Assembly: GCA_053919585.1 (NCBI GenBank)
Contig: CM132824.1
Direction: 5' to 3' (one strand)
Source: Euprymna scolopes
Taxonomy: Eukaryota
Length of the DNA: 64,000 nucleotides
How positions within the stretch are numbered: the first letter of the stretch is position 1; each line of letters opens with the position of its first letter. Position numbers and translations under genes: made by a program. Positions 1 to 64,000 of the stretch are shown in pieces. Below the pieces are notes generated by a model. That model made no database searches. It worked only from the letters and a program-made list of their open reading frames with translations, and was not told the DNA's origin.

Positions 1-2040
1 AAGGCTAGATGTTATACATGGATGTCTTCATAGGAATAGATTTTTGCTATCACGTCTAAAACGTAGCTGAGAAAAAAAGGGTTCTTAAGCGTAAGGCCAG
101 AGTTAAAATGGAGTTAAATAGTTAAAATGGAGTAAAATAGATTTGATAAATGATTTAAATTTAGTAAGCAAATCTGAAATCTGATAGATATTGTTTGTAG
201 ATCAGTAAAACTTTAAACATCCTAGCTCATTAAACACAATTTTGTTTATAACTGTTAAATTCAAAAACCAAGGTGCGCCTCCATTTTCATTGGAGTAAAA
301 CATTGTGGAGCTAAATAATATATTTATAAATGGGATACTTATTAATGGATTCCTATTTTTAGATAAGTATTTAAGAACTTAAATCCTCAATTGATATTAT
401 TGGAATGAGTAAAAAATTGGAGCCATCTGCAACCACAGAAATTTATGATTAGGTTAACACTTTGAAAATAAATCGGAATACCGGTAGAGATGTGCATTAC
501 AAACATATAATTTGTACAGGTTAGCAAACAGCAAGGATTAACTAATAAATAAATCACAACATATGAGATTTCGACAAAAGCATTACATTTTCTTACGTAT
601 AGAGTTACATCCTTCCACGTCAAAACTATCAGATAACCGTAAATCAGAATAGGTTTGAACGAAAGTAAATACAAATTAAAAAAATATATTAAATGACAAA
701 TTTTAAAAGTGAAAATGAGATTGCATTAAATAAAGAGTAATATTAACCCTAGTCTCCTCATGAAATAAATTTAAACAACAACCGCTTTTTGAAATTACAC
801 AAATGAGTATGCCGATATATTGGTAAATAAACAAAACAAATTCTAGATACGAAACTAACATGGAATCAGAACAATATGGCAGGAACATAGTTGATTAGTC
901 CGTGAATAGAAAAAATAAATGAAATAAAATAAAGACATAAAGAGATTTAATTTAATAAATTAGTGAATAATATTATTACAATATATTAAGTGAACATAGG
1001 TAAAAGGTAGCAAGGTTGAATTATATTTCGATTGCGATTTTTTTTAAAATTAGGGATACGAAAATAGGTAAATATGAAAATATTAAAAAAAAAACCTTGG
1101 AAGGAAGAGATCTACGAAAAATATTTTTTCATAGTTTCCTTAAAGGGAAATGGATTTCATATTGTTCATTGTAAACGTGTTTTTTTTTAAACGTCTGATA
1201 AGCGGGTGTTCTTGTGAAAATTTTCAAACGATATAGGGTTCAACTTTTCCGAATCGTCTTGGAACAATTGTAACGAACGATTAAATACACTATTTGTTGA
1301 TATATATCAATCATTTGATTTTTNNNNNNNNNNNNNNNNNNNNNNNNNNNNNNNNNNNNNNNNNNNNNNNNNNNNNNNNNNNNNNNNNNNNNNNNNNNNN
1401 NNNNNNNNNNNNNNNNNNNNNNNNNNNNNNNNNNNNNNNNNNNNNNNNNNNNNNNNNNNNNNNNNNNNNNNNNNNNNNNNNNNNNNNNNNNNNNNNNNNN
1501 NNNNNNNNNNNNNNNNNNNNNNNNNNNNNNNNNNNNNNNNNNNNNNNNNNNNNNNNNNNNNNNNNNNNNNNNNNNNNNNNNNNNNNNTCTTTGGTGATCG
1601 TGATTTTATATATAATGTTTGTTGCAGGGGTAATTACATTTTTACCCCATATAATAAACATATATAGCTATGTTCAACAAATGGGACGAATATCATTTTT
1701 GTTTCTTTTCCTGGACAAAGGAATCCCATACTTTTTTGGTGGCAACCATTGTTGTTTTCTCTCAGACGCGTTTCTGAACATGTAATCTATTCCTACCACG
1801 AAAACTCAGACAATCAAATTAATTTTCCACATTCACATCTGCGTTTGTTGCAACTTTTTGTTCTTAGATAGAAGGACAATCTTTTTCGATGGTTTCATAG
1901 TACTGTCTTTCCAGCCGAATACGTCCATGGCTGCACGACATTTGCCTGCCCCGCTTTCTCGTTCCAAGTCGTTCCTCCAAACTCATTGACTACCCCTAAC
2001 AAACGGAGTACGTGTGTTTTAAAGCTGTATGGTTTTAGCG

Positions 2041-2110
2041 TTAATTCCACGTGATTAATTCAACGTGATTTATTCCACGTGATTATTTCAACGTGATTAA
2101 TTCAACGTGA
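2041..2110. repeat. 14-bp minisatellite x5 (TTAATTC[C/A]ACGTGA)
   Basis: Five consecutive units read directly from the sequence. Confidence 0.95.
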
Positions 2111-2400
2111 TTTAAAGCATAAATCTGATGATCCACCTTTGCCAGGACTAAAGTTATTGGTTTTGTATATATTTTCGTATGCTTAAAGTTGGTATCGGTT
2201 TGAATGCTGCGGTTTGTATCTGTGAAAAAATTGGCTTAAAAAACTCTAATAAAGTCGACATGGGAGTATCTCCCTTCAATCGTCGTAATTTTTAGGATGT
2301 ACAATTTTGTCCCTTACAATTAGAGGCTTCCAAAAGCTATGAATTTCTAAGCTTAAGCTGCTTAGTAATTTTTTCAGCCATATGTGCTGGTTCTTTGAGT

Positions 2401-2450
2401 CGCCTGACGACGGTCGAAGACCAAATCGACCGAAATGTTACACCAATAAA
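2401..2450 (+). ncRNA. Minimal hammerhead-like motif (family D) followed by AATAAA
   Basis: Reads CGC CTGACGA C GGTCGA-AGACCAAA-TCGACC GAAATGTT ACACC AATAAA, with a perfect 6-bp helix II. Confidence 0.55.
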
Positions 2451-2609
2451 ACTCCAGATTGAAACAATAGTCCAATCAAAAAAAGTAATATAAATAATCA
2501 GCCGTCATCTAAAAAAAAAAACCGGAACTGCAACATTAAACGTTACATTACTAATTAATATGAACACAGCTCTAATACCCCCAATACAATCTATATTCAA
2601 TACCTATTG

Positions 2610-3588
2610 GCATTTTTGTTTATATATTTCTATTAATGATTTTCCAAATAACATTCATGGACCATTCGTAGATATCTTTGCTGACAACACAACCATCTAT
2701 GGCATCACATCAAAGGCCGTCAACGATCAAGTAAACTCTAATTCTATCTCCTCTGATCTTAAGCATGTGGTACAATGGGGGAATAGTAGCTGGTTATTAT
2801 TTTTATGCATCTAAAACAAAGCATCTATCTTTATATCATAAACAACCTGATCCCAATCTGGCATCAATTGAAATGAATGGCACTCCATTTGGGAAGGATC
2901 CGTGTTTTGACAGCTTCTGGGTTTTACCTAAAATGGTATATGTACACCGAATTCGTTGCCAAGTTCGCTGAAAAATGGTGGGGTTTTTCTATAGATACAG
3001 TAGATATATCCCTGCTTAGGCAGATCTTTACCTATATAAGAGTCAGGTACGTTCAAGAATGGAGTATTGCTGTCACATCTGGACAGGAGCTTCTAGTAAG
3101 ATCGTATCCTTCCTTGAAAAGTCCAGAATACACTTCGTAGCCTGGTGCGAGATGCCCTTTTGTCTTACTCACAGACGAGACGTTGCGAGTGTGTCTCTGT
3201 TTTATCATTATTTTTGTTGAAATAGCTCGTCTGAGTTCCAATCTATGGCCCCCTCTCGTCAAACATTCACGAAAACCCCTCATTTGTAAACACTATCAAT
3301 AATTTCCCTCAATCTTTATCTGTGCCTAAAACTAATCATAGATTCCATGAACAAAGCTTCTTTCTTAGAACTGCACACCTGTGGAACTCTCTTCCCTTTA
3401 CTTTATTTCCAATATGGCGTCTTAGAGTTTAATGTAAACAACCACTTGATGAGCATTACTCCTTTAGTAATCCAACTCATCAAATGTAACCTTCTAACGA
3501 TTACTATAATGTTGTTCTCTTGACCACTTTACACTCTTTAACCCTTATCCTCGAGTTTCCTCTGGGCCTTGATAAGTGATGATTTCTT

Positions 3589-3590
<2 letters not shown>
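2610..3590 (+). pseudogene. Decayed CR1-like LINE, subfamily 2
   Basis: Encodes INDFP..DIFADNTT and a MEYCCHIW-like segment. The 3' end TTATCCTCGAGT...GCCTTGATAAG..TTTGTA runs into (TA)n. Confidence 0.8.
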
Positions 3591-3636
<46 letters not shown>

Positions 3637-4684
3637 CATATACACTTTAGGTGGAGTAATATTTATGATGGACATAGTGTGCTCGTTGGATCGAATTCAA
3701 TTCTTAATTTCACGCGGAGAACATGTATACTTGCAATGCATATTCATTTAAGATATTGTCAAGGACATTTTAGCTCGCTATTTTCTTCTACTTATAGCAG
3801 AAATAGATGTATAGAGAAAAAGAATAAGAAAGTAAATTGAGAGATGGAAAAATAATAAGAGAGGAATGGCAACATAGTCCGTACAAGATCGATGACACTC
3901 TTTTCTTTAAAGTCGATATCTGGCTTCATTATCTTTTATTTGTCCATGGGAAATGGCGGAGTGTTCATTTATTTATGTCCGGGTTTATTCATCGGTTTAA
4001 CGCGCGTGCCTTCTGAACGAGTTGTTGGGACGCCATGATTAAACTCTTTTCCCGCGGGTAGCTCACCGTTGAGCGCTTTCAAATGCGAGAGCAGAGCTGA
4101 AAAGATAATTGGAACGCCTAGTCACACGTCAATATAAATTTAATCACGAGGTTTTGCAACAGCCGATTCTTAAAGCTAAAATCCATTGAGATAAACGGAA
4201 TAACAAAACAAATTTTAAACTAAATCATGTAAACGTGAATTTCTTACTTTTCCTACTATGTATATTCTTGCATTTTCTCCATCTATGCTACTTATATTCC
4301 ATCGAAACAATTACGAACACAACGATACAAGGTTCCATAAAAATGTTTAGGATACAACATAATTATTCAGCAGTATAGTATGATCAACGAACTGTGTGTT
4401 CAATGAACAGGCTCTGGCTGTCCAACCCTTTGTGTTAATACAAAATTGTCGCTCGATAAGTAAGTGATGCCAAAATGTCTACATAATATACAAAATAATA
4501 TGGTGTATGAGCTTACTGAAGAAGTATATATCTATAATATAAAGCTCAACGTCTGTGTGTTTGTGTGCGTGTGTGTCTGGTCACAAATAGGCTCCTATGT
4601 GATTGACTACTTTGGAGAACTTATTGCATATAATGATAGAACATGCATCGAGGATCAGGAATGGGTATGTTTGATCTGGTAGAA

Positions 4685-5040
4685 CGGTGGTTCATTAAAA
4701 TTGTGGGGTTTGCGTTCGCGTCTGGCCCCCAAAGTATGGAAATAAAAAATGAAAAAAAAACGTTAACGAGCGTTTTTGATATAGACGTACATAAGAATAC
4801 TTTGATAAGTATGTTTAAACTTAAATAGGGATGGTATAATAAAATTGTAGGGTCTGCGTTCCCGCCTGTACTCCATGGAAATATTGCACAAACTTTAATA
4901 AACAGTTTTCATATCTATTTGCGTAAGTATTCTTTGATAATTATGTTTCAGTTTGAACAAATATGGTATAATAAAATTATGCGGTGTACGTTCGCGCCTG
5001 ACCTTCATAGAATGTAAATATGTCACAAAGTTTAACAATT
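4685..5040 (+). repeat. Degenerate tandem trimer (~130-145-bp unit)
   Basis: TGGT(A)TAATAAAATT.T..GGT.T.CGTTC.CG.CTG occurs at about 4688, 4832 and 4964. Confidence 0.75.
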
Positions 5041-5491
5041 ATTTTTAAAGGGCTGAGGGTCCACAATAACACTTTAACTTTAATCTTAATTCACGTTAGC
5101 GTTTATTTATATTTTGAGTTGAATCATATTGTGTCGACTAAATTCAGCTCATAAATGAACTTTTCTACCATTAAAGTAACTTTTATTTACTATGGTTACA
5201 TTTATTTCTTGTAAATTTATATTATTATATAGATAACATTTTCTCTTTGTAAGGAAACATTATTTTGTTTGTAAAACTTGGCTACAAATGGAAATAAAGT
5301 TGATACAAAAAATATATTTTTCTCGCGAAAATTATCTTTACTTTCATCGTATTTTTCTTAGAGTGAAATTTTGGAGTATCAACACCTATCTCTTTACAAC
5401 GCCCTCCTTTTCATAACCTATCAGTGTTTCACCAATCACAGTCCATGTTCTGTAGGATGTTTTTGAACCCAGTCAACGACGGGTACTTCTG

Positions 5492-5552
<61 letters not shown>

Positions 5553-5589
5553 TTTTTGTTTCATTTACATATGTATTAATGTGTTGATA

Positions 5590-5738
5590 CACATTCATGA
5601 GCATGTTCCGGTGAGCCAGTAAGTAGAGACCTCTTCAGGCTATATTGCTTACAGAATAAGCCTTTCCATAAGCAATATCAACTGAAGACGTTTCTAGTTA
5701 CTAATAATTTGTTGACAAAAACATGTTCATATTAATGC
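5590..5738. repeat. Degenerate foldback with CTGAAGA hammerhead-like cores (family E)
   Basis: AGTAAGTAGAGACCTCTTCAG pairs with CTGAAGACGTTTCTAGTTACT, and ATATTGCTTA pairs with TAAGCAATAT. Both arms continue into AACATG(C/T)TC. Confidence 0.6.
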
Positions 5739-6499
5739 TTATGTAAAACAAAATAAAAATATTTTTGCCCTACTTCAGTATTGAGAACTCTTGTATTAAC
5801 CTTGTAAACATTTCATTGGTTGGTTTACGTCGGGAAAATAGTAACCTGCAATACATACATACGGCGGCAAAAGAAAAATTCCACATGAGGGTTGTTCTTA
5901 CCATCTGGCCTTCCCATCTTTAAAATCTTTTTACTGATTCTGCGTGTGTTAATAGTAACAATCTGACAGCCCAGATGTTGATTACTGGGTATATGCACCT
6001 AAGATAACCCCCAAACTAAACAATTTTTGTTCCAAAAATTTGACTCAGTTAACCCCAGTTCAATAAGGTATGTTGGTTTTAAACAATGAAACATATTTTG
6101 TGTGTTCAGACTACAGCGAACGATAAGCATCATCACTAGTGCTTCACCCCATCTTTTGACAAACATATACCACTTTCAACATGTGTTTGTCATACGTAGC
6201 AATAAGATAAAACTGTTATCAAACTGTGATTTTAACGGTAACATAACTGATGTAGATGTTGTTTATGATAGCGTATATGTGACACTAATGCCCACTATTT
6301 CATCATAACTGCTTCAACATTTGTTTTCTTTTTCATATGCGCAAAAAAAAACAACATGGCAAAACACGAAAAAGAAGAAAGATATACTGATGATGAGGTA
6401 TAGCCTCGAAATATATTTATAAATTTCAATATAAATTTCAAACAAAATAAATATATGTTTATTTTGTAATAAAACGTTTTTGGCTTCAAACGTATCTAA

Positions 6500-7036
6500 T
6501 CTACTACCGATAACAATGGTCAATAACGCTTTATCTGAAAGTACACCTTTTAAACTTTTCGGCTTCACGTTCACAGAATACATGAGTTGGAACAATTGCA
6601 TTGAGAGTATTGCCAGGGCCGCTGCGAAGACGGTAGGTTCTCTTTACCGGGCTAGAAAGCTACTTACGCCAGAAAGTATCCTGTACCTCTTTAAGACCAT
6701 GATTCGCCCATATATGAAGTATTGGTGTCATGTTTAGGCTGGTGTATCTGCTACTAGTCTCTCTCGCTCCTAGACAAGGTTCAAAAGAGAGTTGCGAACC
6801 TGATAGGTCTTGAACTGTCATCTCAGCTTCAGTCTCTGTCCCATCGATTACATGTGCATCCCTCTGTTCTACAAGTATTTTAACGGTGAATGCTCTGACA
6901 AACTGCAAGCACTTGTACCCCCACGACGTAAATACCCCCGACAAACCCGACAAGCAGCTAAATCCTACCCCTTCACAATAGAGATCCCTAGATGTAAGAG
7001 AGCCTTCTACTCCAGTAGTTTCTTTCCCAGAACCGT
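6500..7036 (+). pseudogene. Truncated, decayed copy of CR1-like subfamily 1
   Basis: Encodes FKLFGFTF..MSWNN.IESIARAAAK.VGSLYRARKLLTPESILYL and SFFPRT. It aligns by eye to ~34855-35390 with frameshifts and stops. Confidence 0.9.
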
Positions 7037-8961
7037 TAGACATTTTCAGATGAACAACCTTTCCTCTGACTTATAGAATAAAAAAAAACACTATAACAAT
7101 AGAACATTTTGGAAACCATTTTCCTTAAAAGCAAAGAAAACAAGCGAAACTATTTTACCTCTCTCTCATCCTTGCAAGGTATTTTTTTTAATATTGATAT
7201 ATATACCTATTTTCGTAACACTATTTTAAAAAGTATCACACAATCTTACCACTAATTACCTATAACCATTTAATATGTTTCATTAATACTATTCGTTGAT
7301 TTCTTAAATTAGATTTCTATATTTCTTTATTTCATATAACTTATGTAAAAAAAATATACTTATTTTTATAATCTGGCAATATCAACTAAGTTAAATCGTT
7401 TCGATTCTTTGTTAGTTTCATATTAGGCAAGTTTTATAGCGTATTAAATAAGGAAATAAAGTTTAACATTTCTTTATACTTATTTCAATCTCATTCTTCA
7501 TTTAAAATAGTGGATCCCAGTGCATTCTTTATTTTTATGTTCTATTTCTTTATTTTATTTTGTTCTATTAAGATTAACGCTTATCGGATATTCTTGGTGT
7601 TGAAGGGAGATAACTCCGTTAATAAGGAGTTTTGAAGTTTTAGTTTAAACTATAAGATACTAAAATCACAGTAAGTACTAATAACGGGTAAAGGGAGGAA
7701 ACCAGCGCCGTTCGATGTTTCTAGTTTGGTACATTCCTCATATGCATTTATGATTTATTTATTAATTAAACAGATCCAATTAAAACTAGGCCAAGTTATT
7801 CAACATATAAATATTTAAAGCATATCTTAACTCTGAAGCTAATTTTATTACCATAGATTTAACCTGCGTCTGCCATCAATCCATAATTTGCTGGTGTTAT
7901 GCATAGCTTTAAAACAAAATACCAATTCAGGAATTATGTCCTTACATACTTAAAAAATAATGATACATAACCCATTAATAAGTATTCTAATAATATAATT
8001 GCCTTCAGCTCCATGTACGTTTTACTTCAATAAATAATTCAATAAATAATTGTTTTTTTTATTTAATCGTTTAGAATAAGAGTAATGTTTAAATAACTAA
8101 ATTTATTCAAGTTTTACTTGTCTGAAAACAGTATCAATCATTCTCTATTCTTTAATTGCTAATTAATTTTGTTCTTGCTAATTTATTGTTTATCTATTTT
8201 AATGATCTGGAAACGGTATCAACTATTTCACCATCCATTCGACTAAGAAAGTGTTCCCGGTTTTGGAACAATATTGCTAATCTTTGTTAATCCTTATTAT
8301 ACATCTACATTTTTTATCCAGTAATCCATGGTCTTTATTTCCAAAAATGTGTTTCTAGTGTAGAATATTAGAAACCAGATGTGCTTGCTAGATTTGGATC
8401 ATTCATCTAATCTACATCATTCTTAGCTATTTAACTCTATATTAAATTTGATCTTGCAATTAAGATTTTTCCAGAATGGGTTTTACCTCAGCTACATTTC
8501 AGACGTGATAACAAAAACCTGTTCCTGTGAAGACATACCTGTTTAGCATCACACATTTTATTTAATATTTCTTCTTTAGAATTCACAGGCTTTCAATAAA
8601 AACAGCTTGCACCTTTTTGATTTCCCAAGTCTATGCTTACTCCCCATATCTACTATTGACCATTTCAATTAAAAATCTTTTTTTGTTTCTATGAAGTTCC
8701 CTGACCCAATCACTTAATGCAGTTGTATTCCTCTTTTTATTTCTAATGTTTATTATTGTAGCATCCCGCTGCTTTCATTAGCCCTTCTCTATTAGTTTCC
8801 ATCTCCGGTTCATTTTTTAAGGATACCAGATGGTTTCTATCATTATTCCTTATTTTTCATATTTTTCGTGATTATGCAAAATAAATAATAGAAACTACGT
8901 TAGCTATATTTCCCCACCTCAGCAAAATAAGCTGACACTATAATAACCTCTAATAACAGCA

Positions 8962-9081
8962 GCATTCGGAGAGCGCAATGGTTAGAAGCTCCGATTGTCA
9001 TTTAGACAGTGGGGTTTCGATCCTGGCTTCAGGTACGTGTTCGTCTAGCAGCACTAAGAGCTGTTTAACATGTATGTGGAT

Positions 9082-9085
<4 letters not shown>
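8962..9085 (+). mobile_element. tRNA-derived SINE-like head followed by (TA)n
   Basis: A-box-like AGCGCAATGGTT and B-box-like GTTTCGATCC at tRNA-like spacing. It does not form a complete cloverleaf. Confidence 0.5.
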
Positions 9086-9140
<55 letters not shown>

Positions 9141-9789
9141 GGGGGGGTGCACATGAACAGTACATAGGGCAGAGCAAAGCCGGGCTCAATTGCTAGCAGA
9201 ATATATAACGTGAAAAAACTGTCAAAAATAACCCAAACATTTTGGAGCCAGATATGCAATCAGCGAAACACCCCCACACACACACAAACACCAGGAATAC
9301 TGATACTTTTTTATTTTGGAAAGAAGCCACATATTATGAAGAGCGCCCGATCGTGTTTAAACAAAAGAAGAATATTAACAGTAAATTTGCATCGCTTATA
9401 TTGCATGGACGTATATTAATAAACATGTTTTAAGATTATTTCTGTTTGCCTTCGACAAAGTTGATTGAGTACAATTCGCACGTGAAATGTTCCCAGGAAT
9501 TCCCATATATATAAAAAAATACAAAATTAAATTTTAAAAAAAGTATATAAAAACACATATCTGGAACCTATTTGTTCTTTTGATAGAATCTCTCGAAGTG
9601 AAATTAAAAATGAGGAAATCGGAAAGAATTAATAACTCTCTGGATATCGACAAACAATCCGGTAAAGCGCAATAAAAATTAATGAAAGGATAAGAGCGAC
9701 ATTAAGACGTAGAGGCAGTCTTATTAAAGAACCAAGTTATTCATAGAAGGGGAAAGAGATAAGATAGAATATAAACAGAAAGTTTACTT

Positions 9790-10510
9790 TTAAACAAATG
9801 GCGCATGCATGATCCCCCGTGAGTGCATAGTGAACGAGGCACACAAAATGACTAAGTGCAGCATTTGCCCCCCAAATCTTCAGTGGACGTCAAATCCTGG
9901 TATAAATGAACAACCAGTGCAGTTTTATGCCTTAAGATATGTAAATTTGAGTTCTGCACCACACAAAATAAAAAAGAAATAGCTAAGTCCATCATTTGCA
10001 TCCCCCATTTAGCTCCAAGAGTTCCAAAGACCTTAATATATTTAAATTTGAGTTTAACACCATGCAAAACTGCTTAATAGATATATACAGAAAATTTTGG
10101 ACAAATATGATAAAATAGTCGAAAAATTAAGTGTTGTATTGGCTCTAAAACAACCCCTTGGGCACACGCAAGAATTATCCCGAAGTGTAGACAAACAAAT
10201 TATATAAATTAAGAATTTATAGAAATCAATTAGTTACAACTTTTCAGAAAGTTTTATAAACACCGAAGGTATCATTTTTTTAATAAGCACAAAAGTGTAA
10301 AGGCACCAGTAGGGTAGGGGAGCTACTAAAGTTTTCCCGGAAAATTCGTTTTGTTACTTTTTATTCATATCATGTTTAATGTTTGTGCAAAATTAAAATA
10401 AAAAATCCAAGGTGTTGTTATTGAGAAAAGTACGGACAGACTGACGGACCAACTGACGAAAGAACAAATGTGAATTTACAGAACCAACCCACTTTTTATC
10501 GGGGTACTAA
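9790..10510 (+). mobile_element. Possible Helentron-associated (HINE/DINE-like) non-autonomous element
   Basis: It has a GGACAGACTGACGGACCAACTGACG (GACN)-type tract, followed by a short subterminal ACCC...GGGT hairpin. Boundaries are approximate. Confidence 0.35.
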
Positions 10511-11482
10511 TAGATAATCTTTGCAAATAATACGCATGTAAATAAACATGGAATCGATACGTTTAATAGATTTACAAAATGCAATTACAGTTTAGATGTG
10601 AATTTTATATATAAAACATGCTATTTTAAGTGTTTAGAAATAAAAAGAAATCTGCTCATTCTGTTGTGCAAATTTTTATCCGATGTTACAACGAAAAATT
10701 GCTTCATTTTAAGGATACAGCCATATAAAAAAGAGTTTTTTTTTATTATTTTAAATTGCATTTAACTTAGTAGTGTGAATGGAACTTCCTTGCTGTAGTT
10801 GATAATTGAATTTATTAATATTGGAATTTATATATCTATGAGATTGTAAGCATAGACTTCTTTGCATCTATCACTGCTATCTATATTTCGCTAGAGATTG
10901 GTTTGTATGGCTTGTTTCTAATTTTTAACAGAATATTTATACTATGATATTCACTCAAATTACAAACGTATAATACAATAAAATATAGTATGCTGTCCTG
11001 AAACTGTTCTTAGCATTTGCATATAATATTTATTTATCTATTAGAACTATAGAACATACCTTACAGTGATATCAATAATGAGCGCAGTTCTTTCGGAATT
11101 TATACTTGTTATACTGGCTTACGTCGATGCCTTCGTTAGGTCTCGATAGACAATGGATGCATTTGTAAAGGTAACTGTGCGTGTAATTGTGAGAACAATG
11201 TTGTGCAATCTTCAACCACACATTTCACGAATGAGTCCTATGGCAAAGATAAGTGCTAGAACGGCAGCGAAATCCGACTATGGAGTGAACGTGCTTAATC
11301 CGGAACAAGGGGTGTGCCTATCCAACCAACAATAAACCAAGCCGATGTCTTACATATAGTCAAATTTCGCCGCGGTTTGCTTGATCTGTGCTAGTTAATA
11401 GACGTTCTTAGTTGCGGCCAGGTTGCTCATGTACTCGCCTCGCATACAGCAGGCACGGGTTTCGAAGCCTGAGTTCCGATCA

Positions 11483-11528
11483 GTTTAACTGATGAGCCCG
11501 AAATGAGGGCGAAACCCGAGTCGTGTAC
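11483..11528 (+). ncRNA. Hammerhead ribozyme-like motif (family A), intact core
   Basis: Reads GTTTAA CTGATGA GCCC-GAAATGA-GGGC GAAAC CCGA GTC GTGTAC. The core and helix II are perfect and helix I is eroded. A degenerate inverted copy lies immediately upstream. Confidence 0.7.
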
Positions 11529-11719
11529 ATTCGGTTTGTTGTCTCTTGTCAGCTGCGACATTNNNNNNNNNNNNNNNNNNNNNNNNNNNNNNNNNNNNNN
11601 NNNNNNNNNNNNNNNNNNNNNNNNNNNNNNNNNNNNNNNNNNNNNNNNNNNNNNNNNNNNNNNNNNNNNNNNNNNNNNNNNNNNNNNNNNTAATATTACT
11701 ATACAACATATTTATTGAT

Positions 11720-12215
11720 AGAAAATATGCGATATCATCTCTCCCATCTTATCCGTCATCTTTCAGGATGTCGCACTAATCTATTTCTCGATTTCTCGCA
11801 TGACAGGTTGCAGGTCCCGAAAAATTTCCAATCCTATGCCCTGTAGTAGGTTGTCAATGTAGGTCATTCTTTTTCTACCACAGTTTTGGGGGTCTATCTC
11901 TTTGTATTGAGAGAACTAGTCTACTGGCTTTCTCCTCGCTGGACCTCATGCAATGACCGGCTCTTCTCACCCTTCCTTACTTCATTTTAAGTGATAGGTG
12001 TAGTAGGTAACCATAAAGCTGTTGCTCTGCTGCATGGCTCCCCAGTATGTATTTAAGGTGATCCTGTGCATCAGGGTGTAAACGTAATCCAGCCTATTCT
12101 TCAGCACATTTGTAAGAGTCCATGCCTAAGTACCATAGAGAAAGTATGTTTCTACTGTGGCAATAAAGAGACTTAACGTTGAAATTTTCTGAGCAAGTAG
12201 ATGCCCATATCTTCC
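11720..12215 (-). pseudogene. Heavily decayed RTE/RTE-X-like LINE 3' fragment
   Basis: The minus strand gives ATVETYFLYGT*AWTLT...RLD.VYT.M.R...AGHCMRS, resembling RTE-group C-termini (LYG.E.WTLT..AGH). Confidence 0.55.
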
Positions 12216-12305
12216 TCACCTTGTGAAATATACGAAATATTTATCAATCTTACATACGTTATTTACTTAGCACACATAAGTACACTGACCCCCACCTGGT
12301 CACAA

Positions 12306-12370
<65 letters not shown>

Positions 12371-13516
12371 GTCTTGGGGACAATAAACCCCCTATGTAAA
12401 CGTGTCTATACACGGTGGTTTTACTAAGCCGAGAGTTTAGAAATACCGANNNNNNNNNNNNNNNNNNNNNNNNNNNNNNNNNNNNNNNNNNNNNNNNNNN
12501 NNNNNNNNNNNNNNNNNNNNNNNNNNNNNNNNNNNNNNNNNNNNNNNNNNNNNNNNNNNNNNNNNNNNNNNNNNNNNNAGAAACGATCCTCATATACAGG
12601 AAGACTAGAATTATAAGTAAATCCACATCGTGTATATCGTGTCTGAAGATTAATCGTTTACATTTTCTGTTAGGTTGATCGAGTGCAACCTGCGGTTTCA
12701 AGAGCTCCCTGGATGAAAATGCATTCCAAATAGAAAGAAAGAAATTTAATTTAAAAATAAATTACAGAAAAACAAACGAGTCGGAATTCCTTTGTTTGAT
12801 AAGATTTCATTGCAAAAAAATAACTTTAACGACGTTGGAAAGATAATATTAATTTTTGAGCTATCGATAAATCATCAAGGAAAACGCAATAAAATAAACT
12901 TCAATAAAAATGGACGTCATCTGAGCTCACACTGAGGAAGTCCATTAATTCTTAGCATTTCATAATTTCCAAATGAACTGAAATAAAAGAGGAAAGAAAA
13001 GTTAGTTTACTATCACCAGAGAACTGACGTAATTTCGGATTATAATTGTGAGATAAAAAGGCCGATTTTGATTGTATGAATACAGAGCATTAAAAAATTG
13101 TGAATGAAACATAGGAAAAAAAAACAAATTAAATCAAATGCAAGAACTATTAACTTTCTATCTAATTTGATATTATTATGATTTGCATGAACTTTAAGGC
13201 ATCTTTCTTATGCCTTTATACACACCTTTAACATCAGATTCTATAAAGCCTTAAAATTGAATGACATCAAAAATTAAACAAAATTACCGCTAATTATACA
13301 GGGTGATTCACGGAACACGGATGGTTGAAAAAAATCTTGACATAAGATGGATATATATTNNNNNNNNNNNNNNNNNNNNNNNNNNNNNNNNNNNNNNNNN
13401 NNNNNNNNNNNNNNNNNNNNNNNNNNNNNNNNNNNNNNNNNNNNNNNNNNNNNNNNNNNNNNNNNNNNNNNNNNNNNNNNNNNNNNNNNNNNNNNNNNNN
13501 NNNNNNNNNAAACATT

Positions 13517-13723
13517 ATGCGTATTTTTTCGGCATTTACTTCAACTGTGCTCACTATATAGATAGAGCACCGTAGTAAGTTTTAAAAAATATTTATCGCA
13601 ATTAAGCTACATAGAACATTCCGCGTTTCGTTCTCCTGACAATTCGTCAGGAACATGGATTATCACGGTAATAAGACGCTGAATGTTCTTTGTGGCTTAA
13701 TTGACACATATATTTTCATAACT

Positions 13724-13727
<4 letters not shown>
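13517..13727. repeat. Inverted pLTR-like pair, family B (diverged)
   Basis: CAATTAAGCTACATAGAACATTCCGCGT pairs with GACGCTGAATGTTCTTTGTGGCTTAATTG. The minus core is CTGACGA...GAAACGCGG. It shares ATTTACTTCAACTGTGCTCA with the reverse complement of 31080-31101. Confidence 0.75.
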
Positions 13728-13776
<49 letters not shown>

Positions 13777-14454
13777 GAAATAAAATATGCAGTGTTTACA
13801 TGATATGAGCAATGGTAAACTTCAATCTAATATTTATACCAGTATCTAAATACAGAGATATTTTAATACACACCAAATAAGAAAAAGTCTATTAAAACAC
13901 AATAGAGGTTAAAGCTTATTATAAGATGAACAAAAAAATGTTAGTTGAATTTTACACTCAAATTTAATGTTCGACTGAATACTCCAAAAAAACAATTTAC
14001 AAAGTCCTTATTCCACGGAGTTTCAAAGAATGCTATTCTTGTTATTTTTCTCATTAGAGTACAGAAAGCTATCCGCAAATTATATTTGTAGCAAATGTTT
14101 TTTTTTTAAGTATTCAGTCGTACAATAAATTTGATTGTAAATTTCAACTNNNNNNNNNNNNNNNNNNNNNNNNNNNNNNNNNNNNNNNNNNNNNNNNNNN
14201 NNNNNNNNNNNNNNNNNNNNNNNNNNNNNNNNNNNNNNNNNNNNNNNNNNNNNNNNNNNNNNNNNNNNNNNNNNNNNNNNNNNNNNNNNNNNNNNNNNNN
14301 NNNNNNNNNNNNNNNNNNNNNNNNNTATAATCTATTAATTGGATTTTTCCTTATTTACAGCGTTTTGTTTATTAAACATATCACACCAATGCTTTATACG
14401 AAGGCGAATTGGACGCCATGATGAATTTGTTGAATATGATATCTAGGAAGGAAA

Positions 14455-14883
14455 CATGCACTATAGAAATCCCACCTGTCTGTTTTAATGTGTGTATGTA
14501 TGTATGTATGTTTGTATGTAAGTCAACAACTTTCGTAAGAGCCAATGGATGTTCACGAGAGCGGTCTCGTCTTGACGCACAACCCTACATACAACAAATA
14601 TCGAAAAAATGTCTAAATACAATAATTTCTGCTTCCTCAACTGGGCAACTTTCTACAAGGAGGGGATCTCTTTTTTCGCCGATATTTTCGAAAGTCATTA
14701 ACTCTTTTCGGTCGACTTGCCTTAATTTAAACCTTCGCACTTCTGGTTTGGCGATGGACGCAACGGCAAATATATCATATTTTTTACGTTCTTTTCCTCC
14801 TACGCGGTACGGATTCTACTACTACTATTTTTCATGCTCAGCACACCTCAAAACCCTCAGCAAACGCCGAGCATCCAGGCTAG
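14455..14883 (+). mobile_element. Non-autonomous Helitron, family N1
   Basis: (GTAT)n lies near the 5' end, and the 3' end has a CTCAGC-AAAC-GCCGAG hairpin then CATCCAGGCTAG|T. The internal sequence is shared with the 51410 and 52462 copies. The 5' boundary is approximate. Confidence 0.75.
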
Positions 14884-16119
14884 TTAGACTATTATAATTA
14901 AATGGTTTTTAAATACTTTTAAAGAAACAATAAGGCGGATCTGGGAAACAATGCTTAGATAAGGGAATAGAGCATACAGCGCATAGAATTCCCAAATGTT
15001 AACTCATCTAGTACAAGCCAGGCTCAACATTGCATAATATCCGCGATCTAACGAGAATCGGTTGGCTGACATGATCATGATGTATATTAATTTTCTATCT
15101 TTCTATTATAGAAAAGGAACGTTGTGTGTGTGAGCGAGAGTTCATGTCCTATCGAATCCAATATAGAAAGAGCTTTAAAGTGTTGTGTTTCCATACCAGC
15201 AGAAAGACCTAGCATCCACAATTTAGGCTTCTTGATATGAGACGACCGCCTTCGAAATGGTTGTTTTTGCTAAAAGTGGACTTGCAAATGATACTCGAGT
15301 TATTCATTCAAACGTAAATTAAAAACATTATCACCGCACAAGCAGAAAGACAGGCATATGAAATCAACTACAAGTTTTTTTAGTATGACAAGGGAATGTT
15401 CGAAATAAATGTTTTTATTTAGAGCGTAATAGAAGCACTTTACTACACCTTTTCGTATTAAACTATACACCAAACCATTATGCACAATATAATATTAAAA
15501 AATCAACAGTAAGGTTTTAGATGTACAATGTAAACAACAATATATTGTGGACTAAGCCATTGCGGGCAGGTATGTGCAGCTTCTTCCCGGTCTCTTAAGA
15601 TGAGTCCATAACTAAAGCAGAAATCACTGGAGTTGACGGGAAAATGTGCGATTTCATCGATTTTGATGACAATAAATTATGAAAGTATAGACTTCTTTTG
15701 ATCATAAATCGACCATTTCGTCCTCTCTCTCTCTCTCTCTCTTACTCTGTCTCTATTTCTCTCTGCATGTGTATATATATATATATATATACTAGCAAAG
15801 ATACCCGTGCTTCGCACAGAGCTTTGTTGCACACTCGGGTACCAAAATCTGTGGGCACCTTTCCAGTAAGTTGATGTTGTAAGAGCAACGATTGCATAAG
15901 GTGATTAACATTTTAACTACCTCTTGTAGTGACTGAAATTCAATCAGGAACTTCACAAAACATTTTCATCAAAAAGGAAGGTTACTTGATGTTACATAGT
16001 AAATGTTTCATTGAAGTAATTTTCAACTCTTGCTTACATTTTATCTTGCACATTCAATACTAAAAACTTACCACAATCAGATCATGTCAGTTTTTCCTCA
16101 TATCCATTTCTCGAACTTT

Positions 16120-17838
16120 TCACTGAAGAGCCTCAGGGTAAACTACATTTCTGCTGCTTTGATTTGGAGCCAGAATGTAGAGTTTTTCTGAATTTCCTGT
16201 CCGGCTGATGGAGACGTAGAACATACCGTGACTGAAGCAGTCTGGTGTCAAGTCTACGCCAATGGTGTTAAATGTCTGACCTTGACTTTTGTGTATGCTC
16301 ATTGCAAAACACACCTTCACAGGAAATTGGAGTCTCCGGAATTTAAATGGAAGTTCTGAGTCCGATGGAACTAAGGGGATCCTTGGCAGTAGAACGGTTT
16401 CGCCTTTGTAGGGACCACAGGAAATGGTGGCCTCAAGTACATTGGTGTGTAATCTGGTGATAACACATCTGGTTCCGTTTGTTGTTTTTGGCGGTTTCAA
16501 GGATCGAAGAATCATGATTGGCGATCCAATTTTGAGATTTAAAATGTGTGGAGGCATTCCAGATATCTCCAAAGAGTTTAAAAACTCCACAGGGTAGTGA
16601 ACAGCTTCATATTCATTAGTAGCCGAATCAACTGACTTGTATAGCTTTGTGTCTCCTGGAAATTCATCCATTATTGAATTGTTCAAATGATTCACATTGC
16701 TGTTTAATGGCGAAATAATAGCCCTCTCAGCAAGCCAATCCGGTGATTTTCCATTGTTTTGCAGGTCTGGGTACACTTTGTCTTTCAGTTGCTTCTGATT
16801 ACCGACACATTTACCAAGCGCAGTTGGAATCTTAATTGTGTCAGGTGAAGAAGTGATAGGAAACTGACCATTACCGATCTGGAGAAGCAATTTTGAGAAG
16901 TCTGCTGCAGCTGTGTTATCAGAGATATAGGCTCTCATATTAGTAGTCAGTCTCTTCACTATAACGTGCCTCCAGAGATAGGATTGTTTCAAACTTGCAT
17001 TGACAATGTTAGCCCTTGTGCCATTTTTAACCACTGGGAGGATTTGACGGAAATCACCGCAAAATAAGGTTGGAATGCCACCCATGGGATTCTTGTTTCC
17101 TGTGATGTCTTGCAGTGTTCGATCAATTGCTTCATAAGCACTCTTGTGCGTCATTGGGGCTTCGTCTACAATGATTGCAGAGGTGTCTCTAATTACATTT
17201 GCCAAGGCTGAGTTACCAGTAATTTTGCAAACTGGCTGATCCATTCGATGAGTATCCAAGGGTACTTTAAAAGTGCTGTGAAGAGTGCGGCCACCTTGTA
17301 ATAGAGTAGCAGCAATGCCACTGGATGCTGTTGCAAGCACAATCTTTCTCATGGATCTAATCTTTGCAAGGATCAAATTGATTACAAAAGTCTTGCCCGT
17401 ACCACCTGGAGCATCAAGAAACATCATGTTTTTGTTCATTTCACCTTGTGCTTCCAACATTGCCATGAATGAATTGTAAACTTCTCTTTGAGAATCGGTC
17501 AGTTTTTCTTGCATATTTTCTGCTTGTAGGGAAAGTTCTTCAAGATTATAAGTAACTTCACGTTGATACTCTCTCGCGAGTCTTTCATCTCTCCCTTGCG
17601 TTGGTGCAGGTAATTCATAGCTTGCCAATGGTTGACCGCACATGAGGAGAACTTTTTCTTCAATTAGACAAAGAGTTTTATTGTAGATGTCCTCATTAAA
17701 ATCTGCTTCTGGATTGTTAACTTCTTGCCTGTATCTGTGAAGAATGTCTTCAGATATTACATCACGAAAAGCCATCCAGATCTCAAGAGGATTTCTTGGC
17801 TCACAGGCTGTTAAAATTATCACAAATAGGCTTCGCAA
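16120..17838 (-). CDS. Helitron RepHel C-terminal PIF1-family (SF1B) helicase
   Basis: Walker A DAPGGTGKT, Walker B IVDEAPM, GDFRQILPV, AMSIHKSQGQT and HGMFYVSISR. It is in the same frame as the Rep ORF, separated by a TAA and 13 sense codons (AVGEASATQSPSN), so the original ORF was ~1571 codons. Confidence 0.95.
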   Translation of the reverse strand: MRSLFVIILTACEPRNPLEIWMAFRDVISEDILHRYRQEVNNPEADFNEDIYNKTLCLIEEKVLLMCGQPLASYELPAPTQGRDERLAREYQREVTYNLEELSLQAENMQEKLTDSQREVYNSFMAMLEAQGEMNKNMMFLDAPGGTGKTFVINLILAKIRSMRKIVLATASSGIAATLLQGGRTLHSTFKVPLDTHRMDQPVCKITGNSALANVIRDTSAIIVDEAPMTHKSAYEAIDRTLQDITGNKNPMGGIPTLFCGDFRQILPVVKNGTRANIVNASLKQSYLWRHVIVKRLTTNMRAYISDNTAAADFSKLLLQIGNGQFPITSSPDTIKIPTALGKCVGNQKQLKDKVYPDLQNNGKSPDWLAERAIISPLNSNVNHLNNSIMDEFPGDTKLYKSVDSATNEYEAVHYPVEFLNSLEISGMPPHILNLKIGSPIMILRSLKPPKTTNGTRCVITRLHTNVLEATISCGPYKGETVLLPRIPLVPSDSELPFKFRRLQFPVKVCFAMSIHKSQGQTFNTIGVDLTPDCFSHGMFYVSISRTGNSEKLYILAPNQSSRNVVYPEALQ

Positions 17839-17877
17839 ATTTGAAGGTGATTGAGTGGCACTTGCCTCTCCTACTGC

Positions 17878-20835
17878 TTAATGCAAGTGATGGTCATTTT
17901 CTAGAAGGCCTCGAGCAAGGCACGCTGCTCTGTATGTTTCAAACACCTGACCATTGTATGCTCGCAAATTTTGAAATGAAGTTGGACCAGCAACCTCATT
18001 GAGCAACAGGCGTAAGAAATAACACTCCCCTGCTTTTGGACTAATCGTGTAGATTCTCCCAATGCATGGTGCCTTCCATACATCATCATTTTCAGTACCT
18101 TCAACTTGTACCCCACGCATTCTTCTCATCCATTTCTTTGTCGATTTGTTCCAAGTGTAAAACTCAGGGACTGTTACGTATTTGAGACCCCTTGCAAAGT
18201 CATCCTCATGGCAGAGTTGAAAAAATGCTGTCAAAGTTGTGGCAAGCGGTGGACCTTGGGCTCGTTCCAGAGCAGTATCAGCTGAGAACATGACACGCTG
18301 CCCATTTTCAAGATGAACAGAAAGTTGTACAATTGGGGGGAAATGTTCATGGATGGGATGTTCCAATATCCTCCAGGCCGCCTCTGAACTGCCGACATAC
18401 CTTGCATTCTGGAACTGCTGGATCTCATCCACAATGTGACTTTGTACTTGGCCTTGTTGGTTAGCTGCTCCATCAGTTCTTTGTAGTTCAAACACTGCTT
18501 GATCACATCCTTTATTCACGTATTTGAGGGCATATTTGATGCTTTGGATCGAGCTGCAAATTTCTACGTTAATGTGAGCGTTGAACTGCTGAAGGAGGAC
18601 CTTGTTGTACGGAACAATCCACTGGTTTGTTATTTCTTGATTAACATACCGACCATTTCTCTTCATCCTTATTGTACCAGTCTGACCTCCATCTTCTGGT
18701 TTTCTTCGCCTGTACTTGGGGTAAGAGTCTTGGCCTTGCTCGGTACACTGAAGAAATTCTTTTGGGTATTTTTTGGAACATTTGTTGTCAATCATACATG
18801 GACAATTTGGATTAAATGGTCCACAAGATCCATGCACCATATGTGCCATCACTTTAGCATGAAGATCAGGATCTTCCTCTCTGTCAGGGATCTCTGTAGA
18901 TATGCAGAGATCCAGTTTTTCTGGTATAAGTTTGTCCTCTGGGGCCTGCCAGGTGAGGATGTGTGCATGCGGCAGTCCTCTTTTTTGATATTCAATACTG
19001 TACAGGAAAGCCCTCAACCTGCCAAATCCGCCCTTTTTAATAAATTCAAGTAACTTTTTTAGCTTCTGCCTGAAAACCCTGGCAACAATATCTGGACGAT
19101 CCTGAGGGTCTTGCCCTTGAAGACAATTTTCTGTAATTTCTGTCCACTTTGGATTTGTTGTGAACGTGATGAAGAGGTCGGCTCGGCCCATTCGCCGAAC
19201 ATATGTCATGGCATCACTTTGACGCTCAAACATGTACCGAGGGCCTCCTGTATAAGTTGCTGGAAGTACAACTCGTTGACCAAACTGTTCTGGATTCCCA
19301 TCCTCCCTAAGAATTGAATCTCTCAAGTTGCTATAATTGTCAGCTCTCAGGGTCTGTTGCTCACACCTCAGGAACTGTAAACGTTCTGTTTCAATCTTGC
19401 AGTACACATCCACCAGCCATTGTTGAAATAGCCTTCGGTACCAGAGAAAATAGTTTCCAGGCCGAGTCATTAAATGGTACGAATAAAATTGCTGTTGGGT
19501 AACTTTTCGCCCATTGGATGCCTTCATGTAGATGTTGTAAGATGGAGAACCATAGGGGCACATTAACGGGTACATTAAAGTATCGTAGAGGGGATGTAGT
19601 TCGGAGATCCATTTTAATGTATCATTTCTAAAACGCAAGACAATATCCCGGTTAGCTGTTGGTTCATTCTCCATTAATATTCCAATCTCATACGTTGTTG
19701 TTGGAGCATTGAATCGCCGTGGATGCTCTTCTTGCGGCCTTCGGTCTTCCCTTATGACAACTTTATGTTCTACCAAGTGTTCTTCTTCAATCCTCTCCTT
19801 TGTTGTTTTCAGCTGACAAATGAAGCTGTTGTTCTCATGTAAAAATTCAGTCAGACTTTGGAGAATGTCTCCATTGAGTCTACTGTCACGTCCCCGATTA
19901 TGTAGTTCCTCTTCCAGACTATCCAAGAAGTAGACTTGAATAAACTTTGCTGTTTCATCTTCAGGTGATAAAAGACTCCCAATCTGGTGGCAAACCTGGC
20001 CTCGAATTCTAAAAGAAGGATTCCACCCATGTACTGCCGCAATTTTGTGACCAAATGATGTCATTGCAAAACAATTGTTATAACTGCGTAGATTTTGCAG
20101 AAAATCTTTAGAGATGGGACCATTGCCGGAGAGCAAATCTTGAAGCAACTGAGGCAGTGGTGGAAAGCTATCAAGCACAACTTTGCCAGAAGAACAACAA
20201 CAACCAGGGGTTTCTCCTTTAAATTTTACAGCTGAGCAATGTTGACATACTTTGTCTATTTTTCCTATATCAGCTGTAGTGAGAGAGTCATTTTTGTTGT
20301 AGAGCAATCCTTTTCTATTGCAGTGTTCTATTTCATGGTGTCTCAAAGCAGTCATTCGTTGTCTAGCTGCCTCGTTTTCTGTCAATTGCTGGGGCAAAGT
20401 CATACTCTCTCTCCATGCAGCCTCTCGTTGTTGCCCTTGGTATAGGCGAAAGCTTCGTTGGGTTTCCGATTCATTCTGATGTCGTTGAACCACTCTCAAC
20501 TGACCTTGTGTACGTCTACTTACCTCATATAATTCATTCGATCGTAATATTGCTTCTCTTTCCAGTGCATATCTTTGCCTTTCTTGAATTTCATCTTGTG
20601 ATGAATTTAACCGCCTTACAGCATGTCTAGTTCTGTCAGCTTCACGTTGGGTTTCTCTTTCCAAATCTGACAGTCTTGCTCTCCTTTCTCTTTGACGTAT
20701 CCTGTTAAGTTCTAGACGTCTTTCTCTATCTGAATTGTTTTCATTGGAGCGAATTGCAGCAACTCTTAGTCTATTAGCTTCCAATCTTTCCATTCTTTCT
20801 TCCTCACTTTCGTTTCTACTTCGTTTGGGTGGCAT
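17878..20835 (-). CDS. Helitron RepHel N-terminal part: 23-aa repeats, Zn-finger-like motif, HUH/Y2 Rep domain
   Basis: 985-aa ORF. It has CQHC...CCC (Zn-binding-like), Rep motif I LFITFTTNPKW, motif II EYQKRGLPHAHIL (HUH) and motif III KYALKYVNKG (two Tyr). It ends at a TAA that is in frame with the helicase ORF. Confidence 0.95.
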   Translation of the reverse strand: MPPKRSRNESEEERMERLEANRLRVAAIRSNENNSDRERRLELNRIRQRERRARLSDLERETQREADRTRHAVRRLNSSQDEIQERQRYALEREAILRSNELYEVSRRTQGQLRVVQRHQNESETQRSFRLYQGQQREAAWRESMTLPQQLTENEAARQRMTALRHHEIEHCNRKGLLYNKNDSLTTADIGKIDKVCQHCSAVKFKGETPGCCCSSGKVVLDSFPPLPQLLQDLLSGNGPISKDFLQNLRSYNNCFAMTSFGHKIAAVHGWNPSFRIRGQVCHQIGSLLSPEDETAKFIQVYFLDSLEEELHNRGRDSRLNGDILQSLTEFLHENNSFICQLKTTKERIEEEHLVEHKVVIREDRRPQEEHPRRFNAPTTTYEIGILMENEPTANRDIVLRFRNDTLKWISELHPLYDTLMYPLMCPYGSPSYNIYMKASNGRKVTQQQFYSYHLMTRPGNYFLWYRRLFQQWLVDVYCKIETERLQFLRCEQQTLRADNYSNLRDSILREDGNPEQFGQRVVLPATYTGGPRYMFERQSDAMTYVRRMGRADLFITFTTNPKWTEITENCLQGQDPQDRPDIVARVFRQKLKKLLEFIKKGGFGRLRAFLYSIEYQKRGLPHAHILTWQAPEDKLIPEKLDLCISTEIPDREEDPDLHAKVMAHMVHGSCGPFNPNCPCMIDNKCSKKYPKEFLQCTEQGQDSYPKYRRRKPEDGGQTGTIRMKRNGRYVNQEITNQWIVPYNKVLLQQFNAHINVEICSSIQSIKYALKYVNKGCDQAVFELQRTDGAANQQGQVQSHIVDEIQQFQNARYVGSSEAAWRILEHPIHEHFPPIVQLSVHLENGQRVMFSADTALERAQGPPLATTLTAFFQLCHEDDFARGLKYVTVPEFYTWNKSTKKWMRRMRGVQVEGTENDDVWKAPCIGRIYTISPKAGECYFLRLLLNEVAGPTSFQNLRAYNGQVFETYRAACLARGLLENDHHLH

Positions 20836-22764
20836 AATTTCGGTTTTAAACGGAATTGTTTAACGATATTAATGATTGTAAATTAATTAAGCGTAAAGGA
20901 AATGTATACTAACTGAAATGGACGAACTATAAATAATATTTCTGAATAGTACAATTATAAACAATTATATTGTACCTATTTACTATGCCTCCCCACGGGA
21001 CAGAGTTAGACACCAGGGTCGTTTTTTAACGTGGAGAAAAGGTACAAAAATAAAAATTGTCTCAGTCGTGAATGATTTCTCCTCCACCGAAAGAGAACAA
21101 GAAAATGAAGTGCAGCATCTGAAGAACAGATACTACACTTTGATCTTGACCAAAAGGAATGAATAAAAGCGACCTACGTGTGACTCATTACTTCCGGGTG
21201 TAAACGTCACAGTCTAAAAGTAATAATTAAAAAAAAAAGTAAATGTAAAATAAATGTAATACCAACTTAGATTAACTAAGTAAACAGTACAATTAAAACA
21301 GTTCTATTAAAACAAATAATTACTAAGATCTAGGTAATTGTTAGTCTCATTGTTATGGTTTTAAAGGAAAAAATGTGTAAAAAAAGTTCTGCTTTTGTGA
21401 GTACGTGTATTTCTTTTAAATTACATAACCGTTTTATTTTATTATTTATATCTCTTTTAAATTTATATATTTTGTTAGTAAACTGGAAGAAATTCAGTTG
21501 AATAAAACATTGTTCGTGTTCTTTACGTTAAACTCATATTTTTATAAAAGGTTCATCCGGTTTAAAGAAAGCACTAAGTTTAAATAAGACTGGAAATAAC
21601 TAATTCAATATATAAATAGAAAAATGAAATAAATATAAGCTTTAAGTCTTAAGATAGTAATACTCAAAATGTAATAAATTATTTGTAGTTCAACTCTATG
21701 ATAAGACAGGCTTTCGAAATAGGCTCGACCAGAAAGATTAAATTGGAACGAAATTATAATCTCCGTGCCATTTTCAAAACAACCCCACAAAAGTAACGGT
21801 ATCCTGCAGTTGGTTAAATGACAATGGTTGTAAGAAAAATGTAAAAGAAAATGCGCTTATCTGTTTATTTTGACCTGTTTTATTTAATTAAAAAAAAATT
21901 GGCTATAACTGGAAGAGAGCGTTATGTTTTGGGGGTTGTTTAAAAAATAGAATGGAAATAAAGTTAGTTCCGTTTTAATTGTCTTTAATTGCGGCAAGCG
22001 CTAACAAAATCGAAAAATCACTGTTTACATTCGAAATGTTAACTTTTATAGGTATACAGGTTTGCTGACAAGGCTGGGGGTGTTTAATACAATTATTTTA
22101 CTAAATTGATTTTTTTTCATTTAAAAATAAAATTATTTCTTTTTTAATAAAGTTTTATTTTAAAATATTTGTTTTTGTTTATTTATATAAAATTACGATA
22201 GTTGTAAGTTGATTTGCATTCTTTCAATTATATTGGCAAGTAAAATATAAAAGATTAAAACGGAACGAAATTGAAATTTCCATTACATTTTCAATACAAT
22301 CCCAAAACATAAAGCTTTCCTCGCCAATGAATTGTTTTGATAATATACGTAAAGTGAAATAAATCGAATATAAAATTAAATGAAAATATATTAAATAATT
22401 AAATGTTAAATAGATTTTGTAAATAGTACAGTTGAAATGATTAGAATATTTCCAATATGTAATAAGGTCGAGGTAATTAGTTAAAGAGATTTAATATAAT
22501 GTGATATGCAAATGAGCATAAGTCATTCGATATGGGGGTGGTTTGTAGACTAGTATATAAAGAAATTAGGCAAAGATTCTTATGTCTCCTATAACAGACA
22601 CATCCTAAAATGGGTTCTAATGTTTCTCTACCAGGAGAGATCTACCCTCTTACCTCCTTTATATTTCGTTGATGATGGAGAGCTGTACACACAGACAGAA
22701 ACACACGAACCCTATTACTTTATAAAAATATAGATATGTGTGTGTGGGTGTGAGTGTGTATAAA

Positions 22765-22822
<58 letters not shown>

Positions 22823-22860
22823 AGTCCGTAAAGCATTTTATCCAAGGCATGAAAATTGTA

Positions 22861-23028
22861 AAAACAAAAGGTACAAGAATCAATTGGAAATTTATTTATC
22901 TTCAAAGTGCACTTTTATAAATTTTACAACGTAAGGTATAAACATTTAATACCTTACTTTGTAAAATGTATAAAAGTGCACCTTGAAGATAAATAAATTT
23001 CAAAGTAAATCTTGAACCTTTATTTTTA
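22861..23028. repeat. AT-rich hairpin palindrome (~80-bp arms, short loop)
   Basis: GAAATTTATTTATCTTCAAAGTGCACTTTTATA...GTAAGGTAT pairs with ATACCTTAC...TATAAAAGTGCACCTTGAAGATAAATAAATTTC. Confidence 0.9.
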
Positions 23029-24463
23029 AAGCCTATAGTAAACACATTTTGTTTAACCATTTCCATCGCTGAAACGATTTTTTAAATAGTATCGTATCTT
23101 TTTAAGATTATATTTTTTCTTTTACTTTAGTGTATCTATTTTCCACTATATATTCGGTACAATATAATAATCAATACAATGTAAAGTCTTATAAGAAATA
23201 GGAAATCTGCATATAGTAAAATATTGTGTTTAAGCATATTTTATAAGACAACGCAAAGGGGGTAAATAAAAAAAAATATTTTTTATACTATATTAAGCAA
23301 TAGAGTTTAAATCTATGATATTAATTACGAAATCTCCATGAATAATAAAAAAAAAAATAAATATCGTATTTTAGCTTATATTACAAGGTGGCANNNNNNN
23401 NNNNNNNNNNNNNNNNNNNNNNNNNNNNNNNNNNNNNNNNNNNNNNNNNNNNNNNNNNNNNNNNNNNNNNNNNNNNNNNNNNNNNNNNNNNNNNNNNNNN
23501 NNNNNNNNNNNNNNNNNNNNNNNNNNNNNNNNNNNNNNNNNNNNNNNNNNNNNNNNNNNNNNNNTTACTATATATCCCAATCTCTTTCACAGAAATTAAC
23601 ATTTTCTTTGTTTGGTGAACCAATCAATTTGCGTCTACTTCGTCCTTCATTTCTTCATATCAAACAATACAGAAAAGCCATTCAAGTTCTCATTAGTTTT
23701 TATTTATTGTCATTAGATGAAACATTCGATTGATTCGTCATCAAAGAAAACTACTTTTTCCCCTTTTTTCAGTTCCGTTCATTAACGATCAACCCGTTTC
23801 ACAATCCTTGTGTTTGTGGGGTAATTTCAAGATGCGTTTCGGTCCTGTATAAAAAAAGAATGTGAGTTGAGGTTATTGCGTGCAAACTGTCACATTCACT
23901 GACAATCATGGCGACTGACGACCGTGAAACGGAGCATTGAACAAACAGACCCGATCATGTGTTTTTTTTTTGTTTGCATTTATGGGTATTCTTTTTCGTT
24001 TTGTATTTGTTTTNNNNNNNNNNNNNNNNNNNNNNNNNNNNNNNNNNNNNNNNNNNNNNNNNNNNNNNNNNNNNNNNNNNNNNNNNNNNNNNNNNNNNNN
24101 NNNNNNNNNNNNNNNNNNNNNNNNNNNNNNNNNNNNNNNNNNNNTTTATAGAAGGCATTTCTTTTGAAATATCCTTATTGACTATTATTATTACCGTTCT
24201 TATTATTATTACTAGTATAAGGGAAAATGAACATTTCTGAATGTAATCTTTTAGAATAATTTTCTATGATTGCAATGATATATTATTATTCATTTTTTAA
24301 TATTATCATTACAGTGTTTCCATTTTTGAAGGACAAGTGGGTAGTTTTTTTCTATGAATAGAAATACCGTCCGTTTCCCCGTATCTTAACAACGAAATTG
24401 TGTCTCATTTTCCTTAATATTAATGGTATTTCACTCTTGTTCCTTAATAAAATGTCCGTGTAA

Positions 24464-24496
<33 letters not shown>

Positions 24497-25649
24497 AATG
24501 TCATGTCTGCTCCTCTGTTTCTGTTTTTGTCTTTNNNNNNNNNNNNNNNNNNNNNNNNNNNNNNNNNNNNNNNNNNNNNNNNNNNNNNNNNNNNNNNNNN
24601 NNNNNNNNNNNNNNNNNNNNNNNNNNNNNNNNNNNNNNNNNNNNNNNNNNNNNNNNNNNNNNNNNNNNNNNNNNNNNNNNNNNNNNNNNNNNNNNNNNNN
24701 NNNNNNNNNNNNNNNNNNTCTCTGTTAATTTTCAATCTACAAACTCGAGACTTGGAAAAAACCCAACTGGTTATCGGTTTTCGGCGAGAAGCTTTGCTGT
24801 CAACGGGTCAAAGTTGCACGATTTTACCTTTGAAAATTCTATCAAACTCCTCCGCCAATTTTGTATCTAAACACTTGTAATNNNNNNNNNNNNNNNNNNN
24901 NNNNNNNNNNNNNNNNNNNNNNNNNNNNNNNNNNNNNNNNNNNNNNNNNNNNNNNNNNNNNNNNNNNNNNNNNNNNNNNNNNNNNNNNNNNNNNNNNNNN
25001 NNNNNNNNNACATGTAAAAATGTTTGGGAGTGATCAATGCTCATCGAACTGCATTGAGAATGACGGAGAAACGTCCACAAAATAAATTATCGAACACAAC
25101 ATGTTAATCGATTTGATGTTACCAATGTTCTCCATCAAATCCCTCGACGTTTAAAAATAGATATCATTTTTGGGACGATCCTCGTACATAGCTAATACCC
25201 CTTAAACCATTCAGTGAATGTGTATCTGAATTTCTGAACAAAAAAAAAAAGTTGCATTTCGATAAGATGTACCTCTGAAAAAGCAGCATGAAAATAATTT
25301 TATGAATTACGTATTCGAGTCAAATCATACACAAAGTTTTTACTGGGCAATCATTGTAATACGAGTTCCTTAGATATAGCGATGTTTCATTGACTTCCTC
25401 CACGCAGTAAAAATCGAACTGATACAAATTCACCGCTTTATGTTGAACATTTACAAAGTTGATACATTTTACGTTAGCACAGTAAGTACATAGTGACAGG
25501 AATGTGAGTGCCAAATATTTCTCCGGACCTTTAAGACCAAGACATAAAATGGTTTGCAAAATTGAATTGAAATACTTTCTTCCTGTTTTGAAGACTAAAT
25601 TTTCTGACGACAAAACATTGCTCTATTTAATGGTAGCACTCACACATTC

Positions 25650-26372
25650 TTTTTTTTAATTCAATTTTCACCACAAACAAGGCAAGTGCCACATTTAAGT
25701 AGGGGGCTACTATAGGGGACATAATTTGCTGGGGGCATTATGAAGGGAGATGTGTAGAAGGATGTTTGTTCGCATTACTCTTGAACTTCTGCATATCAGT
25801 ACGGTTGGGAAAGCGGAATCCCGGAAGGGAGTTCCAAAGACTTTCAGTTCTGGGGAAGAAACTATTGGAGTAAACGGCTTTCTTACACCTAGGGTTTCTA
25901 CTGTAAACGGGTGGGATCTCGTTGTTGTCGGGTTTGTTGGAGGTAGTAACGTCGAGAAGGTACAAGTGCTTGCAGTTCGTCAGATCGTTCACCATTAAAG
26001 TATTTGTAGAACAGGCATAGGGATGCAATATGTCGTCGATGGGACAGAGTTTGAAGCCTAGATGACAGTTCAGAACCTATCAGGTTGGCGACTCTCTTTT
26101 GAACCTTGTCCAGGAGTGAGAGACAAGCAGTAGATGCACCAGCCCAAATGTGACAACAATACTCCATACATGGGCGAATGCTCGCCTTATAGAGGTACAG
26201 GATACTTTCTAGCGTAAGTAATTTTCTGCACGGTAGAGAGATCCCACCTTCTTTGCAGAAGCCGTGGCAATGATCTCAGTGTATATATTCCAGTTCATGT
26301 CCCCTGTAAACGTTAGGCCGAGGAGTTTAAATTAAATACTTTCAGGCAATGTATTCTTGGCTATTGCTATTG
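25650..26372 (-). pseudogene. 5'-truncated copy of CR1-like subfamily 1 with 3' UTR and A-tail
   Basis: Encodes MEYCCHIWAGAS...LLDKVQKRVANLIG and YSNSFFPRTESLWNSLPG. The 3' UTR matches 35500-35554 and ends GCCTTGTTTGTGGTGAAAATTGAATTAAAAAAAA. Confidence 0.9.
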
Positions 26373-26579
26373 ATGTGGATTTTTTTCCAACGTTTTAGAT
26401 TTTATTAAAAATAAAATAAAATGCATTGCTTGTCATACACCATTACCATCTCCTAACTGTTTGGTAATATGCATTTAAAGTTGTGAAACATGCAGTTGCA
26501 TTTCGATTAGGTCTTCTTAATAGAGGACGGCATATGAAATCTTTCTATAATTTTTTTGGAGTCAAATGATTAGTAAGTT

Positions 26580-26990
26580 GGGCTATGACAACAGCACATT
26601 CTTTTCATTGTGTTAAATTCCGAGTATACATCCGACGCAGTTAGACAGTTAATCAACCGAGAACCACATCACTCTATATAAAAAGCATATGATATCAACG
26701 GATACACACTTGAGAGTCAAAACAATGAAAATAATGAGCTGTATTTCTAGCCCTGTTAATAATTTATTATTTGGTCATGGAAAAAACTGTGATAGATTCT
26801 TTAAAGGTTGATTAAACGATTTCCGTACTCGTAAAAAGTTTTATGGTTTCATTATTACAATCAGCGTGCATCCGTTGATATCATATGTTTTGTTATATAG
26901 TTATGTGGTTCTCGGTTGATTAATTGTGTCTAACTGTATCGGGTGTATACTCGAGAGTCAAAACAATAAAAGGATGAGCTGAAACGGAAA
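26580..26990. mobile_element. Two inverted copies of the same MITE-like family forming a foldback
   Basis: The first copy is GGGCTATGA(26580)...CTAGCCC(26753). 26620-26705 is the near reverse complement of 26868-26953. Confidence 0.7.
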
Positions 26991-27393
26991 GACAAAAATA
27001 GTGTCTTTTGAATAATACCCTAAAACAAATTGTCTTCTTTATTACTTTTCTTCTCGCGCGCAATTTGCTAAAGCCATTTTCTTTAAAAAAAGAATTTAAA
27101 AAAAATAAAAATGGACTCATTATGCCATCTACAACATATTAATCTCCGCAATGTATAGATGTTTTCTCTTTAAAGAGCTTCGCAATATCGCGATTACAGC
27201 GTGGGTTTATTATCATTTATTTGCCATAGAAGAATCTAAACCTCATTACAAGGAATAATTATGTAGAATTTCAAGTAAAAAAAATAATGTTTTTAAAGCT
27301 AACATACCGTTTTGTTATGAATAAATAATAATATGAAAATGACATTAATTATAACCAACTGGGTATTTCATGGAGTGGGGGGGATATGAAATA

Positions 27394-27978
27394 CTAGCAA
27401 CCCGACTGCCGTTGCTCGATCGTAAAATACGCATAAATATTATATTTTCATGCAATGGAAAATTCTTTTTTTATTATATTTATTAGAATTTTTCATTGCA
27501 TTCCGAACTATTAAACGTAACGTTAAATTCTTCAAAAAATAAAGTAAACCAAATCGAAAAGAAACTGAGGTATAAGCGTGCGAATATTATGTTTTTTAAG
27601 CAGTTCGCATATTGGACTTAACAAAGAAAAATACTCGAGTTGAGATTGAAATCAAAACATACATACAGCGAATCAAGTCCGATAAGCACTAGGTTAGCCT
27701 GACACCATCATTTAAAATGCTTACAAAACTTACTCATTCTTAACATAAAGAATCTGTGATGTGAACAATTTGCGCATGCACAGTCGTGAAACAGTTTTCG
27801 AATCGATACAAATCCGACTACCCCACGTATTAATACGTCCATTTTGAACCCATAAGCATCCCTTTTTAGTATAAAATCCGTTAAACTCTTTTTTCACACA
27901 TCTGAATACCCTATATATAAAATTACAAGATTACAGATAAAAAATTCGCACACACACATGCTCACTTTTATATATAGA
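27394..27978 (-). mobile_element. Non-autonomous Helitron, family N2
   Basis: The minus strand starts A|TCTATATATAAAAGTGAGCATGTGTGTG and ends GCAACGGCAGTCGGGTTGCTAG|T. Confidence 0.75.
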
Positions 27979-28249
27979 TAGGTAACATCTTATGAGTATC
28001 TTAGAGTTCAAAAGCTGGATTTTTTACTTTTTTTAACATCATACGTATAATTTACTCTCTGTTTCTTGTGAAAATCATTTAAGTAAGAATAACAGTATTT
28101 ATAAAATTATTAAAAAGTCACATACCCAAAGAAAGCAATTAGAATTGTAAAGGAATATTTTCATTTTGTATTTCAAAGAATGAATTAAATATCGGAAAGG
28201 TATGTTATTTTGTGAATAATGCGCCACAACAAATTCTGTTCTTTATTAC

Positions 28250-28814
28250 AAGTCCGCTGAAAAAATGGTATTGGCCTTTTACTGTTCGAGTAGATATCTC
28301 ACTCCTATATAAAGTCAGGTACGTCCAATGATGGAGTATTTTCCACATCTGGGTAGGAGCTGCTACACCCCGTTTATCATGCCTTGACAGAGTTCCAAAT
28401 AGACTTCGTAGCGTAGTGGGTGATGCCCTTTTCTCTTCCCTACAGCCCCCTTCCTAGAGAAGAGGTGTTGCGTGCCTTTCTCTGCTTTATCCTTATTTTC
28501 ATGACAGGTGTTCGTATGCCCGAAAAAAACTCGTCTATCCAAAACCAGTATCAATAATTTTCCCCACACTTTATCTGTGCCTAAACCTATAAGTACATTC
28601 CATAAAAAAAATTCTCTTTCTTACAACTGCACGCCTCTTTTCCGTTTGCTTGCTTTCCAGCTGACTGCAATCTTATATTGTCTTTAAGTCTAACCTAAAC
28701 AAGTTCTTCATGAATCGTCCCCTTATGTAATCTAATGTACAAACTTTCCACTAAGTACGTTTTATCCTCGAGTGACTTCCGGGCCTTGATAGGCCGAGAC
28801 TTCTATGTAAAAAA
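28250..28814 (+). pseudogene. Short 5'-truncated CR1-like LINE, subfamily 2
   Basis: Matches 2960-3590 (CCTATATAAAGTCAGGTACGT, TTTATCTGTGCCTAAA). It ends TTATCCTCGAGTG...GGGCCTTGATAGG...TGTAAAAAA. Confidence 0.8.
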
Positions 28815-29299
28815 TATTTTCATTAAATGTAATATATTTTATCACATTTCTGAATATTTTAGATGCCCATTTATATTTTGGAATTTTTTCTATGGACATT
28901 GATATTTGGAATTTTTTTAGAATTATATCAACTACAGTAGACATATTAAATATTCAGTAAAAAAACGTTTATTCATGTTACACCTCTTGTTCGCTTAAAA
29001 AAATTGTCGAGTTCGGGAAGATGCACCTTTAGATGGTCGAGGATTGCGTCGCTCAGAACATTGTGCGAAAAATAATCAAAGCTGCACCGTTACGAGGATA
29101 AAGAGCCAGAAACTTCAAACATGATAAGCGGCTGAACGACTGCGACAGTCGTAAAGTCAACCGAACATAAAATGTGACCCAAACGCCTACATCTACAGGA
29201 CTACACTAGAACAATACTCTCGATTTGGCAAGATAATGTACCAAACATTTTAGTCAATACGACGCGGTACAGTCTCGAAACCAAACGAAGATTCTACCA

Positions 29300-29860
29300 C
29301 ACGGAATTGGAAAGTACGAGTCATCGGTATCAAGCTGCAATATTATTTTGGGGGTGGCTACTACACAGCGATACATGATGGAGTATGCAAGTACCTTCGC
29401 TGGACCATCTGTAAAAAATAAACCTCCAGTGTAGCAGCAATTCCTGAAAACATTAACCTGAAAGAACAATTGGGAGTGACTTATATTACTATATATTACG
29501 ACCATATAATCCGTATAACCACCTACCTACAAAATACTGCTATAAAACCCGACATAGTTATATAGAATAATTCAGAGAGAGTGGCAGCCTTGGTAGAAGA
29601 GAGTGACACTAATTGTAGAGGTTTGAACATAGCTGAAAGAGAGATACATTCACAATATTAAGGTCTCATGTATGATATGTAAAGAAACTAGAATCTTGGT
29701 GATATATCAATTAGACAAGTTATTAGAGGTGCCACATGGCTTATAAAGAAGAACCTGAAGTACTACCTAACTAATATTCCTGGTGAAATGAGTGCAAAAG
29801 AGGTCCAGACAATTTCACTTAAGGGAACAAGGAGGGATATAAAAAGAGCTCTGGGTTGGT
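29300..29860 (+). pseudogene. Decayed R4-like RLE LINE 3' fragment (second family)
   Basis: Translates to YYTAIHDGVCKYLRWTIC...KPDIVI...GAT..IKKNL..YL..IPG...EVQ...LKGT..DIKRALG, with stops. Confidence 0.65.
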
Positions 29861-30144
29861 TTCAATAAGAAACAAGGCAATGTTGGCAGCTGGTGTCACT
29901 GCTGCATCCCCAACGTAACAATGTCCAATAGAAGAAAAAAAAAAAAAAACACCATTCTCTCGACACAATCCGGCACGTTCCCGAACAATTCCGTGTATGT
30001 GAACCGATACGATCACGACCAACTCCTTCGATACGACTCAATACTTTGCGAAAAGTTTCGTCGAAACGATCCGGCTCGATCCCGAACAATTATGCCGACA
30101 CCACCTGAGGCGACTCCGATCAGAAGCACTGACAAGACCTGCTA

Positions 30145-30325
30145 TAATGTGAAGAATTACGTCGATATGCCAGGACACACAATAAGAGAAACCTCACGAG
30201 AGCAAAATATGAAACAATGTCAGATTATAATGTAGGTGTATATCCTGCACGCGGAATACCAGCATTCTGGATTACAGTAAGAAAAAATAAAATTGCATTA
30301 TTCTAAGGGCAAATTTTCATTGACT
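30145..30325 (+). repeat. Dispersed unclassified repeat (second copy at ~39385-39560)
   Basis: Both copies share GAAGAATTACGT.GATATG, CACGAGAGCAAAATATGA, ATTCTGGATT and AAAATTGCATTA. Confidence 0.8.
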
Positions 30326-30907
30326 AGGGAAAAAATAATTTAGTTGAGATACTCGTGTGATCTTAGCCCAACAACTAGCTCAAGGCAGACTGAATGACTT
30401 TGGCCTCGCTTTTTTCTAGTGATTGGTGAATCTCATCTTCGCCGTACATGGGCTCGATTAAGAATTACACACAATTATCGCACGATCCGGCGTCTGCAAT
30501 TCACAAAGCCAGAATAATCTTAATAATAAAGTTTTTAATATTTTACTGCATATATGAACCAAATCGCAAAATTAAATAATTATTTGCGTATTACTTTAAG
30601 ATACTGCAATTTATCTATTTTCTATTTTTTTCGTTACTTTATTTAATCAAGTGGTTGTTCTGATATTTACACAGTATTTTTCATAAACCAAGATTAAACA
30701 GTTGCCTTCAATGTTATTTCTTGCTTCGTTTTTAACGAACTTGTGTTCAACAACTGGCGATTTATTCCGCAATTGTCAGAAATGTCGCTTTACGAAAAAC
30801 TTCATCATCGAACGATACAAATATATGTTTTTATTTCATACTTAACAGCGTTGCGATGTAATTAACAAATGGTGTATATGTGAAGGTATATATATATATT
30901 GTAAGTC

Positions 30908-31117
30908 ATAAAATATATATGGCGATTAAGCTACACAGAATATCCCGCGTTTCATCCACTCACGGATTCTTCAGGCTTAAAGCCTTAAAGCATGAAGAAT
31001 CCTACAGTAGATGAAACACGGAATATTCTACGTAGCTTAATCGCCATATATATTTTATAATCTATTAACTACCTACGTATTGAGCACTGTTGAAGTAAAT
31101 ACTTTAAGTTTACGCAT
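30908..31117. repeat. Head-to-head inverted pLTR-like pair with hammerhead-like cores (family B)
   Basis: Arms of ~70 bp. The minus core is CTGAAGA ATCC-GTGAGT-GGAT GAAACGCGG at 30945-30974. The right arm extends to AAGTTTACGCAT, as at 45760. Confidence 0.85.
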
Positions 31118-31789
31118 CTGTAGTTGAATCGCTAACTTCCAGCCCCTAATCCCTCACATGCAAACTGTTTTAATAACCATCACTAAACATCTATACATTT
31201 CTACCTCTAAGGCATGCATTACAGCTCATTCCTATCCAGTAAGGGACTTAACAGCCTATGCACACAAAGGCAGGTACTTAACAGCCAAAGTACCCAGAAA
31301 CAAAGCGATATGCACTACACAACTGTCTCGAGTTTTGCAACGATTAATTACGATATTGAAACGACACTCCTTGTTATGCAAAACGCCCCATGACTCTTAC
31401 TAAAAAATACCTACAACTCCAACTCTATTCGCACCTACTGAAAACCTGCCCATATATATCTATTCACCTAATTACGCATGACTCAATACTTGCTGTCTTA
31501 TCCATGCTATATTGCACTTACATCTTAACCCTCCTATCATCTAAAATAGCTCGGGCACAACTCGTAGCTCAATTCTTAATACCTACTCATACTGTAACAC
31601 TATACTAGACCTAAGCTAACATTAATAAAATAAAAAAAAAGGGTACGACTAAAATCACATTATCTCCTCCCTAACAAGCCCTCTTACAAACATAGACGCT
31701 TACACTGCATGAACTTCACCCACCCCCTTTATCCATTAACAAGTAAATAGCATGTCCCTAAATCACTTTGAGGAGTGTAACTAATCAGT

Positions 31790-34700
31790 AGATATAATCC
31801 CCAACAAACTAACCCAGTAACACTAACAACGCGGGGTCGCAGAAATACCTGGATTAGAACCTAGGCGCGGAGAAAACCCTCTCAGGGCTGACGGACCCAG
31901 TAGATCTTCCCAGATCATCCGTCTAGGAGAAGGAAAACTCTGAAACTAAACCAAAGGGGAGAGAGGCCTCTTCAGTCTTGGATGACAACCTTCCTAGAGC
32001 TGGTGACTCAAACAAATTCACCGGTTTGCAAACCTAAATTGCTTAAGGAGTAGATAGGCTCTGTCTATCGCCCGGCTTCCATACTCCTTCTTTGCCTATT
32101 AGTCAAGCGCAGAGACACTATCTCAGTGATTCGACAGAAACACCCAGCGGTAGATCTTGTTTCCTGGCTAGGGCAATGAACGCCGTTCTTCCCCATTCCC
32201 AGCATGCCCCACCCCTAAAACTGAACATTTGGGAGTGCTTGAGTATAAGATATGCCTGAGCAGTTAGATTGGGTTGACCTTCTCCTAAAGGGTTGAGGGT
32301 ACCGGATTGACAGTTCCTGGCTGCTGTTCCCGACTGGTAGTACAGGAGCCCTAACTCTTTGGTAGCGCTTAGAGCGGCTGCTCCATCAACAGTTGAATAA
32401 TATCGGGTTGTTTGCAGTGCCATGACGCGCATGGAAAGGGACCCTGCACTCATCCCCGGTGGGCTTTCCTGAGGCCACAATCCTAATTGGAGAAAGGTCA
32501 GCTGATGGTCTACTTGTGATGCATGTCTGAAGCTCCGCATAACCTCTTGCTTAGCTCCCCCTTACCGAAACTCTTAAAAAAAAATATGACGACAGTACAA
32601 TCTAAAAATAAGCTTAAACCAGGATTAGGGACAAACAAATTCAACTTGCCTCCTCCCTTGAGGCTCTCATTCACAAATATCCGTGGGCTTAGAACTAACT
32701 TAGCTGATGTTGAAGCATTTCTCTTAACAAATACCCCGGATATCTTAGCACTAAGTGAGACTAACCTACACTCCTCCATTCCCTCTAACCACTTTAACAT
32801 GCCTGGATATCTCCCACTCTGCCGTAAGGACTCTGACAGACATATGCACGGACTTGGAGTTTACATTCGTAATACCCTTCCCTTGACTAGAGAAACAAAC
32901 CTAGAAACAGATGATCAAGCCTTTATGTGCTTTAGACTAAACGTGCAACACAGTATTAGCTACTATTATTTTCTCTACCGCTCTCCCTCGACTCAGGACT
33001 GCTCCATAATAAACAAAGTATCTGACAGCATAGACACGGCACTGTCCCTCGACACTAGCGCACAAATACATGTGTTTGGTGACTTTAATGTCCACCACAA
33101 AAACTGGCTTGGATTCTCTGCTCACACAGATGCAGCGGGCAGCACAACCCATAGCTTCGCTATATCTCACTCCCTATCACAAATTGTTACGTTTCCAACC
33201 CGTTTCCCTGACCAGGAGGAACAACACGCATCACTTCTAGATCTGTTTTTGACCACAGTTCCCGATGACTGCATAGCGAAGGCCCACAGCCCACTCGGGA
33301 ACGCTGATCATGCAGTGATAATGGTTGAAATCGCCCTAAACTCTAGACCCAAAACTGAAGAGCCAGTGCTCAAAACAACGAGATATTATAATAAGGCTGA
33401 CTGGGAAGCCATCAGGGAACTAATTAGAGATGCTCCATGGAAAAATATTTTCTCTCTCCCTGCTGAACAGTGTGCAAACGAGACCACTGACTGGTTCAAA
33501 ACTGCAATCGAAGCGCATGTTCCCATGCGGAAATTTTATAGTAAGCCCCACTCTCCCCAATGGTTTACGTCGACTTGTGCAACTGCCATTACTCAAAAGC
33601 AGCATGCATACCGTAGGTTTAACCGACATAAGTCCAGTTCAAACAGACTGAAGTATATAGAAGCTAGAAATAACGTTAAGAAAGAAATAGCGACAGCTAA
33701 GAGAGAATTTACGGAAACCACTAAAAAGCGCATCGAAGCACAAAAACTAGGAACTCGAGACTTCTGGAAAATCTACAACAGTGTAGTAAATAATGGGCAA
33801 TCGACAATTCCCCCACTAACCAACAATCACGAGGTTGTCTCCTCAGCAACCGACAAGGCTAACATGCTTGCCAGTCGGTTTGCCTCAAACTCCACACTGG
33901 ACCCTTCCAACCACCCCCTACCTGACTTTCCTATGCGGACAGACGCCACACTAGACGATCTGAAAACCACCCCTGCTCAGGTGCATGCTATCATAAAAAA
34001 CCTTGACACCTCAAAAGCATGTGGACCCGATCTTATCCCAGCTGTGCTATTAAAAAAGTGCTCAGCCGAAGTAGCTCCAGTTCTCTCCAAACTCTACAAC
34101 AAATGTCTTAATGAAGCTTGCTTTCCGGGCTGTTGGAAAACTGCTTCTGTTGTACCAGTATTCAAGAATTCTGGTGAAAGGACAGACCCATCAAATTATC
34201 GCCCCATTAGCCTCCTTCCACTTTTTGCCAAAATATTTGAGACCATAATTAACCACGCTCTAATCCATCATCTTACAGATGCTAAACTACTGACTGACAA
34301 ACAATATGGATTTAGACAAGCCCGTTCCACAGCAGACATCCTCACCGTGATCTCTGAACGTATATACCAATCACTGGACAAAGCGGGGGAAGGCAGAGCG
34401 GTAGCTCTAGATATATCTAAGGCTTTTGACAGGGTATGGCATGAGGGTCTCCTCAGTAAAATCAGATCATACGGTATCACTGGTAGAATACTTAACATAA
34501 TTAAATCCTTCTTAGATAAGAGAAAAATCCAGGTAGTCCTCGACGGTCGCACATCTAAACAATATGATATAAATGCGGGAGTGCCCCAGGGTTCTATCCT
34601 TGGACCTCTATTGTTCCTGATATTCATAAATGACCTCCCCGACAACATTGCCTCTGAGATGGGTATATATGCTGATGACACTACACTCTATGGCAGACAC

Positions 34701-35554
34701 GACAGGAAGACGAATGAACACATTTCTAAAGAAATGGCAGAAACACTAGAGGAAGACCTCCAATCTGTAGTGGAATGGGGACAAAAGTGGTTGGTCGCGT
34801 TCAATGCTGCCAAGACTAAACTAGTTTCATTCAATAATTACAAGAAACCCTCTCTACCACCAATAGCAATGGCCAACGACTCTTTATCTGAGAGTCCATC
34901 TTTCAAACTCCTTGGCCTAACGTTCACAGGAAACATGAGTTGGAACAATTACATTGAAGGCATTGCCAGGGCCGCTGCAAGAAAGGTGGGCTCTCTCTAC
35001 CGTGCTAGAAAACTACTAACACCCGAAAGTATCCTGTACCTCTATAAGGCCACCATTCGCCCATGTATGGAGTATTGCTGCCACATCTGGGCTGGTGCAT
35101 CTGCTACTAGTCTCTCGCTCCTTGACAAGGTTCAAAAGAGAGTCGCAAATCTGATAGGCCCTGAACTGGCATCTAAGCTTCAGCCTCTGTCCCATCGACG
35201 AAATGTTGCATCCCTCTGCCTGTTCTACAAGTATTTTAGTGGTGAATGCTCTGATGAACTGCAATCACTTGTGCCCCCACGACGCGAGCACCCTCGACAA
35301 ACCCGACAGGCTACTAGATCCCACCCCCACACTGTAGAGGTCCCTAGATGTAAAAGATCTTTTTACTCCAATAGTTTCTTCCCCAGAACCGCAAGACTCT
35401 GGAATTCCATTCCAGGTCCCTGCTTCCCCAACAGTACTGACGTGCAGAAGTTCAAGTGTAACGTGAACCGACACCTTGCTGCCCAAATCCCTACATAGTA
35501 CCCCAGTAGTTGTTGCCCCTGATAGTAGCCCCCTACACCAAAGTGGCAATTTGC
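31790..35554 (+). mobile_element. Full-length or near full-length CR1-like LINE (subfamily 1), with GC-richer structured 5' leader and short 3' UTR
   Basis: The 3' UTR (TAGTAGCCCCCTAC...GTGGCA) is shared with the copies at 25650 and 46000, and the tail is hidden by an N gap at 35555. The 5' boundary is uncertain and may extend to ~31130. Confidence 0.7.
32523..35498 (+). CDS. Intact non-LTR retrotransposon polyprotein: AP-endonuclease plus reverse transcriptase (CR1 group, Zenon-like)
   Basis: 991-aa uninterrupted ORF. APE motifs are TNIRGL, LSET, YRSPS, GDFN, LDLFLT and DH. RT motifs are NYRPISLL, QYGFR, LDISKAFDRV, GVPQGSILGPLLF and YADD. The C-terminus has RPCMEYCCHIW and SFFPRTARLWN, typical of CR1-like elements. 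The clade call is from motif memory. Confidence 0.93.
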   Translation: MSEAPHNLLLSSPLPKLLKKNMTTVQSKNKLKPGLGTNKFNLPPPLRLSFTNIRGLRTNLADVEAFLLTNTPDILALSETNLHSSIPSNHFNMPGYLPLCRKDSDRHMHGLGVYIRNTLPLTRETNLETDDQAFMCFRLNVQHSISYYYFLYRSPSTQDCSIINKVSDSIDTALSLDTSAQIHVFGDFNVHHKNWLGFSAHTDAAGSTTHSFAISHSLSQIVTFPTRFPDQEEQHASLLDLFLTTVPDDCIAKAHSPLGNADHAVIMVEIALNSRPKTEEPVLKTTRYYNKADWEAIRELIRDAPWKNIFSLPAEQCANETTDWFKTAIEAHVPMRKFYSKPHSPQWFTSTCATAITQKQHAYRRFNRHKSSSNRLKYIEARNNVKKEIATAKREFTETTKKRIEAQKLGTRDFWKIYNSVVNNGQSTIPPLTNNHEVVSSATDKANMLASRFASNSTLDPSNHPLPDFPMRTDATLDDLKTTPAQVHAIIKNLDTSKACGPDLIPAVLLKKCSAEVAPVLSKLYNKCLNEACFPGCWKTASVVPVFKNSGERTDPSNYRPISLLPLFAKIFETIINHALIHHLTDAKLLTDKQYGFRQARSTADILTVISERIYQSLDKAGEGRAVALDISKAFDRVWHEGLLSKIRSYGITGRILNIIKSFLDKRKIQVVLDGRTSKQYDINAGVPQGSILGPLLFLIFINDLPDNIASEMGIYADDTTLYGRHDRKTNEHISKEMAETLEEDLQSVVEWGQKWLVAFNAAKTKLVSFNNYKKPSLPPIAMANDSLSESPSFKLLGLTFTGNMSWNNYIEGIARAAARKVGSLYRARKLLTPESILYLYKATIRPCMEYCCHIWAGASATSLSLLDKVQKRVANLIGPELASKLQPLSHRRNVASLCLFYKYFSGECSDELQSLVPPRREHPRQTRQATRSHPHTVEVPRCKRSFYSNSFFPRTARLWNSIPGPCFPNSTDVQKFKCNVNRHLAAQIPT

Positions 35555-35744
35555 NNNNNNNNNNNNNNNNNNNNNNNNNNNNNNNNNNNNNNNNNNNNNN
35601 NNNNNNNNNNNNNNNNNNNNNNNNNNNNNNNNNNNNNNNNNNNNNNNNNNNNNNNNNNNNNNNNNNNNNNNNNNNNNNNNNNNNNNNNNNNNNNNNNNNN
35701 NNNNNNNNNTTGCTCAGGCCCTAGTTACTGTTCATAACTTCCCC

Positions 35745-36566
35745 TGTACGTGAATACCCTTTATGTAAGATTTTAAATGTTTAGATCAGAAATTTCGTAG
35801 AGACCTCAGGCGTAAGTTTTTTTTTTTTTTTTTTTTGATTTTTACCCAAATGTTTAACAGTTAACATTTATTATTTCGGTCTTACATCAAAATATTTTTT
35901 TTCCCGTGTCCAAGTTTCCTACATCTAAAATTTCAAGTGTTCAGAACCTAAATTGGCGGAGGAGTTTGATAGAATTTGCAAACGTAAACTCTTTCAACCT
36001 TGACATTTTGGCAGCCAAATATTCGCTCCAAAACCGATTCAAATGCTTGCCTGAATAACCTCTATGTATTAATTTCAAATGTTTAGACGCAGAATTGGCT
36101 GAGTCGTTTGCTAGACACCGCAAAGGTCAAATCTTGGGAACTTTTACCGCTTGAAAGCTCAAATTTTCGATCCAAATCGATTAAAGAGCATGTCCTATCA
36201 CTGAATGTCTGTTATGTAAAATTTCAAACGTTTAGACCAGGAATTGGCTGAGTAAGTTGGTAGAGATCGAAGAGGTCAACCTTTTAAATCGTTTACCCCA
36301 ATTGTGACACCTTTACATTTAATTTTTGGGGCTACTATCAAATTATAAATATTGATACAAATCCAAATAACTTACATTTATAATTTCAAGAGTTTACACT
36401 CAAGATTAGCGGATGAGCTTGGTAGAGTTTTCAAAGGAAAAATAATTAAACTTTGACCTCTTGACAGCAAAATTTCTGGTCAAAATTTCATTCATAAGAT
36501 TCTCCCAAACCTACATACCCCTTATATCAAATCTCAAGTGTCTAGACCGAAATTGCCAGAGTTATT
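35745..36566 (+). repeat. Degenerate tandem array of about six ~150-160-bp units
   Basis: AAATTTCAA.TGTTTAGA...AATTGGC.GA.GAGTT.G.TAGA recurs at about 35770, 35930, 36070, 36220, 36380 and 36530. An inverted monomer lies at ~24805-24881. Confidence 0.7.
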
Positions 36567-36717
36567 NNNNNNNNNNNNNNNNNNNNNNNNNNNNNNNNNN
36601 NNNNNNNNNNNNNNNNNNNNNNNNNNNNNNNNNNNNNNNNNNNNNNNNNNNNNNNNNNNNNNNNNNNNNNNNNNNNNNNNNNNNNNNNNNNNNNNNNNNN
36701 NNNNNNNNNNNNNNNNN

Positions 36718-36870
36718 GTCGCAGCCCACAAGAGCCATGACAGTCAAAGAACCGGAAGCCCAAGACTTGAGGTTCGCCCTCATTTGGGCTCATCAGTTAG
36801 ACAAATGAAGGCGAAGCTTTAGTCTTGGACTTCCGGTTCTTTGACTGTCATGGCTCTTGTGGGCTGCGAC
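36718..36870. repeat. Foldback palindrome, 50-bp arms (49/50 match) around hammerhead family A
   Basis: 36718-36767 is the reverse complement of 36821-36870 with one mismatch. Confidence 0.95.
36758..36802 (-). ncRNA. Type I hammerhead ribozyme-like motif (family A) inside a foldback element
   Basis: Minus strand reads GTCTAA CTGATGA GCCC-AAATGA-GGGC GAAC CTCAA GTC TTGGGC. Helix I has 6 bp (two GU) and helix II has 4 bp. There is one core mismatch (GAAC instead of GAAA). Confidence 0.7.
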
Positions 36871-36920
36871 GTTGTTTGGCTGTGGACTTTGTTATATACA
36901 CTCACTCACATTCTGAAAAT

Positions 36921-36991
<71 letters not shown>

Positions 36992-37886
36992 GCATCGAAC
37001 GTCAGAAATCCAAACTCCCGTCTATCTGTCTATCTATCTATCTATCTACATAAATAGTTGTTTTGAATTTGATTCTTTGCAAATAGCAACAAATCAAACA
37101 AGATTACAGAAATTGCAATTGTATCTTAAGACGCATTAAAAGTATTCCTTAATTATTCAGCATTTCATAGTATCATCATGTTAGGCTATAAAGTAATAGC
37201 GTTATAGATATAAATGTTTCATACGCTTATATTTCGATTTACGTATTTGAACGTAGATCGGTTTGAATTGTTTACATTTACAGGATTCACCAATTTAAAA
37301 GCAAGTATTTTTCTTATCATATATTTCCACTGTTTATGTACTTTTGTGAATTACGCATAAAATTACTTTGGAGAAATCACATTTAAGCCAACGTGATAGA
37401 AAGGACAAAATAAATACAAAATTAAAAGACTTCAAAATATGAATATGGTGACTCTCGTTGAATTTGCGCATGAGTAAAAATAATAAGAATTGAAGAGCAA
37501 GTTGAGATGAACATTAGTCAAACAATTTGCGGACATATTTTTGTACTCGTTATTTATCAACCTAAAGAAAGATTTTTCTTCGTTATGAACCACAGTTTTT
37601 GTATTGTTACTGTTTCCTTTTAAATTCAGTGTTATGTGGTCAGTTGTTTAAGAATCATCAACTAAACACATATTCATTTACAATTTTATTTATATAGATT
37701 ATCATCCGTCGTTTAACTAAAACAAGCAGTGCATGCATAAAGCGAATCCCCCTAACAGTGTAATTTGCAACCTTCTATCATATTCATTCGGACGAAATAA
37801 AAATGTGAAGTATTATTTACACATCAGATTTGTTTAATTTTCTCGCCTGTTATTCTTGTTACATAAGAAGCGCTGCCTTCTTTTCG

Positions 37887-38478
37887 TGTAAGTAATAAGG
37901 CAGACATGATAAGTGAAAATTATATAAGGACAAGGCTAGATATTCAAACCCTGTGGGCAAGTGTTAAAAGATAATAGAAAAATTGAAATCCTAGGAATGC
38001 AGTCGATAGTTAAATCGTTTAGAAATAACTGGATATTAAATATGTCAGTTAAAAGAATGGACAATGTGAGTTTATAAGATAATGATTAAAATTAGGTTAG
38101 ATATTAAACAATTAAAATTGGGAATTCTTTGTTTGCTAAAAGTGGGTTTAGACAGGCATATGTAAAATCTACGTGAATTTGGTCAAGTTGGTTAACATCA
38201 CACTTCTGACGGCATGAACCAAGTATATTCTGAATGTATTGAAATCGGTTTCGAAGTTAGAGGATAATCGGAGATAATGAGAGCGTCATAGTTATAGAGT
38301 CAGTTAGGGATAAGAGTCGGGAGCGACTTAGCGAAACTGATCCCCTTAGAAGTGAATCGTGAGAAAAGACGATGATGTAGTCATACAAGTTTGAATTCCT
38401 GACATCATCATTCGGCTGACGGATGAATAAAGAAATCATCTAATATTATATGACCGTTGTCTTTGTTTCGTCTTTACA
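37887..38478 (+). mobile_element. Diverged copy of the LTR-like unit
   Basis: Runs TGTAAGTAAT...TTTACA and shares GGCAAGTGT.AAAGATAAT, AAAAGAATGGACA, TTTGAATTCCTGAC and GATGAATAAAGAAATC with 62417-63018. Confidence 0.6.
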
Positions 38479-40197
38479 ACCGAAAGGGTAAATATGTTTT
38501 ATCACTATTTATTTAATGAACTTTGTATAACTCCCCTCTCAAGTAACATATCTGCCCTCCACTTTGTTAACAAGAACTGTATAAATGCCTCAGCTCCATA
38601 ATAATAATATGAAGTCCCCAAGCACCATCACAGTCATCGTCATGATGTAAATGCATATAAACGTCATTATCATCCCCTGCTTCGGGGCCATGTATAACCG
38701 CCTCGTATATGAACTCCCGACAACACAACATTCTTTATTTCACGTATCTTTACAGGCCGAAAAAAATCTTATGCTATTTTTGGACAATCCATGAAAGTTA
38801 ACGTTGCCGAGAATTTACTAACACATAATTACATGAATAACTGAGGTGCTTTACTCCGCAATTATTGCTGTTCCAAGTTTAGTATCTGCTATTGCTTGAT
38901 GTATTGTCTCGCAGCGGTTTGGATTGCTGACATGTTCTGACAATGTCTAACCAGAACAAATTTGCCCGTTTTGTACAGTTCTTATATGTAAATTTTATCG
39001 TCAGTATACAGTATTAAAGAAAATACACATACAACTAATTCAGCATATACAAAAAAGTCAGTTAAATTTTCAAAATCTGCCAAATTCATATTTGATTCAG
39101 ACTAACCAATACCATTCGTACATCTTTTCACATAAATTATAAAAATGAAAAAAAAGATCGATTATGATTTATTCTGATATGTCTTTGGTTAAATTGAAAA
39201 ATTAATACAATGGAAGTGTGTGTAATAACTTATATAAAAAAGAATTAAATCGTCAATTAAACATATGAAATTATTTTTCTTATTATTATTACTATCCTTA
39301 TAACCTGCTAAAATACAATTATGTGTAAATTATCTCTAATTTCTGAACACAATTCACAACATCTACATACACACGATCCGACCCAATGCGAAGAATTACG
39401 TTGATATGACCCGAAATACTACCAGAGCAACCCCACGAGAGCAAAATATGACAAAGCAGCCGTTAAAATTCGGGGCTATATCCAGCTCTCCAGAAAGAGG
39501 TATTCTGGATTGTGGTAAATACATAAAAATTGCATTAGTCCAAGTGCACATTCGCATTGCCAAATAACTAATTAATTACATAGAGATACTACAGTTTCAT
39601 GTTAGATTAGGAGCATCATATGATGTTAGACTCTATAATCGGTAGTTCTATAATTTGTAGTTCGTTGCTATTTAACGTCGTAGTTTAAAGTAGTGTGACG
39701 CTCCAATGCTTCTGTTTACGTAGTCACATAAGACGAAACGGTGTTATTGCCCGCTATATGTCGTCAGTCAGAACTAACTTTTAATTTCATATCTTATTAA
39801 AAACTCTTTGTTTCCGTCCAGCTTTATTTTTGGTGAATGGCATATAGTTTTAGACATTTACATCAGAACTAATATGCACAGTTTTTAGTCATGACTAACA
39901 CTTCGTAAGGCGTAATCCGCTCGTAAAATATGCTATAATATAATTCTTTTAATACATGCAGATTCCGTATTTTAATTATAGAGCCAATTTGACTTTATTA
40001 TTAGTTTGTACGTAATATATAGTCGTACATTCCAAAGTACTAAAAAATATAGTTTGTGCTCCATCAGATAGAATCGAAATCGAAACATTTCGCTATTAGT
40101 TAAGATGAGTATTTAAATAGATATGTATTCGTTCCAACATTCAAATTACCGATTATTTACGGTAAATCGTCGGACGGTCCATCTAGATTTTATTGTG

Positions 40198-40243
<46 letters not shown>

Positions 40244-40749
40244 GATTGCTCCATCACCTCTGAGTTCCCCTTCGATCACTACTCGTCCGGCCTGGCAGTA
40301 ATATCCCGGAAACTATGTAATTCATCGTGATATTTGACAGCTCAGGTTGTTTGATATCCTTTTCTATGACTTTTGAACACCATCTAAAAATCTATTAAAT
40401 AAGATTTTCAATATATGTGCTGCAAAGCTAAATATTTGTTTACTCATGTCTAAACATTTTGCTAATTTCATTTCATTTCCTTTGATGATATGTTTCATTA
40501 TTGAAAATTTATGGATTAAGGAAATAAAATTAATTTGTCTGCATATACTCCTAGTTTCAACAATCAATTTTCAACTCAGATATATTTGCTATATTTTAAT
40601 CTTCAGAATTTTACGTTAACCATTAAACTTATATATTGCTCTATTTTTATATATTGAGTTTTACATTTGTGCGTAGGATCGTCCTGAAATTATTATCTCA
40701 ATGCAATATCTGACAGGACAATTTCAGTTAATTTCTTACTTGTGACTTA

Positions 40750-40784
<35 letters not shown>

Positions 40785-40877
40785 TATATATATATATAAG
40801 AATATGTTTCGATTTGCTTGCAGTATTGTTTAACCGATGTTTATGATGACTTCAAGTTGTTGTAAGCAGATAAATAA

Positions 40878-40879
<2 letters not shown>

Positions 40880-40941
<62 letters not shown>
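40880..40941. repeat. (TAA)n microsatellite; partner tract at 41990-42052
   Basis: Read directly from the sequence. Confidence 0.95.
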
Positions 40942-41990
40942 GAATCGATAAAACAGCAAATGCAGACTCTGTGGGCAAAGAGACGAAAGGATAAACAGTA
41001 TAGTAAGTGAATGCAGCAAACTGGCCCAAAAGGAATACAAAAACAGGCATGACCAAGTGGGGAGGGCGGGGCACTGGGAATTGTGCAAACGACTGCATTT
41101 TGAGCGTACATACATATGGTACAAACATAAACCTGAAACAGCACCTGAAAACGAGAACCGCAAATTCCTATGGAACATAAACATACAGACGAACAAACTC
41201 ATCCAAGCAAGAATGCCAGATGTCGTAATAATAAACAAGAAAGAAAAATCCAGTCAAAATCGTAGACTTTGCTGTCCCAGCTGACCACAGGGTGTGTATG
41301 AAAGAAAAGCAGAAACGAAGCAAATACACAGAACTAGCCAGAGATTAAGAGGGATTTTGATGATGAGGAAAATCAAAATAGTTCCGATAATTGTAGGAGC
41401 ACTATGAACAATTCCGAAAAACTTCGAAAAAAGAATGTCAGAAATCGGAATTAGAGGCATAAGTGAAAAAGTACAACGACTAACGACAATAGAAACGACT
41501 GAAATATTAAGGAAAACCCTTGAATGCAGAGAATAATACAAGAAGACAATATAACGTATAAGCGTTACAGGGAATGAAGAACACCGAAGCTGAATATCTA
41601 CAAGTTCTACACCCCATGATGCATCCCCCCATAGTTTCACCACTGCTCCTCCCACTAAAAAAGTGACACGAAGAGACGAGAAGGGCCAAGAAGGACTGAA
41701 AGACCGAGGGGAGAGCGCCAGCTAGACCTCGGTTGGGAAAGCGCAAAGAAAACTGGGACTTTGAGGAGGCGTAGTGCCACTCAAATTCCAGTATAAATCA
41801 ATGGTTACTGCCGGCGAGAAATCAATGGTAAGAGGCTATTGCAATGATGCAAATTCATTTGCAAGTGCTATCGAGGGAGGTGGAGGGAAATGGACGTCTG
41901 GGGGAGACTTGTTGTCACTCAGCCGCCAGAGAACACCAGAGGTTTCCAATCAGATCTGTTTTGACTTGTGTGAAAGCTCCATGTGAGCCA
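40941..41990 (+). mobile_element. 5'-truncated R4/Dong-like non-LTR retrotransposon (zinc knuckle plus restriction-like endonuclease)
   Basis: Translates to KCRLCGQRDE...ECSKLAQKEYKNRHDQV...HWELCK...W..HKPE...LWNINIQT...MPDVVII...DFAVP...KY...IVPIIVGAL. It is bounded by (TAA)n on both sides. Confidence 0.85.
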
Positions 41991-41996
41991 ATAATG

Positions 41997-42052
<56 letters not shown>

Positions 42053-42469
42053 TCAATAATATTATTTCATTTACCTGATTTGTGGATGGTGTTTTTTTTT
42101 TTTTTTTAAATGTAGATAGTATTTATTCACAAAATGTTTCCGTGAGCATCTCTCAAGTGGTAGAAATGTACATATACGCTTTGTACTGTGACTTTTGGTT
42201 TTACTCAAGCGACTGGTATGTAAACACTTTTTCTTACCACTGTAATTTAAATTTTTACATAACGTTAATAGCTAAGGGAAAGTAATTCAATTTTCTTAGT
42301 TTTCTATACACTTTCTGATCTAACAGATGTATTTTTGTATTTCTGTTAAAAATATCTGGTTTAATCAAAGGAAATTCGTATTGAATTAACGAATTTATTT
42401 TTATAAACTGTGGGAATTAGCACTGAGATCGTTAAATTGAATGTAATGGCACTGCTTATATCTTTATTA

Positions 42470-43290
42470 GAAATATGTTTTATTTTTCGTTTTATTTATT
42501 TTTGGTTTTAATTATTCGGTCAGTATAGATTTCCCTGGTTTCTTTCTGCTCTTAGTATTTTAACACTTACAGTGTTATTGCGCTTATGCGTGTAAGACAC
42601 GTGTTTGTAAAACGATGAGATCTTGATGAATATGTGTTATTTCATACGGATATGCAACGGTCTGATTGAACCTCCGATATATGATTCATTCCATGCGGAA
42701 CATTGGGTTTGATAGACTGAATATGTACGTTCGTGTACATGGGGCACTTAGATAATGAGCATGGTTTGTTCTTAGGGGATTTTTTTTTGTTTAAGATAGT
42801 TGTTGTATAAATGAGAGACCGCTTAGTGTGAGCTGTAGTCCTGGCTGCTATTGTGAATTGCCTTGTGTATGGCTGTTTCTATAGTATCATTAAACTAGTG
42901 TATTTTTTTAAAAAGGGTGTATTATTTCGTGTGAGTTTTTGTTTTCTGTTAGATGTTTTAATGCGTTATAGAATTTCTGTGAGGTCTCCCTTTTTTCTTG
43001 AGGATTTTCTGATTAAGGTGATCATGTCCGTTTTATTCGTGCATCTGCTACTAATACGGTTTGTTCCATTTGAAGGATAACCTATTTTGGTTTGGTTAGG
43101 GAGTGCCGATTTTAAGTTCAGGAAAATACCCCCGCGGGAGGATATTTAATAGGAATTAGTGCTTATTTGACTGTTGCAGTGATGTAGAGATAAAAGTCGA
43201 CTAGTTATAGATGTTCAGATGTCTTTGTTTTAACGTAAATACAAAATGGGGGTCTGTGTTTTGAAAGTTAATGCATATTTTTCTAGCTTG
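42470..43290 (-). pseudogene. Decayed Penelope-like element (thumb plus GIY-YIG), different family
   Basis: The minus strand gives KIGYP, KPCSLSKC and SVYQTQCSAWNESYIGGSIRPLHIRMK*H...FYKH, matching the PLE GIY-YIG pattern VY.I.C..C...YIG.T.R.L..R..EH. Confidence 0.7.
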
Positions 43291-43599
43291 TTCATGATTA
43301 GAAAATAAATAAAGAAATAAATAAAAAAACGTATTTTTTTAATTTAAAAATACACCGTTAAGACCGCAGATTGAACATACATCAAAGTTAACAGCAAGAA
43401 CACTTAATGTACGTGTCTACCCCTGAAGATGGGAGATGCTGTCGAAAAATTTTTGGAGATTAATATCATTTACATTTGAAAGGTAATACCATCTACAATC
43501 CACGTAAATAACTAAAAAATATATTATTGAATCATAATAATTATTTTTTTTTATTTTCTGCTTACAATCCCTGCATTTAAAAAAAAAACTCTAATAATG

Positions 43600-45230
43600 C
43601 TTTACTGCCGAATCAATCACTTGGTTTAAAAATATAGAAAACAAAAATAAATGCAGGTTTATACAGTTCGACACCATAGACATCTATCCCTCGATATCAA
43701 AGGGACTTTTTAACATTGCCCTAGAATTTGCCGAGTCATACACTGATATATCCTCAGAATAAATCAACATCATCAAAAATGTACAAAATCAGTTCTAATA
43801 AATAACAATAAGTAATGGATAAAAACAAAAATGACAAATTCGTTTTATTTGGCGATGGGCGCCAGGGATTCTGCAGAGGCATCAGATCTTGTGGGATTAT
43901 TCATTCTGTATACCCTCACAAGCATATTTGATACGACGGATATCGACCTATACCGAGATGATGGACTAGCTATAATAAACGACTACAACAAAGTCAAGGG
44001 GGATAACTTTAACAAAAACATACACAACGAAATGAAAAACTTAGGCCTAAAATAGACGTAGTAGCTAACATAAAAATAACAAACAATCTGGACGTCACGT
44101 TAAATTAAAATAAAAATATATATGCACCCCACTTAAAAGATAACGCTAATCCAATATACATAAACCCTATGTCCAATCACCTACCATCAATTATAAAACA
44201 TATTCCTTACTCGATCCAAACTAGATTCAGCAATAACTCAAGCGATGAAAATATATTTAACAGGTCAACGAATATCTATGAAACAGCCCTAAAAAAGTGG
44301 ATTCAGAAATATTGATACCAAATATAAGCAACAACACACCAATAACTATAATAAAATAAAAAATAGAAGAAACAGAAATATAATCTGGATACGGCGCCAT
44401 ACAATAAAATGTTAAAAACAACACTTGGCAAGACGTTTCTTGATCTTATCGAAAATCACTTTCGGGCAACCAACCCCTAACACAAAATTTTAAATAAAAA
44501 TACCCTAAAGTTATCCTACAGCAACTGCGAAAATTTAGAGACGATAATTAACGCACATAATAACAAAATATTAAATAAAAGCAATGAAAACAACAACAAA
44601 ATAAATAATAAAAAGTGGACACGTTGACAAAAATAAAACTAATAANNNNNNNNNNNNNNNNNNNNNNNNNNNNNNNNNNNNNNNNNNNNNNNNNNNNNNN
44701 NNNNNNNNNNNNNNNNNNNNNNNNNNNNNNNNNNNNNNNNNNNNNNNNNNNNNNNNNNNNNNNNNNNNNNNNNNNNNNNNNNNNNNNNNNNNNAATCATA
44801 CTAGAAATAAAAATACTAATACCGAACAAGATAAATGCAACTGTAGATACCGCACATTCTGGTCACTTAAAAATAACATCTAACCAAAAGCATAGTTTAG
44901 CAGGCAAAAATATTTGCGAAAGAAACCCCGAATAACAAGAAATATTACGGAGGTATGCCTTCCTTAGATGTCAAAATTCGATATTATGACGACAAATGTA
45001 CATTAATAATAAAAAAAACGGATGAAAATAACGCTAGCAAACAAATACTGAAAACTCAAGGAAAGCGGGCGTTCGCCGGTAGTCGAATGGAAAATAGTAA
45101 GACAAATAAATACATGTAGATACCTAGACGATCCATGTAAAGTATGCCTTCATGAAAAATTTAAACTGTAGGAGAGAAATAGCGAACAGCTGTGTTCACA
45201 GGATAAAATTTACTCTAGGATAGCGATACA
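43600..45230 (+). pseudogene. Decayed Penelope-like element (RT plus C-terminal GIY-YIG), YRDD-type
   Basis: Encodes WFKNIENK..FIQFD..DIYPSI, MGARDSAEASDLVGLFIL, LYRDDGL, YINP.SNHLP, CNCR, SIV.QA...YYGG and C.VCLHEK, with many frameshifts. It is followed by a pLTR-like region. Confidence 0.8.
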
Positions 45231-45469
45231 AAATAATTTTANNNNNNNNNNNNNNNNNNNNNNNNNNNNNNNNNNNNNNNNNNNNNNNNNNNNNNNNNNN
45301 NNNNNNNNNNNNNNNNNNNNNNNNNNNNNNNNNNNNNNNNNNNNNNNNNNNNNNNNNNNNNNNNNNNNNNNNNNNNNNNNNNNNNNNNNNNNNNNNNNNN
45401 NNNNNNNNNNNNNNNTAACCTAGATTTTAAACAGGTCAATACACTAGATATCTACACTAAATAGCACAA

Positions 45470-45760
45470 GAAAGGAACGGGTCAGCCGAAGATCAAGTTG
45501 GCCTTTGTCCTGTAAGTGGCTGCTCATTGGCTGATGAAAAGGGCCGATGGATACTAGAAAGCTTATTGGCTTAGTAAAAACTCAATAGAAGGTGCGTATA
45601 TAAAAACGCGATTCAACCGCAAAATTCTCGCATAAGCCTGAAGAATACTAGATTGATGAAATGCTGAATATTCAGTGTAGCTTAATCGCCATATATATTT
45701 TATAACTTGTTCGACCATAGTATTGAGCACTGTTGAAATAAATACTTAAAGTTTACGCAT
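45470..45760 (+). promoter_or_regulatory. Penelope pseudo-LTR-like region: inverted CCAAT boxes, TATA box and hammerhead-like core (family B)
   Basis: Contains ATTGG twice, TATATAAAAA at 45597, and CTGAAGA (45638)...GAAA (45658). The downstream sequence is shared with 30990-31117 and 13517-13650. Confidence 0.6.
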
Positions 45761-45999
45761 CAATTTATACGTTTGTATATTAATTTANNNNNNNNNNNNN
45801 NNNNNNNNNNNNNNNNNNNNNNNNNNNNNNNNNNNNNNNNNNNNNNNNNNNNNNNNNNNNNNNNNNNNNNNNNNNNNNNNNNNNNNNNNNNNNNNNNNNN
45901 NNNNNNNNNNNNNNNNNNNNNNNNNNNNNNNNNNNNNNNNNNNNNNNNNNNNNNNNNNNNNNNNNNNNNNNNNNNNNNNNNNNNNNNNNNNNNNNNNNN

Positions 46000-47035
46000 A
46001 CTGCTGTACATCTAAACAATATGATATATATGCGGGAGTGCCTCAGTGGTCTATCCATGGGCCTCTATAATTCCTAATATTCATAAATGACCTCCCTGAC
46101 AAATTTGTCCCTGAGATTGGTATATATGCTGATGACCCCACACTATAAGAGACAGAGCAGGAAAACAAATGAACACCTATCTAAATAAATGGCAGAAACA
46201 CTAGAAGATGATCTCCAATATGTAGTGGAATGGGAACAAAATTTGATGGTCACATTCACTGCTGCCAAGACTAAACTTGTTTCCTTCAATAATTACAAGA
46301 AACCTTCTTTACTACAAATAGCAATGGCGACATACTATTTATCTGAAAGTACATCTTTTAAAATCCTCGGCCTAACGTTCCCAGAATTCCTGAGTTGGAA
46401 CAACTAGATGGAGAGCATTGCCAATACCGCTTCAAAGAAGGTAGGTGCTCTCTACCCTGCTAGAAAGCTTCCAACGCCCGAAAGTACCCTGCACCCTTTT
46501 AAGTATACCATTCGCCCATGTATGGAGTATTGTTGTCATATTTAGGCTGGTACATCTGGTACTCGCCTCTCGCTCCTAAACAAAGTTCAAAAGAGAGTCA
46601 CCAATCTGATATGTCCTGAACTGTTATCTAAACTTCAGCCTTTGTCCTATCGACGAAATGTAGCATCCCTCTGCCTGTTCTACAAGTACTTTAACGGTGA
46701 ATGCTCCGACGAACTGCAAATCCTCGTACCTCCTGTACGTAAAAACCCCGACAAACCCGGTACACTGTAAATCTTACCCCTGCACAGTAGAGATCCCTAG
46801 ATGTAATAGAGTCTTCTACCCGAGTAGTTTCTTCCACAGAAACGCTAGACTTTGGAATTCCCTTGCGGGTTCCTGCTTCTCCAACTGTACTGACATGCAG
46901 AAGTTTAAATATAACGTGACCCGACATCTTGCTGCCCAACTTTCCACATAGTACACCTGTAGATTATGTCTCTGATAGTAGCTTCCTACATCAAAGTGTA
47001 AATATGCCTTGTTTGGCGTGAAAATGTAATAAAAT
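46000..47035 (+). pseudogene. Decayed copy of CR1-like subfamily 1 (RT motifs to 3' UTR)
   Basis: Aligns by eye to 34550-35554 (GVP, INDLPD, YADD, MAETLEDDLQ) with several stops. It ends GCCTTGTTTGGCGTGAAAATGTAATAAAA, and the 5' side abuts an N gap. Confidence 0.9.
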
Positions 47036-47211
47036 TATATACGTATATATGATGAATAACATATTCTTAACTAAAATAAGCGTAAATATAATTTAAAATA
47101 CTGCAACATTCCTGTTAAAACCATATGCGGATGGATTGATTTTCGCGACTTACTCAGAATTCTTTGACCATACGAAAAACTGAACCAATAACACCTTTAA
47201 TTCAAAGAGTA

Positions 47212-47389
47212 GGGCTATGACAAGAGAATATTATTTTCATTATTTTTCTCCCGAGTATATATTATTTAATAACTTAAATGTTTTTAGATAGTGTGATATG
47301 TTTCTCGGTTGATTAACCGTGCCTTACTGTGCCGGATATATACTCAAGAGTAAAAAAAAAATGCAAACAATAGTATCTTCTCATAGCCC
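47212..47389. mobile_element. MITE-like element with GGGCTATGA...TCATAGCCC termini
   Basis: 9-bp perfect TIR. The interior TTCTCGGTTGATTAA is shared with 26580-26990. Confidence 0.6.
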
Positions 47390-48059
47390 ATTTAAAAAGT
47401 GTTTATTCGTTCTCAGTATCAATTACTTATTAAATTTTACAAACATTTAAGATACATATAAATACAAACGTTGAGTTACAGCCTTGCGTAATATACACTG
47501 AATTTATGAACAACGATACCTCAAATTTATGTCTGCGGTATTTATGAAGATAAGAAAACTTTTAAAATTTTATGTTGTAAAAATAAATCTTCAACATTCT
47601 GTCTCATTTCTTCTGAATAAAAATGACGTTATTGTTTGCCAAACTCAATTTTAATTATAAATTTTCTTCCTTGCTCTGTGTGATCAAAAACCACTAGTTT
47701 TAGTAAAAAAAAACAAAAAAAAAAACGAAATGTTGTTTGTAAAACAACGAACATGAAAACAGAAAAATACGATAAACAAAGAAAAAAAAAAGGGGGAATC
47801 GTTGATTGATTTTTGAGTTGTTTTCAGCCAGTGAGAATTTGCTTTTAACACAAACAATTTTTTGCAGTAATAAAATAAATACAGAAAATAACAAGAAAAA
47901 ACTTCAAGGTTACTTTTATTTGTTTTTTCATTTCAGTTTCTCAGAAATAATTACATTTCACGGTTTAGTGAGTTCCTACAAAGATTTCATAATTTATGTG
48001 TTTGCTGGTGTCACCGGGTGCATATTTTACTCTATTCAGAAAAAAATGTATAAATAACA

Positions 48060-48121
<62 letters not shown>

Positions 48122-48124
<3 letters not shown>

Positions 48125-48356
48125 CGTGGGCCATAAATCGCGCACCAAATGATTTGAAATAATTATGATAGTAATAAACGTTATTTATTAACACCAAACT
48201 TAAAAAATAAGCTGAAAAAAAACACGTTGTACATCCTGATACAATCATAAAGGAAGATGTATCTTATACCCAAAGAAAAGAAAATATATTTTGCCCCGAA
48301 GAGTTTTCAGTTTCACATCACTTAATTCTTTGGTGCGTGACTTATGGTCCACCCTA
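48122..48356. mobile_element. Tc1/mariner-type MITE with ~28-bp TIRs in a TA context
   Basis: CAGCGTGGGCCATAAATCGCGCACCAAA pairs with TTTGGTGCGTGACTTATGGTCCACCCTA, and TA flanks both sides. Confidence 0.75.
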
Positions 48357-48914
48357 TATATACAATTTGAACACGAATATATAGTTAAGTTGAAGTTTTA
48401 GTCAGTTAGAATTGCTTTAAAGCTTCACCGCCTACACATTTTTGACTAAATTTTAAACACTTATTACAGTTTATAGATCACTTTCTCAGCTATATTTTGA
48501 AAAAATGCTCTTTTCAATATTCGTTCAGGAAAACAAAAGTTATGTGTAATTTCTTGTGTCTAAAATCGTAAAAAAATATAAAAAGGTGAGCAACGCTTTT
48601 TATGACTGGTTTTCAATAGCAACCACGTCACTTACCCACTAGTGTTGCTACTAATTTATTGCTGTCGCGAAATGGGAAATAACAAGTGAAACAGACGGAA
48701 TGAAAGCATGAAAGGGAGAACATTTTGGGGAATTTGTGAAAGCAGACGAGTGCTATGCATTGTTATTACATATGTGTTGGTGGGACAAAAAATAAAACTG
48801 GAATTAAACAGAGAACAAGTGAATTTATTAGAAGCCTGAAAAATCGTGTATTAAAATAGAAACCGTGGAAAGTAATGTGTTTAAGCTTAAACAAGGGGCA
48901 ATAAAGGGCTGTTT

Positions 48915-49136
48915 GTGAAAACTGGCAAAGAAAAGGACAAGATATTCTAGTAAAAAAAATAATAAATTTATAACTTAAAATATTGCAGCGTGACGATTTT
49001 TTTTTCTATTCAATTTATAACATTATATAATCATTTCTTAATAGTACAATATTTTAAGTTATGAATTTATTAGTATTTTACTAAATAATTTCTATTTTTT
49101 GTTCGAATATCTTGTTATTTTCCTTTCCAGTTTCTA
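48915..49136. repeat. Degenerate AT-rich foldback
   Basis: TAATAAATTTATAACTTAAAATATTG pairs with CAATATTTTAAGTTATGAATTTATTA, and ACAAGATATTC pairs with GAATATCTTGT. Confidence 0.7.
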
Positions 49137-49199
49137 CGACTATACCTTTACTTTTCTATTTTTACGCTTAACTATATAACTTTTCATTCTCACATTTTT

Positions 49200-49266
<67 letters not shown>

Positions 49267-49831
49267 TGATATTTGTTTAATATGTCGCTACACATTCATC
49301 AGCATGTTAGTTAACTGGACAAGGAAAAGTATTTAACCGCTAAATCCTATTTCTCACTGTAACTGTAACCAAACGCAACAGCAGTTTTTTTTACGTGTTG
49401 GCTATAATTGTTTGTGATTTTAACTATTCTTCAGTTTTTTTTTTCATTATGTACCGGAACCGCCTTTTTATAAACGTTAAAATTACTTGCAAATTTTTAT
49501 TATGTGAAGATTAGCCAAGCACGGGACATTTAATCCTGATAAAAGGGGGCAAAAGTTATAGCTGTAGACTTATGGTGAGTGGTGTATGTAATACTTGCTT
49601 TTGTTAAGAGGAGCACTTCTTGGTTTACAAAGCTATTAAACGGAAGTGACGACATATACAGATATGATGTTTGCTGCCAGGGCATCCATACAAGGGCCCG
49701 GAAAAAATCGAACGTCGCTAATACCACGGAACACAATAAAGGGTCATTTGAAAAGAAAAACAAAAAAAAACTCATCTGTCTACTTAAATGTATGTATGTA
49801 TGTATTTATGTCTGCCTTTTTCCGCTTCATC

Positions 49832-51260
49832 AGGTTTATGTTGATTTGACTAAGGCTTTTGATACGGTGAAGTTGGGATGCCCACCTCAATTTCTACGAT
49901 TACTCAGGGAGCTCCACACTAATATGAAGTTAAACGGATGCCTGTCGGAACCCATATCGGTTGACAATGGTGTGAAGCAGGGTGATATCCTAGCACCTAC
50001 ACTTTTTTCAATTTATTTTGCAACTATGTTATCGTATGCCTTTAGGGAATGTTCTCTATGTGTTTATTTGCGTTTCAGAACCACAGGTAGGGTCTTTGAT
50101 CTTCGTCGTTTTCATGCTTCTACAAGGACGTTTCAGCACCTGGTTCGTGGATTGCTTTATGCGGATGGCGCCGATCTCGTGGCCCATTGTGAGAGGGATA
50201 TGCAGGGTTTCATGGATCTTTTTTGGGGTGCTGTTAGTCTTTTGGGCTTACTGTTAGTCTTAAGAAGACTAAGGTCATGTTCACACCTCTACCCGGTAGT
50301 TTGTATGTGGAACCAAATATTTTTGTTAACAACCAGAGACGTGCTGTGGTTGACATATTTGTGTATTTGGGTAGCACTCTCGCCAGAGATAGAACCCTGG
50401 ATGCTGAAGTCAACTATAGAGTACAGCGTGCCACTAAGGTTTTTAGTGGCTTAGAGAAGCGAGTGTGGTCTGACAGGGGTATAACTATTCATACAAAGAT
50501 CAGTGTCTATCAATCAGAAATTCCTGAGACACATTCTGAGCATCAGGTGGAGCACTTTTATACCTGATATGGATGTTCTCATGCGAGCTGACGTAAATTT
50601 TATCGAGAAGTTGATTATACGCAACCAGATGGGGTGGGTTTGACATCTAACAAGGATGGACGACGATAGATTGTCAAAGCGCCTGTTCTATGGTGAAATT
50701 ACACAAGGAAAGCTTCCACAACATAAACCGAGGAAACTCTTTAAGGATAACATGAAAAATAATCTTAAAGCTCTTGGTATTGACGTGTTCAGTTGAGAAA
50801 GTGCTTCCAATGATCGTACAAAGTGGCGCTCCTTGGTCTATACTGGCTGTGATCGTTTTGAGAAGTAAAATATGAGCATGCAAAAATGAAGCGTGGTATC
50901 CGTAAGGAAAATCTGTCAGACATATCACGTCTGTCGGAGGATTTCATGCAGAACCACACCTGTGATTTATGCAGTAAAATGACTTTATCCGGAGCTGACC
51001 TAGCTAGCCAAAAGCGTTCACATGGAGATCAATCTTTCGTTGATGGGGAAAACTTTGCAGGACACAGATGTTCTGTTTGCCGTATGGTCTGTAAATCGAG
51101 TGGATGCCTGAAGCGTCATATGAGCGTCCACAGTAGAGCAGCACCAGTTGGAATCCCTCAATCTCAGCTTAAGTGTGATCTTTGCAACAGACTGTGTAAG
51201 AGCAGGCCTGGTCTGAAGAGCCACCTTCGTTCTCACAGAAAATAGGAATTGATGCATCTT
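49832..51260 (+). pseudogene. Decayed RTE (BovB-like) LINE 3' part with C-terminal C2H2-like zinc fingers
   Basis: Encodes VDLTKAFDTV, KLGCPP, GVKQGDILAPTLF, LLYAD(G), FVYLGSTL and RMDDDRL.KRLFYGE. The end has CDLC..H, CSVC..KRHMSVH and CDLC..KSHLRSH. Confidence 0.85.
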
Positions 51261-51409
51261 GATCACATTTCCACATGTATATATGTATATGTGTATAAGT
51301 GTATGCATGTGTATATAATTAAAAAATAAATTCCAAATTACATGAAAATGAATGAGTAATCAACAATAAAGCAAGGGGAAGATGGTATTCTACTGTCAAG
51401 AAGTGACAC

Positions 51410-51807
51410 TCACTATTTATGTCTGCCTAAAACTTTTTTAGACAGGCGACGGGGGTCTCACAGAATTGGTATCGCTTTGAAGCCTACCCTGTCGGACGAC
51501 AAATATCTTAAAAGTTACTGAAAACATTAATTCTTTACTTTTAATTGGGAATTTTCCACACGGAGGGTTTGTTCTTTTCGCCAATATTTTCGAAAGTCAT
51601 CCCTTTTTTTCGATTAACTAGCCTTAATTTAAAATGTTTCCACTTCGGTTTGGCGATGTACGCAACGGCAAAGACGTAACGTGTTTTTCACGTTCTTTTC
51701 CCCCTTCGCGGTACGTGTTCGAGCCTGCCTGCCTACTACCATTTTTTTGGCTCAACAGACACCTCAAAACACCCCGGCAACGTCGTCATCGCCGGGCACC
51801 ATGGCTC

Positions 51808-51808
<1 letters not shown>
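51410..51808 (+). mobile_element. Non-autonomous Helitron, family N1
   Basis: Shares TTTTCGAAAGTCAT, GGTTTGGCGATG.ACGCAACGGCAAA and CACCTCAAAAC with 14455-14883. The 3' hairpin CCCGGC...GCCGGG is followed by GGCTCG|(TA)n, a CTAG variant. Confidence 0.7.
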
Positions 51809-51877
<69 letters not shown>

Positions 51878-52384
51878 GTGTGCGTGTGTGTGTGAACGGA
51901 ACGTTGTCTGTGTGCATGCAGAACAGTCTTTACCAAATTACTCTATCTCTTTATGATTGAGGGACTTAACATTGGATGCATAGAAGATTCGAACCTGTGA
52001 AAGAAATTTACTTTAATTTAGCTCGTTAAAATAGCTGCTAAATAGTAAAACGTGAAAACACTTGTCAGTTGTAAGTCAAACCAAAGCGCCTGTAAACAGA
52101 TGCGCAAATAGATATTATTACGTATAAGTCGGTTACTTTAATAAACTTTTTATATGCCTCTCCTCTTCAGTGCTATGATACCGATTAGTGCTGTAAAGCT
52201 ATATGTTTTGGTTTCGAATCTTTGTGATGTCACTGATATTATATTCATTTAAAAACTACAAAAAATAGTTTAACTATTAGATACAATATTAAACCAAAAG
52301 AGACTTGACTCTTTCATAATAAACAAGAAATCAGCATTAAAATCATAGCATTAATCAGCATTAATATCATATTTCGGTCTGCTC

Positions 52385-52386
<2 letters not shown>

Positions 52387-52461
<75 letters not shown>
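52387..52461. repeat. (TA)n microsatellite, representative of more than 15 similar tracts (e.g. ~3591, 5498, 9086, 12308, 13726, 15773, 22771, 36922, 40200, 48064, 49207, 51809, 54103, 58576, 58964)
   Basis: Read directly from the sequence. Confidence 0.97.
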
Positions 52462-52462
<1 letters not shown>

Positions 52463-52880
52463 TAGCCTAAGTGCCCGGTGTTGACCGGGTATTTAGAGGT
52501 GTGTTTTGAGCAAAATAATTAAAAACAGGAAGTGGTCATAGGCAGGCAGGCTCGAACCCGCACCATGAAGGAAGAAAAGAACGTGAACATAAGTAACGTC
52601 TGCTGTTGCGCCCATCGCCAAACCGGAAGTGTTGTTGTTTAATTAAGATTAGTCAATCGAGTAGTAGGATGACTTTCCATAACATCGGCGAAAAAAGCGC
52701 CCAGTTTAGGGTGAAGTGATTAATGATTTGAACCAATTTTTCCGTATTTGTCATCCGAAAGACCGGCTTCACAACGATACCGATCTTGTGAAAATACGTC
52801 GCCTGTTGAAAGTTATATGAAGACTTTCATACAGACATATATAAACACATTTAAACAGACAGGTGAGATTTATATTATCG
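52462..52880 (-). mobile_element. Non-autonomous Helitron, family N1
   Basis: The minus 3' end is CCCGGT-CAAC-ACCGGG CACTTAGGCTAG|T running into (TA)n. The interior matches the reverse complement of the 14455 copy (CACCTGTCTGTTT near the 5' end). Confidence 0.8.
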
Positions 52881-52939
52881 ATTATATTGGACGCAATATA
52901 TAAGAAATGAGTTAAAGTTACCAACAACAAAAAAAGACT

Positions 52940-53020
52940 CGCGCGCCACCACTGAGAATCGAAACAAAAACGCTCAGCTTACGATTTATTTTGAGATATG
53001 CAACCAATGACTAGGCTATG
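52940..53020 (-). mobile_element. Degenerate tRNA-derived SINE-like head
   Basis: Minus strand reads TAGCCTAGTCATTGG...GTTTCGATTCTC, resembling A and B boxes. Confidence 0.35.
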
Positions 53021-53568
53021 AAGACATACTAAGTGTAAGGTTAAAAATTAAAACATGAACCAATGGCTACGTTATGCGTGCGTAATGCTGGCGTTCGTCC
53101 TTCACCTGTTATATTCCATTTTTTATTTTAATTTTCACACTTTTGCACCGATTTTTCCGGGCTAAAATCCAAATATAAAGTTTCACATGGATTCAAATAC
53201 CTCATATATGAAGTTTTATGTCTGTGAATCAAAACTTTTAGGAGGGGGATGGTAGCCAAATATGTTAAACAAAAATATATACGTATACATAAATATATAT
53301 GGAAACAATTTTGTGTTTGCTATATACTTTTATGCAAACAATATGCAAGTATAAAGTATGTAGAACATTCCCATTAATATAATAACACGAAATATGATAA
53401 TCCCATAAGAAAACCAAAAAAAAACAAAAAAAACTAATAAGGATTACTTAAAATGAATGTTTAAAAGAATATGCACATTAGCTAGATATTTTGCTAGTGA
53501 ATGCAATTCCACAAACTATATAGAAGAAAATTGCATTTTATGTTTAAATACATAGAAAAAAGAGCTGA

Positions 53569-54030
53569 CTCTTTTCTGTTGTTCTTAGTCTTCGGGCCGG
53601 GATCTGCCGGACCAGATATTACAAGCAAAGACCATATGTGGGGGCAAACCCACATATAAGGCCTTGGTCAATGTAGGGGAAACCCTTCATACCAATTGTC
53701 ACTATCCAGCTTTCCTACACCCGGGGAGTTGGCCCCCATTTCCCCTTCACTCCTCACTTTAATAATCGGCCTTGTGCCTAAGTTACTCGCTGTGGGAGCA
53801 AATAAATACCCTCTTTTCTGTTGTTCTTGGCCTTGGGCCGGGATCAAAATGTAGTATCTGTTCTGCAGATGTTGCACTTAAGGTAATTTGTCCCGGTCAA
53901 TGGAGGGGAACCCCTCTATACTGGGAAAATTATTATTTTTGGTCCCAACCAGTGTGCCCATTTCGCCTTTTTTTTGGGGGGGCGTGTTTATCCCCACATT
54001 AAAAACGACCTCGTGTCATATTTTACTTTG
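53569..54030. repeat. Diverged tandem dimer of a ~240-bp GC-richer unit
   Basis: CTCTTTTCTGTTGTTCTT.G.CTT.GGGCCGGGATC occurs at 53569 and 53811. GGTCAATG.AGGGGAA.CC and a small hairpin recur at a similar spacing. Confidence 0.8.
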
Positions 54031-54099
54031 TTATGAAAGCAAATAAATACTAATACAACAAAAGGTGTTTAATTTGAATATCAGTACAAAAAGAAAACG

Positions 54100-54167
<68 letters not shown>

Positions 54168-54828
54168 GGGGATGCGTGTGTGTGTGTATAAGAATCCACA
54201 TTAAGTTTACCAAAATAATCCAAAGCAGTAAACTCATATTGTATTTAAAAAAGTTCAGCCTCGACAAAATTGTTTTCAAATCTCTCCATTTCTTCATTCT
54301 ACGCACAATTTATCTTTCTTTTTATAATAATATTTTGAACTCACTCTTTTTTCCTTGTACCCATTTGTGACTTATTTCACGGAATTCTGACTATTGGATT
54401 ACTTAGAAATAGCTTCTAGTAATGCGATACCTTTGCATGTTTACTTTGGGATACAGAACTTTAATCAACTTTTCTTGGATTTTACCGTTATTGGATATTC
54501 TACTCAACACCTGACTATTCATTCACCTGAAATCATATTTTTTTTCTTTCCGTATTTTTTAACCATTCCTTCTTCTTTAGTATTTGTTACCAAGTAAGCT
54601 CTATAGCTTACTTGTTCTTCCAATAAAAAATTTGCAAGCAAAATGCGATTCCGTATTTTGCTATTTCCATCCTTTGAGGAGAACGAATATATTAATTTAG
54701 AAACTGCCCGAATTAAGGAGAATCCACTTAATTTGTGTTTCCATTTTGAAAATTAAATATGTTTTTAACTGTTCAGAAAGGGTTTTGTAAAATGTTTTAG
54801 TAATTATTTGTTCCCCCCACACACACAA

Positions 54829-54863
<35 letters not shown>

Positions 54864-55002
54864 CATATATATATATGTTTGCGTGTGTGTATGTATGTGT
54901 GTATAAGATTAGTTTATTTGGAAAAAGAAATCCAGCAGAGTGCTCAATTAAAAGGAAAATAAGAGCGTATTTATATTTTGTATTTTGTGTACAGAAAGTG
55001 GT

Positions 55003-55138
55003 TAGATGAGACAAGTCATTTGTACCGTCGGTTTCAAGCCCGATTATTAGGGCCGTTTTAGATATCCATATCAAACTCTCTTCAACCGTCCTAATTATCG
55101 GGCTTGAAACTAACGGTATCAATAACTTGTCTCATCTA
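55003..55138. repeat. Inverted repeat with ~55-bp arms
   Basis: TAGATGAGACAAGT...GTTTCAAGCCCGAT pairs with ATCGGGCTTGAAAC...ACTTGTCTCATCTA. Confidence 0.85.
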
Positions 55139-55280
55139 CAAACNNNNNNNNNNNNNNNNNNNNNNNNNNNNNNNNNNNNNNNNNNNNNNNNNNNNNNNNN
55201 NNNNNNNNNNNNNNNNNNNNNNNNNNNNNNNNNNNNNNNNNNNNNNNNNNNNNNNNNNNNNNNNNNNNNNNNNNNNNNNG

Positions 55281-55428
55281 TTGCTTAAATCATTACAAGT
55301 TGCTCCAATAGGCAGGACAATTAACATGTTTATCTCGTCAGACAACCTTAGCAGAAAATTGTCTGGCGAGATCCCCAGGATAATTTAATTATCCTATCGA
55401 TGGAAACAACTTGTAATGATTTAAACAA
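55281..55428. repeat. Inverted repeat with CTGACGA/CTGGCGA cores facing outward (family F)
   Basis: TAAATCATTACAAGTTG pairs with CAACTTGTAATGATTTA, and ATCTCGTCAGACAA pairs with TTGTCTGGCGAGAT. GGAAAC is present in the right arm. Confidence 0.75.
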
Positions 55429-56465
55429 AAATTCCAGAGGTTGAAATAATAAAAAAAAAGATTTAACTCTACTAACGTATTGGCCACCTGGTTTCTCCTN
55501 NNNNNNNNNNNNNNNNNNNNNNNNNNNNNNNNNNNNNNNNNNNNNNNNNNNNNNNNNNNNNNNNNNNNNNNNNNNNNNNNNNNNNNNNNNNNNNNNNNNN
55601 NNNNNNNNNNNNNNNNNNNNNNNNNNNNNNNGAACCCAATATTTTAAAGTGCCTAATAGAAAATAGATTTTAAAGTATAGTTTCTATAATCAGTTATAAT
55701 ATCCAGCATATACTAAATGATATGTTCTCATTCAATTTGAGCCAAGTCTATAATTAGAAGTAGTAGACAGTCCGTTTAAGTTTATAATAAGTAAGTGTAA
55801 GTTATGATCCAACATCACTTTTAGCTTACCTCTAAACTCGTTGGTTAAAACACCTTCTTTCATTTTACTGCACTGCTATCCTACACACTATAATAATAAA
55901 ACTATTATTTGACTATGCAGGAGAAAAAAAGCAGCTAACATACAGCTGGGCGCACGCACAAACACATAAAATTATATATACACACGTGTCGATTAAAAAT
56001 TATATATTGTAATGCGCATATACACTTATGCATGCTGAATCTAATTTTATATGCTAAAAAATTGCTTGTTAAAATTTAATAGAACCTATTCCGAGGAAAA
56101 TAAAACAAGACAACATTAAATCAATTCAAATAAAAGGTTTTTCTATTTAGTTTTCCCATGTCTTCAATTATGTTTTGCTTTTCACTTGTAAATAATAACA
56201 CATCCAGACATTTTTTTTAATATTTTAAAATATTTTCATACATTGAAAGAGGAATAACTCAGTGTACTATGTCACTACTAATAATCCTCAACATACGATT
56301 TTTTCAATAACTGTAGGTACAGATATACAAATAGCAAAGATAAAATATGCAAGTATGGCTATGCTATTAAAAAAATACAAATGATATGTGTACGCAGTCA
56401 GCAAGAAAAAAGTTATACCGCCTGTAGTTTGTAATTGTCTGTATTTTTGAGATGAGATTGTTTCA

Positions 56466-56902
56466 TTGATTGAGATTTTCAGACTGACTTCCTCCTCTTG
56501 GTTGTAATAGTCACAACGTTTCGGCCGTTTTGCCCTCCGGCCTTCATCAAGTGTTTTGTACCGAACCGGGGAACCGTTTGAAAGGAGTCCTAACGACATA
56601 TGGCCGAGTGGTCCTAGACGTTGTATCAAAGTTTACAGTTACCCAAAGGTGCTGAGTGCAATCCTGAACGAAGGCAGTGAAAAGTAACATTCAAATCAGA
56701 GAATCAGCAACTATGTTCCAGAGCCTAGCTGGAGTCCGAGCACGGTACCCCGTAATAATATTAAAAAGTTGGGTTCGAGACTCCTACCAAACGGTTCCCC
56801 AGTTTGATACAAAACACCTGATGAAGGACGGAGGGCAAAACGGCCGAAACGTTGAGACTATAAAAACCAAGATGAGGATGTCAGTCCGACAATCTCAATC
56901 AA
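56466..56902. repeat. Long inverted repeat (~125-bp arms, ~190-bp spacer), each arm with a minimal hammerhead-like motif (family C)
   Basis: Right arm reads CAC CTGATGA A GGACG-GAGGGCAAAA-CGGCC GAAAC GTT GAG. Left arm (minus) reads CAC TTGATGA A GGCCG-GAGGGCAAAA-CGGCC GAAAC GTT GTG. Confidence 0.85.
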
Positions 56903-56999
56903 GCCTGCAGTTTTTTGAATGACTATTGGATAAGGAAGCTTTTTATTACTACGCATACAAACAATGAATCGGCGAACTAGAATAAAAAGTGAAACAAGC

Positions 57000-57900
57000 T
57001 TTTTTTACAAAGGATTCACTTCTTATCAAGGCATGCCGGCCACTCAAGGATAAGTGGTTAATTAGTGTGCAGTGGTCAAGGGGCACATGTCAGTCATCCT
57101 TAGTAGTGGAAATTTGGTAAAGTGGATTACTTAAGGGGATAGCTCGCCAAGAACTTGTGCACGTTGGACTTTAAGACAAGCATAGTGTAGTCAGTTGCAA
57201 AAGAGGAAAACGGAACACAGTTCTAAGAAAGGAGCTTTGTTCGTGCAATTTACGTTTAGATTTAGGAACAGATACAGAGTGGGTGAAATTATTGATAGTT
57301 TTTGAGCTAGACGAGTGCTTTTCGTGAAAGTCAGACCATAGGCAACCATAGATTGGAGCTCAAACGATCATTTGCCATGAAAATAACGCTAAAGCAGCAC
57401 AGGCTCACGACGTCTCTTCTAGGGAAAAGAAAAGAACATACCCCACTAGGTTAGAGAATCTATTTTGAACTTTGTAAACGCAGGATAAGTTGCTTTTAGC
57501 AGCTTCTGTCCAGATGTGACAACAGTACTCCATCATTGGATGCTGTTGACACTTGTAAATGTAGAGAATTGAATCAGCAGTGAAATATCTACTGGCAACG
57601 GATTTGATATACGAGTTCCATCTCATATCAGAAGGCAAGGTTAAGCACAGAATTTTGTCAAAACATTAAGGCTCCTCAAGGTGAGAGCCATTCATTTCAA
57701 TTGACGCCAGAGAAGGATCAACACGTTGATGATGCAAAGATTGAAGTGGTGTCTTAAATGTATTTGAATTAACCAGCCATCTATTTGTGCACTGTACCAC
57801 ATGCTTAACCTTAGAGGAGAGAGAATCAGAGAGAACTTGGTCGTGTAAGGATTTTGAAGTGCTGTCATTGTTAGTAGTCTCATCAGCATCAATGTCTGTA
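57000..57900 (-). pseudogene. Decayed CR1-like LINE, subfamily 2
   Basis: The minus ORF gives MRWNSYIKSVA...MEYCCHIW. The 3' end on the minus strand is TTATCCTTGAGTGG...GCCTTGATAAG...TTTGTAAAAAAA. Confidence 0.8.
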
Positions 57901-58574
57901 AGTGATGTAGATAAAAAAGAGAGTTGAGTCCAGAATGAGCTGAAAAGAAGGAGGAAATGAAACAGTCAATTTTCAAAATCACATGCCATGATATATTTGA
58001 TCGAAAAATAACTCAGACAAGCGATATATATTCTGCGAAGAAGATAGTAGTGAGAAAAATATAGGGCTAAGCTAATTATAAATTATATAGCAAATAATTC
58101 AAATAGTACCAAAAAGAGTGACACATAAAGCAGTTACAACATCAAACAAGCCGAGTCAACATGGAACATTCCTTTCGCAATATTAAAAAGCGCATTTCAA
58201 AAATCGATAGTAACCTCATTAGATCATGTAAACATTACTGCTAACCCTAACCCTAAACCTAACTAAACCTCTGGGTATCATTCCTGTCGACTAACACAAA
58301 CCACGAGTTGAGGCTTCCTCGACACGACTTAAAGTGTCATTTTCTAAAATGAATCATGCAGTTCTACATAATATATGCGTTCTGCATTATAAACTTCAAC
58401 GAACAACGGCAATTCTCCATCTGGAAATAGTCGGTGTTATTTATATATACATGTATAATATAAATTAGATTGATTATCCTACCCATAACACATCTCTTTG
58501 ATGAAAGGCTCTCGACCGTTCAAGAGAAATAATGGCTTCTTATGCAAGAAATTATTTGGCATTGTATGTACTTG

Positions 58575-58634
<60 letters not shown>

Positions 58635-58961
58635 TATATCGATAGCATGAAATGGGAAATGGTAGTATTAGTAAAAAGCAAACAAAAAACAAACAATGGG
58701 GTATAGTTCATATTAAAAATGGTGTAAGAAGACTAGAACACACAATTTAAATCGATAAACGAATATAATGTGATTAAAATTGAACTTCGTAGTAGAAAAA
58801 AAACCCACAAGGCGGGGGAGGTCAATGTTCTCCAAGATAGATTTAACGTATTTATCGATTCCTTCTGTCGGCAAAAAGGTTTTTCGAATTGCGATAGAGG
58901 CATATGACATGACATTTCTCCTGCTTAGATGGTAGTTGAAAGAGATGTAGAAAGATCTTCG

Positions 58962-59016
<55 letters not shown>

Positions 59017-59694
59017 CGAATTTTATTGGTATTATATAATTTAAAATTCGGTACCCGTTCATATACCAATACGTTTTAAGTCAAAGGGAGATGACTTAAA
59101 CACTGAGCTTCAAAATAATCATATGTCATAATTGAGCATTCATATATTGTTTTAACAAAATTAAGACATCAACAAATAATATATGTCATCGTTAGTTACA
59201 AGATTATTTGGACAAATTCGAAACTTATAGCGCCTGAAAGTTTTTACAAGAACAGCTTTTTATGTGACATATTGAATAAAAAACACTTTAACAATGAAAC
59301 AATATGGACGCCTGTTCCCTTTATGAGGAAAAACATGGGAAAAGATTTTACCAACATCCCATTTATCGAAAGTTTTTAAAAGCGTTTTTATATTTACCGA
59401 TTTTCGTATCTCTATTCAAAATAACAAAAGAAATTTCAATCAAACTATCATTCAACTTTACCACTAATTACCAATGTTCACTTAATATATTTTACGAATA
59501 TTATTCACTAATTTATTAAATTAAAATTAAATTAATTTTATTTTGTTTCTTTTTCTTATCTGGACTAATCAACTAAGTCTCCAGATATATTGTTTCGAAT
59601 CTATGTTAGTTTCGTATCTAGAATTTGCTTTGTTTATATACTAAAATACCGGCTAACTTGAAATTACACAAATAATAATTAAGCCTGTATTTTA

Positions 59695-60130
59695 GTACTT
59701 CTGACGTCATAAACAAAGAATATTGCTCAATGTAGGAATCTGAGTATTCGGAGTTAGTGTCAATCGTCAGTCAGTTGATCAGAGGAGTTGATCAGACAGA
59801 GTTGAAAGTCGACACTTGACGAGAGATAGTCAGTTGGAGAGGAGAGCTCTTAGAAGCGAAGGGTAGAACCTTAGACTATTTAGATTCATTTTTGAATTCC
59901 TGGCCTCATCGACCGCCCGATAAGATGAATAAAGAAATAACCATTTATGTTTTGTAAGTGTTCGTCTCGTCATTCCTTACAACAAAAAGGTAAATGTTTT
60001 TATCATCATCTATACCGAACTGTGTGTAAACCCTTCCATGTTATGCGTTCTCCCAACCATCATCATAAGCGGGGTATCTTCTCCTCTCTATATGTGTATA
60101 AGAACTGTTGTTGCATCATATCTCACTGAC
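59695..60130 (+). repeat. Partial copy of the LTR-like unit plus shared downstream flank
   Basis: Close match to 62757-63138 (GAGTTGAAAGTCGACA, AGAAGCGAAGGGTAGAA, CATTCCTTACAACAAAAAGGTAAATG, CTCCTCTCTATATGTGTA). Confidence 0.85.
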
Positions 60131-62416
60131 TGTATTATTATGAACCCTCCAAGAATCATCCCAGTCTGTATAAATGCCTCCCTCATCACCATCGTTATAT
60201 GTGTCTTTTCCCAATATGAACTTCTCCTGTCTTAAAATAAGAGCCCACTAGTACACCACATATACATTGATTTGAGTCCGTGATCATTTTATTCTGCAAG
60301 AAAATTAAAATCTACCCCAGGTCATGACGCGGAACACAACAAAAAGACAATGTGAAAAGAAAAAAAAACATAACCTAAAGAAAAAATAAACTGCTGAACG
60401 AAATCCACACATATACACAATAATCAAGAAGAAAAAAAAGAGAAGAGAAACACGCTCAAAATATGAGAAATGTAGTTTTTAAAACATAATCATAAAATAC
60501 TGTCCTTAAAACACACGGAATATGCTAGACCATTAATTGCTAACAATGTCAAAAGAAACAAAAGGAAAAGAATCATATGCTTACACACGAAAAATGTACT
60601 TAAAAAAGAGATGGTATGCGGGAAAAGAAAAAAGAAAGAGTCGTAGAACGAAAAAAATATATATACACTCACATATGTAAAACGTAAGAACAGCAAGTTA
60701 AAAGAGAATTTAGCGAATTCATTGATAAATTAAATCTCTTTGTTTTGAAATATAAAGACACACACGCACAGATAATGTGAAGAAAAAGAAAAATAATGAA
60801 TTTGTATGTACATAAGATGAGTCGGGGTCATTCACTATTCTTACAAAATTTATTGTCAATGTTGAAATTGTTTGAATTTAATCTGTCACTCAAACACTCA
60901 GTCGCATGTACTTTTAAAACAATATGTTATGTGAATAAATATACTTTTGTTGAAAAAAGCATTTTTGAATTTATAGTTGGAGTTTCCAGCTTTCCAGATT
61001 TTTTATTTTGAAAAAGGACAATTTTTTAACAAACTTTGTTGTTATTGTTGTTGTTTTTTTATAAGAAAAAAGTTATAACTGAAACTTTTTTGTCAAGATC
61101 ATCGGTAAAAGTAATATACTGATGTACTTTGTTTTGAAAATAATGTTATATGATGCTGAATATATATTGTAAAAATTGGTTTTAATGTATGTATAATGCA
61201 TTGTATTTGTCGTCAGGAATTCAAACCATAATTTAGTAGATAAATTAAGATGAAAAAAAAACAAGCAATAACGACATTAAGACAAATGGTTGGCCTAGAC
61301 ATAAGTTAGAAGTTTTAGAGAAGTGACATGGGAAAATTACGTAAACGGGTATTTTTAGATGTGATGAGCCAAAATAGAATATTTCTTGTTTTTTTTAATG
61401 TCCATACCATTTGTCGCAAAAAGAGTAACTTGCTACGGGCAGCATTAGATATGCTCTTGTTAGGAAAACATAGATGTGAAACTGCGATATTGTGTGCTTT
61501 TAAAGCAAGCTGCACATGACAGCTTCGCGCAGAATTATGAGTCTCGGCACAATAAATTAAAAAGGCAGGCGTGGAAAAGGATACGAGAATTCCTTAGGGT
61601 ACCAAAGGACTAAAAGTTTCAGTACCACAGGCAAATCACATATAGTAAGAAGAAGGAAGAAAAAGTAAAATATAACGTAAGTATGTAGGACGAAAAGATA
61701 TAACCTTATATTTTTTTAGAGATGTATGAATGTGGGATATCTCTGTTTGGGATCTTGAACGCTCTAATAAAAAAAAAAGAAATATCACAGAAATCTGGGC
61801 CATAGTAAGAATTCAGTTCGCAAGTAGAAATTGTAGCGCAGAGGATAAATGTTATTTTGTTAAGGGTGATATTTTCCAAGTCTTTATCGAGTTCCAAAAC
61901 TCCAAGCAAGGAAATCCGAGTGAATCACTCTGATGAAAAGGCATAATGTAATAATTAGAAGCCAACCACAAGGTTTTAAGTGAATGAGCTTTGATGTATG
62001 TCTCAAAAGAAATGAAATAGTTAGAAAATGAGACAAATCTCTAATTAGTAGAACAACTATGTGAAAGAAAGTATCAGAACACATTTGGACGAATGTATGA
62101 AGAGTAAAATGGGACCTCGGTTAAGGCATAAAGGTGGATGGATGGAGCAACTGATATGGATCATAGGAGGTACTACTCTAACCCTAAAGGGAAGATACCA
62201 GGGAGATCAGATAGAGATTCTGACCTAAATAAAATTTATGGAGTCAGTTTGAAAAACGCTGACTAACAAAGTTTATTTATTTGGGGGGGGGGGTCAGATC
62301 TTTCTCAGTCGAGTGGTTGCACGGGCATAGAGAAAGTGTACTAGAATTTAAAAATGCGTGCATTATTTGAAAAATAGGTAGGAAAGGAGTGTTACCTTAA
62401 GAATAGCCCCTTATTG

Positions 62417-63018
62417 TGTAAGTAAGAAGAACTATTAGATAAGTGCAAATGATATTAGGATAAGGATAGAATCGAACCCTGTAGGCAAGTGTAAAAGATA
62501 ATGGAAAAATGGAATGTTAGAAATTCGGTCTATTGTTAATTCTATTAGAAACAGTTAATTATTTTTTATATCGGAAATAGAGGCGAATATCCATTCTTTT
62601 AGAAATCTAGATATTAAATAGGCCAGTTAAAGAAGAATGGACACTGCAAATTAAAAAGATATTGTTTAAAAAAAGGTTAGATTAGAATTGAGGATTCTCT
62701 TTTTGCCAAAAGTGTGTTTGGACAAACATATGTATTAGTCACGTTAAAACACACTTATGACGTCATAAACACATTCGAGTTCTAAATAGAAGAATGTGAG
62801 TGTTCAGTGATAAGGTCAGTTGTCAGTCAGGTGATCAGGGGAGTTGGTCAAACCGAGTTGAAAGTCGACATTTGATGAGAGATTGTTGGAGAAGCGAAGG
62901 GTAGAATATTAGACTATGTAGATCCAAGTTTGAATTCCTGACCTCATCGACCACCCGATCAGATGAATAAACAAATCACCATTTATGTTTGTAAGTGTTC
63001 GTTTCGTCATTCCTTACA
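62417..63018 (+). mobile_element. ~600-bp LTR-like unit (TGTAAG...CTTACA, internal AATAAA)
   Basis: Short terminal inverted repeat with TG..CA ends, and GATGAATAAA about 50 bp before the end. Homologous to 37887-38478 and 59695-59981. Confidence 0.6.
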
Positions 63019-64000
63019 ACAAAAAGGTAAATGTCTTTTATCATCAACTATAACGAACTTAGTGAAAAACCTTCCAAGTAATATGTGTCCTTCCCTCCAT
63101 CATTATAAGTGAAGCATCTGCTCCTCTCTATATGTGTAATGTTATGACCCTTTACGCTGTGATCATAGCGTAGTATTTGTTAACTTCGGCAAGCGGGGTT
63201 AAGTGTCAAAACATTATTATTATTATTGTTATTGTATTTTTGTTAATTGATTTGAGCGACGGATGGTTGCTGGATCAGTTATTATGATTAGAAGAATAAA
63301 CAATTAAATTGCGAAAGAAATGATTGACGTGTGACTGGCAAAAAAGTATGTGAAAATAGACAATATATGTAAATATTATTTTGGGGTTTTAAATAAACAA
63401 ATAACTAGGTGGATTAGATTGGTATGATTCACGTAAATAGGTGACGTGGGAGAACATATGATGTAGGTGATGTAGTTAGTTTTGGAGAGATTCAGGGAGT
63501 TGAGGATTGACCGACGTCTAGACAGGGGTCGATATACAGCTAGGAGCGGGCTGTAAGAATAGAAAATGTAGAAACTGCAGATCCTGTGAAACCATTTGAG
63601 ATAACTGTAATAAATTCATATTATAAAAATATAAAGAGTTGTTTTAATGGTTTCACAAATAAGAACAGTTGTCTCAATTATATGGTGCTGATCGCTTCAT
63701 GGTTCCTCGCGGAGAAGCAGAAAGTTAAAAGAACTCTTCAAGAAAAAAGGTATGAAGCATATATTATTCTTCTTAAATATGAACTGTAAAAATATCCCGT
63801 GTGATAAGTCTGATACAACATGACTCGGTTTACACGCCAATATCATGCCCTCCTAGCTAAACAACATACATACGATTTATACGTTTATTATCTGTCTGTT
63901 AAAAGAACAATATTTTACATCCACTAGATAACACATGCCACGTTTTAATATATCATCCCCTCCAATATAAACCAATGTACAGCATATATGTATAAGAACT

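What the first reader, a model, noticed from the sequence alone, without database searches (positions are those of the whole stretch)
36718..36870. Palindromic non-coding element carrying a complete type I hammerhead ribozyme (family A)
Seen: three homologous cores at 36758-36802 (minus), 36803-36830 (plus, partial) and 11483-11528 (plus). They give the consensus GTCTAA-CTGATGA-GCCC(G)AAATGAGGGC-GAAAC-TCGA-GTC^TTGGAC. That is a 6-bp helix I, canonical core, 4-bp helix II, self-complementary helix III (ACTCGAGT) and a GUC site. Established: palindromic helix III is typical of dimer-activated hammerheads in Penelope pLTRs and retrozymes. Inference: this is a ribozyme-bearing non-autonomous retroelement family, with a longer helix I than the usual minimal PLE motif, inserted as head-to-head pairs. 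Each copy here has at least one defect, so activity is predicted only for the consensus.
Basis: partly seen in the sequence, partly recalled or inferred. Interest (0 to 1): 0.75.

Follow-up and report, generated by a model that had tools for sequence, protein, structure and literature searches.

The report
Dead inverted pair of hammerhead retrozyme copies
This palindrome is the insertion scar of two truncated, mutated copies, joined head-to-head, of a very abundant short mobile element that carries a tRNA-like piece and a self-cutting hammerhead RNA; it is a dead copy of a known kind of element.

Summary
Positions 36718-36870 form a 153-nt foldback with 41-nt perfect arms. A type I hammerhead lies on the minus strand at 36758-36802, a partial one on the plus strand at 36802-36830, and a third copy at 11483-11528. 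Both full window copies score below Rfam's cut-off (24.5 and 26 bits; cut-off 34) because of point defects. They belong to a family whose junction and cleavage-site patterns match at about 6,000-6,900 places in this 5.9-Gb genome. Better-preserved members score 38-57 bits.

The full unit is 410-414 bp. It holds a tRNA-Ala-like head (Rfam tRNA 29-39 bits), then the hammerhead, then a tail. It occurs as tandem arrays, solo copies and, very often, head-to-head pairs inside (TA)n microsatellites.

The palindrome itself is not a propagating element. Its exact junction occurs only 5 times genome-wide, and other pairs have other junctions, with short overlaps or fillers. The (TA)n target, the inverted 5'-truncated partner, the partial tandems and a one-sided 22-27-nt extension match Penelope-like elements of the same genome and the published description.

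This is a new member of a known kind (animal retrozyme, Sm-alpha type). The scan has already met such elements many times on other DNA of this genome. No RNA evidence could be obtained.

The parts
36718..36802 (-). Copy A, 5'-truncated: a full hammerhead (36802 down to 36758) and a 40-nt tail ending GCTGCGAC at 36718. Whether it continues into the masked stretch 36567-36717 was not examined.
   Evidence: It aligns to unit positions 407-414 plus 1-81 at 96.6%.
36758..36802 (-). Type I hammerhead with helix I of 6 bp, CUGAUGA, helix II of 4 bp and a GUC site. It is defective: GAAA is mutated to GAAC and the helix III loop CTCGAG to CTCAAG.
   Evidence: RF00163 24.5 bits against a cut-off of 34. 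Paralogs with the unmutated motif score 38-57 bits.
36802..36806 (.). Head-to-head junction: 5 nt (CAAAT on the plus strand) shared by the 5' ends of both copies (microhomology).
   Evidence: Read. This junction occurs at only 5 places in the genome with at most 1 mismatch.
36802..36920 (+). Copy B, 5'-truncated inside hammerhead loop II. It holds the 3' half of a hammerhead with four substitutions (36802-36830), the tail to 36870, and a 3' region that includes the 22-27-nt extension, ending ...CTGAAAAT.
   Evidence: Aligns to unit positions 13-133 at 92.6%. L002 shares the whole layout at 94%.
36921..36995 (.). (AT)n microsatellite, the insertion target on the visible side.
   Evidence: The paralogs lie in (TA)n too.
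11364..11562 (+). Second, older family copy (about 75% identical to the unit). It holds a decayed tRNA-like piece (about 11410-11482), the hammerhead at 11483-11528 and the tail to GCTGCGAC, then a masked stretch.
11260..11354 (-). Inverted, 5'-truncated partner of the second copy (71% identity), which makes that locus a head-to-head pair as well.

Best explanation
Positions 36718-36920 hold two 5'-truncated copies of one short non-autonomous retroelement. They are joined head-to-head at a 5-nt microhomology and sit in an (AT)n microsatellite. The full unit of the family is 410-414 bp: a tRNA-Ala-like head with near-consensus A and B boxes, then a type I hammerhead, then a tail.

Inferred life cycle. 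Arrays or dimers are transcribed, possibly by Pol III from the tRNA-like head. The hammerheads cut the transcript into unit-length RNA. A host ligase circularises it. A reverse transcriptase primed by a nicked (TA)n target then copies the circle or multimer. This gives solo, tandem and inverted insertions.

The inverted partner, the (TA)n target and the one-sided extension point to a Penelope-like element (RT plus GIY-YIG endonuclease) as the enzyme source. (TA)n reads the same on both strands, so both nicked ends could prime on the same TA-rich site of the RNA. The two cDNAs would then be joined at their 5'-truncated ends. This twin-priming step is my own inference.

The window copy is dead. 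It lacks the tRNA-like head, it has only one complete hammerhead, and that one has a mutated GAAA.
For: Shown.
- Family membership and copy number.
- Hammerhead scores: 38-45 bits in paralogs and 53-57 bits in the best subfamily.
- An Rfam tRNA match of 29-39 bits lies directly 5' of the hammerhead.
- Unit length is 410-414 bp, and the array of at least 9 units at C8:10432194 is the same family.
- Copies lie in (TA)n, with 3' ends at unit position 111 or 133-138 and variable 5' ends.
- 16 head-to-head pairs were found among the fetched loci. In 15 of them both outer ends are these 3' ends (L056 ends elsewhere). In 14 of the 16 one arm ends at 111 and the other at 133-138.
- Junctions differ between pairs, with 0-12-nt overlaps or fillers of 1-61 nt.
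- Among the first 100 pattern matches on contig 1, I counted 11 close minus/plus (head-to-head) pairs and no plus/minus pair.
- Penelope-like elements of this genome (806-aa ORFs, C-terminal GIY-YIG, 15,396 first-look candidates) show inverted 5'-truncated partners and partial tandems in all three loci looked at. In L084, whose ends I read, both outer ends lie in (TA)n and one end carries a 30-nt extension.
- These hallmarks are described for PLEs in PMC8557442. Animal retrozymes are described in PMC7229834. tRNA-like hammerhead SINE-like elements (Sm-alpha) are described in PMC2770079.
Against: - Transcription, cleavage at GUC and circles are therefore inferred from the literature on related elements.
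- No Penelope-like element sharing the 3' end of this family was found. The three PLE loci I fetched share only a 13-nt chance-level match with the unit (E 0.48).
- The hammerhead-like motif in the PLE L084 does not match RF00163 even at E 10.
- ARAGORN does not call the tRNA-like head.
- The left flank of the window locus is masked, so the second outer end could not be examined.
- The loci were chosen by similarity or by hammerhead score, so the proportions are biased.
Confidence: 0.85

Rival explanations
1. The family is an ordinary tRNA-derived SINE copied by a LINE whose 3' end is a (TA)n tail. The intact LINE just upstream in the window would be an example of such a LINE. On this reading the hammerhead is a passenger.
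For: An intact 991-aa endonuclease plus reverse-transcriptase ORF lies at 32523-35498 (+), with its 3' UTR running towards the foldback. In L052 a similar repeat precedes the (TA)n that holds a family copy. Microsatellite tails are common in LINE/SINE pairs (own knowledge).
Against: Multi-unit tandem arrays, strictly head-to-head pairing (11 to 0) and the one-sided 22-27-nt extension in 14 of 16 pairs are Penelope hallmarks, not LINE ones. Insertions have variable 5' ends, and some exceed one unit. The LINE's own 3' end is masked in the window and could not be compared.
Confidence: 0.08
2. The palindrome arose at the DNA level after insertion, by template switching at a replication fork or by repair of a hairpin-capped break. 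It did not arise during retrotransposition.
For: Short microhomologies at junctions also fit replication-based template switching. Substitutions cluster at the centre of the palindrome (6 in the two hammerhead parts, none in the 2 x 41-nt arms).
Against: In 15 of 16 pairs both outer ends are the family's usual 3' ends, and the copies examined lie in (TA)n. In 14 of 16 the two ends differ by the same 22-27 nt. The autonomous PLEs show the same architecture. A post-insertion event would not respect element termini.
Confidence: 0.04
3. The hairpin is a functional small-RNA precursor (miRNA or siRNA type), or else an assembly artefact next to a gap.
For: The hairpin is a near-perfect 69-bp stem, and there are weak Rfam miRNA matches of 24-38 bits. 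An N run touches its left end.
Against: The miRNA matches are far below their cut-offs of 74-100 bits and only reflect a long stem. The same stretch fetched from the assembly has no N (I counted N runs and did not read the letters), so the N run is a mask and not a gap. Twenty other loci have the same kind of foldback, with diverged arms and different junctions.
Confidence: 0.03

Closest known systems
Animal non-LTR retrozymes (Cervera and de la Pena 2020, PMC7229834; Li, Clavereau and Pollet 2026 preprint, 10.64898/2026.07.22.740005)
   Same: Type I hammerhead in short, non-coding, low-GC tandem repeats of 150-450 bp. Here the unit is 410-414 bp with 46% GC, and arrays reach at least 9 units. 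[quoted passage not shown] A link to Penelope-like elements has been proposed for these elements.
   Different: This family has a tRNA-like head directly 5' of the ribozyme, a feature for which I found no mention in those two papers. Expression and circles are not shown here. The window locus is a truncated inverted pair, not a tandem.
Sm-alpha / Sj-alpha SINE-like elements of Schistosoma (Ferbeyre 1998 and Laha 2000, as cited in PMC2770079)
   Same: A tRNA-derived head is joined to an active-type hammerhead in a very abundant short element. The helix II sequence is close to the Schistosoma-like Rfam consensus.
   Different: The host is different (a large animal genome that earlier scan notes call a mollusc, probably a cephalopod; I did not verify this). 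The tRNA type differs: Ala-like here, Gln-like there. This family has a (TA)n target and inverted pairs, and I did not check whether Sm-alpha does.
Penelope-like elements and their insertion architecture (Craig et al. 2021, PMC8557442)
   Same: An inverted 5'-truncated copy sits next to the main copy. There are partial tandems, a short extension at one end only, and a preference for (TA)n. All four are seen in this family, and in PLEs of the same genome.
   Different: The family has no ORF. No sequence is shared with the three PLE loci examined. The hammerhead is a full-size type I motif with a 6-bp helix I, not the minimal PLE variant.

Membership tests
Hammerhead ribozyme type I (Rfam RF00163) | Score at or above the gathering score of 34 bits | tested here: not met
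   The window copies score 24.5 and 26.0 bits. Paralogs of the same family score 38-57 bits. The family qualifies, but these two copies do not.
Hammerhead ribozyme type I (Rfam RF00163) | Conserved core CUGANGA ... GAAA ... UH, with helices I, II and III | tested here: not met
   Locus 1 has CUGAUGA, GUC, a 6-bp helix I and a 4-bp helix II, but GAAC in place of GAAA and a changed helix III loop. Locus 2 has an intact core but two mismatches in helix I. The majority sequence of the paralogs has every feature.
Hammerhead ribozyme type I (Rfam RF00163) | Self-cleavage at the predicted site | not testable with these tools
Animal non-LTR retrozyme | Type I hammerhead inside short tandem repeats (150-450 bp) of low GC | tested here: met
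   Arrays have a period of 410-414 bp. The unit has 45.7% GC. This holds for the family; the window locus itself is not tandem.
Animal non-LTR retrozyme | Expressed as unit-length linear and circular RNA | not testable with these tools
Sm-alpha-type SINE-like element | A tRNA-derived head with Pol III boxes joined to a hammerhead | tested here: met
   RF00005 scores 29-39 bits (cut-off 29) and ends 3-10 nt before the hammerhead in 10 of the 12 loci scanned. The anticodon loop reads UGC or CGC (Ala) by eye. ARAGORN calls none. The head is absent from window locus 1 and decayed in locus 2.
Penelope-type insertion (non-autonomous PLE derivative) | Inverted 5'-truncated copy adjacent to the main copy, with 3' ends outward | tested here: met
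   Both window loci show it, as do 16 pairs among the fetched loci. Orientation is 11 to 0 in favour of head-to-head.
Penelope-type insertion (non-autonomous PLE derivative) | Short extension present at one end only, and a (TA)n target | tested here: met
   In 14 of 16 pairs one arm ends at unit position 111 and the other at 133-138. (TA)n flanks are seen. In the window only the right end is visible, and it carries the extension.
Penelope-type insertion (non-autonomous PLE derivative) | An autonomous PLE in the genome that shares the 3' end or pLTR sequence | tested here: not met
   BLAST of the unit against three PLE loci gave only a 13-nt match. The hammerhead-like motif in the PLE L084 is not recognised by RF00163. 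Only 3 of thousands of PLE copies were examined.

The most novel reading that the evidence does not exclude
The thousands of short insertions of this family record how Penelope-type integration makes inverted pairs. (TA)n reads the same on both strands, so both nicked ends prime on the same TA-rich site of a circular or multimeric RNA. The two cDNAs are then joined by microhomology, often where reverse transcription stalls inside the folded hammerhead. One end keeps a fixed 22-27-nt extension. A second, separate possibility is that the 15-bp helix predicted between the tRNA-like T-arm and the GAAA/helix III/GUC segment is a built-in switch that holds the ribozyme off until the tRNA-like head folds.
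Probability: 0.3. Interest if true: 0.5.

Novelty: new member of a known kind. Interest (0 to 1): 0.27.

Why it matters
The locus itself is a dead relic and has no special importance. The family is of some use. Its junction and cleavage-site patterns match at about 6,000-6,900 places, and its insertions are short and easy to read. They show the full set of Penelope-type scars: the (TA)n target, inverted 5'-truncated partners with microhomology junctions, and a coupled one-sided extension. Craig et al. 2021 name the formation of these structures and the microsatellite bias as open questions of PLE integration, so such a family is a convenient natural data set for them. It also extends the tRNA-head-plus-hammerhead design, known from schistosomes, to another animal lineage. 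I found no paper in the held library that links hammerheads with cephalopods. The host was not identified here, and the scan has already reported this design many times in this genome.

Tried and rejected
- A gathering-threshold Rfam scan of the whole window gave nothing, because the local copies are mutated.
- ARAGORN on seven paralog loci found no tRNA.
- The search for an autonomous partner failed. Three Penelope loci share no DNA with the unit, and the hammerhead-like motif in one of them (L084) is not recognised by RF00163 at E 10.
- A Helitron association is rejected. The Rep/helicase ORFs at 16120-20835 are about 4.6 kb from locus 2 and unrelated to locus 1.
- The LINE 3'-hairpin idea is rejected, because the foldback occurs at many loci without that LINE.
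- The idea of a propagating palindromic element is rejected, because the junction is found only 5 times.
- The masked stretches were left alone. L001, the same stretch from the assembly, was fetched automatically, and I only counted its N runs.
- I make no statement about the masked letters, although paralog sequence that may correspond to them appears in the alignment.

Full report
**Observation.** It is a foldback. Arms 36718-36786 and 36802-36870 are 93% complementary over 69 nt, and the outer 41 nt are perfect. As RNA it folds at -127 kcal/mol, 21.6 standard deviations below shuffled sequence. Rfam's type I hammerhead model matches exactly 36758-36802 on the minus strand (24.5 bits) and 11483-11528 on the plus strand (26.0 bits). 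Both matches cover the full model but lie below the cut-off of 34, so a gathering-threshold scan of the window is empty. The plus-strand half motif at 36802-36830 is present. In locus 1 the core GAAA reads GAAC and the helix III loop CTCGAG reads CTCAAG. In locus 2 helix I has two mismatches.

**Masked stretches.** The N runs beside both loci are masks, not gaps. The same stretch fetched from the assembly has no N. I only counted N runs there and did not read those letters. I make no statement on what the masked stretches contain.

**What the element is.**
- The 153-nt stretch has about 1,470 first-look candidates in the 5.9-Gb genome. Some match over the full length at 72-94% identity, and many match over one half at 97%.
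- Twelve half-matching loci give the real anatomy. A tRNA-like piece of about 72 nt lies directly 5' of the hammerhead. A tail follows the hammerhead and runs into TTATATA. In tandem copies the sequence then continues into the region that precedes the tRNA-like piece.
- Rfam scores the tRNA-like piece at 29-39 bits (cut-off 29) and the hammerheads of these loci at 34.9-45 bits. ARAGORN does not call the tRNA. Its anticodon loop reads UGC or CGC (Ala) by eye.
- The spacing between successive hammerheads is 410-414 bp. The best hammerhead hits of the whole genome (53-57 bits), including an array of at least 9 units on contig 8, belong to this same family.
- Pattern counts allowing one mismatch give 6,037 places for the junction of the tRNA-like 3' end and the hammerhead, and 6,877 places for the hammerhead 3' half with the cleavage site. 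The reversed-pattern controls give 0.
The genome-wide majority sequence keeps CUGAUGA, GAAA, GUC and a 6-bp helix I.

**What the palindrome is.** I use unit coordinates in which position 1 is the fifth base of the hammerhead and cleavage falls after position 35.
- Copies end at position 111 or at 133-138, next to (TA)n, and start at variable positions. Some are longer than one unit.
- Sixteen of the fetched loci are head-to-head pairs, with the 5'-truncated ends in the middle. In 15 of them both outer ends are the usual 3' ends.
- Their junctions differ, with 0-12-nt overlaps or fillers of 1-61 nt.
- Nine of the 32 inner ends fall inside the 39-nt hammerhead (binomial P = 0.002). The loci were chosen for having a hammerhead, so this count is biased.
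- The window junction is a 5-nt overlap at 36802-36806. It joins copy A, which starts at the hammerhead's 5' edge, to copy B, which starts in loop II. This exact junction occurs at only 5 places in the genome.
- The palindrome is therefore a recurrent by-product of insertion and not a propagating unit.
- Locus 2 is also a pair. Its inverted partner lies at 11260-11354. The sequence just 5' of its hammerhead is the tRNA-like piece in direct orientation, not an inverted copy.

**Who copies it.**
- In 14 of 16 pairs one arm ends at 111 and the other at 133-138. This is a one-sided extension of 22-27 nt (P = 0.002 if the two ends were independent).
- Among the first 100 pattern matches on contig 1, I counted 11 close minus/plus pairs, no plus/minus pair, and several tandems.
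- Craig et al. 2021 list the same features for Penelope-like elements: partial tandems, an adjacent inverted 5'-truncated copy, a short extension often at one end only, and (TA)n as a preferred target.
- The genome holds many such elements: 15,396 first-look GIY-YIG candidates and ORFs of about 806 aa with a C-terminal GIY-YIG domain.
- The three loci I fetched all show inverted and tandem copies at 98-99% identity. In L084, both outer ends lie in (TA)n and one end carries a 30-nt extension.
- I infer that a Penelope-type enzyme copies this family.
- The partner itself was not found. These PLEs share no DNA with the unit, and the hammerhead-like motif in L084 is not recognised by Rfam.

**How it most likely works.** By analogy with published animal retrozymes, arrays are transcribed, the hammerheads cut the transcript to unit length, and a ligase closes circles. 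Inserted copies run uninterrupted across the cleavage site and can exceed one unit. This fits a circular or multimeric template primed at an internal TA-rich site by the (TA)n target. My own proposal for the inverted pairs is that both nicked ends of the self-complementary (TA)n prime, and the two cDNAs are then joined by microhomology. The window copy has no tRNA-like head, only one complete ribozyme and a broken core, so it is inactive.

**Comparison and novelty.** The family works like, and meets the tested criteria of, animal non-LTR retrozymes. It has the tRNA-head design of schistosome Sm-alpha. Helix III, with two base pairs and a tetraloop, is the usual invertebrate form, and dimer action is not needed. 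I found no paper in the held library that joins hammerheads and cephalopods, but I did not identify the host. Earlier notes of this scan report many tRNA-headed hammerhead families with Penelope-type scars on other DNA of this genome. My results agree with them. This is a new member of a known kind, and the locus is a dead copy, so interest is low to moderate.

**Side observations.**
- RNAfold pairs the T-arm of the tRNA-like head with the GAAA/helix III/GUC segment in a 15-bp helix, which would be an inactive fold. I could not test whether this is conserved in other families.
- The two 41-nt arms carry no substitution, whereas the two hammerhead parts carry six. Two of the six are CpG transitions.

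Noticed in passing
window 30908-31058: Another near-perfect foldback (75-nt arms, 87% complementary, 1 nt between them) of a different sequence family. One arm holds CTGAAGA ... GAAAC, which is hammerhead-like, but I could not fit a full type I or type III motif by eye.
   Followed up: partly
window 32523-35498 (+) and 35929-36566: An intact 991-aa LINE ORF with an endonuclease/exonuclease/phosphatase domain and a reverse transcriptase domain. It is followed by a 3' region with four or five degenerate repeats of about 150 bp that run up to the masked stretch before the foldback. A similar repeat precedes the (TA)n target in L052.
   Followed up: partly
window 16120-20835 (-): Helitron-type ORFs: 985 aa with Helitron_like_N, and 572 aa with a PIF1 helicase domain. 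Both are open.
   Followed up: partly
L053:625-765 (family copy): The predicted minimum-energy fold pairs the tRNA-like T-arm (GGCUCGGGUUUCG) with the ribozyme's CGAAACUCGAGUC segment in a 15-bp helix that buries the cleavage site. This could be an off-state, or simply a consequence of T-loop and GAAA complementarity. The same complementarity serves as a junction microhomology in some foldbacks (L005, L016, L017).
   Followed up: partly
window 36758-36830: Six substitutions relative to the family lie in the two hammerhead parts at the centre of the palindrome, and none lies in the 2 x 41-nt arms. Two are CpG transitions; the rest are unexplained.
   Followed up: no
L084 (G000:C3:120033000-120042999), L085, L086: Young Penelope-like elements (806-808-aa ORF, copies 98-99% identical) as inverted plus tandem clusters. 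In L084 both outer ends lie in (TA)n, one end carries a 30-nt extension, and a motif 32 nt from the 3' end resembles a hammerhead but has U for C3 and no Rfam match. L084 also holds two minimal hammerhead-like motifs 289 bp apart at 2633 and 2922.
   Followed up: partly
window 11563 and 36717: In both family loci the masked run begins within 0-3 nt after the same unit position (the end of GCTGCGAC). I did not look into why.
   Followed up: no
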